Positions 1 to 64,000 of a stretch of 64,000 bases of DNA are shown here, piece after piece. The stretch covers positions 992,001 to 1,056,000 of the forward strand of contig OZ251239.1 in NCBI GenBank assembly GCA_965240325.2. The letters are read 5' to 3'. The translations under genes were made by a program, and so were the position numbers. This stretch comes from Rebecca billardiae RCC1528. Its lineage: Eukaryota; Protista; Haptophyta. Each line of letters opens with the position of its first letter. Position 1 is the stretch's first letter. Under the pieces are notes generated by a model that did not search any database, was not told where the DNA came from, and worked only from the letters and a program-made list of their open reading frames with translations.

Positions 1-409
1 AAGGACAGTGCGGACAACTCCCTCCCTGGGGTTGCTGCGCGCATATTGGGATTACCGCAAGCTCCGAGCGTCTCGAGCCCTGCTAAAAGCTCACCGCGCA
101 CGACAGGACGGACGCCACCGCGAGGATCACATGCCTCGCGATCTCATCAGCTCTCAAGCCTCTGAACCTGGCCCTTATTTCCGGCGCTCTTGCGCCGGGC
201 CAAAACAGCGATCGAGCTCCGATCGCTCCTGGGCTCGGGGCGGTATTATCATCGCCGTGCCGACTTACCCAGATTTTGCCGCGATCAGCCAATCGGCGAT
301 CGCACCGTCCGTCCTGTTGCCGCTCAACTTTGTACCACTGCTTCTCGTCCATGTCCGGTGCTGCTCACCTGCTTTCCTTGGACAAATCCAGTGTACCAGC
401 ATGACGCCC

Positions 410-690
410 GCGCTGCTCCGCGCTGCTCCGCGCTGCTCCGCGCTGCTCCGCGCTGCTCCGCGCTGCTCCGCGCTGCTCCGCGCTGCTCCGCGCTGCTCCG
501 CGCTGCTCCGCGCTGCTCCGCGCTGCTCCGCGCGCTCCGCGCTGCTCCGCGCTGCTCCGCGCTGCTCCGCGCTGCTCCGCGCGCTCCGCGCTGCTCCGCG
601 CGCCCCGCGCTGCTCCGCGCTCCCGCGCCGCTGCGCCCGCGCTGCTCCGCGCCCGCGCCGCTGCGCCCGCGCTGCTCCGCGCTCGCGCGT
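410..690. repeat. Tandem minisatellite, 10-bp unit CGCTGCTCCG
   Basis: About 12 near-perfect units from 410, then degenerate. It produces the spurious overlapping RAAPRCSALL ORFs. Confidence 0.95.
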
Positions 691-1262
691 CTGCTGCCGC
701 GCGCGTCCTGGACGCGCGCGCTGCCAGCCACTGCTCCGCAGCAGCTGCTGCCGCCGGCCCGCCTGATGCGGCGCCAGCCCTGACACCCCAGCGGCAACGC
801 CATCTGCCGCTGAGATGCGTGCCCCAGACTGTGCCAGTTCATCCGCACTGCTGCTCTGCAGCAGCTGCGCCGCCGGTCTGCCTGCTGCAGCACCGGCCCT
901 GACTCACCGCCGGCGACGCCATCTGCTGAGATGCGCGCCCCTGGCCTCGTCAGCTCAACAGTCGTATATTTGTGTCTGCTGCACGTCTGTGCTGTGACGA
1001 GTGACGCCCATATTGTCGGGCATATTGAGACTGACTTACGTGTACGTGACGACTTTCGAGACTGCGCCGCGCCGCGGGGACGTCCCCCTTCCCCTGCCCG
1101 GCCCGGGCGGGCCCGAAGTCGAACGAAGGCGCATGATTGTTATTGCGTAAAGTTTAGTGGCGTGCTTGAGAGCTGCATGCAGAGAATCCGTTTATTGCCC
1201 AGCCGGAGCGGCGCGCGCGGCAGGCGACGAGCTCGCGAGCAAGGAAGCGTCAAGCACCTCCG

Positions 1263-4200
1263 ATGCCGAAGGCCCGCAACACGAGGCGGAAGGAGAAAGC
1301 GGACTCCTCCCCTTGGAAGGGGCGTGGCCGTAAAGTTGCGTCGGACCATCCGGACGACGACGATGGCGTGCAGCTCTTCGCGCAGCAGCTCCGCGCCGCC
1401 GCGGGCGGGGTCGCGGGTAATTTGCAGGAGCTCTCGCTGTGCGCGCATGCCCTGCAGTACGCCTCGCCCCGCGTGCGCGAGCTTGCCGCAGACACGCTCG
1501 CGGAGCGCGGCGCCGACCCGGAGGCGCGCGCACGCGCGGCGAGCTACGGCTCGCCCGCCATCGAAGCGCTCGCGCACGCGCTCGAGTGTGACCACGCCGA
1601 CGTCCGCATCGCCGCGGCGCGCGCGCTTGCTCAGCTGGTGCGGAGCCAGGCGGTCGGGCTGCGCGCAGCCGGGTGCGCCGGCCGCGCGCTCGCGGCCGCC
1701 CTCTCGGACGAGAGCATGCCCCTGCGCGAGGCCGCCGCGGCCGCGCTCGCGAGCATCTTCTCGCCCCTCGCCACGTTCGGCGCCGATGGGGACTTTGCGC
1801 TGGACGGCGAGGCTGACGACTGGTGGCGTCCGATCGCGGACGGCGTGCTCGAGCTGCTCAGGGCGGGCGGCGTGAGCGAGGCCGGGCGCAGCGCCGCGCT
1901 GGACCTGTGCCTGTACGCGACGTGCTCGGTGTACGGCTTCGCCGAGCTCGCGATCGCGCGCCAGATCCCGCCGCTGCTCATCGCGCTCGCGGAGGACGAG
2001 GCGGGTGTGCATCACGCCGATGTCTTGGCAGCGGTGACGGCGATCGACGCGATCGGGTACAGGCACTACGGGGACGTTGACGACAACCCGCTGAGCCCGT
2101 CGTTCAGCTTGAATCAACTCTTGACGCCCCTCGCGGGCGCGGCGGAGCACCTGCTGCAGCACGCCTCGGGCGCACAGCTGGCGCGCGCCCTCAGCGTGCT
2201 CTCGCTAAGCGCAGAGGAGTGCCTGTTTGACAACCGCGACATCGACGCCGACAGCGCGAGAGACCGCTGCCTGTGCCGCGCGCTCGGCTCCGCGGACTGG
2301 GACGTGCGCGCGGCTGCGCTGCGCTTCGTCGAGGCCGGCGTGTGGAGCAGGCAGACCGCCTTGCTCAGGCTCAGACCGGACGACTCCACGACGCTGGCGC
2401 CATCCATGATCCAGACCGGCGCGCTGGCGGCGCTCACGCGGCTCATCGTGTCGAGCGTGGAAGCGAGCGAGGTCGAGGCCGCCGACCGTCCGAGGGGCGA
2501 CGCGGAGTTCCAGACCGAGCTTGACGAGCTCGGCGAGAGCGCCGTGTGCCTCCTCGCCATGCTCTCCGCTAGCGATCTCGACTTGTTTTCAAACGCGTTC
2601 TACCGTCCGCCCATCGAGCTCCGGCTCTTCGAGGGCGAGCTGCCGCGCGTGCTCGCGCGCGCGCTGCGCTCGTGCAGCCGGCCGCTGCGGCACCGCGCGC
2701 TGTGCCTGCTGCGGCTGCTGCACTCGGAGGAGTTCGCGCGCGTGGCTGCGGAGCTCGCCTCGGAGCCCGAGACGGCGGAGGCCGCCACGGCGTACGCGCC
2801 GCTGCACCTGCCAGAGCTCGGCAAGCTCCTCCTCGCCTTCATCGGCCGGGAGGGGAGCTGCAGCAAGGGCGAGGGCGCGCACGAGCAGCGGGACGTGACC
2901 GCCGCGCTGAAGCTGCTGCCGCACGCGGCGGACTCCGAAGCGCTCGTCAGAGCAGGCGCCGCCCAAGCACTCTTCGACGCGTACCGGGAGGGCCACTGGG
3001 TGCCGCCCATCGGTGGCGCGAAGAGCGCGCCGGACGCGGAGCGCCTGCGCGAGGGCTGGTGCTGCCTCTCGCAAAAGCGGCTCGCGGCGCTGCGCGAGCT
3101 GCAGAGCGTGTGCTACAACAGCAAGCGCACGCGCACGAAGCTCGCGCGCAGCCAAGACCACGACCGCGGCTGGATGGCCTGCCTCGCGGCCGCGCTGCAC
3201 GGCGTGGCCCACACCGACGACGCCATCAGCGACCGCCACGCGGAGGCTGCCTTCTGGGCGGCAACCATTCTGCTGAACCTGCTCGCCGCCTGCGGCCGGC
3301 GGGCTGCTGCCGAGCTGCGCCGCTCGCTCGTGCGCCGGCACAAGCTGCTGCTGCCGGTGGCTACGCTCGCGGCCCGCTTCTCGCCCGTGGACGCTGCGCT
3401 AGCGATCAGGAACTCACCGAGCGCTTTGCTCGACTCTCTCGTCGCGACGGACACGAAGCCGCAGCCGGCCGAGAGCGGTGACGCGCGCGCGCGCTCCGCC
3501 CTGCTACTGATTGCGCCTGACCACTGCGCCGTCACCTCCGAGCTCGCCGCGTGCCGCAAGCGTGAGCGCGTGCTGCGCTCGCAGCTTGCCGCGCTCGCGC
3601 AGGACGTGGGGCCGCCGACGCGGCTGCACGACCTCATCTTCCGCTTCCCGGACGGGCGCGAGCTCGGCGCGTCGCGGCTGCTGCTCGCGCGCACCGACTA
3701 CTACCGCCGGCTGCTAGGCGACGGCCCCGCGCTGCAGCCGGCCGAGGCGGCGACGGGCGTCGTCCACGTGGACGCGAGCTTCTCGTTCGAGGCGTATGAG
3801 GCGCTGCTGCGCCGCGTGCACTCGGCGAACGCCGCGCCGCTGCCCAAGTCGCTGCCACTCGTGATCGAGCTTAGCGCGCTCGCGGCGAAGCTCGCGCCGC
3901 CGGACGTACAGCGGCCGGACGAGCGCGAGTGCGACAACTCCGCCCCCCCCGCGGACCCGCTGGGCGCGCTCGCGGACGAGTGCCTGGACGCGATCGGGCG
4001 CATGCTCAGCACGGGCAACTGCATCGGCGCGCTCGAGCTCACCCACGATCGGCCCGAGCGCGCGAAAGCGCACACACGCGTGTGCAAATTCGTCGCCGCG
4101 CAGCTCGCAGATCAGATGCAGCGCGGCTGGAGCAGCCGTTACTACGACCCGCCGATCATGGAGCAGGCGTGCTGGAACAAGCTCGGCGCAGACCAGCCGG

Positions 4201-4370
4201 CGCTTGCGCTTGCGCTGGTGCAGCGAGCGATCGCCCTGCGCCGCGATGTCCACACATTCGAGAGGGGCATTCAGCACCAGCCAACGCAGCCCGCCCCCGC
4301 CGCCGCCCGAGCCGCTACGTCTGACGACTCGTCGTCTCGGTCTCGGACGATCGACTCGTCTGATCACTGA
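1263..4370 (+). CDS. ARM/HEAT-repeat protein with C-terminal BTB/POZ domain (putative CUL3 adaptor)
   Basis: 1035-aa ATG ORF with GC3-rich codons. Has HEAT/ARM-like segments (ADVRIAAARALAQL, DWDVRAAALR) and a BTB-like segment DLIFRFPDGRELGASRLLLARTDYYRRLL...SFEAYEALLRRVH. Confidence 0.75.
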   Translation: MPKARNTRRKEKADSSPWKGRGRKVASDHPDDDDGVQLFAQQLRAAAGGVAGNLQELSLCAHALQYASPRVRELAADTLAERGADPEARARAASYGSPAIEALAHALECDHADVRIAAARALAQLVRSQAVGLRAAGCAGRALAAALSDESMPLREAAAAALASIFSPLATFGADGDFALDGEADDWWRPIADGVLELLRAGGVSEAGRSAALDLCLYATCSVYGFAELAIARQIPPLLIALAEDEAGVHHADVLAAVTAIDAIGYRHYGDVDDNPLSPSFSLNQLLTPLAGAAEHLLQHASGAQLARALSVLSLSAEECLFDNRDIDADSARDRCLCRALGSADWDVRAAALRFVEAGVWSRQTALLRLRPDDSTTLAPSMIQTGALAALTRLIVSSVEASEVEAADRPRGDAEFQTELDELGESAVCLLAMLSASDLDLFSNAFYRPPIELRLFEGELPRVLARALRSCSRPLRHRALCLLRLLHSEEFARVAAELASEPETAEAATAYAPLHLPELGKLLLAFIGREGSCSKGEGAHEQRDVTAALKLLPHAADSEALVRAGAAQALFDAYREGHWVPPIGGAKSAPDAERLREGWCCLSQKRLAALRELQSVCYNSKRTRTKLARSQDHDRGWMACLAAALHGVAHTDDAISDRHAEAAFWAATILLNLLAACGRRAAAELRRSLVRRHKLLLPVATLAARFSPVDAALAIRNSPSALLDSLVATDTKPQPAESGDARARSALLLIAPDHCAVTSELAACRKRERVLRSQLAALAQDVGPPTRLHDLIFRFPDGRELGASRLLLARTDYYRRLLGDGPALQPAEAATGVVHVDASFSFEAYEALLRRVHSANAAPLPKSLPLVIELSALAAKLAPPDVQRPDERECDNSAPPADPLGALADECLDAIGRMLSTGNCIGALELTHDRPERAKAHTRVCKFVAAQLADQMQRGWSSRYYDPPIMEQACWNKLGADQPALALALVQRAIALRRDVHTFERGIQHQPTQPAPAAARAATSDDSSSRSRTIDSSDH

Positions 4371-4549
4371 TGAACTCGTGATGAAGCCGGCGCCAGGGCC
4401 GGCGGTCAGCGATTGAGTCATATCATCACTGTGAGTAGTCACTTTCAGTGTCAGCAGCGACAGCGACGCGCCGCCGACGGCGACTCATAACGCGCGCGGC
4501 GGCGCATTAGCGGCGCTGACTAATGATATACGGCCTTGCGAATATATAT

Positions 4550-6590
4550 CACAGTGAACAAAAACGCGGGATTATCGTCACCGTAACCTGTCCGATGCGA
4601 GCCGATTTTCGGGGAATTATCGCGCGGGCCGCACGAGCGCACAGAAGACGCTACGGTGGTCGCGCAGGCGCCTGGCGAGTGCCCAGGGCACGGGACTGCA
4701 ACACCCCACCCAGCCTCCCCATCCCTCCGCCCCTCTCTGCCTCGCCGGGTTGCACGCGGCTGGCCGGTCACGTAGCTCGTGGTGAGCCATTCGTGAGCGT
4801 GGGGCCCTGCTGCTCAGTGCGGCGATGCAGCGAGGCGAAGCGGCGCGTAAGATGGCGCATCTTACTCCAAATGCAGTCTGCTGCCAGCACAGCCGCCCTC
4901 GCCGGAGTGCCTGGTCGTCACCTTCGTCGTGTGCACCTGTTGCGAGCTGCCGTCAACAAGCGAATGCCTCAGGCCTCCCGGGAGCCATTCAAACACGCTC
5001 GTCCTCGACGAGGCGTGCGCGAGGCACCGCGCGAGCGCGGGAACGGCCCTTCCCAGCATACTCCTACACGGCCATCCACCTCGCTACAGCCTGCCATATC
5101 ACACTCCTCCCCGCAACAGTGCCCGCGTGCCGCGTGCGAGGCCGGCCCAACCCCAGGCAGAACTGGTGCACAGATATTTTCGACTGCGAGGAGACGGCGG
5201 CGAGCACAGGCGTGCGGCGCCGTCCCGCGCTTCATTGGGATGTTCTAGACCAGTCGCGCGCCCGCGGCACCGCACCCGCCCTCTCCGCGTCGCGTGCCAC
5301 TCCACGCAGCGCGCGCCCTCTCGGGCGATGCGAGTCTCGCCATCGACGGCGATCTTGCGGCTGATTCGTACCCGCATGTATTCAACAAATACGACAAATC
5401 GCCGAGCTGAAGCGCACTTGGTCGCGCGATGGCAGGTCGCGCTGTGTGACGTCGCTCGCCGCAGGAAATTCGGTACGCGACGAGAGCACGGCGCACGCGC
5501 ACGGCGCGGCGTGGGAGGCGGGGCGGTGGTGTCCTCGAGCCATCCCGCCCACGCCGCGGTGCGCCAGCCGCCACCTCGCCGCGCCGTGGCCCATGCCGCG
5601 CGGCAGGTGTCGACCAGACCGACCTTGCCGCCCGACAGAGGGCCGCACCGGAAATTCTGTATTTGTTGAATACAGACTTACCCACGTGCCCGTGCTGAGG
5701 CGGGGCCGGTGGCGGCGGCGTGGCGCGGCGGCGGCGGCGCGGGCAGCCTGACGGGCCAGATAGGGCGCGCCAGGTCGGGGCGATCGTGATGGGATGGTTC
5801 TATACGCATCAGCGCGTGCTCCTGTGCATCTCAAGAGCGCGCTGGGCGCCCTCTCTCGCGCCTATGCCCATCCCACGCGGTCTGAGAAGCCTCTGTTTGG
5901 ACACCGTTGGCTGCGCGCTCGGTCGTGGCTGCCCGGCGGGTCGAAGAGGTCGAGGCGAGCCGGGTCGTTCGCGACGGACGATGTCTATGGGTCATGGTGA
6001 GTGGCAGCACGCAGCTCGGGCGCGCGCCCGGCGCCTCCTCGCCGCGCTACATCCACACCAAGATCTGGCCCAAAACCAGGCTTCAAGAGCGAAACTCAGT
6101 CTGGGAGCTGCTCAGGCCGCTGTGTGCGGTTTGGCGTACCGCAAACTTGTGGAGCGGGTGCCCACATGGGTTGAGCACAATGCGACGTTGCGTTTTTCCG
6201 CGAAACACCACTTCCTCGCCTCTCCGCGCGCGCGCCGCGCGGCTACCGTGACCTCATCTTAACAGGTCACGTGTGGCCGCCCGTGGGGCGAGGGTGGGCG
6301 AGGAGGGGCGGGCGAGGGTGACGCCGCCCCGGGGAACCGCCTTGGCAGGCCGACCGACGCCTCGCAGCCCCCCTCGCGGCACACATGCGCGCACGCCCGC
6401 CGCTCGGAGCGCGCCATCGATTCGAATGGGCGTGCGCGCGAACGACCATGCTCAAACGGCTTCGGCCCGATCTTTCTCCACTGTGGCGGCGCGAAGTGCC
6501 GCGAACGGGGCATCAAAAAAATTCCAGCGCATCCCCACTGGGCGGAAGTGCGGACAGGTTACGGTGACGGCTAAAATCGAATTGTTTACT

Positions 6591-6593
<3 letters not shown>
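4550..6593. mobile_element. Non-autonomous DNA transposon, CACAG...CTGTG ends, 2-bp TSD (AT), copy 1; EnSpm/CACTA-like
   Basis: Starts CACAGTGAACAA and ends TTGTTTACTGTG. A subterminal 19-bp box CGTCACCGTAACCTGTCCG is inverted at both ends. It is inserted in an (AT)n tract and is homologous over its whole length to 6743-8775. Confidence 0.9.

Positions 6594-6659
<66 letters not shown>
6594..6659. repeat. (AT)n microsatellite
   Basis: Read directly from the sequence. Confidence 0.98.
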
Positions 6660-6662
<3 letters not shown>

Positions 6663-6742
6663 TATGAGAGAGCCCTGCTGGCGGAGCAGAGTGACTACTG
6701 ATAATGATATCGACGCGAGTCGCGACGACGCGACTACTACTA

Positions 6743-8775
6743 CACAGTAAAGAAATCGATTTTCGGCGTTACCGTAACCCGTCCGCACTTCCGCCCAGTG
6801 GGGATGCGCTGGAATTTTTTTCATGCCCCGTTCGCGGCACTTCGCGCCGCCACAGTGGAGAAAGATCGGGCCGAAGCCGTTTGAGCATGGTCGGTTGTGA
6901 GCACGCCCATTCGAATCGATGGCGCGCTCCGAGCGGCGGGCATGCGCGCATGTGTGCCGCGAGGGGCGCTGCGAGGCGTCGGCCGGCTTGCCAAGGCGGT
7001 TCCCCGCGGCGGCATCACCCTCGCCCGCCGCTCCTCGCCCACCCTCGCCCCACGGGCGGCCACACGTGACCTGTTAAGATGAGTTCACGGGAGCCGCACG
7101 GCACGCGCGCGGAGAGGCGAGGAAGTGGTGTTTCGCGGAAAAACGCTCTATAGCATTGTGTTCAACCCATGTGGGCACCCGCTCCGCAAGTTTGTACGCC
7201 GCCAAACCGCACACAGCGGCCTGAGCAGCTCCCAGACTGAGTTTCGCTCTTGAAGCCTGTTTTTGGGCCAGATCTTGGTGTGGATGTAGCGCGGCGAGGA
7301 GGCGCCGGGCGCGCGCCCGAGCTGCGTGCTGGCACTCGCCATGACCAATAGGCATCGTCCGTCGCGAACGACCCGGCTCGCCTCGACCTCTCCGACCCGC
7401 CGGGCAGCCACGACCGAGCACGGCACGACAATGGCCAAACCGGGAGGCTTCTCAGACCGCGTGGGATGGGCATAGGCGCGAGAGAGGGCGCCCAGCGCGC
7501 TCTTGAGATGCACAGGAGCACGCACTGATGCGTATGGAACCATCCCATCACGATCGCCCCGACCTGGCGCGCCCTATCTGGCCCGTCAGGCTGCCCGCGC
7601 CGCCGCCGCCGCGCCTCGCCGCCGCCACGGGCGCCGCCGCATCGCGGGCACGTGGGTAAGTCTGTATTCAACAAATACAGAATTTCCGGTGCGGCCCTCT
7701 GTTGGGCGGCAAGGTCGATCTGGTCGACACCTGCCGCGCGGCATGGGCCACGGCGCGGCGAGGTGGCGGCTGGCGCACCGCGGCGTGGGCGGGATGGCTC
7801 GATGACACCACCGCCCCGCCTCCCACGCCGCGCCGTGCGCGTGCGCCGTGCTCTCGTCGCGTACCGAATTTCCTGCGGCGAGCGACGTCCAACAGCGCGA
7901 CCATGCCATCGCGCGACGAGGTGCGTTCAGCTCGGCGATTTGTCGTATTTGTTGAATACATGCGGGTACGAATCGGCCGCAAGATGGCCTCGACGTACAC
8001 GTCGAGAGCCACGCGCGCGGTGTGGAGTGGCACGCGACGCGGAGAGGGCGGGTGCGGTGCCGCGGGCGCGCGACTGGTCTAGAACATCCCAATGAAGCGC
8101 GGGACGGCGCTGCGCGCCTGTGCTCGCTGCCGTCTCCTCGCAGTCGAAAATATCTGTGCACCCTTCTGTCTGGCTAGTCGACCGGCCGGCACGCGGCACG
8201 CGAGCAGTGTGTGTGGGGAGGAATGTGACATGGCAGGCTGTGGCGAGGTGGATGGCCGTGCAGGTCTACGCTAGGAAGGGCCGCTCCCGCGCTCGCGTGG
8301 TGCCTCGCGCACGCCTCGTCGAGGACGAGCGTGTTTGAATGGCTCCGGAGAAGGCTTACGATCGCTCGTTGATGGGCAGCGCGCGACACGTGCACACGAC
8401 GAAGGTGACGACCAGGCACTCCGGCGAGGGCGGCTGTGCTGGTAGCAGACTGCATTCGGAGTAAGATGCGCCATCTTACGCGCCGCTTCGCCTCGCTGCA
8501 TCGCCGCACTGAGCAGCAGGGCTCCACGCTCACGAATGGCTCACCACGAGCTACGTGACCGGCCAGCCGCGTGCAACCCGGCGAGGCAGAGAGGGGCGGA
8601 GGGATGGGGAGGCTGGGTGGGATGTTGCAGTCCCATGCCCGGGGCACTCGCCAGGCGCCTGCGCGACCACCGTAGCGCCGTCTGTGCGCTCGTGCGGCCC
8701 GCGCGAGAAATTCCCCGAAAATCGGCTCGTGTCGGACGGGTTACGGTAACGATAATCCCGTTTTTGTTCACTGTG
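6743..8775. mobile_element. Non-autonomous DNA transposon, CACAG...CTGTG ends, 2-bp TSD (TA), copy 2 in opposite orientation
   Basis: ta|CACAGTAAAG...GTTCACTGTG|ta, with box CGTTACCGTAACCCGTCCG at both ends. It is a diverged inverted homologue of 4550-6593. Confidence 0.9.
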
Positions 8776-8784
8776 TAACTAACG

Positions 8785-9372
8785 GACGACAAGACGAGCA
8801 GAGAGCAGCAGACGCGCAGCAGTAACGACGACTGCTACTACACTGCGCTATAACTACTGATATGATGATCGTCGAGTTACTTACTACTGCGTGGCCGACT
8901 GTAGATGGCGGCAGCTGACAGTGTCAAACCGGTCCCCGGGACCCGGTCCCGGACCGGCGTCGGCGACCAGCGCGTTCATGCCGCCGCGCCGACGCCTGAC
9001 AATCCGATGCGGTCATGGCGCGGCGCAGCGGCGTTGCGGTTATTGACGATATATATGCCGCCATGACTATATGATGACTATATATATATTCTGAGAGACT
9101 CAGAGCAGAGCCCCTGGGCCTGGCGCGGCTCAGCCGGCAGAGTGAATGACTACTTAGCGCTACGACTAAGATCGACGACGAGACGAGAGAGCAGCAGACG
9201 CGCAGCAGTAACGACGACTGCTACTACTACACTGCGCTATACTGATGATGATCGTCGAGTTACTGCGTGGCGCCGACTGTAGATGGCGGCAGCTGGTGTC
9301 AACCCGGTCCCGGACCCGGTCCCGGACCGGCGTCGGCAACCGGCGCGTTCATGCCGCTGCGCCGACGCCTGA
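8785..9372. repeat. Degenerate tandem duplication (8785-9000 vs 9175-9372) including the 3' end of the adjacent gene
   Basis: The block gagcagcagacgcgcagcagtaacgacgactgctactac...ttcatgccgc(c/t)gcgccgacgcctgac occurs twice. Confidence 0.85.
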
Positions 9373-10772
9373 CTCCGATGTGGTAATGGCTGTCGCGCGC
9401 ATGCTGATGCTGCTGATGAGACCGAGCCTGTTGATGTTGGCAGATGGTATGCCCCCCAGGCCTGCAGCTTGCCAGTCGTCGCCCTCTTCTTCGGACTCGT
9501 CGTGTGCGGCGTGCTCCTCATCGAGCGTCCGCGGCGCGGCGTGCCTCGTGCCGCGGTCGCGCTTGTTATTCTTATTCTTCTTGCTGTCGTACGGGTACTC
9601 GCCGCGCCTGGTGGCCACGTTGACGATCGCGACAAACGACTTGCTGTCCTTGAAGTGCTTCGACGGCATGCCGACCGTCCACGCGACCGCAATGTTCTCC
9701 GCCCCCTGTGCCACCTTGCGGTAGGCGGCGTAGTGCTTGCTGCGCCGCATCAGCTCCCCGAGCCCGAGCTCCTTGAGGGTCTCGCACGCACCCAGGACCC
9801 ATGACCCGAATGTGCCCTTGTGGTGCGTGGCCGCGTCGCACACGACGCGCGAAATGAGCTCGAGCAGCATCGCGCACGGCACGGCCACGACCAGCTCGAG
9901 CAGCGTCAGCTCCTCGCGAGGCGGGAACACGCCGCGGGCGGGGCTCGCGACGTGGCGCTCCACCCACTCCAGCGCGCACACCATCGACCGCAGCTCGGGC
10001 ACGCTCATGTTCTTCTTCCACGTGCGCTCCACCAGGCTGGTCGCGAGCGGCCGCACGGCGCACGCCCACGCGCGCTGCGTGCGCGCGTGCCACTGCGCGA
10101 GCTCGGCCGCGTCCTGCGCGCACGCGGGCCGCAGCTTGCCCTCGCCCATCCAGCGCGCTCGCGATCGCTGACGGCTCGTGCCGGGCGCCCTGGCGCCCAA
10201 AGGCCTGGAGCCGAGGCACGCACGCGCCTTCGTCCTCGTGCTCCCACTCGGCGCACGGCCGGTCCTCGGAGAAGCGCGCGTGCTGCTCGATCACGCGGTT
10301 CGGGTCTCGCCCGATGGCCGATCGGCGAGCCAAGAAGCCTGTCCACCATCAGGACGATGACACTCGCCGGCGAGAGGAAGTCAACGAAGAGGCGCGAGTC
10401 CTCGAGCCCGTTGTGCGCCGCGCGCGCCGCGGGCGGCTCGGCGAGGCGCGCGGCGTACGCCGCGGGATCGCGCGCGCGGATGAGCGAGTCGAGCAGCAGG
10501 TTCAGCTCGATCCGCCCGGCCGGGGGCGCGGCCGCGCGGCAGCACGGGCAGCGCTCCGCGCCCTCGATCAGCGAGCGGCGCAGGCACACTTGGCAGAAGT
10601 TGTGCCCGCAGCAAAGCGTGACCGGCCTGACGAGCAGCTGGCGGCAGGTCGGGCAGTCGAGCGCAGGGCCGTCATCACTGTCCACCGCCGCCCTCGCCTC
10701 CGTCGTGTCCTCCGCGACGGGCACTGCGCTCGCACCGCTCCTCGACCCGAACGGCGTACCAGCCCGCGTCAT
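9349..10772 (-). pseudogene. RING-HC finger protein gene, split over three frames (frameshifted, or with unresolved introns)
   Basis: CPTC...PVTLCCGHNFCQVC...CPCCR is a C3HC4 motif. Protein-like sequence continues in the 9572-10333 frame and then the 9349-10200 frame. Confidence 0.65.
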
Positions 10773-11136
10773 CGCCCGGGTCGGCGGGGCCGATGGTGGC
10801 GAGGCACCCGTTCAGATCGCTCCGCGCCGTCAGGCCGGTGAGGCGCACGCGGCTGTCGGTTGCGAGCGGCGATGGCGGATGGCGACATGCGTCGTGATCT
10901 GCGTAGTGCGTGCGTCGCGCTCGACCGCGAATTCCGTTGGCCAGAGAGCATCGAAGCGTTTTGGGATTTTGGCGGCGGAGTTTTAACTTTTATAATATTA
11001 TACCTCTGCGCCCCTGGCCAGCGGCAGGCTTTACGATCGCGGTGCAGCCTATGCTCTGCCACCAGCGCCGACTTCGTGTCGACGATCGGGCACTGCCGCC
11101 GACGAATCAGGAGACCCGCGTCGTCCTACCTGTCTA

Positions 11137-12862
11137 CAGGTGGATACGGGTGATCTGGACAGTGGCCGACCCAACTCACGCGGAAGCCTCCCTGGGAGCA
11201 TTGGGGTCGAAGGGGCGCCAGGGACGGACTTCAGGGGGTCCCTGGAGTTCCGCCGCAGCGCGCTTTCTGCGCTGCGGGCCCGTCTCCGCGCGTGGCGGCC
11301 GCAATGGCACTGTCCAATTAGCCCTGGCACTGGCTGAGGCATGGGAATCGAGCTCAGAGACGCGCGCGCGGAGGAAAAGCGTGTGCAGCGGCTCGGACGG
11401 TTGCTCTGGGACCTACCCACGCCAGCGCAACCGCGCCTTGCCTCGGAGTCCGACCTTCCTGAGTCCGCGCACGCGCCTTGCGGCTTGAAACGCTGGCGTT
11501 CGCCCTTGTGCGCGGGACTCACGAAACAAGGCGAAGGCGGCGAGAAGCGCGACCTGGCGCGTGCGCAGACGACGTCTCACGACCAGGTGAGTTCAGCGAA
11601 CATCGTGCACCGTCGTGGCGACCCGCCAGTGGGCGCTCGTGCTCGTTCGCCCACGAGCCCTCGCCACGATGCCCGCCGCCCGCTGAGTGTCCATAGCCCC
11701 TGTGTCCAGTTAGCCCAAGGGCGGTAAGGGCTGTCAACTCCCAGTGGCGGCAGCGCCAGAGGTTGGCTCCCGCTTCGCTGCTGCGCGGCCTCGCTCCAGC
11801 GACTAACTCTCGTGGGCGCCCGCCCCGGGGGGCGAGTGGGGCGCGCACGGCGCGAGCTCCTGCGGCCGTGTACGCGCGCGCGGAGGCGGCGCGCGCGGCT
11901 GGGCAGGTGCTAGGGAGTGCATGTCGCCCTCCCACGCCGCGCGCCTTGCTCGCCGCCGCTTTCGCCGCGCCTCAGGCCAGCGCGCACGCGTGCGCCGCCT
12001 CCAGAGCCAGCCTCGGGCCCGCGGCAGCTGGCCGCGCGCGTGTGGTGCGCGGTCTGGTCGGCGCGAGTCGGTCGGGGCCATCGGGCGAGGTTCGCATACT
12101 TTAGACGCGCGCTCTGCCGCTGCGCGCCGCCGCGCATGGGCCCGGTACCATCCCGTGAAGCTGTTGAAGGAAGCTGATCGATGAATGCACGACAAGCAGA
12201 AATGAGCTCGAACACGCGACAGTGAGCGCCCATGCGCGTGATAGGCGGCCGCATTGGGTGCGTGTACGGCGTCCAATGGGTGCATTGCCCCGCTCTCCAT
12301 CGCCTGCGCTCGTCTGTTGTGCTCTTCAGCGTCTCCATGAGCGTCCAAACATGAGCATTTTCGCATTCGTGCTGCAGTTCGTGTCAGACCTAAGATGCTT
12401 GCGTGTCGACCCATGACAACCGTGCGCGGCGGCGCGCGGCGGCAGAGCGCGCGTCTAAAGTATGCGAACCTCGCCCGATGGCCCCGACCGACTCGCGCCG
12501 ACCAGACCGCGCACCACACGCGCGCGGCCAGCTGCCGCGGGCCCGAGGCTGGCTCTGGAGGCGGCGCACGCGTGCGCGCTGGCCTGAGGCGCGGCGAAAG
12601 CGGCGGCGAGCAAGGCGCGCGGCGTGGGAGGGCGACATGCACTCCCTAGCACCTGCCCAGCCGCGCGCGCCGCCTCCGCGCGCGCGTACACGGCCGCAGG
12701 AGCTCGCGCCGTGCGCGCCCCACTCGCCCCCCGGGGCGGGCGCCCACGAGAGTTAGTCGCTGGAGCGAGGCCGCGCAGCAGCGAAGCGGGAGCCAACCTC
12801 TGGCGCTGCCGCCACTGGGAGTTGACAGCCCTTACCGCCCTTGGTTAGCCCGTATCCACCTG
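11137..12862. mobile_element. TA-flanked non-autonomous TIR element (Tc1/mariner-like) with its right TIR interrupted by a foldback
   Basis: ta|CAGGTGGATACGGG...CCCGTATCCACCTG|ta. The TIR extends (ctggaca/tgtccag) once 11716-12850 is removed. Confidence 0.85.
11716..12843. mobile_element. Foldback element with ~420-bp TIRs, CAAGG termini and 7-bp TSD GTTAGCC (P/Galileo-like)
   Basis: Near-perfect arms at 11716-~12136 and ~12423-12843. GTTAGCC occurs at 11709-11715 and 12844-12850. Confidence 0.88.
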
Positions 12863-12935
12863 TACTCTACTTAATCGTGTAAAGTGGATCCGCGCGGCAG
12901 GTGCGCCCGGAATACGAAAATGCCCACAATTCGGA

Positions 12936-13032
12936 CTTTACCTACGAAAAGTCAGCGGATCGACGCTTTTTACTCCGAAAGTCAGCGGATCGAGGGGTTT
13001 TACTCTGAAAGTCAGCGGATCGCCGGCTTTTA
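12936..13032. repeat. 30-bp tandem repeat x3 (TTTACNNNGAAAGTCAGCGGATCG core)
   Basis: aaagtcagcggatcg recurs with a 30-bp period. Confidence 0.9.
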
Positions 13033-13439
13033 CCCCGCGTACCCGTGGTTGGGACAGTCTTCGCACATATTTGCTGCGACAGTAGATAGTGCCAATCCAC
13101 GTGTGAGGTATGCGTTTGTCCTTTCCTGCTTGAGTTGCCGCTATTTGGGCCCCGCGCGGCCATGAGTATTGTTCAATATACAGCTGCGAGGTACAAGTAT
13201 TCAACGCAGGGGTCGTATTCGTCGATCGATTACAGCCGACGCGACTCAAGTTAATTGGTGGTTTATTATTTGAACAGCAACCGCGATGATACTCGCTCGT
13301 CAAGAGGGGCCCGCTCCAAAGAAATAGAGGGGGCGCTCGGGCCAGGCTGACCGCCGTGACGGGAGGTCGAGATGCCACCGCGGGCGCCGCGGGGCTGCGA
13401 CCGAGGGTGTGGACCGTCGGGGTGATGTGTGAGCAAGAT

Positions 13440-14180
13440 GTTCACGCCCTGTCACCTGCAACTGTCGACGGCCGTCCTCCACCTGCACCTCGCCTGCACC
13501 TCACGACCGGGTGCCCGGATGACCGATCTGTAACACTCGACGAGTGATCCCGACGGCTCGACGAGTGATCGAGTGATCCGCACGACGGGCGTCGCTTGCA
13601 ACTGATCACGGCCGCTCTCCTGCCCGGCGCTCAGGAGGCGCACGCTTGATGCGTGTCCTGCGCGGTTGTCACCTAACGACCTGCCCCGGCGGTTGCAACT
13701 CTCTACATCTCTCGACGGAGTGGCGCGCCGCCGTCCGCGTTGCTCGACTGGATCTGCGCACCGGGCCCCGCCTGCAACTGTTTTGATGCGTGCCGTGCCC
13801 TGCGCGGTTGGCACCTGGCTGCCTGCCCCTGCTGCTGCAACTCTCGACGGCGGCGCGCCGATCAGTGTTGCTCGACTGGATGTGCGCACCGGGCCTCGCC
13901 TGCAAGTGTTTACGGCCGTCCACCAGCCCTACGGTCCGAGGCTCAGTCGGCGCGCGCGCTTGATGCGTGCCGTGCCCTGCGCGGTTGGCACCTGGCTGCC
14001 TGCCCCTGCTGCTGCCGAACTCTCGACGGCGGTGCGCCGAATCAGTGTTGCTCGACTGGATTACTGCGCACCGGGCGTCGCCTGCAAGTCGGTTCAGTAC
14101 GGCCGTCCACCAGCCCTACATACACGGTGCGAGGCTCAGTAGACAGTAGGGGCGCGCGCTTGATGCGTGCCCTGCGCAGT
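13440..14180. repeat. Degenerate tandem array, ~140-200-bp units
   Basis: ttgatgcgtg at ~13646, 13783, 13960 and 14160. The first three are followed by ctgcgcggttg...ctctcgacgg...ttgctcgactggat...gcgcaccggg; the last is a partial unit. Confidence 0.85.
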
Positions 14181-14593
14181 TGTCAACGCAGGCTGCACCC
14201 GCCACCCGCCCCAGCGTCCGCAGCACTCGGGACCGTGGCGGCAGCAGCTACCTTGACGAATGTAATGACCGGACCGCCAGCTGTCTTAGTCTATTACTTA
14301 GTATGACGCTGCGGCTGCCAGCTAACCATCAATCTGAGCAGTTCATTTAAGAAGTCCTCAGGGCTGGCACGTGCGCACGGCGGCGTCGTCTGCATCAGCG
14401 AGTGCCGAGTCTGCAGCGCGCTGTCCGCACCCGGCTATCAACGTCTGAAGGTGATGGTCGTGATTCGACTGATTCGTGAAGCTGCCGCCGGCGTGCAGCG
14501 GCGGCTGCAACTCACTCTCTAGTGTCGTTAAATCATAGTAGAATGAGTCGACTCTGGTGGACAGGTGCGCACCCAGCGGCAGAGCCTCGAGTG

Positions 14594-15619
14594 ATGGCGA
14601 CACGCGTCTCATCGGCGTCGGTTCGTGTCTCTCGGCTCCCGCGCTGCCGCACAACATCGGCTGCGGTGCTGTTGCTGTGCGCGCCAGCGATTGCACTGCC
14701 CGACAAAGTGTTCTTCCTCGGGGCCGGCTCTACTGGCTCACGCGCACTCAACGGCTTTATGAAGAGCCCCATGATGGGCTACCGCTCGGCTCATCTCCAT
14801 TGCGGGAATGTCACCGAGATGAGACGCCCGGGCGCGAGCAAGCCCGAGAAGGGAAGCTTGGCACACTGGGCGCGCGACGCAGGACAGCACATCTCCGATT
14901 CAGTCTGCTGGTCCAACTTCGACAGCTTCACAGACCAAGGCGACTTTGCCGACTTTGAGTGGCTCGACGCGCGCTTTCCGGGTGCGCGATTCGTCCTCAA
15001 CACGCGGCCGCTGCTCCCCTTCCTCGTCAGCCGGCTTGACCACTACAGGCACGATGGCGTCCCCAGGCGTTACATCCGTGATGTGGTGTGCGCGCAAGGA
15101 GGCGACGAGGCGCGCTGCGCACGGCTCCGGAGCGGCGAGGAGAAGCTCGATTGGCGTGAGCTGCCTCTCCCTCCGGACACGACCGAGCGGATCATTCAGC
15201 TCATCGTGTCCAATGCGGCGCACCAGCAGCGGGTCCTGCGCTACTTCCGCGCGAGCTGGGAGCGCATGCAGCGCTTCGTCGTCGTGTCCGTGCAGACCAT
15301 GGAGCCGTGCGAGCTGGGCGAGCTGCTCAGGTGGGTGACGCGGCCCGACTGGCGGGGCACCCGCACGACGAGCGAGCGCGTGGACGACCCAGCCAAGCTG
15401 CCAGCGCCTGTCCCGCCGCTCAACTCGAGTGATCGACTGTGCTTCCCAGCGAAGCGTGCCCGCAGCGGGGGCTCGCGCCATCCCTCGTCCTCGGAAGACT
15501 TCGTGAGGTCCATCTTGGACACGCTCGGGTGTCGCGCAGTCGATCAGCTCATGTACGGGCGCTGTGCGCGGCGCGCGCGGCTGTACGCAGCAAGCACGAA
15601 TGGCACCATCGTTGTCTGA
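14594..15619 (+). CDS. Sulfotransferase-family (P-loop fold) protein, likely secreted or membrane-anchored
   Basis: A hydrophobic leader precedes a PAPS-loop-like KVFFLGAGSTGSRAL and FTD...WLDARFPGARFVLNTRP...SR. Confidence 0.65.
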   Translation: MATRVSSASVRVSRLPRCRTTSAAVLLLCAPAIALPDKVFFLGAGSTGSRALNGFMKSPMMGYRSAHLHCGNVTEMRRPGASKPEKGSLAHWARDAGQHISDSVCWSNFDSFTDQGDFADFEWLDARFPGARFVLNTRPLLPFLVSRLDHYRHDGVPRRYIRDVVCAQGGDEARCARLRSGEEKLDWRELPLPPDTTERIIQLIVSNAAHQQRVLRYFRASWERMQRFVVVSVQTMEPCELGELLRWVTRPDWRGTRTTSERVDDPAKLPAPVPPLNSSDRLCFPAKRARSGGSRHPSSSEDFVRSILDTLGCRAVDQLMYGRCARRARLYAASTNGTIVV

Positions 15620-15977
15620 ACGATGGTGCGCCGCACTACGAGAACGAGGCTCAGACGCTGTCAATGTCATACATGGTAACGCCCGCCGGCGAACACCCGC
15701 CGCCTGCAATTGATCCATCAATCAGATTAATAATATAAAATGATTCACAAGGCGCGGCCCCAGGCGCCCCTGGCCCTGAGGGCCGCCTCAGCCCCCTGTG
15801 ACAGAGAACGTATTCATTCACGCGCGCCATCACCACGACGACAGTCCAGGCACTAGCTGTATATATTCCAGCACATTCCTGATGCCGGGGCGGAGCCTGA
15901 TGCCAGGCACGCGGTCGCGGTCCGGCCGCAGACTCAGACGACCAGACAGACAGAGAGTCAGAGTAACGCTTTAAATA

Positions 15978-15997
15978 CTCTCTCTGTCTCTCTCTCT

Positions 15998-16080
<83 letters not shown>
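15978..16080. repeat. (CT)n microsatellite
   Basis: Read directly from the sequence. Confidence 0.97.
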
Positions 16081-16084
<4 letters not shown>

Positions 16085-16269
16085 ACGACGTGGTATGCAA
16101 CGGGCAAGCGTCAGGCTCAGAGTGCAGCAGACACAGCATAGAATGCGTCCACGCCTTCCAACCAGGTCAGGCAGTGCGCCACCCGCAGCCCTGCCCACCT
16201 ACGGGAGCGGCGGGCCGGGATGGAGCACCGCCTCGGCCTCGGGCCTGGGGCACGCGGCGGCGACAGCAG

Positions 16270-16512
16270 ATGCCGCCGCGGCCGAGCGCCTTCCGGAGCA
16301 CTTGGGATGAGGTTGAGGTCGTAGTCAATGTCGCCGCCCGCCGACCTAGCGGCGAGCAGCTGCGGCAGACGGCAGCCGCGGCTGTCGCCCCCGACCCCGT
16401 GCGCCCGCGTGGGCGCCTGGATGAGGATGAGGTCGTAGTACGCGTCGCCGCGCGCCGGCCAAGCGGCGCGCAGCTGCAGAAGAGGGGCTTGGAGAGTGAG
16501 CGCGCCGCCTAG
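16270..16512 (+). CDS. Possible 80-aa peptide with an internal duplicated motif
   Basis: ATG ORF containing DEVEVVVNVAARRPSGEQL and DEDEVVVRVAARRPSGAQL, followed by an AT-rich 3' region. Confidence 0.35.
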   Translation: MPPRPSAFRSTWDEVEVVVNVAARRPSGEQLRQTAAAAVAPDPVRPRGRLDEDEVVVRVAARRPSGAQLQKRGLESERAA

Positions 16513-16773
16513 TGCGCTCTGGGCGATGAAGCGGTGCATTATTATTTATTGATGCATGCCACTAATTATTGATGCGGCCACTGTTAAGTGTTAACTAAAT
16601 AATAACGTCGATCCCGCGCCGCCTGCTCGGAACGTCCGTTGCACCAGGCGTCACTCGCGACTGAGTGAGTGCTGGCACTGCTCGTCAACTCAGCAGTGAG
16701 CAGAGTCAGCTGCGCGCGTCACGAATCACGTTCGATGACGGTCACGACTCGGCGGCTGACTACGGTAATAGTA

Positions 16774-17288
16774 CAGGCAATCGCGGGCAATAATAAGGAG
16801 CTGTCACGTTAAGAAACTGGGGCTTGCTATCTGCGGATCTGGCCTAGAAACTGAGGCTAGCGATTGGCTGGTTCGCTATGCGCATAGTCACACTAAGAAA
16901 CCGGGACTACGTCGTCCCGGCTGACGAGTGGTCCGCCGAGGGGCGAGGGCGGCGAGGCGCAGTCGGCCCGTCGGGGACGCGGCGCGGCCCGACTACGAGT
17001 ACAGGCCAAGTCCCGACTTCTCCTGATGACTGACTCCTGGCCAGTGCACCGCAGCATCCATGCAACATCATGCCAGATTTGCTCCAAAAAGGCCCAAAAT
17101 TTTCGTCGGCCTCGCCGGCCGGGCTTAAAGACTCAGCCGGGGGCTCTGCCCCCCTGCGCCCCCCGCGCCTGCGCGGCGGGCGGACCTAGCTAAGAAACTG
17201 AGACTCCGTAGGCGCTCGGGCTACCGAACGGCTAAGAAACCGAGGCTAGCCGTGAGATCTCTGACTTCTTATTGCCCGCGATTGCCTG
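16774..17288. mobile_element. MITE with TA TSD and 20-bp TIR
   Basis: ta|CAGGCAATCGCGGGCAATAA...TTATTGCCCGCGATTGCCTG|ta, with five internal (T)AAGAAACYGRGRCT-type motifs. Confidence 0.9.
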
Positions 17289-17419
17289 TAATACGGTCCG
17301 GCTGCTAACTACTATACTGATACGGACCATCATTCTGATTCATATCGTCGCAGCATTGCCATTGTGATACGATATTTGTGATTGGCGGCATTGATGTCGC
17401 AGTCCGCGGCGGCGACTAC

Positions 17420-17555
<136 letters not shown>

Positions 17556-18546
17556 CGACGATCAGACGACACTGACGATGAATCCTATATGAGATCCTAT
17601 ATAGTAGTAGTGCTGTGATCATCACGAATGCTGCTGATTTATAATTATGGCCCGCGGTGCAGGGCGGAGCGCGCAGCGTGGAGCCCGCACCAGCGGGCCC
17701 GAACCACGTTTCAAAAAGATCTTTGATCAGCAAGAAAAAAGGGACGGGGGGCGGCGGAAAAAAAGGAACGGGGGGCGATTTTTAGGGCTGGCGGAGACCG
17801 AGTTTCGAGTTTTTGAGATCGCATCATTGAGAGGTCTATCAGGCCAAAAAAAACCGCGCCCAGCTGATTCCCTTAAGTAAAGTGCGATCTGGACGTCAGC
17901 TGGACGTGACATTAGTGTAACGGTTCGTTACGAGCGAATCGTACTCGTCTTCCCGGATCGCGTGACGTCCGGACTGGGCCACATCCGGATCGTGAATGAT
18001 CGTCGGAGGTGACGTGCCCCGGCACGATGGGCGATGGCGGATATGCGGGACGGCGCCTGCACGTGCCTCCGGACCCGCCTCCCGCTTGCTGCTCACGCAG
18101 TCAGCTGCGACCGTGGCGCATGATCGCAGAAGCAGTGCCGGCAGTACGGCCTGCATCAGCTAGTGCCGCGCCGTCGTGGCGCGCGCGGTACGGTTGCGCG
18201 TTTGCAGCGCTCGCCGGTCGGCGACGGCACGCGCGTGCGGCTCAGGTGTGTCAAATGCGGTCTCGTCGGCGCGCTTTCGCCTGCCACCTCGTGCACCCGT
18301 GCCGCCAGTTTCATCGTCTTCATGAGGACTGCTGCTGCTGTCGCCATCCGCTCTCCATCACCCCGAGTCGCCGGTCGCGCGGCGCGCGCGGTAGGCACTA
18401 GGCAGGGCGTACGGTCACTCACCCGTGCAACGGGTCAAGTGGCCAGAGTACGTCTGGTCGTTGGCTGGCACGGGCCGCAGCGCTAAAGCACCCTGCTGTC
18501 ACACCCGACTCCTTCAGTACTCCGAGCTCCGCGGCACGACTCACTC

Positions 18547-18698
18547 GGCACGATCGCGGACGGGTCGGATCCGAGCTGATCAGCCAGAGTTGGACACAGT
18601 TTGGCAGCTACTAGTAGTAATTCCGATGCCGATGGCACGATCGATCGCGGACGGGTCGGATCCGAGCTGATCAGCCAGTTGGACATTTGGCAGCTAGT
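18547..18698. repeat. ~65-bp direct duplication
   Basis: gatcgcggacgggtcggatccgagctgatcagccag...ttggaca...tttggcagcta occurs twice. Confidence 0.9.
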
Positions 18699-18947
18699 TG
18701 TCAGACGGACGTCCGATTTGACGACCGGTGCCGGGTGCGGTCTCAGGTCCGCTGCTGTGATTGTGTGAATAAGTGTGAATGAGTCTCGCGGTCGCGCAGG
18801 CAGGGCGACGGTCGGACTAATAGCTTCAGTCATCTCAGAACCGACTTCAACTGGCGAACTGCCACTACGGCGGAGAGCCGCGATTGCACGGCCACCGCGG
18901 GCCCCCAACTGCGTTGATTCTATGCAGAAAAGGACCGCGGAACGCGG

Positions 18948-18949
<2 letters not shown>

Positions 18950-19038
<89 letters not shown>
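18950..19038. repeat. (AT)n microsatellite
   Basis: Read directly from the sequence. Confidence 0.98.
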
Positions 19039-19042
<4 letters not shown>

Positions 19043-19409
19043 CTGAGTAGCTACCTAGTGAGTGTCTGCCACTGATGACAGTCACAGTGACTGACGATAA
19101 CGTCGACGCCAGCAGCAGCGATATTATTCAGCGCATACTATCTGCTGATGCGCATTGCGGCATTCGGATGGATTATTATTAGACCACCCTAGACCGGATT
19201 ACTGGGCGGCTTACTGGGACCACTGGCATCACCGGAGCGGGAGAATCCCGGAGATGAGCGTAGTCTTTTAAAACAGACGTCGTCATCATCGCGGGCCGCC
19301 CGATCAAGATTCAAGAATCCATATTCAGCTGGCGATGTGCTGGCGTGGAGAGGCCCCAAGCGGCAGGCGCATGGCGAGCGACGTCCCGGCACGACTCGCC
19401 CGCGCCTAC

Positions 19410-20227
19410 TCATGCCGCGGCCACCGCCGCCTTCTTGCCGCCGACGCCGGAATCGTCGTTCCGCTTGACGACAAAATCGGCGCGCAGCAGGTTGATGCGC
19501 ACGAGCAGCGCCTGCGCGGCGCGGCGCGGCGCGGCGCGCAGGGGGGCGTGGAGCGAGCGAGCGCTCGCGGCGCGGGCGCTCGCGCGCGCGCGCGGTGCGT
19601 CTGCGCGCACGTGGCACTCGCTCGCGTAATCCTCGCCCATGCGCATCGCCTTGGCATACGTGGCGCCGCGCTGGTCGGACGACTGCGCGTGCATCGTCTT
19701 GTTGTGCGAGTCGATGCGCGCGGCGATGGTGCCGTCCGTGATCAGCGCGACGAGCTCGCGCGCGAGCGTGGGCAGCTCCGTCGCGAACGCCGCCGCCATC
19801 CGGCTCAGGTCCACCGAGCGGTACGGCGAGAAGTACGCGACCAGCGCCTTGGAGCGGACCGACGCGTACAGCGGCTCGACGTGCGCATGCAAATGCGGAT
19901 CGAGGACAAGCTGCGGCTTGAGCTGCTCGAGGCGCTCGAGGCAGCGCGCGTACTGCGACGAGTCGAACGCGACGAGCGTCTCGCGCAGCTCCGGCGCCAG
20001 GTCGAGCCACGAGCGGAACGCGTGCGAGCCCAGCACCTTCGCCTTGAGCTCGGCGCGGTCAAACGCGGCCAGCGAGCACAGCCCGCAATAAATCGCGATG
20101 TCCCGTGCGGATAGCACCTCGCCGAAGCCAAAGTCGCCCGAGCTCACGTCGGGCGGGCGGCGCTCGGCGGTGACGGCGGCGGCGGCGGTGACCCCGCCCG
20201 CCACGGCGCCCGCGGACGAGCCGCCGC

Positions 20228-20279
<52 letters not shown>

Positions 20280-21046
20280 GGCCGGGTCCGCCACCACCTT
20301 TGGCAGGGCGGTCGCTTCCAGGAAACGGCGCGCGGCCTGCTTGTACTTCTTGCCGTCGAGGTGTGCGAGGCCGGAGCACGCGCGCAGCTTGGCGAGCGCG
20401 GGCAGGTCGTCCGCGTCCGGCGTCTGCTCCGCCTTCGACACGTAGTTCGTCACGTGCATGAAGTTGCCCATGAGCACGGACACGCGCACGACGTTGAGGC
20501 ACATCTGAATCACGTGCCGCGAGGTCGTGCAGTAGTCGCGCGCGCGGACGTAGCTCTTGAGCGCGGCGGAGAAGTCGCCGCGGTCGGCGTGGAAGTTGCC
20601 CAGGTCGTTGTGACCCATCTGCGCCGCGCCGCGCGCGCGCCGCGCCGCGGGCGTCGGGTCGGGCGCGTGAGCCGCGGCCGCGCCGACTGGGCCACCGGCC
20701 GGCCGGGCGCGCGCCGCGCCGCGCGCACCCGAATCTGCTCCTTGACGAGGCTCGTCTTGTACCCTGTCAGGTCGTGCTCGAGTCGTTCGTACATGTGCTG
20801 CGCGCGCTTGTCCACCTGCTCGATCCACTGCGCGTCGCGCACGAGCCCCGCCTGCGCGCATGCCTCGGTGAAGCGCCGGTCGAAGATGTCCGCGTACAGG
20901 CTCGTGTTGCTCGAGGCCTGCAGCTCCTGCACGGCGAGGCGGAGGGCGGCAGAGCGGTGCTGCGCGGAGTGCTCTGCGACGAAGAGCAGCCGCTGCACCT
21001 TGCCCGCGCCGACGTAGCTCGCGATGTACGTCTCGAGATCGAGCAT
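19410..21046 (-). CDS. CSN1: COP9 signalosome subunit 1; exons 21046-20729, 20618-19611, 19511-19410
   Basis: MLDLETYIASYVG...YKTSLVKEQIR|MGHNDLGNFHADRGD...YVRARDYCTT, with a PCI domain (YFSPYRSVDLSRMAAAF...IAARIDSHNK). GT-AG introns at 20728-20619 and 19610-19512. Confidence 0.93.
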
Positions 21047-21190
21047 GGCTGCGCCTGCCGCGATCACCTCCGCGCTCCGGTGGCCGCGCTCTTGCCCCAC
21101 TGTGCGGCGGCCGGGGGCGGGGGTCCGGCTTCTGAGCTTGGGCGCCCGGACCCAGCTTCAAACCGTTAGTGTGCGACCGCCGGCGGAGCA

Positions 21191-24100
21191 ATGCTGGAGC
21201 ACCGGCCCAGCACCGACGACGCGGCGCGCGCCGGCGCCAAGCTGCCGCCCTACTTCACCGGTCAGCACGCGACGGTGGAGCAGCAGCTCGCGCTGATCGA
21301 CCGCCTCGTCCGGCGCCACCCGCGCGGCTGGGTCCTCGCCGAGTGCGACCGCGTCGCCGCCGTACTTCAGTTTGCGGCCGACGCGGCGCAGGGCGACGAC
21401 GCGGCCGCGTTCGCGCCGCGCGTGGCGAAGCTGCTCGAGACGACGGCGCGGCTGCCGTTCCTGCGGCCTGACCTCGGCGCGCTCGCGCGCTCCGACGTGC
21501 GCGGCGCGATGCGCGACCTCGTCCACGCCGTCGCGGCCGCGCTGCGCGTTGAGGACTCGGCCGTCGTCCAAACCGCCGCGCTCGCGCTCGTCGCGCTCGC
21601 GCGCGAGGCGACGCACGGGCAGACGACGCTGCCGCTGCGCGAGGCGCTCGAGCAGTGCGCCGCGCCGCTCGCGCTGCTCGACGCCCTCGGCCGCGCGCGC
21701 GAGCCGCGCGCGCAGCTCGGCCTGCTGCGGGCGTTGCAGCGACTGTGCACGTACGCGCCCGCGCGCGCCGAGCAGGCGATGGAGGCGGCAGGGGCGGCGC
21801 GCGTGATCCTCGCGCCCGCGATGGGCCAGCCGGCCGAGAGCGAGCTCGTGCGCGCCGTCGTCGACGCGCTCGTCGCGCTGCAGCGCTGCGGCGCCGGCAC
21901 GCGCGCGCGGCTCGCCGCTTCAGTCCTCCTCTCGCGTATCTCGGCGCTCGAGATCCGCGGCTCGGTTTCGTCAGGCGCATCGGCCGGCGCGGCGGGCGGC
22001 GCGGTGGACGAGCTCGCGGCGCTGTGCGCCACGCTCGCCGGGCGCAGGCTCTCCGAGGACGCGGCGGACGCGCGCGCCGACCTCTTCGAAGTCGTGCGCG
22101 CGCTCGCGGCCGCGGCGCCCGCGGAGGCGGCGCGCGGCTTCGCGGCCGCTGGCCTGTTCTCTCTGCTCCTGTCGACGCTGGAGGAGACGGACGATGGCGG
22201 CGGCGGCGTCGGCGGCGGGCAGGCGGCGCGGCGTGGCGCGGCGCCGCGCGACGGCGGCGCGGCCGCCGACGCGCCCTTCGCGCACCACACGCTGCGCATC
22301 CCGTCCGTGCGCGCGGCGCGCGTGCGCTGCGCGGCGCTCGGCGCGCTGAGCGCGTGCGCCTCCGCGCCCCAAGGCTCGGCTTGCGCGCGGCTGGTTTGGG
22401 CGTCGACGCTGCCGGCGTCGCTGCTGCGCTGGCTGCCGCACGCGGCGGGGCGCGAGCCGTCGCACGCGCGCTGGCCCGCCTCGCACTGGCCGCAGCTGCT
22501 GCTCGCCACGATCGAGTGCCTGCACGCGCTGCACGCGGCCAACCCCGGCGCGTTTGAACTGGCGGGAGGCGTCGACGCGGCGGCGGCGTGCGCGGCCGAG
22601 CTTTCTCGCGAGCCGCCGACGGCCGACGCGCCCGCGCTTGAGGGGGCGGACAACGCGGAGGAGGCGGAGGCGGTGTGGCGCTCGGCGGCACACCTCCTGT
22701 GCGCGTGCGCGCGCCACTCCCCCGCGCGCGTGCACGCGTGCGGCGCCATCGACCTCGCACTGAGCTGGTTGGCACATAGCGCTGCGCCGCTCGGCGCTGC
22801 GGCGGGCGCGCCCGCGGCGCGCGGCGGCGCGCACGGCGCGCCGCGGCCGCTCGCACAGCTCGAGCGCGGCGTGATGGGCGTCGAGCTGCTGCGCATCCTG
22901 CTAAGCGTGCCCCGCGCGCCCGAGCCGCGCTCCCCCGCGCCCGAGCCGCAGCCGCGCGTCGGCTGGGCGCGGGAGAGCGCGGAGGACGCGGCGCGCGCGC
23001 GCGCCATGCGCATTCGGGCCGCGCTCCTAGAGGCGGGGGGCGTGGAAGCAATTTGCGCCGCACTCCGGCTGCGCTTTGCGCGGGGCGCGCCCGCGGGCGA
23101 GCGGAGCGTGCATGCGGGCGCATCGGCGCGCGCGCCGCGCGGCGCGCCGCTGAGTGCCCACGACGCCGCCGTCGGGAGTGTCAGCAGCAGCGGCGGCGGC
23201 AGCTGGGCTGGAATTGAGCGCGCGCGCGCCGCGGCGCACGGCGCGGGCGCGGGCGGCGGCGCTGCTGCGGCGCACGGCGCGCGCGCGTGGGCCACGACGC
23301 GCCGAAGCGGCAACAGCGCGTGGGGCAGCGGCAGCGGCGGCACGGCCGCGCCGCACTGGGCTGCGCCCGACGCGTCCGGCCCCACCTTCGAGAGTCCGGA
23401 CCCCGCGCCGGACCTCGAGGCCCTCCGGGCGCCGCTGGCTCTCGGCGCAGCGGACGCGCTTGCCGAGTTGATCGACGACGACGACAGCGGCGGCGGCGCG
23501 GCCGCGCTCCGCGCGCGCGAGACGCTGGGCGCGCGCGCGCTCGGCTGCGGGGCGGTGAGCTCGCTGCTCCAGCTGGCGGAGCTCGTGCCCACCTCGATGG
23601 CGGGCCCGCCGCTGCGCGCGCTCGCGGTGCTGCTCCGCGCGCACACCGGCACGGCTGAGCTGATGGCTGCCTGGCGTTCAGGGCTCAGCGGCAGACGCGC
23701 GCTGCCGCTGCTATTGGCCGCGTGGCGGGGCGCAGGCCCAGCCGTGGTCCCAGCGCGCGCGCCGGCGGTGCAGGCGTGGGCGACGGGCGACGGCGGCGGC
23801 GAGAGCCAGCCCCCGCTCGACGGCGTACCGCGCCGCCCGGCCTCAGCCAGCGGCCACACCAACCGCCCAGACACGCCGCCGCGCGCACACGCCCCGCCCG
23901 GGCCTTCCGTTCTTGCTTGGAGCGCGCTCGGCTCGGCGCGCGGCGCGCCTTTATCTGCACGGCCGAGCAGCGGCGGTGGGCGCGGCGGCGCGGCGGCGCG
24001 GCGCGCCGGCGACTCGTCTGACGACGACGACGATGGTGACGCCGACCCCTCGTCGTCGGACGGCCTCTCCTCCGGCGAGGACGACGACGCCGGCACCGCC

Positions 24101-25312
24101 GCGGCGCTCGGGTGGGCCGGTGCTGACTTGGTCTTGCGGCCGCGCGGCGCGGGCGGCCGCGCGCGCGCCGGCCGCGGCGGCAGGGCGGGCGGCGCGGCGG
24201 CGCGGCCGAGCTCGCCGCCGCTGCGCGAGGCGGTGGTGCACGCGCAGACGTGCGTGGCGCGAGCCCTCGCCGCCGACGGCGCCGCCTCCGCCCACGGCCC
24301 ACGGCCGCCGCTGCCGCTGCCGCCGCCGCGCGAGACGAGCGCGCCCCCGCTGCCCACGAGCTGGCTCCAGCGCTCGGTCCGGCCGGCGAGTGCTAGTGAC
24401 GTCCGAGCCAAGGTGCACGTGATCGTGCTCGCGCTGGAGCAGAGCGGGCTGCTCGGGCGGATGGCGCACGCGCCGACGCCCGCCGACGCCGACGCCGCGC
24501 TGCGCCCCGCACCCTCCGCAGAGCGCGCCGCGCCGCCTGCGCTCACGCTCAGCGAGCGCCAGGCGTTGGCGCAAGTGTTCGCCCTGCCTGCAGCGCGCGA
24601 GCGCGCGGCGTGGGCAGAAGCGATGGGCGGGCTCGAGCGGGAAGGGCTCGAGCCGATCGCGAGCGATCGGGTCCGCGCGGCGCGCGCGTGCGCGCTGCTC
24701 GACGCCCGCCTCGCCGGCGTCGCGGCGGAGGTCGAGGCGATCGCGGCCGGGGACGACGGCGCGGCGCGCGCCGAGGCGGACTATGCCGCGTGGCTCAGGC
24801 GACACACCGGCGCGATTGAGCTCTCGCGCGAGGCCGACCCGCAGCGGCGCGTCGCGAGCGCGTCGCGCCGCCGCCTCGCCGCGGCGGAGAAGCGCGAGCT
24901 CGCGAGCTCGCGCCGCGCCGAGATTGTATCTCGCTCGTACGCCGGGCTGGTGCCGGCCGTGCAGGCACGCATCGATGAGCTGATGGCTCCGGCGCAGGCA
25001 CCGCCGCCGGAGGTGCGCTTCGGGACGTCAGAGGAGGGGGCTGAGGGCGACCCCGCGGGCGCGGACGCGGACGAGCCGGCGCCGAGCCCCGCCGAGCCCG
25101 CGCCCACGCGCGGCGGCGCGCGGCCGGCGTCGGCGCACCCGATCGGCGCGACGCGCAAGGCGCCCGGCTGGAGCGCCGGGCCGATGAGCGCGACGTCGAG
25201 CGGGCGGATGCGCCCGTCCTCCGCCGCGCTCGCGCGCTCCACGACGATGGGCACGATTCCGTCGCCGTCGCAGCCGCACCCGCCGTCGCGGCGGCGGCCG
25301 AGCGCTTCATGA
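21191..25312 (+). CDS. ARM-repeat protein, CFAP69-like (cilia/flagella-associated)
   Basis: 1373-aa ORF. The C-terminal blocks AW...LLLAAWR, DVRAKVHVIV and WAEAMGGLEREGLEPIASD resemble the CFAP69 C-terminus as I recall it. Confidence 0.6.
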   Translation: MLEHRPSTDDAARAGAKLPPYFTGQHATVEQQLALIDRLVRRHPRGWVLAECDRVAAVLQFAADAAQGDDAAAFAPRVAKLLETTARLPFLRPDLGALARSDVRGAMRDLVHAVAAALRVEDSAVVQTAALALVALAREATHGQTTLPLREALEQCAAPLALLDALGRAREPRAQLGLLRALQRLCTYAPARAEQAMEAAGAARVILAPAMGQPAESELVRAVVDALVALQRCGAGTRARLAASVLLSRISALEIRGSVSSGASAGAAGGAVDELAALCATLAGRRLSEDAADARADLFEVVRALAAAAPAEAARGFAAAGLFSLLLSTLEETDDGGGGVGGGQAARRGAAPRDGGAAADAPFAHHTLRIPSVRAARVRCAALGALSACASAPQGSACARLVWASTLPASLLRWLPHAAGREPSHARWPASHWPQLLLATIECLHALHAANPGAFELAGGVDAAAACAAELSREPPTADAPALEGADNAEEAEAVWRSAAHLLCACARHSPARVHACGAIDLALSWLAHSAAPLGAAAGAPAARGGAHGAPRPLAQLERGVMGVELLRILLSVPRAPEPRSPAPEPQPRVGWARESAEDAARARAMRIRAALLEAGGVEAICAALRLRFARGAPAGERSVHAGASARAPRGAPLSAHDAAVGSVSSSGGGSWAGIERARAAAHGAGAGGGAAAAHGARAWATTRRSGNSAWGSGSGGTAAPHWAAPDASGPTFESPDPAPDLEALRAPLALGAADALAELIDDDDSGGGAAALRARETLGARALGCGAVSSLLQLAELVPTSMAGPPLRALAVLLRAHTGTAELMAAWRSGLSGRRALPLLLAAWRGAGPAVVPARAPAVQAWATGDGGGESQPPLDGVPRRPASASGHTNRPDTPPRAHAPPGPSVLAWSALGSARGAPLSARPSSGGGRGGAAARRAGDSSDDDDDGDADPSSSDGLSSGEDDDAGTAAALGWAGADLVLRPRGAGGRARAGRGGRAGGAAARPSSPPLREAVVHAQTCVARALAADGAASAHGPRPPLPLPPPRETSAPPLPTSWLQRSVRPASASDVRAKVHVIVLALEQSGLLGRMAHAPTPADADAALRPAPSAERAAPPALTLSERQALAQVFALPAARERAAWAEAMGGLEREGLEPIASDRVRAARACALLDARLAGVAAEVEAIAAGDDGAARAEADYAAWLRRHTGAIELSREADPQRRVASASRRRLAAAEKRELASSRRAEIVSRSYAGLVPAVQARIDELMAPAQAPPPEVRFGTSEEGAEGDPAGADADEPAPSPAEPAPTRGGARPASAHPIGATRKAPGWSAGPMSATSSGRMRPSSAALARSTTMGTIPSPSQPHPPSRRRPSAS

Positions 25313-27179
25313 CGCGAGCATTGAAGACCAATGATGATGTCTCATCATTGTTACCGAGTGGGCAGGGCTGCAGGGCGCACCGTGACCGGCGCAGCGGTAC
25401 TGTAGCCTGGGCGCAGCTCTGCATCGTCAGCCGCCGCCGGCGGACGCGATGTCTCTTGATGTTTTTCGACTCAGTCACGCGCGGAATACTACTGTATTCG
25501 CCATGACGTCGTCGCGCGCTCCTGACTGATCTGACAAGAATGGAAATACAGTTTACTATGATTTAACGTGCACACAGTAGTGTTAATCACGCCTTAACCA
25601 AGTGTGCACGTTAAATCATGAGCCGACGTCAGTTGTATTGCGCCGCTTTGGATAGTGTGGTCAGTTGTATTGCCAAAAGCACGTTATGACTACCGTGGCG
25701 GTCAGTTGTATTGCCGTTTTCAGTAGTATGGGTCAAGAATATTGCCGCCGCTTTTGGATAGTGTGTCAACAATAATATTGCCCCTCAAATACTGGTTTCA
25801 AACCAATGACCCTTTCACACTACTTGGTTCACGAATATTGCCGTTTTCGAGCTTGAACATAGTCTGCTCAGAAATATTGCCCTTTCCATAACTATGTGTC
25901 AGTTGTATTGCCGCCAGCAGCTGGTGGCTGGGGCACGACTCGCACTCAGACAAGAGACTCGCGCAGCCCGTGTGCGCGTGCGTGCAGAGCTGCGACTGCC
26001 TGCGCGCGGCATGCAGGATACGCGACTGTAACCAACCGACATGCCATCATCATGCGGCCTGCGTAGCTCATCTTGACTTCCAGTAGCAGTCGGCGCTTCC
26101 CGTCGCCGTCGCGCTTGCTGCCCGCCGGCGGCCGGCCGCCAGCGCCATCGGGACTGCTGCTACTTCAGCGGCCACGTGAGCCGCATCGCGTCCCATGCCG
26201 CTGCACGCGCCGCCTCAAGCTGCGACCGCGCTCGCCAAGCCTGCCACTCGGGTTCCAGCAGCAGCAGGAAGCGTCGCCTGCCCCTCCTGCTTGCTGGCTC
26301 GTCGAGGCGCGCGCGGCGCACCGCTCGCCGGTCGGTGCGTTGTGTCCCAGCTGGCAGTACGCCTTGGACTTCCTCCTCCACGGGCCAATCAGCCTGCGTT
26401 GACGAGTGCGACTGGCGCACGGTCAGCCACCTGCACACGGTTGGCCACAGGGCAGTCTGCTATTGGAGTGATGACAATCGCAAAAGGCACGCGCCAGCAG
26501 TGTTGCACGAGTGAGAGAGCGCGACGCGCGTTGGTTGATCGCCACGGTGTGAATGCCAGTCGATGGCAGGGAGTGAGGGGGACGCGCGTCGCGTTGGTCA
26601 AGCTCCTTGAGGCCGTTGAAGAGCACACGCCCGTCGTGCACGTTCGACTCCCGCGAATCGGGGCGCAGCAACACACGCTCACCCTGCTTCACGCATGCAC
26701 CTGCATGCGCTGCCGTCGCAATGTCATCGACTGCGCGCTTGACGGTCCCGGAGTCGAAGTGAGCACGGAGCAACGCCGATTCGATAGAAGTCGCGACGGA
26801 TTCTCGCCCGTCTCCGCGTAGACGGCGAGTAGCCCGAGGTGCACGCGCGTGTTGCACTGCGCGCGCATGCGGCAGCGTTTGTGCAGATTCCGGTCCACGG
26901 TTCAGGTCGTCGTTCGGCTTGATGATGTCGAGGAACACGGCGCTACCCCGGCAGAGATCGTCGTCGTTGAACGTCACGCTTCTGGCCTGGGATCAGCTAG
27001 GCCTGCTCAAGGGCACGCCGCGCACGCCGGCGGCGCGTGGGCGCCAGCGCCATCATCAGCGCGTGGGCGATCGCGGCAACAAACCTGAATCAAAGATGCG
27101 CAAACGGCAACACAACTGACCCACACTACGCGACGGCAATACAGCTGGACAAAGTATTGGGCCATCATCCACGGCAATA

Positions 27180-27957
27180 CAGGGGTCTCAACAATTAGCT
27201 GTATCTCTGTTTGTGCCACTGGACAGGCATGTGAGCACTTGATTGCCTGGCTAGATGTGGTCTAGCACAGCCCACTCCCTGGCCATTCTGACGAGTGGGT
27301 GGCTGCTTGGCCAGCTCTCCATGCTGGGCTGTGGTGCCATCCAGAGTGCGCATGTGCAGCAGCCCAGGTGGGTGCAGCGAGGGGTGCGGCAGGCAGCAGT
27401 GGGTGGTCAGCTTGAAAATCCATGCAGGCCAGCCACCAGCAGCTAGGCTGCAGGGCTCTTGGCTGCACCAGCCCCACTCCAGCCCCCTCAAGTCGGGTGG
27501 CTGGCCACCCTCTGGGTGTGCCAGCTGGTGCTGCTGCTGGCCTCCCAGTGCAGGGGAGCTGACCCGACAGGTCCTTGCGCAGGTGGGGGTGCAGGATTGG
27601 GCACTGTGCCACAGCAGCTGCATCCCATGAGCTCCCCCCCAGGTGGCATGCAGCCCTCCCTAGGGGGTACCAGATCCACTGCCAAGCACAATTTAGGCCT
27701 GGTCTGTGTGGGCACACTGCCCGCGACCAGTGACGACAAGCCTGCGGCAGGATCTGGCCAGCTGCGACAGGCTGTACGCCTGCAGCCGTGTGACCTGCTG
27801 GTGTGCCCAACTCCAGCCCACGCGCGCTGGGGCTGACGCGCTGGGTCGAACCCGTCGTGCACGGGCCGTGGGGGCCGCCTGGATCAGCCCAGGGGGGCAG
27901 GGTGAGCAGTGGCGTGCAGCTCAGTCAGAATGTGACAATTAATTGTTGAGACCCCTG
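27180..27957. mobile_element. Nested MITE with TA TSD, 18-bp TIR and CpG-poor interior
   Basis: ta|CAGGGGTCTCAACAATTA...TAATTGTTGAGACCCCTG|ta. It splits a host GGCAATACACCTGAC repeat at its TA. Confidence 0.9.
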
Positions 27958-29138
27958 TACACCTGACACAAGTATTCGACGTTGGCAAGTTGTGTGACGA
28001 CGTTGAATTCGGATCCTGAAATGTTTCGGACGCCGAAAGGCTCGGGCGCTGAAAGCGCCCGAGCCCGCCCTTGAGGTCCGGAGGCGCACACCGTACCCGC
28101 TTGCCGTGCTTGGTTTGAAGTTTCACGGCACCCCCGCGTTCTCCCGCACACAATCGCATCAAAACATGAGACGGCTTCGAATAGTGAGTAGGCATCTCCC
28201 ACAATCTCGGGAATCTAGAACGGCGCGGGGGTATCTCAGCGTACTGCAAGGTACGTCGGACGCCCAAACATTCTGGTTGTGAAATGGTCAGCCATGTGTT
28301 TCGGCGACGACGAATCGTGCCGATTTCAACCAGCAATCCGGAATCCCCGTAGTTCAGACTACTGAAATGTGCTTTCTGATTGGCTGGAGGGGAGCTTCGC
28401 CCGCCCGAATCCTGTAGTCATGTTTGTCCGTGCGAGGTATCTGCTGGACGATCTTTGGCGAGCTCGTGGCTAAAATCGGGACCAGCTGGTCGCCGGCTCA
28501 CGTTCGGTCGTCGCCTCGGCTCGCTCGCCACTCCGCTCCGCACTCGCGACGGCCTTCGCCCCTGCGTCCGCGTCCCGGTGCCGCAAGCCCAAGCGAACAA
28601 CGGTCCGACGTGATGCCCACCGCGTGAGCGGATCACGCCGCGTCTGAAACTGCACCTCTCACTACACCTTCACCTGCCGCTCCCGTGCGGCGGCCGCCGA
28701 CGCCTCGAGCGCGGCTCGACCGAGCCCGCGTCCGCGCGACAGCGGCGCGACTCGGTACGCACTGGCGTCACGACCCACCGCGAGCGGCGTGCGGCTGACT
28801 GCCCGCGCGAACCGCCGCCACGCAGCAACGGTGAGCTCGCCGCGCGCTCATCATCTCAAGTACATGGGCATCTCGTGTGTTCTCGTCATTTTCCGTGTAG
28901 GCTTGACCCCCAGGGCGTCGCTCTCCCCAGGCGGCGTGGTTGGATTTGGCAAACCTTTTGCCATGGTTCTGGAGCCTTTCCGGACCGCCATGCCGAATCC
29001 GCCATCGTGCGGCCGGTTTGGCGGTCCGGAAAGGTTTCAGAACCAGGCAAAAGGTTTGTTTGGGGATCCGACTGTCAAGATTGACACGTGATTCCCAAAC
29101 ATGGAAAACGGCAATACAACTGACCACGGTAGTCAAAA

Positions 29139-29394
29139 CAAGGAGTCTTTAAAAACCCACTGGGGAGGAAGGCAAGTGGACCCATGTTCTGTACGCCGCG
29201 GTTCCAGAGTCCGGTGTTTTGGAAGCCTGGTCACAGTGGCTTTTTGTCCGGAGATCGTTCAGAATAGGCGTTTCGGCTAGAAAATCACCGCTGAAGCCTG
29301 CGAAATCACCGGACTTCAGAACCGCGGCGTACAGAACATGGGACCGAGCTCGCACTGGGGGCTTCCTCCCCAGTGGGTTTTTAAAGACTCCTTG
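29139..29394. mobile_element. 256-bp palindromic MITE, CAAGG termini, 7-bp TSD GTCAAAA (P-like)
   Basis: CAAGGAGTCTTTAAAAACCCACTGGGGAGGAAG is a perfect inverted repeat. GTCAAAA occurs at 29132-29138 and 29395-29401. Confidence 0.9.
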
Positions 29395-29568
29395 GTCAAA
29401 ACGTGCGTTTGGCAATACACCTGACCACACTTTCCAAAACGGCAATACAGCTGACATTATCTCTTAAATCATAGTAAACTGTATGGAATTCAGACGCGAT
29501 AAAATGATGACGAAACGGCCGGGCTTCGCGCGCGCGTTCGTTTGAGGGCCGCCGCCGACCTGGCAGTC

Positions 29569-32049
29569 ATGGGCGCGGCGCTCGAGCACCAGCCGGCATC
29601 GGCGGAGTACTTCCCGGTGAACGTCGAGGCGACGCGTGCGGCTGCAGAGGCGCACGCTTGCCTCCGCTCGCACGCACTCGCCGCGCGCACGCCGCTCGTC
29701 GTGAGCGCGTGCTTTGATGAGCTGCGCCGACGCGGCAGCCGCTCGGCGTGCGTGCGCGCGCTGCTCAGGACGGAAGCGTGCTCGCCCAAGGTGGACGCGC
29801 TCGTTCACGCATTCTCCGCAACGCCGCGCATGGCTCGCCGCCTGCCGCCCCAGGCGCTCGCCGACCTGAGCGGGGCGCCGACGCCGTGCGTCGTCACTGT
29901 GCTGAAGCAGGCAATCGCATGCGCCGCCGCGCATCCGCTACTGCTGCCGGGTGAGATGGCGGAGCTCGAGGCGGCCGAGGACGCGAACGCGGCCGAGGTC
30001 TTTCGGACGCAGGTGCCCGGCGAGCGCGGCCGCCTCCTCCGCCTCGTCACCGACATGTGCGCGGCGGTGACGGCGCGCGAGCTGCCAGGCACCGTGCGCG
30101 CGCTCGCAGCGTCCGTTGCCCCAGGCCTCTTCCCGACGGCGGCGGCGGAGGAGGAGCCGATGGCGATGCTGCTCGCCGCGCGGCGCGGCGTAAGCCTCAC
30201 CGCGCGGTTGATCGAGGGCGCGCGGCTCGGCCTCGGCGCCGAGCCCGACTCCGACGACGGTGCCGACACGTCTTGCTCGGGCAGTGCGCCCGGCAGCGGC
30301 ACTCAGCCTCGCGAGATCGAATCTGGCGGGCGACAGTCTCGCGAGGGCTCGGGCGCTGGGCAGACGTCACCGTCGGGCGGGGACTGCTCGGACGACGCGG
30401 CGCGCCTGAGCGACACGAGCACGGAGGACGGCGCGGAGGACGACGACTTCCCCACGCCGGGCGAGTGCCTGTTCGAGCGTCACGCGCGGCGCGTGCGCCA
30501 GAGCATGGGCGCGGGCGCCGTCGGAGGCGTGCGCCACGCAGGCGCGCCGGCCGACGCGCCGGCGGGCCGCGCGCGCGGCGGGCGAGGGCTAGCGCACTCG
30601 ATGACGTACTCGCCCGTGCTCGAGGAGGACGAGGGCGCCGCTGCCGACGACGACGACGAGCCCTACGGCACGGCCGCCGAGCTCGCGCTCTCACAAGTTA
30701 TACTCGTCGCCTCGCCCGCCACGCCGCTCGGCGCCCACCTCCCGGAGTCCGCTATGCTCAATGACGAATTCGAGCGCACGCGGCCGAGCGCGTTCGCGAG
30801 CGCGAGCGCGGGCCGGCGCGGGCGGTGGCGAGGGCGCACGGGCCGGAGCCCACGGGGCGAGCTCGGGTGCGAAGACGAAGACGACGGCGAAGGCGACGGC
30901 CGCGGCGAGCTCTCGTCCGAGGCGAGCCCAACGCAGCTCTGCTTTGCTACGCCCGGCGCACACCCCACGCACTCGCCCGCCCGGTTCGCGCTCGAGTCGC
31001 CGTCGCCGCGCACGGCGGCGGAGTCGTCTCCGCGGACGCCCTCGACGAGCCCGGCCTCGCGCGCGGAGCCCTCGAGCTGCAGCAGCTCGACCGCGTCGTC
31101 AGGCCTGCCCAGCCTCGCGGATGACTGGGACTGGGAGGAGCAGGCTGAGGCGGACGGAGCCTCGGAGGGCGAGCGCGCGGGCGAGCGCGCGCCGCGCGGC
31201 GGCCGCGGCCTGGACGCGGGCCCGGCGGCGGAGGGCCGATCGTCTCTTCTCTTTGCCGCGGGTGGCGGGGTTGCGAGCGACGTCTTTGCGCAGCTGCTGC
31301 GCGAGCGCACGGCCGGCGGTGCCGCGGCGGAGGAGGAGTTGGACTGGGGCGTGCGAGGGGGGGGCGACAGCAGCGAAGGCTCGTCTCGGCGGCTTGGTCG
31401 CCCGAGCAGCTCGAGCGAAGATGCTTCAGGGCTGTGCGCACGCCGCACGCCGCTCGACGACGACGGTGGCAGCTGCGGTGGCGGCCGTACAGACGACGAG
31501 ATCGCGCTGGAGCCCCGGAGCGCGGCGACGAGCCTGACGCCGCCGGCAGGCGCTCCGGCAGCGTCCCTAACGCCACCGACCGCCTTGCCGGCGGCGTTGC
31601 GACGCGCCAGCAGCGGCGGCGCGCCCGCTGAGGCGAGGGCTGCGCGTGGCTGCGGTGGCGCTGGTCAGCACCCCAGCGAGGGCCGCATCGACATGTCCAG
31701 CGGATGCAGCGGCGGCGGTACTGCTGGCGGCGCAGCGGGCGCCAGCCTCGCCGACGACGCCGACTCGTCATCACCGAGCGCCGACGCAAAGGCGAGGCAG
31801 CAGCATCCCCTCCTGCGCCACGCGGCGCTCGAGATGCTCGCGGTCGGCGGGCCATCCCCGCCACCTGCCCCAGTGGCAGTGCCACGCCCGGACGCATCGC
31901 AGGCTGATGATGATGCTGCGCATCGCCATCAGCAGGAAGCCGAGCCCGAGGCGGGCGGGACGTGGGCGTGGCTCTCGCCCAAGCCCATCTTCATCCCGAC
32001 GGTGGGCAGCAATGGCAGCCTCCGTGGCAGCGGGGCTGCTGCCGCTTGA
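29569..32049 (+). CDS. Hypothetical protein with a helical N-terminal ~200 aa followed by a long Ser/Asp/Glu-rich disordered region
   Basis: 826-aa ATG ORF with coding-like codon usage. No domain recognised. Confidence 0.65.
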   Translation: MGAALEHQPASAEYFPVNVEATRAAAEAHACLRSHALAARTPLVVSACFDELRRRGSRSACVRALLRTEACSPKVDALVHAFSATPRMARRLPPQALADLSGAPTPCVVTVLKQAIACAAAHPLLLPGEMAELEAAEDANAAEVFRTQVPGERGRLLRLVTDMCAAVTARELPGTVRALAASVAPGLFPTAAAEEEPMAMLLAARRGVSLTARLIEGARLGLGAEPDSDDGADTSCSGSAPGSGTQPREIESGGRQSREGSGAGQTSPSGGDCSDDAARLSDTSTEDGAEDDDFPTPGECLFERHARRVRQSMGAGAVGGVRHAGAPADAPAGRARGGRGLAHSMTYSPVLEEDEGAAADDDDEPYGTAAELALSQVILVASPATPLGAHLPESAMLNDEFERTRPSAFASASAGRRGRWRGRTGRSPRGELGCEDEDDGEGDGRGELSSEASPTQLCFATPGAHPTHSPARFALESPSPRTAAESSPRTPSTSPASRAEPSSCSSSTASSGLPSLADDWDWEEQAEADGASEGERAGERAPRGGRGLDAGPAAEGRSSLLFAAGGGVASDVFAQLLRERTAGGAAAEEELDWGVRGGGDSSEGSSRRLGRPSSSSEDASGLCARRTPLDDDGGSCGGGRTDDEIALEPRSAATSLTPPAGAPAASLTPPTALPAALRRASSGGAPAEARAARGCGGAGQHPSEGRIDMSSGCSGGGTAGGAAGASLADDADSSSPSADAKARQQHPLLRHAALEMLAVGGPSPPPAPVAVPRPDASQADDDAAHRHQQEAEPEAGGTWAWLSPKPIFIPTVGSNGSLRGSGAAAA

Positions 32050-32055
32050 TCAGTA

Positions 32056-33847
32056 GGGGGTCCAGGCCCTCAGCCTAGCGGTTGGGGATATTCGACAGGC
32101 CTGCCATGTAGGTGTCTGTCGAGGCTGTCGCCTGTTGAAGTGCCCTCTAGTATGCCCCCCAGCCCAGCCCAGCCGTCAGAAGCACTCAAAACCGACTCCG
32201 CGTGCCGTCGCGCCGTCGTGCGGGCGCGCTGCCGGCCACTTAGTGTCACATAGAGATTCAGCGAAGTGGTACCCACCCGTGATGGCGGCTAGATGACGGA
32301 ATGCGGTCGGTAGTACTTATTGACAACCGTTGCCACTCAGTCGAATGAATTTATGATGCAGCGACTGCATATTTGGCGCACCATGCTGGGCGCGTAGAAA
32401 TTCAGGAGAAACAGCAGCAGCAAGATCGAGCATGTTACCCATTTAAATACAGGTAGGTACCCGTAAATATGAGCATGTGTGTACCCGTACATACTAACGG
32501 TCGATGCGAGTCCATATGTATTCAAATCAATGTCTATATATGTGGGTACGTTCGAACACGGGCGCCGGAGATGAATATGCGGGCTCGGTCGCAACACTCG
32601 ACTCAGCCGGCACCGGCGCCGCGTCGCCAGTCGTCCTACCCCAGCCCATGAGCCCATGCGAGGCCACCACCGGTCTACGATTACCGCGGCTGCAGCGCCC
32701 AGCCACCGAGGCGGCCTCCGGCTCCGGCTCGGCGAGCTGCTCGGCGGCGAGCTTCGCGCTCTCTGACTCTGCTGCCACGCCCGCCGTGCTCACCGCCTTG
32801 ACCATAGTGCGGTCCGCGCGCTGCTCCGCTGTGATCGCCGCCAGATCCTCACGCCGCGCCTTGGCCTCGGATGTGCCTGCGCGGCTGTTGGCGGCCGTGA
32901 TGGCGCCGGCGGGCTCGGCGTCGCGCGCCTGCTCCGCGGTGAGCGTGACGTCCGTGCGCGTTCTTTGCTTCGCACATCCGTGCTGCAGCCCCACTATCCA
33001 GGCGTGCGCCTCGGCCGTGCACAGAGAACAGGCAGGGCCAAGGAAGCGGCCACTCGAGGCGGAACGCGAGAGATTCAAACCAGTAGTGCACCACCTTCTT
33101 GTTCAACAGGCCATCCTTGCCGAGCTGGGTCCATCCTGAGCGCCGTGGCGTTCTCGTGTGCCTTGAGTTGTTGCCAGAGCGCGCGGACATCGCCCAGCGA
33201 GAGGAGGTTGATGCGCTCGCGCAGCCGGCACCGGTAAGAAACTAGCGGCAGGCATCGTGATGATTACATTCAGCGTCTCGGCGTCGGAGAGAGGCGGCAC
33301 ACGCGACGGCGCGCGCTCGCCAACGCCTGCATGAGTGAATGCGGCAGTGGAAAGCATGCGTGCGGGAGTACCGCGGGGCCATCAGGGGGGCAGGTACGTG
33401 CGCAGGAACGCTACACATGGAAGGAGTATGTGTTGGGGACCGCGTATGCGCACCGTATGCGTGCGCGGCGCGCGCGCATCACCTGCAAGGGGAGCACCCT
33501 CCTCCATCTCGAGCGCATGAGCCAGCTTGAACGCACTGGCACGCGTGCAACCTCGCGGTTTCAATGTCCGACGCCGGCGACCGATATGTCCGGGGACTTC
33601 ATGGTGGTCACGTAGACTCGCTCGATCGGGCGCTCTCGACGCTCGTACGCGCTCTGTCGCGCCGAGGCGACGGTGGTGGTGACCGTCCAGTCGTGCATCT
33701 CCGTCGCCGCCAGCCCACTGAACAGCCCGACCCGGCAGCTCGCCGCGTACGCTCGCGGCGCTCGAATTTATGGCGAAACTCGCGCTCACTCCACTTGAAA
33801 ACCCGTCGAGGCATTTTTTCGATTTTATTTTGGTGTGCTGGACCCCC
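32056..33847. mobile_element. Probable TIR element (GGGGGTCCAG ends, TA-flanked) with decayed minus-strand ORF fragments
   Basis: agta|GGGGGTCCAG...CTGGACCCCC|tact. The interior has frameshifted protein-like pieces (LRERINLLSLGDVRALWQQLK; LGKDGLLNKKVVHYWFESLAF). Confidence 0.6.
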
Positions 33848-34363
33848 TACTTGATGATTATCTATGCGTGATGATGTCGTGCATGACTATAATATACGCG
33901 AGCAGCAGCCGTGATCACTCACTGATACTAATACTCGGCGAGCTCGACGACGACGGTGGCCGGCCGTGTCCGTGCGCCGAGTGGCCGACTGCCCGCGCCG
34001 ACTCGGGCCGCGCCGGCGGCGGCCTCCGCGGGACCCCCGTCCGCGCCTGACAGTGACAACCAAGCGCCGTGAGGCGTGTGATGAGGGCCCCAGTCTACGA
34101 CTAGCAGTGTGAGGCAGCCGCCGGTCTGATGGGTCTCGTCCTTAGCCCTCCAGTATCATCAGCCTTCTGCCTTGCAAGTTTGCACGCGGCGGGCCTTCAC
34201 GTGGCTCGTTTACGTTACTCCGCGAAGTCCAGAGTCCTTCATATCGCTGGAGCAGTCTCTGCAGCCCCGGCCGGAGTCGTGTCAGGACTGGCGGGGCGTG
34301 GAGAGTGCGGCAACGCAACGAGGCGCAGCGACGCGTCAGATGGCGCATCTGACTCCAATGCAG

Positions 34364-34807
34364 TCAGCGCTGGCGCTTGACGCCGGTGTAGTGATAGCGC
34401 ATGTAGTGCTTCTTCGCCAGGTACTTGGACGGGTATGTGCGCGCGCAGATGGGGCAGCGCATCGGCTGGTCCCAGGTGCTCTCAAACTCGTCAAAACCGC
34501 GCGACGCGAGCAGGCCGCCGGCGTGGGGTGCGGGCTCTTGAGCGGGCATGTCGACCGGCACCGGCACCCAGTGGTGCGCGCGCGGCGGCGAGGGCGTGGG
34601 TGTCGGGGGCTGGGTGGAAAAGGTGCCCATTCGGGCGGCCGCGAAGTGCGCGTCCGTTAGCGGCGGCGCAACAGCAGGCGCGCCGATGAGGCCGGCTGGC
34701 AGCGCCAGGCCGAGAGCGAGGGTAGCGTTGACGTACTCGACGAAGTAGAGCCTATCCTGCACGCGCTGTGCGTCCTCCTCGAGCAGGATGTGGAGGGTGA
34801 GGCACAT
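34364..34807 (-). CDS. Small C2H2 zinc-finger protein
   Basis: C-terminal CPICARTYPSKYLAKKHYMRYH followed by a basic tail KRQR; 147 aa. Confidence 0.65.
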   Translation of the reverse strand: MCLTLHILLEEDAQRVQDRLYFVEYVNATLALGLALPAGLIGAPAVAPPLTDAHFAAARMGTFSTQPPTPTPSPPRAHHWVPVPVDMPAQEPAPHAGGLLASRGFDEFESTWDQPMRCPICARTYPSKYLAKKHYMRYHYTGVKRQR

Positions 34808-35621
34808 CGACGTGTCGCTGGATGTCGAATTGATGATTGACGGGGTGGCCGCTCGCAAGGGAGGTCACGTCCTACGACTGTTCAAGTCTGGATCCCGTAT
34901 TCATTTGGGTCGCTCGCAACTTATGATATTCGGTCTTCCAATAACCGTACAGTAGTACATAGTCTGAATCAGGTCGTGAATCGTTCACCTACGTGGCGGG
35001 TCTGTGGGAGAAGATGAACCGACAGCTGCTGATGTAAGATGATGTCATAAGGCATAAGGGGAAGATCTTCCACTTTCATGAAGTTTGAACTTTGACGAAC
35101 TTTCAAGTTTCAACTTGAACTTGAGCTATCTATTACCCATGCTCATATTCAAAGAATATACCCCCATGATGTACTGTAGGGGTCCAAATGAAGTTACCCG
35201 TCTGCACTTCGCAGCGGAGCAGGGAAAGCCACGGCGGGCGTGAATGCCCGTCCCATCGCGGGCGCGTGTGGCACATCCGGGACCCGGGGGCATGTCACAC
35301 GCCGGTCGGCGTCGGCGTACGAGCACGTGGGCATATGACTGATATGAGTGACAGCTTCCCTTCCGACTTTTCGACCACTGGCTCACGTCCACGTCCACGT
35401 CCCCGTACCGGACCGTCGTGCCGGTGACCGGGGCTGCTCATGGCAAGGATGGGCAAGTAGCTGCCAGGATCACCATTCTGACGGCCATGCTGACCTCTGG
35501 GGCATGCCATGCGACGGCGCATGCTAGAGCGGGGCGATCATCGACCGACATACTGTACCACGTGACCACCACGTGGTACAGTACCACGTGGTACCACGTG
35601 GTGACAGTAAACTGTATCGTA

Positions 35622-35667
35622 CAGTTTACTAAGAATAAGAGACGCACACAGCTCAGGCAGGCGAGAT
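35622..35667 (+). repeat. 46-bp transposon-end repeat, copy A
   Basis: ta|CAGTTTACTAAGAATAAGAGACGCACACAGCTCAGGCAGGCGAGAT. Also present at 42412-42457 (-) and 51375-51422 (+). Confidence 0.9.
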
Positions 35668-36500
35668 ACGTCATCACACCTTTTGGGAGTCCGCTCACTC
35701 ATGACCGCTGCCCGTCCCGTTTAAAGAATCTATACGCAGACTACTCAACTAGCAGTACGACTACGAGCGCATCGTGCCTGACAAGTGACATCAACTCATT
35801 GAAGTAGAAAGTACGACTAGTAGTTATTACGTGACCATTAATAACGGTGAGCTCGTCGAGACCAACGTTACGCCGGCGGTGTGAACCAGCTGGCTTCCTC
35901 CGCCTGCAGTTCATGCCCATCGACCCGCCGGGACTGCCCCATCTCCTTCGCGCCGCTCAAGCCGAGCCGCCGCGCATCGCCGGCGCCGCCCGCGTCCCGC
36001 ACAACCTGTCTGTGGGGCGTGCCGCCCGCGCCGCCCGCCGCGGTGCGCCGCCCTGCTCCCCGGCCAGCCGACTAGCCGGCGGCGGACCCCGCTGGCCCGG
36101 TGGCGGAGGAGTCCGAATGGGGGGCGTCCGACGATGCCCCCTGCCCACCGCCCCAGCCGCCAGCAGCGGTCGCGCCGCCGGACCGGCTCGTGGCGCAGCA
36201 GCCCCGGCCATCGCTCGGGGAGTCCAACTGCCAGTCCGACAACAGCCTGGTGCTGCCGCCCGGTGCGGCGGCAGCTGGCAAGCGCGCGGCGACCGAGCCG
36301 TCCACGCCGGCGGACGAGGGGGATGCTCCTCCGCCGGCGAGCGCGACGCCAAGCCACTCATAAGTTGACGCTTCGTCGGCGGTACGACGCGCGATTCGTC
36401 TGCCATGCCGATGCAGCATGCTTGCACGACCGCGTACCTCGTCATCAGTCGTAGCCCGCCGCGACACCGATGATGAGCCCGCGGCGCGCCTGAGCTGTGC

Positions 36501-39500
36501 TTAGCCGGTCGTGAGCAGCCGCACGATGGCGCCCACGACGGGCGCGTGCACGACGTCGAGCTCGGGCGCGTCGAGCTTCTCGCCGATCAGCTGGTCGAGC
36601 TCCGCGCGGAGCGACGCGAGCAGCGACGCGACGCGCGCGGGCGCCCGAAACTCGAGCGCGCCGTCGTCGAGCGTGAGCAGGTGTTCTGCCGGGCGCGCGT
36701 GCAGCTGTCCGCAGAAGAGGAGGAGGGAGAGAGGCGGCGCCTCGGTCGCGCCGATCAGGAGCACCTTCGAGCCGGCCGTCGGCTGCGGCTCGCGCCCCGC
36801 GCCGCCGCCGCCGCCGCCGCCCACGCGCCTGCGCGTGTGGTAGCAGATGTGGGCCGTTCGCACGTCTCCCACGTGGAAGAGTGCGGTGCCGGCAGGCAGG
36901 AACACGCGCTCGCCGCGCGCGCCGGCGGCGGCGGAGGGCGCGGCTGCGGGCAGGGTGAAGTAGCGCACGTCGCGCGGCGCGGGCGGCTCGGCCACCGCGC
37001 CGCCCGCCGTCTGCTTGAACCGCGGCGGCGGCAGCTGCACGCGCGCCACGTTCGGATAGAGCGCGGCGCACGCGGCCGCGCGCACGAGCGCCGCGTGCGC
37101 GTGCTCGGCGGGGACGGCGCTCCCCTCTGGGTCGTACCCGCGCTCGCGCAGCGCGCGCGCGAGCGCGTCGCGGCCCTCGGCGAGCTCGCGCAGCGCGGGC
37201 TCGTGCAGGCAGAACTCCGCGCAGAACTCGCGCACCGCGCGCCGCCCGCCCGCGCGCTGCGCGCGGCGGAAGCCCTCGAACGCTCGCACGAGCCGCAGTT
37301 GCTCCGAGCGCTCATCTGACAGACGGCGGTGCGCGGCGGCGGCCGCGTCGCGCGGCACGGTGGGCCCGGCGTTGAAGAGGCGGCGCTCGAGGCCGAGGCC
37401 GGCGCCGACGGTGAGCGCGGCGTCGGCGCAGCCGAGGATGCAGCCGAGCACCGCCGCCTTGCCCGCGCGCACGTCCACGCCCAACTCACCGAGCAGCCGC
37501 CCAAGAGAAGTGAGAGGCGCGGCGGCGCCGTCGCCGGCGGTGGCGCCGAGCGCGCCGAGCGTGCGCAGGGCAGCTTGGACGGCGCGCGGCGGGGGCGGCT
37601 GCGGCGCGAGCGCGAGCGCGGCCGCCGCGTCGGAGCCGACGACGCCCAGCTGCTTCACCAGCAGGCACGCGCCCTCGAGCGGCGCCTGCAGCATCTCCGG
37701 CGGCGCGTGCGGCCGCAGAGCCGCGTGCTGCGCGCGGGTAAAAAGTGAGTACGCCACACCGGGGCGCGTGCGGCCGGCGCGGCCGCGGCGCTGGCGCGTG
37801 GCAGCGGCCGATGCCCACGTCTCGACGAGCTCTGCCACGCCGTTCTCGCCGTCGTACCGCGCCTCCTTCACCCGGCCCGTGTCGATCACCACGCTCACGT
37901 CCGCCACCGTCAGCGACGTCTCCGCCACGTTCGTCGCAACCACCACTTTGCGCGTGCCGGCCGGCGGCGGGGCAAACACCGCGCGCTGCTCGGCCGCAGG
38001 GAGCTCGGAGAAAAGGGCAAGGACGTGCAGCGAGCAGGGCGCGGGCGGCGCCGCGCCGCCGGCGGCACCGCCCTCCTCCTCCTCCTCCTCCTCCTCGTTG
38101 TCCCTCTCGCCCGCCGCGCCCGGCTGCGCCCCATCCACCGGCGTCAGCGTCTCCGCCGGTCGCGCGCGCCGCGCGCGCCCGCCGCCGAGCGCCGCGACCG
38201 CCGCCTTCACCTCGCCCACACCCGGCACAAAGATCAGGATGGCGTGGTCGAGCGGCGCGCGCGCGTGCACGTGCGCGACGAGGGCGCAGAGCAGCTCGCG
38301 CGTCGCGCCGCCCGGCGGCAGCCGGCGCAGGCCGTCGTGCGTCTCCGCATCGACAGCGTCGGCGTCCGCGGCCGCGTCGGCCGCGCCGGCCGCGTCGGCG
38401 CGCGCCCGCGGCTCGCGCCGCGCGAGCGCGCGCCGCGCGCCCGACGCAGCCTCCACCTCCGCGGACGAGGCGCCGTCGAGCACGCGGCCGCGCGGGCGCC
38501 AGCCGGCATGCGTGCGCAGCTCGACCAGAATCTCGTCGAGGTGGCTCGTCGTCACCGGGTGCGTGCGCCCGGCCACGCGCAGCACCGGCGCGGCCGGCGG
38601 AGCGCTGCCCTCAGCCGGCGGTTCGCGCGCCCCCGCCGGCACGGCCTCTGCAAAATAGCTCGCGAACAGCTGCGCGTCGGCGGTGGCGCTCATGAGCACG
38701 AGGTCTGGCAGAGGCGCGGGCGGGACGGCCGCCCCGCCGCCGCCGCCGCGCTGGCCCCTGAGCAGCGTCTGCCTCAGCAGCAGCAGCAGCAGGTCCCCGT
38801 CCAGAGAACGCTCGTGGACCTCATCGAGAACAATGGCGGAAACACCCGCGAGCGCTCTCGCCGCCGCGTCGCGCTCGCGGCGCGTCGACGCCGCAGTGGG
38901 GTTGGCGGGCGCTGCCGCCGCTGCTGCTGCTGCCGGCGGCGTGCCCTCGCCGCCCTCCGCGCCCGCCGCCTCCGCGCCCGCCGTCAGCCAGCGCAGCAGC
39001 AGCCCCGCCGTTACAAACGCAATTCTCGTATTCGGCCCGAGCCTCCTATCGCCGCGCACGGCGTAACCGACAGTCTGCCCGACCGTTTCGCCGCGCTCGG
39101 CGGCGACGCGCGCGGCGAGCGAGATGGCGGCGACGCGGCGTGGCTGCGTGACGATGATCCGCGCGGCGCCGCCCTCGCCGCGCGCCACGCTCGCCTCGAG
39201 CAAGAACTGCGGCACCTGCGTCGACTTGCCACACCCAGTCTCGCCGCTCAGCACAAGCACACGCGCGCGCCCGAGCGCGGCGCAGAGCGCGCCGCGCGCC
39301 GCCGCGATCGGCAGCGCGTTGCGCGCGGCGCGCATCTTGGCAGCCGCGCCGCCGGCGGCGTCGAGCGCGCGCTGCGCCGCCTGCAGCCGCGCGCTCTCCC
39401 GCCCGACCTCCGCCGCCGTCGGCAGCGCGAACCACGGGCCGGCGGCGCGGCGCGGCGCGCGCCGCCGGCCGCGCGCGTGCGCCGCCGCGGCCGAGCCTGA

Positions 39501-41413
39501 GTGCAGGCGCGAAATCTCGCGCTCGAGATCGGCGTCGGCGAGGCCGGCGGTGCCGAGCTCGACCGCGGCGGCAGGCGGCGGGGCGGCGCCGTCGGCCGCG
39601 CCGCCCTGCGCCTCCTCGCCAGCACCGCCCGCCGCCGCCGCCGCAAGCTGCGCTGGCATCCGCGCGGCGCGGTCGTCTGAGCGCCGCGCGGCGGCGGCGG
39701 CGGCAGCGACAGCCTGCGCGCCTCCCGCCTCGCCCCGCCGCGCCTTGGCGCCATCGGCGGCCGCCGCGCGCGACGGCGGCGCGGGCGCGAGCAGCGGCGC
39801 GGACCACAGCGCCGCGTCCGCCTCCGCGCCCTCGGCGCCCGCGCCGCCCGGCGGCACACCCGCCGCCTCGAGCGCGCGCGCCGCCGCCTCCTGAGCCGCG
39901 TGCGTCAGCGTTAGCGCGATCACGTCCGCGCGCACGGCCGCCTCCGCCTCCGCCCGAGCGCCCTCCGCGTCGTCAGGCGCTTCGGCGGCCGCGGCGAGCG
40001 CGGCGGCCGCGGCGAGCTGCGCGCGCGCGCACGCCACAGCCAGCGCGCCGTTCGCCGCGCGCGTCGCGCGCGCGACGAGCGACCCGCCGCCGCCGCCGCC
40101 GCCGCCACCGCCGCGTGACGGGCGCGCGCACGCGAGCGGCGCGGCCGCACGCAAGCGCAGCGGCTGCTGCCGCTCCGGCCCCGCGCCGCCGCCCGTCGGC
40201 GGCGCCACCTCAAAGTAGGCGTCGATGGTCCAGCAGAGCGGCCTGCCCCCCGAGCCGCCCTTGCCACCGCGCCCTCCGCCGCCCGCCACACTCGCCGCGT
40301 CAACCGAGACGGGTAAGCCGATGCGCCTATAGCGCACGCGCTGCGCGGCGCGCGGCTGGGCGTGCGCGCCTGCTGCCGCCGCCGCCGCCGCGCCCGCCGC
40401 CGCCGGCACACCCGAGGCCGCCGCGCACTCGACGGTCTGAATCTGCATGGCCGTGTCGTCCGGCCCGAGAAAGAGCGCCGCCAGCATCTCCTCAGCCTCG
40501 TCCGCCGCGTACGACGCCGACGCAGACGCCGCGGCAGCAGCGGCACCCTCCGCGCCCGCGCGTGCCGCGGCGGCCATGCTGGCCGCGGCGGCCATGCTGG
40601 CCGGGGCGGCCATGCTGAGATCACCGCTGCCGGGCGGCGCGGCGGGAGACTCCAGCGCTGCGGCGCGCGCGCGCAGCGCCTCGAGCAGCGTGAGCAGCGC
40701 GCGCGTGCGCACCGCGCCGGCCTGCGTCAAGTCACTGCCCCCGCCCGCGCCGCCGCCACTGCCACCGCCGTCGCCGCCGCTCGCCGCCGCCGCCACCCCG
40801 GCGGCCGCGTCCGCAGCGGCGCGCGCGGCGGCGAGGGCGCAAGTCACGTCCGACAGGTCAAAGCCCAGTCCGGTGAGTGTCCGGCTGTCCGGCTCAGAGC
40901 CGGCGCGCGAGCCGACGGGCGGGCCCTCGGCGGTGGGCCGAGCACGCTCGGCGCGCGCCGCGCCCGCAGGCTGGGCGGAGGCGCCGCTGTCCCCGCCACC
41001 GCCGCCGCCGCCGCCAGCGGACGATTCGTCGGCGGCGTCGGCGTCATCGCCGCCAATCACGCTCGGCGCGTTCACGACCGCCTGGATGCGGCGTTGCATG
41101 CGCAGTCCGGGCGGCAGCCGCTCCTCGGGCGTGCGCGCGCACAGCCACTCCAGCGCGCGCGCCGACAGCTCCGCCGCGCGCCCACCGCCGCCGCTTCGGC
41201 TGCCGGCCGCAAGCGGCGCGCTCGGCGCGCGCTGCGCCGGCGCGCGGCAGACCGCCAGCACCGCACGCCGTGCGTCCACGTCTGCAAAGCCGTGGGTGCG
41301 GACGTCCTCGACGGCACGCGCCTCCTCCGGCCCGTCGAGCACGCCGTTGTCGGCCGCGGCCGCCGAGCTCGCGCCCCCACCGGCTGCGGCCGCGCGCCCT
41401 GCGCCGCCACAGC

Positions 41414-41460
<47 letters not shown>

Positions 41461-41520
41461 ATGCCGGCAGCGGCGCTGGCGGCGGCGCCCAAGGCGCTGG
41501 CCGCAGAGGCCTCGATCGGA
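36501..41520 (-). CDS. DEAH-box RNA helicase, DHX57-like, 5' incomplete (no ATG at the ORF start)
   Basis: Motifs GETGCGKSTQVPQFLL, TQPRRVAA, DEVHERS, MSAT, ATNVAETSLT and QRRGRAGR, an HA2/OB tail, and an N-terminal UBA-like ALEWLC...PEERLP. Confidence 0.85.
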
Positions 41521-42321
41521 GCTCACGTTGTACGCGCTGCCGCGCGCGTCCGCCAGGCACGTCGCCACGATCGACAGCGCGCCGTCGCGCACGAATGAAT
41601 TCGCAGGCTCGCGCGTGTACGCCTGCAGCTCGTCGTTGAACTCGCCCGACGTGAAGACGTCGAAGGCCCACTTGGACTCGTCGACGCCGCCCACCCAGTT
41701 GAACTCGTCCGACCAGACCAGCTCGGTCACGGGCATCGGCGGCAGCGGCGCCGCCGCCTCCGTCGCGTTCGCGTCCAGCGCCGACGCGCAGCGGCGCAGC
41801 TCGAGCGACCGCACCCACACGACGTCCGTCGCGGCGCCGAGGTTGAGAACGACGCGCGCGAACTCGCTGTCCGCCTGCCTCTCGGGCGCGGTGAACGTGA
41901 CGCACGTGCTCGTCGTATTCGCGTCGAGCGGGAACGGCAGCCACGCGTACGCGAGCACGCGCCACGTCGGCCAGGCCAGGTCCACGCTCATCTCCATCGC
42001 CTGCCCGGCGTCCGCGCCCGCGTCGATGCGCACGCAGAGCTCGTACTCGCGGGCGCGCACGAGCTCGAGCGGGCGGATCACCTGCGTGTACCACCGGAAC
42101 CGCGTGATGGGCGGCCTGCGCGCGATCCGGATGCTGCCGTCCGTCTGGTTGTAGCTCACCAGCATGTCCTCCAGCTCGGTGCCTGACTCGTTGCGCCAGA
42201 TCGTCCAGGGGACGGTGTGCTTGGAGATGGGGTACCCCGCCATCTCCGGCTCGCGCGCGAGCTCGACCTCCTCGTAGAAGTCGGCGCACGCGCCGAGCAC
42301 GGCCAGCGCAACGACGAGCAT
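41521..42321 (-). pseudogene. 5' fragment of a secreted CBM4-like + GH16 (laminarinase-type) gene, catalytic half missing
   Basis: Signal peptide, then a CBM4-like beta-sandwich, then LVWSDEF...DESKW...NDELQAYT...NSFVRDGALSIVA...YNVSS. Homology then stops and no EIDIxE motif follows. Confidence 0.75.
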
Positions 42322-42411
42322 CGCGCCGATGGACTCGTCGCTGGCCGCGACGACCTGCGCGCGGCAGAGCTACCGCGGGTAGGAGTATGGCACCTACACC
42401 TGCCACTGTCA

Positions 42412-42457
42412 ATCTCGCCTGCCTGAGCTGTGAGCGTCTCTTATTCTTAGTAAACTG
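42412..42457 (-). repeat. 46-bp transposon-end repeat, copy B (inverted partner of 35622-35667)
   Basis: One mismatch to copy A, followed by TA. Confidence 0.9.
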
Positions 42458-43125
42458 TACTACTGTACTAGGATGGCGCGGCTAAAAAGCTGTTTGTCGA
42501 GATCTCCAGATCGCTTCACGAGATTGACGCGCCACCGGGGCCTCACCAGGCCGCGCGCGCGTGTCAGTTCGGCCCCCTGCATCGCCGCCTGTGGCACCAG
42601 CCAAGCTCGGCGACGCTCCCCCAGCTGACACGCGTGGTGCTCTCCCGCCTGGCGCTTTGCGCAGCACCCCCTGGCAGTGCGGCGCGAGCTCAGCTGACGC
42701 AGGTGTGCAGCCGCCCGTCGTCATGGCCACGTCGTCGCCGGTGGCGCGCGGATTTCGCGGGCCGGGCCAACGACCGCCGTGGTGATCAGTGATGATTGAT
42801 TGATGTGGCCAACACCGGCAACGGACGTCGCGCGGCGCGGCGACGGCGACGAGTGAAGGCGGACTGCGCCCGGAGGTTGGAGGGATGAGGTGCCGTCAGC
42901 CATGCTGACTTGATGCCCCGTCTGATGCGATGCCGTCAACCGTTGTCAACGTCAACTACGCGCGCCACATGCATTACTACCGAACAGGGAAAAACGGAAA
43001 ACAAAAACCCGGCCGGAAACCCGGCCGTTCCGGCCGAACCCGGCCGTTCCGGCCGCATTCGCCTGGTCTAGTGGTCCTTGCCACGCGCGGACGCGTCCAT
43101 CGAACGACACCGAGGCGCAGGCGCG

Positions 43126-53447: not shown

Positions 53448-54611
53448 ATGGCCTCGTCCAGCGCCGCGGCCAAGCGGCCGCTCGGCGACCACGAGGAGCC
53501 CGGCGCGGCGGGCAAGCGCCCCGCACTCGGCGCGCACGCGACGACGACGTCGACCTTCGCGCTGTCAGAGACGGGCGAGGGCCCGGCCACCGACCTGCGC
53601 GCGCTCGGCGTGGGCGGCGGCGTCGGCGGCGCCGAGGGCATCGACGAGGGCGGCGGCATGAGCGCTGGCGCGGCGGGCGCGGGCGAGGTGGCGCTCGTCG
53701 CGCACACGGGCCTGAGCGCCCGCCCCGGCGTGATCGCCCCGGACAAGGAGAACGCGACGCCCGCGCCCCGGCCGCCGCCGAGCGCGTCAGGCTCGGCCGC
53801 CTGGGAGCATGACTCGGACCTGTTGCGCGTTCAGCACGCGCTCTGGGAGGCGACACGCGAGCGCGACGAGGCGCGCGGCGCGGCGTCGCGCGAGCGCGCC
53901 GCCGCCGCCGCCGAGCTCGGCCGCGAGCGCGAGCGCGCCAGCGCCCTCGAGCGCCAGCGCGATTTCCTTCTCGCCTCCGAGTCTGAACTGCGCTCGCAGC
54001 TGCGCGCGCTTCAGGCGTCGGTTCGCGAGGCGGACGCGCGCGCGCAGGAGGCACTGGGATCGGCGCGCGCGCAGCTCGAGGCGGCGCGCAAGGCGCTCGA
54101 GACCGAGCGTTCCGCCGCGCGCGACGCCGCGCGCGCGCACGAGCGCGAGCTCGCCGCCGCGCGGGACGAGGCGGACTCCGCGCGTCTGGACGCGGACGCG
54201 GCGGCGGCGGAGCGCGCGGCCGCGGCCGCGTCGGCGCAGGCGGCGCGCGCGGCGGAGGCGGAGGCGCGCGCGGCGGCGATCGCGGGCGCGAAGGCGATAT
54301 CCGAGCTCGAGGCGGCGCAGCGCGCGCTCGCGCGCATGCCCGCCCTCGAGGACCGCGCCGCGCAGCTCCAGGCGCGCGTGGCGCAGCTGGAGGGTGCGGA
54401 GGCGGCGGCCGCGGCCGCGCGCGCCGAGGCGGAGGCGGAACGACTGCACTCGGCGCGCGCCGCGCGGCACGCCGAGGCGGCGGACTTGCTGCGCGCGCGC
54501 GTGGGCGCGCTCGAGGCCGCGGCGGCCGGCGCGAGGAGCCGCGACGATCGCCTCGCCGAGCTCGAGGCGCAGGTGGCCGCGTGGCGGCGGCTGTTTGCCC
54601 AAGAGCTGGCG

Positions 54612-54685
<74 letters not shown>

Positions 54686-55278
54686 GGACGAGTCGGACGG
54701 CGCGTCGGCCGTGTTCGCGCGCCTCCGCGCCCTCCGCTCGCAGCTCGCGCAGGCCGCCGAGCGCGAGGGCGCGCTGAGCGCGAGCGCTCGCGCCGCCGAG
54801 GGTGCCGCCGACACCGCACGCGCCGCGCTGGGCGAGCGCGCGCGCGCGGCGGAGGCGGCGGAGGCGCGCGCGGCGGAGGCGGAGGCGCGCGCGGGGCGCG
54901 CGGCCGCGCGCGCGCGCGAGCTCGACGCGCAGCTGCACAGCATGCGCCGGCTGGTCAACTCGTACGCGGAGGCCGAGTCCGGCCGTGCGGCGGCGGCGGC
55001 GGCGACGGCCGGCGGCGCGGCCGCTGCCGGCGGCGGCGGCGGCGGCGGCGGCTCGGCTGAGCGCGCGGCCGCGCTTGTCGAGCTGACGGCGGCGGTCGAG
55101 GCGGCGGGCGCGCGCGCGGCGGAGATGGAGGCGTCGCTCGACGCGGCGCGTGCCGAGCTGGGCGCGGCGCGCGCCGCCGAGCGCGCCGCGACCGCCGACG
55201 CGCAGAGCGCCCGCGAGGAGGCGCAGCGCGCGCGCGAGCGCGCGAGCTTGGCGGCGCGCGAGGCGGCGGCGGCGCGCG

Positions 55279-55312
<34 letters not shown>

Positions 55313-56310
55313 AGGCTCAGCCGCGGCCGCGGCGCCGTCGCACCGCGTGCTCCACCTCGCCGCGCCGCCCGGCTCCGCGCGCGCCACCGAGGCGCTCGTC
55401 GAGTCGCTCCGGGACAAGGTGCGCTCGCTGTCGCTTCAGCTCGAGGCGCTGCGCGGCGCGGCCGGCGCGGCCGGCGGCGGCGCGGCCGGCGGCGGCGCGG
55501 CCGGCGGCGGCGCGGCCGGCGGCGGCGGCGAGGCCGGCGGCGAGGCAAGCAGCGCGTCGAGGCGGTTGGCGGAGCTGCTCGAGGAGCGGGACAGCGCGCA
55601 GGTGCGCACGCCGGCTGCTGGACCCACGCCGCGCGTGCCCGCGCCGCGCAGCGCGCGCGCGCCGCCGCGGCCACCGACCGCGCGCGCTGGCGGCCACACC
55701 CAATTGCCAACTGCCTAGCGCCCGCGCGGCGCGCGCTGGCCAGGCTGACGCGCGCGGCGCCGGCGCGCCCCCCTCCGCGCGCTCGCGCGCGCGCGCACGC
55801 GCCAGGCCGCGCTCCGCGCCGCCGAGGCGCAGTGCGAGCGCCTCAAGGCCGTCTTCAAGAACAAGATCGCCGAGTTCCGCGGCGCGGTCGCCGATCTGAC
55901 CGGCTACCGTATCGATATGGTCGGCAGCCGCTACACGCTACACCCGGTGTACGCGCGGCAGAAGGGGGACACGCTGGTGTTCGAGACGGTGTGTGCGCGT
56001 GCGCGCGTGCGGCGTGTGTGCGCGCGACGCGCACGCCCCGCCCCGCCCCGGCCGCGCCGCTCGCCCTCGCGACCTGAGTCGAGTGGGTCCGGCTGCGGCG
56101 CGCGGCGCGGCGCCGGTGGTGCCGTCACCGTCACGCGCGCAGTCTGCGGACAACGGCGCCATGCAGCTGCTGGAGACGGAGCTGTGCTCGCAGCTGGACG
56201 CGCTGATGCGCCGGTACCTCACGGAGGGCAGCTCGATCCCCGCCTTCCTGGCCGCGGCCACGCTGCAGATGTACGACGAGCGCCAGCGCGAGCGCCTCGC
56301 CGCGGGCTGA
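53448..56310 (+). CDS. MAD1: Spindle assembly checkpoint protein MAD1; exons 53448-55601, 55806-55988, 56143-56310
   Basis: Long coiled coil, a Mad2-binding-like RVLHL motif, and C-terminal RLKAVFKNKIAEFR...LTGYRID...MQLLETE...SIPAFLAAATLQMY. Has GT-AG introns. Confidence 0.9.
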
Positions 56311-56497
56311 ACCGCGCGAGCGAAGATCGCACGCCGGACCCAGTCCTGACGGATCCGGAAGCCGGACCACCGGCTTTCCGGACCTGGCCGCGCCGCGGCC
56401 GTTTCCGGTTGAGCCGGACTTGCTTCCTAAAAGGGGCAAAGGGGCAAGGGAGCGCTACCGCTACCACCCTTTCCAGAAAGGCGATTAGTTCGGACAC

Positions 56498-56546
56498 GGT
56501 CCGGGAGCTCAAAAGGTGCAAGTTGCACCTTTTGAGCTCCCGGACC
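56498..56546. other. Perfect 49-bp hairpin (24-bp arms, 1-nt loop)
   Basis: GGTCCGGGAGCTCAAAAGGTGCAA-G-TTGCACCTTTTGAGCTCCCGGACC. Confidence 0.95.
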
Positions 56547-56639
56547 ACAGTGGGAGCACGCGGGGCCGCGGCCGTTGAGAAGGGGCGGGGGCGGGCGGGC
56601 GACGTCGACGTCGCGGCGTTCCACGCGCTCTGCTGTCGA

Positions 56640-57645
56640 TGACTTGCTGTTGGCGGCGCGCGCCGCGCTCGCGAGGTGGCTCGGGCCCATGCGTGCCTTC
56701 GAGCGCCCGGCGACCGCGCGCGCATCGGCTTCCTCCGCCTGCGAGTCGCCCGCGGCCGCGACCGCCGCCCGCTTCGAGTGGGTTGACTGCGCCCGAGCCT
56801 GCTCGCCGCCGAGCGCAGGGATGAGTCGAGCGCGGCGCGAGGCGGCGATCGTGATCGGGCGATCGTGTGCGCCCATATGCGCCCCATCTGCCACGGCGCG
56901 ACCGCTTCAGCGTGCGTATGTCACCCCACTTGTCAGGGATGTCGGGTAGCAGGCGAGCACCGTCGGCCAGTGTGTCCGCCCGCGCCGCGTGCGCACAGGG
57001 CCATACGACGCGGAAACACGTCACAACCGGCATCAGTGCATGGCCATGACCGTGTACAGCCCCGCGTGGGCCACCAAGGTCATGCCATCCACTGCTCTGC
57101 CAGCTCGCAACGTGCGTCAATGCTGACGACAACTCTGGTCGAGAAGAAGTTGCTTCTTGAGTTCTGTCACAGTGGTGCACACAGCATCAGTGGACGTCCC
57201 CATGACTACGGATGCGGACCAACCGTGCCCGCCAGCTTGCGTAGCGAAGACATCACGAGACGCCACGGAGCGACATCCGACGCGTAGAGCCCTTCGCGCA
57301 CGCGGCGCGGGCGGACACGCTGGCCGACAGAGCTCGCCCACTCCCCGACATGCCTGACAAGTGGGGTCACATACGCACGCTGAAGCTGTCGCGCCGTGGC
57401 AAATAGGGCGCAGATGGGCGCATGCGATCGCCCGATCGTGATCGCCGCCTCGCGCCGCGCTCAACTCATCCCTGCGCTCGGCCGCGAGCAGACTCGGGCG
57501 CAGTCAACCCACTCGAAGCGGGCGGCCGCCGCGGGCGCGGGCGACTTGCAGGCGGAGGAAGCCGATGCGCGCGCGGTCGCCGGGCGCTCAAAGGCGCGCA
57601 TGGGTCCGAGCCATCCCGCCCGCGCGGCGCGCGCCGCCCAAGTCA
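56640..57645. repeat. Diverged inverted repeat (~360-bp arms, ~270-bp spacer), probably an old foldback
   Basis: 56640-~57010 is the reverse complement of ~57282-57645 with scattered substitutions. No TSD seen. Confidence 0.8.
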
Positions 57646-58458
57646 CGCATATCTCGGTCCGCACGTCGGCCACGCGCCCACCTGTTCGCCATCCTTCCGC
57701 CAGTCCGCCACCAGCGGGGCGCCTGGCGGCAGAACAACACCCCGTGGAACGGGTGGCTGGGCAGCCCGCCTGCATTTCAAAACAAGAAATGGACGAAAAA
57801 CGGCGCGTCAATTTTCATCGATCCCCGTTTCGGCCTTTTATGTTCGATTTTTACCGCTTTGGGCGCGCGATGATATAGCCGTAACGCTGTTTTTACCCCG
57901 ATCGCCCTATGTGGTTTCATCTTAAGCCAGAGCCAATACGATAATGGTCGGGGAGATTGGCGTAAACGGCGATCTGCGCTTCGTCGCCCCGGTACCCGCG
58001 GGTTTCGCTTAATGGAAAATTAAGGGGGCCCAATTTGTCTCGTCCCACAAAACCAACCCTTGCCGTTTTCTTGAGCGTTGGGAATGTTGGAATTTGCCAA
58101 AACCGTGGGGGAGAACTGCTCGGTTTCGGCGCGTGGTCATTTCCGCCGGGTGTGTAGCGGGATGATAGCCGAGTCGAGTGGGCAGGCGCCTTGGCGAAGG
58201 GCCGCAAACCAGCGCGGGAGTCTGCACATCGTGTCACAATCGCAGTCTACCGACCCCGAGGCCCGATCGACCAATCAGCGTCGAGGGAATTGTCCGAACG
58301 TCCGCCGAGTGGGCAAGTAGGAGACGGTGACCAAGGACACGTTGATCGCTCGATCTGAAGGCACGACGCCGTCAGCCAACCTGCCAACTTGCGGTGAGCT
58401 CGGAAAAGCCCACCCTCCGCCGCCACGGCGCACTCTTTCAGAACACGCTCTGCACACC

Positions 58459-58905
58459 ATGCTCGCGGCGACGTTGGTCACATTCATGCTTGCCGGGGAG
58501 GCCGCAATGAACCCCTTCAACCGCGCCGTCTCGGCGTTCGGCCGCTCGGCCGCGACGCAGTCCATGGGCAACCGCGCGCAGGACGTCGTGAGACGTTTCA
58601 TTAGCGTCCGCTTCGAGCGCGATCTCGATGGCGATTGCATGGGCCAGCTCGATCGCGACGAGGTGGCGCAGTTCGCGCGCTCTGTGCTACCCGACACGCC
58701 TCGCGCCGCCGCCGAGAGCGCTGTGCACTACATCATGTCGCGGCTCGACGTCGACTGCACGGCCGCGATCGACAAAGACCACTTCTCCGACGCCGTGATC
58801 GACTCGCTCGCGAGGCTGAACGAGGACGAGCGCAGGCGCGTGATCAGGACCATGTCCAGATCGTGCAGCCGCTCGCGTCGCGAGCTCGCGACGGCTTCGC
58901 ACTGA
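58459..58905 (+). CDS. Small EF-hand protein with a possible signal peptide
   Basis: EF-loop-like DGDCMGQLDRDE and DVDCTAAIDKDH, with a hydrophobic N-terminus. Confidence 0.6.
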   Translation: MLAATLVTFMLAGEAAMNPFNRAVSAFGRSAATQSMGNRAQDVVRRFISVRFERDLDGDCMGQLDRDEVAQFARSVLPDTPRAAAESAVHYIMSRLDVDCTAAIDKDHFSDAVIDSLARLNEDERRRVIRTMSRSCSRSRRELATASH

Positions 58906-60144
58906 GCTGCCGTGCTCGCCAGCCACCGCGCCGTTGTTGTACCCCACCCGCTGGCCGAGGCAACCTGCCCGCGCCGCTGAACACCACCGCGTGGCCTGTG
59001 TAAGGCCATGTGCAACACCACTTTCTTTCTTCGGACGCAGTCCGTGTACACCACCAACCCGATCTCTGTTCATCACCGCCCGAACCGCAGCTACTCTCGA
59101 CTTTGTGCATCCAGGCCCCTCGCCGCTCACGTGATCACCGCCCGCCCGCCGTGAATTTTAATGTCCGTGACCGTGTGACGTCGCCGCGCCCGCGGCCCCG
59201 ACAGCCGCAGCCTTGCCCGCTGTGGCCTGTACTCTGCCCGCCTTGTCTGTGATCAGCCCAAGTGTCGACAGCCACTGCCATCTTCTCCTGTACATTAGTT
59301 CTGCTTCCATCCTGCTCACGCAGTCGCAGACCGCGGAATTAGTGAGCTCCGAGCCAGTCAGACTCGCACAGTTACTAACGTCTAACTACTCTGACTTATC
59401 ATCCTCAGTGCTGCGAGTCTGCGACCAAGCACGGCTCCCCAGCCCGGCGGAGCGGACACGTGAATTAAATTCGGTCGGAACTCGGAGGGCCGGGGACGAC
59501 CGGACGAGAGAAAAACATGGGTACGGATAACCGCCGTTCACTCGTTGGCAGCCGCGTGTGCATCCGGACCGGCACGCACAGGACGAAATCCGGGAGAATC
59601 GCCGTCCGCAGCGGTGAAGTGTTAGCGGGCATGGCGGCCCGGCGCTGCACGGCGCCGGGTCCGAGATACTGCTGACTCACTCTCAGACTGTGACTCGGCC
59701 TCGGGCTCGGGCCCATGGCGGCCATGGCCATGAGCGTGCTGTGAGACTTCAGAGAGCTTAGCCGGACGCAAGGCCGTACCGTGATACCGTCCCGCCGACT
59801 CCACTGGACGCGGCGCCGGCGCGGCCCGACCGAGGCTCAGGCTGTCACTCACTCACTGACTGTCAGTGTCACTCACACTCACAGCCGCCGGCATCGCCAT
59901 CGACGGTGTCCGGTCCGCGGATCCGCGCCGCGTCCGTGCATGCGCTGCCATATATGGCGGCGGGCATGATATCATACTGCTCTACGCTACATCATCATCA
60001 CCATCGTCATCAGTCATCACTGTATCACTTATCAGCACTTATCAGCCTCAGGCCGGCGACGATGGAATCATAGTTCATATACCTCCGGCCTTCGCCGTGC
60101 GACGAGCCGCATGATGAGTGCATCTGCTGGTAACTCGATTCCCC

Positions 60145-63100
60145 TCAATATCTCACATCTGCCGCGCACGTGAAGCTGGTCGCCCTCGAGCGCAGCTGCC
60201 GGTCGAAGGGCGAGAGTGCGCCCGCCACGTCCAGCTCGAGCTGCTCATCGCGGTCCGAGTCGGAGCGCTCGAGGTCAGCGACCACGCTCGAATCGCGGTA
60301 CGTCCACAGCGGCGGCTTGTCGCTCAGGTCGATCGAGCCGACGCCGTCGACGTGGATGACGTTCTGCCCCGGCTTCTGCACGTTGTCGTACTCGGCGGTG
60401 TTCATCGAGAGGCCCTTGAAGACGAGCCTGCAGCCGCGGCGCGGCGCGGCGCGAGCGGTGGGCGCGGGGGGCGGCGCGGCGCGGGGAGGGGGTTGGAGGG
60501 CTGACGCCGCGCGCCGCGCGCCGCGCGGCACGGCTCGGGCGGCCGCGCGCACGCGCGCGCGCACGGCCCGGCCCGCGCGGCGCGCACCTCGCGAAGAAGT
60601 TGCGCAGCTCGGCGATGCGCCGCGTCGCGTCGTCGGGCGCGCCGCCTTTGGAGACGGCCACGGACGGGCGCGGCCGGCCGATCACCCGATGCTCGACGCC
60701 TCGCACCGTCACCACCTGCGCTGAGCCCGCCAACTCAAAGTAGTGCAGGGACGCGCTTGGAATCGCCGCGAGCAGGGCGAGGGGGTTGTAGATGTTGAAG
60801 TGGGAGACGTGCGACCAGATGTGGTCGGACGCGTCGAGCGAGGTCACCTGCGCCGCGCCGTTGCAGAACGTGTCCCGGAACCACTCCTTGTTACACCGCG
60901 CAGGCAGCCCCATCCTGTCGGCGTGTGACGCGCGTGCACGAGGTGACGCGCGCGCGCAGTGGCGTGTGACGCGCGTGCACGAGGTGACGCGCGCGCGCAG
61001 TGGCGTGTGCGCCGCGCGCGGCCGGCACGGGCGAGGCGGGCACGCGCGGGGGTGTCAGCCAGGATGGGAGGTGGCCTGCTGGCGGCTGGCTTGGCAGCGG
61101 GCACGCAGAGCCGCGGCAGCCCCAAGCGGCAGCAGGCACACGGCGCCGGCGCGGGCAGAGCCGGCGCGGGCCCTGCCCTGCCCTGCCGCGCGCGCGCGCC
61201 GGACGCACGCCGCCACAGCGCGCGCCGCCGGCGTGGCCCGGCTGCGCTCGCGAGGCGGGAGCTCGCACCCGCGCCGCGCCGCGGTCGCACTCGGGAGCCC
61301 CACCCGTCGGGCGCGCCCTCGAGCGCGCGCGCGCGCCCACACCTGTTGTCGTCGTCCGCGCCCGCGCACACGCGCGCCCACAGAGCCGAGATCGACTCGC
61401 TCTGAGTGCTCGAGATCTGAGCGCCCACGGGCCCGCCGTTCATGAGCATGTGATCATACAGCGAGCGAGGCATCCTGCGCCGACCCGCCGCCCGTGCGGT
61501 CGGAGGGGCGCGCGCGGGCGACCCCGCGCACAACACGGCAGCAGGCAGCTGGTCAGTCGGTCGGCGCAGCGGCGTGCGCGCGCGTGCGGCACTTGCGCGG
61601 CGCGGTGGCGCGGACGCGTCTCGCCGGGGCGGGCGTGTGGCGTGCATGCAGACTCGGTGCGCGGCGCGCTCGCTGCGCGCGCGTGCTCACACCACCCCGC
61701 CACACCCCCGAGACGCACGCACGCACGCGGCCCGGCGCGCGGGCCCGCGCGGCGGCCCGCGCGCGCGATCGCACGCGCCCGCGCGTGCGCGCCGCCGCGC
61801 CGCGCCGCGCCGCGCCACACCTGCACGCGCGCGCGAGGTGCCGGGAGACTACCACAAGCCGGACGCCAAGCTCTTGGCATCGGCGCATGAAGTACTGCGC
61901 GGCGTGCACGTCGAGGAAGTTGTTCTGCGCCTCCATGTCCGGCACGAGGTAGTCGCTCGCGTCCTCCTCCGACCGCTGCCGCCGCAGCTGCAAGGGCTCG
62001 AGCGGCGGCGCCGCGCCACCAGGGACACCTGGCGAGGGCGCGCGCAGCGGAGCGCCGCCGTCGGCGCGCGCGCCGGTGGCGGCCGCGGCGTCGACGGCGG
62101 CCGCGTGCGGCGACGCGCCCCTGCGCCGGTCGCCCGTCGGGTCGGAGCGGCGCCTGCGCGAGACGTACGCGCCGCCCATCAGAATCACCGCCTGCGTGCG
62201 CGAGTAGAACAGCTCGGTGTGCTCCCGGATGAACGAGGCGGGCGCAGTCATGCACGCCGTGATGACGAGACGGAGGCCCGTGATCGGAGCTTCTCTGTAG
62301 AGCGCATGCAGAAGGTCCTCGCCCATCACGTCGTCGTCGTCGTCGTCGTCGTCCGACTCGCTGCCGGAGCTGGCAAGCAGCTCGTCGTCGCCGTCGTCGC
62401 GCTGCGCGCGCGCGCCCGCCGCGCCCTCGCCGCCGCCGCCGCCGCCGCCACCGCCGCCGCCACACTCCGAGTCAGGCGCGCCGTCGGCTGGCGGCACCAC
62501 CGTGACAGCGGGCGGCGCGCCGCGCGCGCCGCGCGGCTCGGCCGCCTCGTGCGGCCCCGCGCCGCTCGGCACGGTCGCCACGGCCATCGCGGCCGCGGCG
62601 GCGATGCCCGAGGCGCCGGCGCTGCTCAGCCGAGACCGGTGCTCCGGGGACATGCCGAAGCGCGGCGAGGACGAGAGCGAGCGCACGATGGCGGCATTCT
62701 GATTGATGCGAGCCGTGCGGGGGCTGGGCGTACGCGCCTCGCGCGCGCTCGCGGTGGGCACGCGCATCAGCGACGACGGCGCAGCCGGCGGCGGCGGCAG
62801 GTGCGGCGCGGACGCCGCGGCGGGCATCTTGGACCCCGCGGGGCCGGAGGTGGGCGCCGTCGGCTGGCACGACTGAGGCGGCGGCGTGCACTGCGCGCGC
62901 GCGGCGGCGGCCGCGTCGGCCGGCGGCGGCGGCGGCGGCGCGTCGCTGTTGGAGCCGCGCGCGCCCGCCGCGGCCGAGCCGGACACCGCCTCCTCCTCCG
63001 GCAGGTTGCCGAGAGCGGAGCCGGTCGAGCGGCGCGAGCCGCGCGTCGCGGGCTTGGGCGTGTGCACGCCCACGCGGATGTGCCCGAGCCCGAGCGCCTT

Positions 63101-63916
63101 GAGCATCTCCCGGACTCGCAGGACTTGGTCACGGAGCTGGCGGCGCGAGGCGCGGTCAAGCCTCCCCGGAAGCGGGCAGATCACAATGCCGAGCACGGTG
63201 AGCACGCCGAGCTCGACGAGCGCGCGCATCATCACCAGCGCGAGCTGGTCGTCCGTCGTGTTGTCCCACCGCACCTGCGTGAGGATCACCACCTTCACCG
63301 CGATCTGCGTGCGGCAGTCCGCCCACACTCCGGAAGTGTACGCTTCCTCCAGGAACCGGACCAGCGCGGGTGGGTCCTGCACCCCGTGGAGCTGCTCGGT
63401 GAGGCCGATGATGAGGTGCTCCACCATCGACGGCACGCCCAGCCTGCCCGCCGCGCGCGGCACCACGGCCTCGGACTCCCGCCCGCGGCTCCCGCCGCCG
63501 CCGCCGCCGCCGGGCATCGCGTCGGCGAGCTTCGACGCGACTTCGTCAAACGCAAGCTGCACGGCGCGCTGGAGCGCGGGAGAGTTGTCCGTTGACGCGC
63601 GGCGCAGCCCGGGGAGCGCGGGCCGCTCCGCCTCCGCGTCGTGCGCCGCCGCGCCGGGCAAGGCCACCTCGGCACCGGGCTCCCAGACCGACACCTCCTC
63701 GCTCACGTCTGCGAGCGATCGCTCGGGCGGCTCGCTCCGCGCTCGCGAGGACGCGCGCCCGATCGGCACTGGCAACAGGTCTTGCTCGGCGGTTCGCGAG
63801 CGCGGTGACGTCTCCGCAGCCGCGGGCGCGGCGCCCGCGCTCGCCGCCGCGGAGTTCCAGAGTGGCAGCACCGACTGCGGGATTAGCTCCTTCACAGCCT
63901 CAAGCAGCGAGCGAGA

Positions 63917-63948
<32 letters not shown>

Positions 63949-64000
63949 TGTCGCTGCTGTGCGCCCACGCGGCGTCGCGTGCCGGCCCGTGGCCGTTCGC
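60145..64000 (-). CDS. Inosine/uridine nucleoside-hydrolase-fold protein, 5' end outside the window; introns 61820-61475, 61342-60915, 60587-60428
   Basis: VVILT...DDQLALVM, VILMGG, AQNNFLDVHAA, IYNPLALLAA. Three phase-2 GT-AG introns join the reading frames. Confidence 0.7.
60921..61008. repeat. 41-bp tandem duplication inside an intron
   Basis: gcgtgtgacgcgcgtgcacgaggtgacgcgcgcgcgcagtg occurs twice. Confidence 0.9.

Follow-up and report, generated by a model that had tools for sequence, protein, structure and literature searches.

The window analysed here is a 64,000-nucleotide stretch of the genome of the haptophyte Rebecca billardiae RCC1528, and between positions 4550 and 8775 it holds two inverted copies of a 2-kb element whose ends resemble the recombination signals (RSS) of V(D)J recombination. 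This locus raises the question of what kind of transposon carries such ends, which transposase moves it, and why the inner box of the ends differs between the two copies yet agrees at both ends of each. The features of the two copies are listed below.

4550..6593, plus strand: copy 1, subfamily 1 (sf1), 2,044 bp, non-coding, non-autonomous; A-end at 4550, B-end at 6593
6743..8775, minus strand: copy 2, subfamily 2 (sf2), 2,033 bp, inverted relative to copy 1; B-end at 6743, A-end at 8775
4548..4549 (left) and 6594-6595 (right, inside an (AT)n run), no strand: target-site duplication AT of copy 1
6741..6742 (left) and 8776-8777 (right), no strand: target-site duplication TA of copy 2; longest direct repeat exactly 2 bp
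6594..6660, no strand: (AT)n microsatellite, insertion site of copy 1, belonging to the AT-rich island that holds both copies
4550..4556, plus strand: heptamer CACAGTG, copy 1 A-end, followed by the conserved word AACAAAAAC
6587..6593, minus strand: heptamer CACAGTA, copy 1 B-end
6743..6749, plus strand: heptamer CACAGTA, copy 2 B-end
8769..8775, minus strand: heptamer CACAGTG, copy 2 A-end
4576..4594, plus strand: 19-bp box, copy 1 A-end, haplotype C4/T14 (sf1); 28 exact occurrences in the genome
6551..6569, minus strand: 19-bp box, copy 1 B-end, C4/T14 (sf1)
6767..6785, plus strand: 19-bp box, copy 2 B-end, T4/C14 (sf2); identical to the B-end box of the C13 element described below
8733..8751, minus strand: 19-bp box, copy 2 A-end, T4/C14 (sf2)

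Two-part ends and the 2-kb family

All four ends lie where the initial annotation had placed them, and each consists of a CACAGTR heptamer and a 19-bp box, with 17-19 nt of spacer in between. The spacer is 19 and 17 nt long in copy 1, and 17 nt at either end of copy 2; it had been called variable, and it does differ from A- to B-end and from one subfamily to the other, but within one end type it is conserved from copy to copy. The two boxes of each copy agree as had been described, with CGTCACCGTAACCTGTCCG in both boxes of copy 1 and CGTTACCGTAACCCGTCCG in both of copy 2. The box is made up of two tandem CGTWAC-like hexamers and CCGTCCG, and matches to its degenerate pattern numbered 4 in the window against an expectation of 0.05. 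It occupies the position of the nonamer in an RSS, and has no similarity to the nonamer. The sequence CACAGTG-A-ACAAAAACG is found at 4550, with its reverse complement at 8775, so that a CACAGTG heptamer and a word matching the nonamer at 8 of 9 positions, separated by 1 nt, are indeed present at the A-end of each copy. The likeness to an RSS holds for the exact heptamer and for the 8/9 word, but not beyond, since the word is kept at the A-end only, being absent from the B-end, and a spacing of 1 nt is not RSS-like.

Copy 2 is 92.7% identical to copy 1 across its full length, and copy 1 is 94-99% identical to the remaining sf1 copies. A coding or RNA role for the 2-kb interior was considered and rejected, since no ORF conserved between 2-kb copies was found and copy 1 had no match in Pfam or Rfam; the only functional parts of these elements would be their termini, comprising the putative CACAGTR cleavage heptamer, the 17-19-nt spacer and the 19-bp box. 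Because copy 1 was inserted within an (AT)n run, its AT/AT flanks are ambiguous on their own. The outer flanks of 4550-8775 are AT and TA and form no duplication, which argues against one composite element and identifies copies 1 and 2 as two separate insertions, presumably made independently into a single AT-rich island.

Throughout the 72-Mb, very GC-rich genome, the family amounts to ∼75 copies of ∼2.04 kb, all non-coding, with ∼16 copies in sf1 and ∼60 in sf2. At least 40 full-length matches to the 2-kb element were scored, and 151 exact ends with heptamer and box were found, with termini CACAGTR..YACTGTG. This is a real transposon family, with two subfamilies. A 2-bp direct repeat flanks 29 of the 30 copies sampled, being exactly 2 bp in 21 and extending further only within TA microsatellites, so the 2-bp target-site duplication seen at the locus was upheld by tabulation across the genome. 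The duplicated 2 bp are variable in sequence, not a fixed TA, and the insertion flanks are 70% AT, compared with 30% AT for the window. Several sf2 copies are 0.0% diverged from one another, indicating recent activity.

A probable autonomous partner and its predicted fold

Long copies of the family did not qualify as autonomous elements. The 6.3-kb copy L031, which has no Pfam matches, is an sf1 copy that contains a nested 4.2-kb element (606-bp TIRs, 8-bp duplication), and L032-L034 likewise contain insertions. The candidate autonomous element (the C13 element) is 5,962 bp long and lies on a contig other than the window's (G000:C13:2816986-2822947; L038:501-6462), near the contig end. It is the only full copy in the genome, and carries the only close transposase gene that a genome-wide protein search of the assembly recovered. 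Its B-end is identical to the sf2 B-end at 42 of 43 positions, box included; at its A-end the terminal 16 nt are identical to those of the family and the box matches at 16 of 19 positions, the other 3 setting it apart both from the element's own B-end box and from the passengers' box. The C13 element is flanked by a 2-bp duplication, TC/TC. Similarity to the 2-kb element is confined to three places, namely ∼60 nt at the B-end, a single patch of 53 nt, and the terminus of the A-end, with the interior otherwise unrelated, which makes the 2-kb element a passenger with borrowed ends rather than a deletion derivative. Since the interiors share nothing, the link between the two rests on ∼45 nt per end, and this sequence match suggests that the 2-kb family is probably mobilised in trans by the C13 element.

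Coding calls on the C13 element are continuous ORFs only. The transposase ORF is uninterrupted and extends over the entire length of its relatives; the long L038 ORF opens with ∼560 codons of low complexity that are probably not all coding. Upstream of the transposase lies a conserved ORF1, which has no Pfam family, gave nothing below E = 0.02 in Foldseek, and reached a best VIA-align wide Z of 5.3.

To relate the transposase to known folds, an AF2 model (pLDDT 71, pTM 0.68) was built from only 22 sequences and compared with the PDB by Foldseek, and the top 37 matches were all RAG1 or RAGL. VIA-align superimposed ∼373 residues on RAG1 with Z of 12-12.8 and rmsd of ∼4.1 Å, model residues 78-699 falling on RAG1 473-963, and gave Z of 11.8 for BbRAGL and 9.1 for HzTransib, against ∼6 for the best unrelated fold. 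Conserved motifs in the transposase are D191, D314/D315, C376xxC379, H436xxEN and GQE699, with E699 aligned to RAG1 E962. C376xxC379 lies between D314/D315 and E699 and is kept by 8-9 of the 9 relatives that were aligned; H436 is conserved and followed by xxEN, several members have a second His 12 residues on, and the canonical H(3-4)H was not seen. A set of 1.84 billion representative proteins yielded only 24 relatives, their hosts being haptophyte-type algae and unidentified marine eukaryotes; Pavlovales sp. CCMP2436 and metagenomic sequences are among the sources. The model indicates that the C13 element encodes a DDE transposase with a predicted RAG1/Transib-like fold, the RAG1 core being an RNase H domain into which zinc-binding modules are inserted. 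A classification of the transposase was reached by predicted structure but not by sequence: the transposase matches no Pfam family, and neither single-sequence nor profile searches of PDB sequences returned a RAG1/Transib chain. No gene resembling RAG2 was seen.

If the enzyme works as RAG1 and Transib do, its catalytic core would contact the heptamer, and the box, which lies about three helical turns further in, would be recognised by a second DNA-binding part, presumably the N-terminus of the transposase or ORF1. Strand transfer staggered by 2 bp would then yield the 2-bp duplication. Copies 1 and 2, not autonomous themselves, would be passengers of a lineage of cut-and-paste DNA transposons from haptophyte-type algae.

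The same genome contains two further autonomous families, L037 and L040, with the same end layout as L038: heptamers of CACAG type, flanking repeats of 2 bp and, 18-21 nt in from each end, a CCGTWA or CGTTAC word. The transposases of L037, L038 and L040 are mutually only 22-34% identical over their C-terminal regions. L037 (6.3 kb, 10 identical copies), which served as bait in the paralogue search, resembles the 2-kb family in its CACAG heptamer, TA flanks and CCGTTA-type word ∼18 nt in, and the C-terminal region of its transposase is homologous to that of L038 (BLASTP 5e-9). However, the two are only 22% identical, the box and spacer are different, and no ORF1 homologue was detectable in L037. 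As a mobiliser of the 2-kb family L037 was rejected, because its ends are different and neither its interior nor its protein is similar to the 2-kb element.

Concerted change of the sf1 box

Only two box haplotypes occur in the 72-Mb genome, C4/T14 in sf1 and T4/C14 in sf2. The co-variation noticed in the two window copies extends to the others, since all 33 visible end pairs are concordant and the change is concerted at both ends. Recombinant haplotypes, i.e., single-change intermediates, were found nowhere in the genome, and private box mutations are present in the otherwise intact copies L003, L009, L016 and L025. The sf1 copies form one clade, with C4/T14 derived relative to three outgroup ends, and the box co-variation is therefore a single evolutionary event and not repeated co-evolution. 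The sf1 box changes are T4 to C and C14 to T, both transitions, 10 bp apart; C14 to T is a CpG transition that destroys the CpG at positions 14-15 and may be hypermutable, whereas T4 to C involves no CpG. Point substitutions on the sf1 stem cluster at the termini, with 7 of 17 inside the terminal 2x43 nt, a 16-fold enrichment (Fisher p = 2.5e-6), and four stem substitutions fall in the boxes, at positions matching between the ends.

Co-evolution of the boxes with the transposase, as the initial annotation proposed, is not supported. There was one event, the genome-wide protein search gave no transposase variant with sf1-type ends, and the sole matching transposase belongs to an element with sf2-like ends whose boxes differ at 3 of 19 positions, so identical boxes are not required. 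Subfamily sf1 arose once from an sf2-like ancestor, fixed both box transitions at each end, and then amplified to ∼16 copies; we infer that selection on end recognition was most likely the cause of the concerted change. The explanation that we favor for the whole, to which we assign a probability of about 0.7, is that passengers were inserted independently, that the C13 element mobilised them, and that sf1 originated a single time under selection on end recognition.

Two other explanations bear on parts of this reading. It is possible, and deserves some weight, that the two-base change in sf1 was non-adaptive, having passed from one end of an element to the other through short-tract conversion or template switching, or having come about by chance with the help of CpG hypermutability, and that it spread by chance amplification. 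A single event in one clade and the CpG removed by C14 to T are consistent with this, as are the private mutations in four intact copies and the evident tolerance of the transposase for box variation between its own two ends. However, the ends share only the 19-bp box and the heptamer, a very short target for conversion, T4 to C owes nothing to a CpG, and the probability that both changes recur at the other end by chance ranges over ∼3e-5 to 3e-3 for different assumed rates. The terminal enrichment of sf1-stem substitutions and the absence of one-change intermediates also argue for selection. The other explanation, which we consider unlikely, replaces the C13 element by a different transposase that is missing from the assembly or extinct (e.g., an sf1-specific paralogue), the C13 element being a cousin that shares ancestral termini. 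The A-end box match of only 16/19 is in its favor, together with the fact that no autonomous element carries the sf1 box, and that the C13 element is single-copy and close to a contig end. It is harder to reconcile with the near-identity of the B-ends (42/43), the 16/16 terminal word at the A-end, the equal duplication length, and the identical sf2 copies, which imply a currently active source. Furthermore, no closer paralogue was found genome-wide; the next, on C14, is 29% identical and was rejected as a partner because recognisable inverted ends are absent within 10 kb.

A wider reading can be offered, although only tentatively: haptophyte-type algae would harbor a distinct sequence-orphan lineage of RAG1-fold transposons whose two-part ends act in the manner of an RSS, and in which sf1 represents an adaptive re-tuning of the box at both ends simultaneously. 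The re-tuning, with a CpG lost and the changed positions one helical turn apart, could stem from escape from methylation-based silencing or from competition for transposase. As for the make-up of such a lineage, its elements would have two genes (ORF1 and transposase) and 2-bp duplications at AT-rich targets, and would pair a cleavage heptamer with a CGTWAC-type box, read separately, at a fixed distance. Were the adaptive re-tuning true, sf1 and sf2 would be a ready-made system for asking how a RAG-like enzyme brings two-part signals together and reads them. Their contrast, a linked pair of base changes spaced by one helical turn and present at both ends, offers a simple experiment on end reading. 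Outside animals, RAG1-fold transposases are few and their sampling is poor; the haptophyte-type alga contributes a probable active pair, with one single-copy autonomous element and ∼75 passengers. By combining a predicted RAG1-like core with 2-bp duplication and AT-rich targets, the lineage extends the known range of the CACTA-to-Transib group.

Comparison with Transib, RAG and En/Spm

The layout of the ends, which the initial annotation had suggested may be undescribed in algae, is not new in itself, since a heptamer-spacer-motif architecture was already described for Transib TIRs (PMC1131882), and CA..TG termini with 2-5-bp duplications are the defining traits of the CMCT clade, which contains CACTA/EnSpm, Mirage, Chapaev and Transib, together with Plavaka, ESTA and Lanisha (PMC12730594). 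With the architecture known from Transib, the picture of V(D)J origins remains unchanged. Like Transib ends and RSS, the ends of the family are bipartite, with a CAC-initiated heptamer, a spacer of fixed length and free sequence, and an inner conserved motif, and the predicted catalytic fold of the C13 transposase resembles both RAG1 (Z 12.8) and HzTransib (Z 9.1). In contrast, Transib duplicates 5 bp at GC-rich targets (PMC1131882), whereas the family duplicates 2 bp at AT-rich ones; its spacer is 17-19 nt at both ends, without the 12/23 asymmetry of RSS, its inner motif is a GC-rich CGTWAC-type box rather than an A-rich nonamer, and the C13 transposase has no sequence similarity to Transib or RAG1.

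For these reasons we regard it as very improbable that the ends are truly homologous to V(D)J signals, heptamer and nonamer alike, and that the element is of Transib/RAG type in the strict sense. The exact CACAGTG with its 8/9 nonamer-like word at the A-end, the conservation of this word in the autonomous candidate and the RAG1-like predicted fold would all agree with homology, but the word lies 1 nt from the heptamer instead of 12 or 23, the B-end is without it, and target preference, duplication length, spacer symmetry and protein sequence all depart from the Transib/RAG pattern. The fold alignment, moreover, begins at about RAG1 residue 470, so that the region assigned to nonamer binding (residues 387-480; PMC1131882) is essentially uncovered. 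A duplication of 2 bp rules out Transib and ProtoRAG sensu stricto and agrees with the CMC (EnSpm/Mirage) side, as the initial annotation had suggested.

The CACAG..CTGTG termini of the family fit the CA..TG rule of the CMCT clade, its 2-bp duplication is inside the 2-5-bp range, and its transposase combines a predicted RAG1-like core with a conserved C376xxC379. It differs in that the transposase has no detectable similarity to Pfam transposase families or RAG1/Transib chains, HxxEN is conserved where H(3-4)H is not evident, and a conserved ORF1 lies upstream. Within the clade, ESTA is likewise tied to RAG1 only through profile or structure comparison (PMC12730594); it makes 2-bp duplications of fixed TA (PMC12730594), whereas those of the family are variable. 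The family is best regarded as a haptophyte lineage of the already known CACTA-Mirage-Chapaev-Transib group.

Within that group, En/Spm of maize encodes TnpA, which binds subterminal motifs, and TnpD, the transposase, and has CACTA termini, a 3-bp duplication and arrays of 12-bp subterminal motifs. The family departs from it in having CACAG termini, a 2-bp duplication and a single box per end, and ORF1 of the C13 element has no similarity to anything known. The two nevertheless have in common CAC termini, a two-gene element and a short subterminal motif set apart from the cleavage site, and, by analogy with TnpA, the subterminal box of the family could be read by a second protein.

A 2-kb family with bipartite ends

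Two elements of ~2.04 kb lie in the window in inverted orientation, 149 bp apart:

4550-6593, copy 1, with its A-end at 4550
6743-8775, copy 2, inverted relative to copy 1 and 92.7% identical to it over the full length

A-ends begin with CACAGTG and B-ends with CACAGTA, and a 19-bp box is found 17-19 nt inward of each terminal heptamer. The box is CGTCACCGTAACCTGTCCG at both ends of copy 1 and CGTTACCGTAACCCGTCCG at both ends of copy 2, and its pattern occurs four times in the window, compared with 0.05 expected by chance. The A-end reads CACAGTG-A-ACAAAAACG. On re-inspection, the initial annotation had described these ends accurately, including heptamer, spacer, box and the nonamer-like word at the A-end. 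Since the outer flanks of the pair (AT and TA) do not match, the copies represent two separate insertions, and a single composite element was rejected. Three other large inverted-repeat pairs are present in the window (11715-12139/12420-12844, arms of 425 nt, 100% complementary; 46574-47120/49213-49759, 547 nt, 99%; 56652-57014/57276-57638, 363 nt, 90%), and are probably other foldback or TIR transposons.

The initial annotation had proposed a genome-wide search for the ends and a tabulation of target-site duplications, and both were carried out on the 72-Mb assembly (41 contigs), in which the window is G000:C22:992001-1056000. With copy 1 as query, 40 scored matches, mostly full-length, were obtained from 144 candidates. 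The exact heptamer and box pattern marked 151 ends, or ~75 elements, while the reversed-pattern control returned none. A 2-bp direct repeat flanked 29 of the 30 copies with flanks; it was exactly 2 bp in 21 of these, and all longer repeats sit in TA microsatellites, where the length is ambiguous. The duplicated dinucleotide was TA in nine copies and AT in five, with the rest spread over nine other dinucleotides. The duplication of the family is 2 bp, without sequence specificity. AT content of the 10 bp on each side of the insertions was 70%, compared with 30% in the window, and this strong preference for rare AT-rich islands accounts for copies 1 and 2 lying side by side.

Element lengths were uniform (2,033-2,072 bp). 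Because no ORF is conserved between copies, and searches of Pfam and Rfam gave no match, the family is classed as non-coding and non-autonomous. Longer "copies" were rejected as autonomous elements, being 2-kb elements with nested insertions. One of these insertions (L031:2120-6331; G000:C17:222416-226627), in L031, a copy of the sf1 subfamily described below, is 4.2 kb long and has terminal inverted repeats of 606 bp, an 8-bp duplication and at least eight genome copies; its ORFs had no match in Pfam. Several family copies (L026; G000:C8:3046743, C13:2556288, C8:3180681, C1:3824343 and C7:1441548) also carry insertions of 2-4 nt within the first 7-24 nt of otherwise intact ends, in one example directly behind the heptamer, which could stem from processing of the ends or from imprecise repair.

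Concerted change of the box in one subfamily

Comparison of 30 copies revealed clear groups, with one clade having the box of copy 1 (C4/T14, by box position; sf1), including an early-branching subgroup (L008-L011), and several groups having that of copy 2 (T4/C14; sf2). Divergence between some sf2 copies was 0.0%, and the closest sf1 neighbors were ~0.6% apart; both subfamilies have amplified, sf2 most recently. The box haplotype was alike at both ends of every element. The alignment has 31 rows for 30 copies, since copy 1 is entered twice (as win_4550 and L001); in 27 rows the two boxes were exactly concordant, and in the remaining four, one of the boxes had a mutation or insertion private to it. 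All 33 end pairs among the genome matches listed were concordant. Genome-wide, there are 28 occurrences of the sf1 box and none of the recombinant haplotypes C4/C14 and T4/T14. The sf1 state is derived, since T4 and C14 are found in all three outgroup ends, namely both ends of the candidate autonomous partner (L038, below) and that of a related fragment family (L043).

Over 2,044 bp and all copies, sf1 and sf2 are separated by ~17 isolated substitutions that are close to fixation, and by three clustered replacements. Seven of the 17 fall within the outermost 43 nt of the two ends (2x43 nt; Fisher p = 2.5e-6), and four are in the two boxes, as the same base changes at the same two positions (p = 2e-4). 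The chance of the second end repeating both box changes is ~3e-5 to 3e-3, depending on the assumed rate. Positions 4 and 14 are 10 bp, or one helical turn, apart. The concerted change, which is new, and quantified here, most likely reflects selection on end recognition, with the caveat that one of the two changes, C14 to T, is a transition at a CpG.

The co-variation claimed in the initial annotation holds in that the two ends of every element share one haplotype, but, because sf1 is one clade, it reflects a single evolutionary event rather than repeated co-variation. Neither strict matching of the two ends nor the proposed co-evolution of boxes with transposase is demonstrated, since the genome contains no sf1-type transposase and the A- and B-end boxes of L038 are unlike at three positions; some variation in the box is evidently tolerated by the transposase.

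A candidate partner with a predicted RAG1 fold

A 6.3-kb element with CACAG-type (CACAGCA) ends, L037, lies 523 kb downstream on the window's contig, and was rejected as partner of the 2-kb family because its ends differ and it shares nothing with the 2-kb interior. The C-terminal part of its 1,581-codon ORF, used as bait in the genome, detected 10 identical copies of the L037 family and two distant paralogues. One paralogue (C13:2821832-2822413) is just downstream of an unpaired B-end from the heptamer and box search, within the following element:

L038:501-6462 (C13:2816986-2822947), candidate partner, 5,962 bp
L038:806-1798, ORF1, upstream of the transposase
L038:1198-6051, long ORF (transposase), first third low-complexity

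Of 43 positions in the L038 B-end, 42 agree with the sf2 B-end, and the box is identical. At the A-end, the first 16 nt, including the nonamer-like word, are those of the 2-kb elements, and the box is CGTTACAGCAAACCGTCCG (16/19 match). The flanking duplication is TC/TC. L038 is the sole full copy in the genome, which contains no close paralogue of its transposase. Its interior is unrelated to the 2-kb family, whose members are passengers with borrowed ends, not deletion derivatives of L038. An sf2 passenger lies 2.6 kb from L038 (G000:C13:2812320-2822947). The setting of L038 is subtelomeric, since, ~3.7 kb short of the end of the contig, it directly adjoins degenerate TTAGGG-type repeats (L038:6463-6520). 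An L038-like fragment, including a B-type end with the box variant CGTTACGGTAACCCGTCCG, is embedded in a repeat that spans at least 2.4 kb and is present in three copies at 99% identity (L041, L042 and L043; G000:C5:3399761, C7:1439730 and C1:1477927).

A search of 1.84 billion representative proteins with the last ~810 residues of the transposase ORF turned up only 24 relatives, which come from Pavlovales sp. CCMP2436, MMETSP transcripts and marine metagenomes. No transposase Pfam domain was detected in these relatives, and profile searches of PDB sequences gave no match. An AlphaFold2 model built on 22 sequences (pLDDT 71, pTM 0.68) was then compared with known structures, and the top 37 Foldseek ranks were all RAG1 or RAG-like chains. 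VIA-align gave Z 12-12.8 to RAG1 (rmsd ~4.1 A, ~373 residues), pairing model residues 78-699 with mouse RAG1 473-963, as well as 11.8 to BbRAGL, 9.1 and 8.0 to HzTransib, and ~6 to unrelated helical proteins. Motifs conserved in the family alignment were LKFDxA (D191), ADDAA (D314/D315), C376xxC379, H436xxEN and GQE699, whose E pairs with RAG1 E962. Classification of the ORF, also proposed in the initial annotation, points to a RAG1 fold, and the link between the passengers and a single-copy partner with this predicted fold is new.

ORF1 shares 44% identity (E = 3e-51) with the gene that precedes the transposase in L044, a metagenomic relative, and 38% identity with the N-terminal portion of a transcript from the Pavlovales cluster. 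Because such homologues adjoin or are fused to the transposase (marine metagenome contig, Pavlovales-cluster transcripts; 38-44% identity), the lineage is a two-gene element. ORF1 could not be assigned to any Pfam family, and its best structural match (Z 5.3) was not convincing. The product of this conserved ORF, also part of the new content, is thus an orphan accessory protein of the transposon lineage.

End architecture and comparison with known systems

A third autonomous family was also found:

L040:1377-7225 (G000:C20), 5.8 kb, with a 1,280-codon ORF

The L037 and L040 transposases are 22-34% identical over C-terminal regions to that of L038 and to each other (L040, 34% to L037 and 25% to L038). 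Both elements begin with a CACAG-type heptamer and have 2-bp flanking repeats, and 18-21 nt inward of each end lies a CCGTTA, CCGTAA or CGTTAC word; in L040, the termini are CACAGCG, the duplication is CT/CT, and the word is CCGTAA or CGTTAC at 20-21 nt. L044 has CACAGTGACAGT at both termini. The heptamer-spacer-box layout with a CGTWAC-type core is thus a lineage trait. A ~38-copy family (e.g., C3:4456143-4456553) has a ~470-codon open frame that matches the last 138 residues of the L037 transposase at 80% identity, and is probably a passenger with a captured transposase tail domain.

Passengers and partner share the A-rich word beside the heptamer at the A-end; at the B-end it is absent. With its 1-nt spacing, it is not the counterpart of the RSS nonamer to which the initial annotation had likened it; by position, the nonamer's role falls to the 19-bp box, without similarity to it. 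The overall interpretation offered there is supported in part, and its observation is confirmed.

The termini are of cut-and-paste type with a 2-bp duplication, the passengers were recently amplified, and the only element with matching ends encodes a DDE enzyme of predicted RAG1 fold. If the enzyme works as RAG1 and Transib do (PMC1131882), its catalytic core would engage the heptamer, and the box, ~three helical turns inside, would be read by a further DNA-binding module (the transposase N-terminus or ORF1); strand transfer with a 2-bp stagger would produce the 2-bp duplication.

A 2005 study of Transib described TIRs composed of heptamer, spacer and nonamer (PMC1131882), and within the CMCT group (CACTA-Mirage-Chapaev-Transib), the fungal ESTA lineage, with TA duplications, is linked to RAG1 by profile or structure comparison only (PMC12730594). 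The family differs from strict Transib in duplication length, target composition, inner motif and sequence similarity, and from strict EnSpm in termini, duplication length and its lack of repeat arrays. It is best placed in the CMCT group, as a sequence-orphan lineage from haptophytes.
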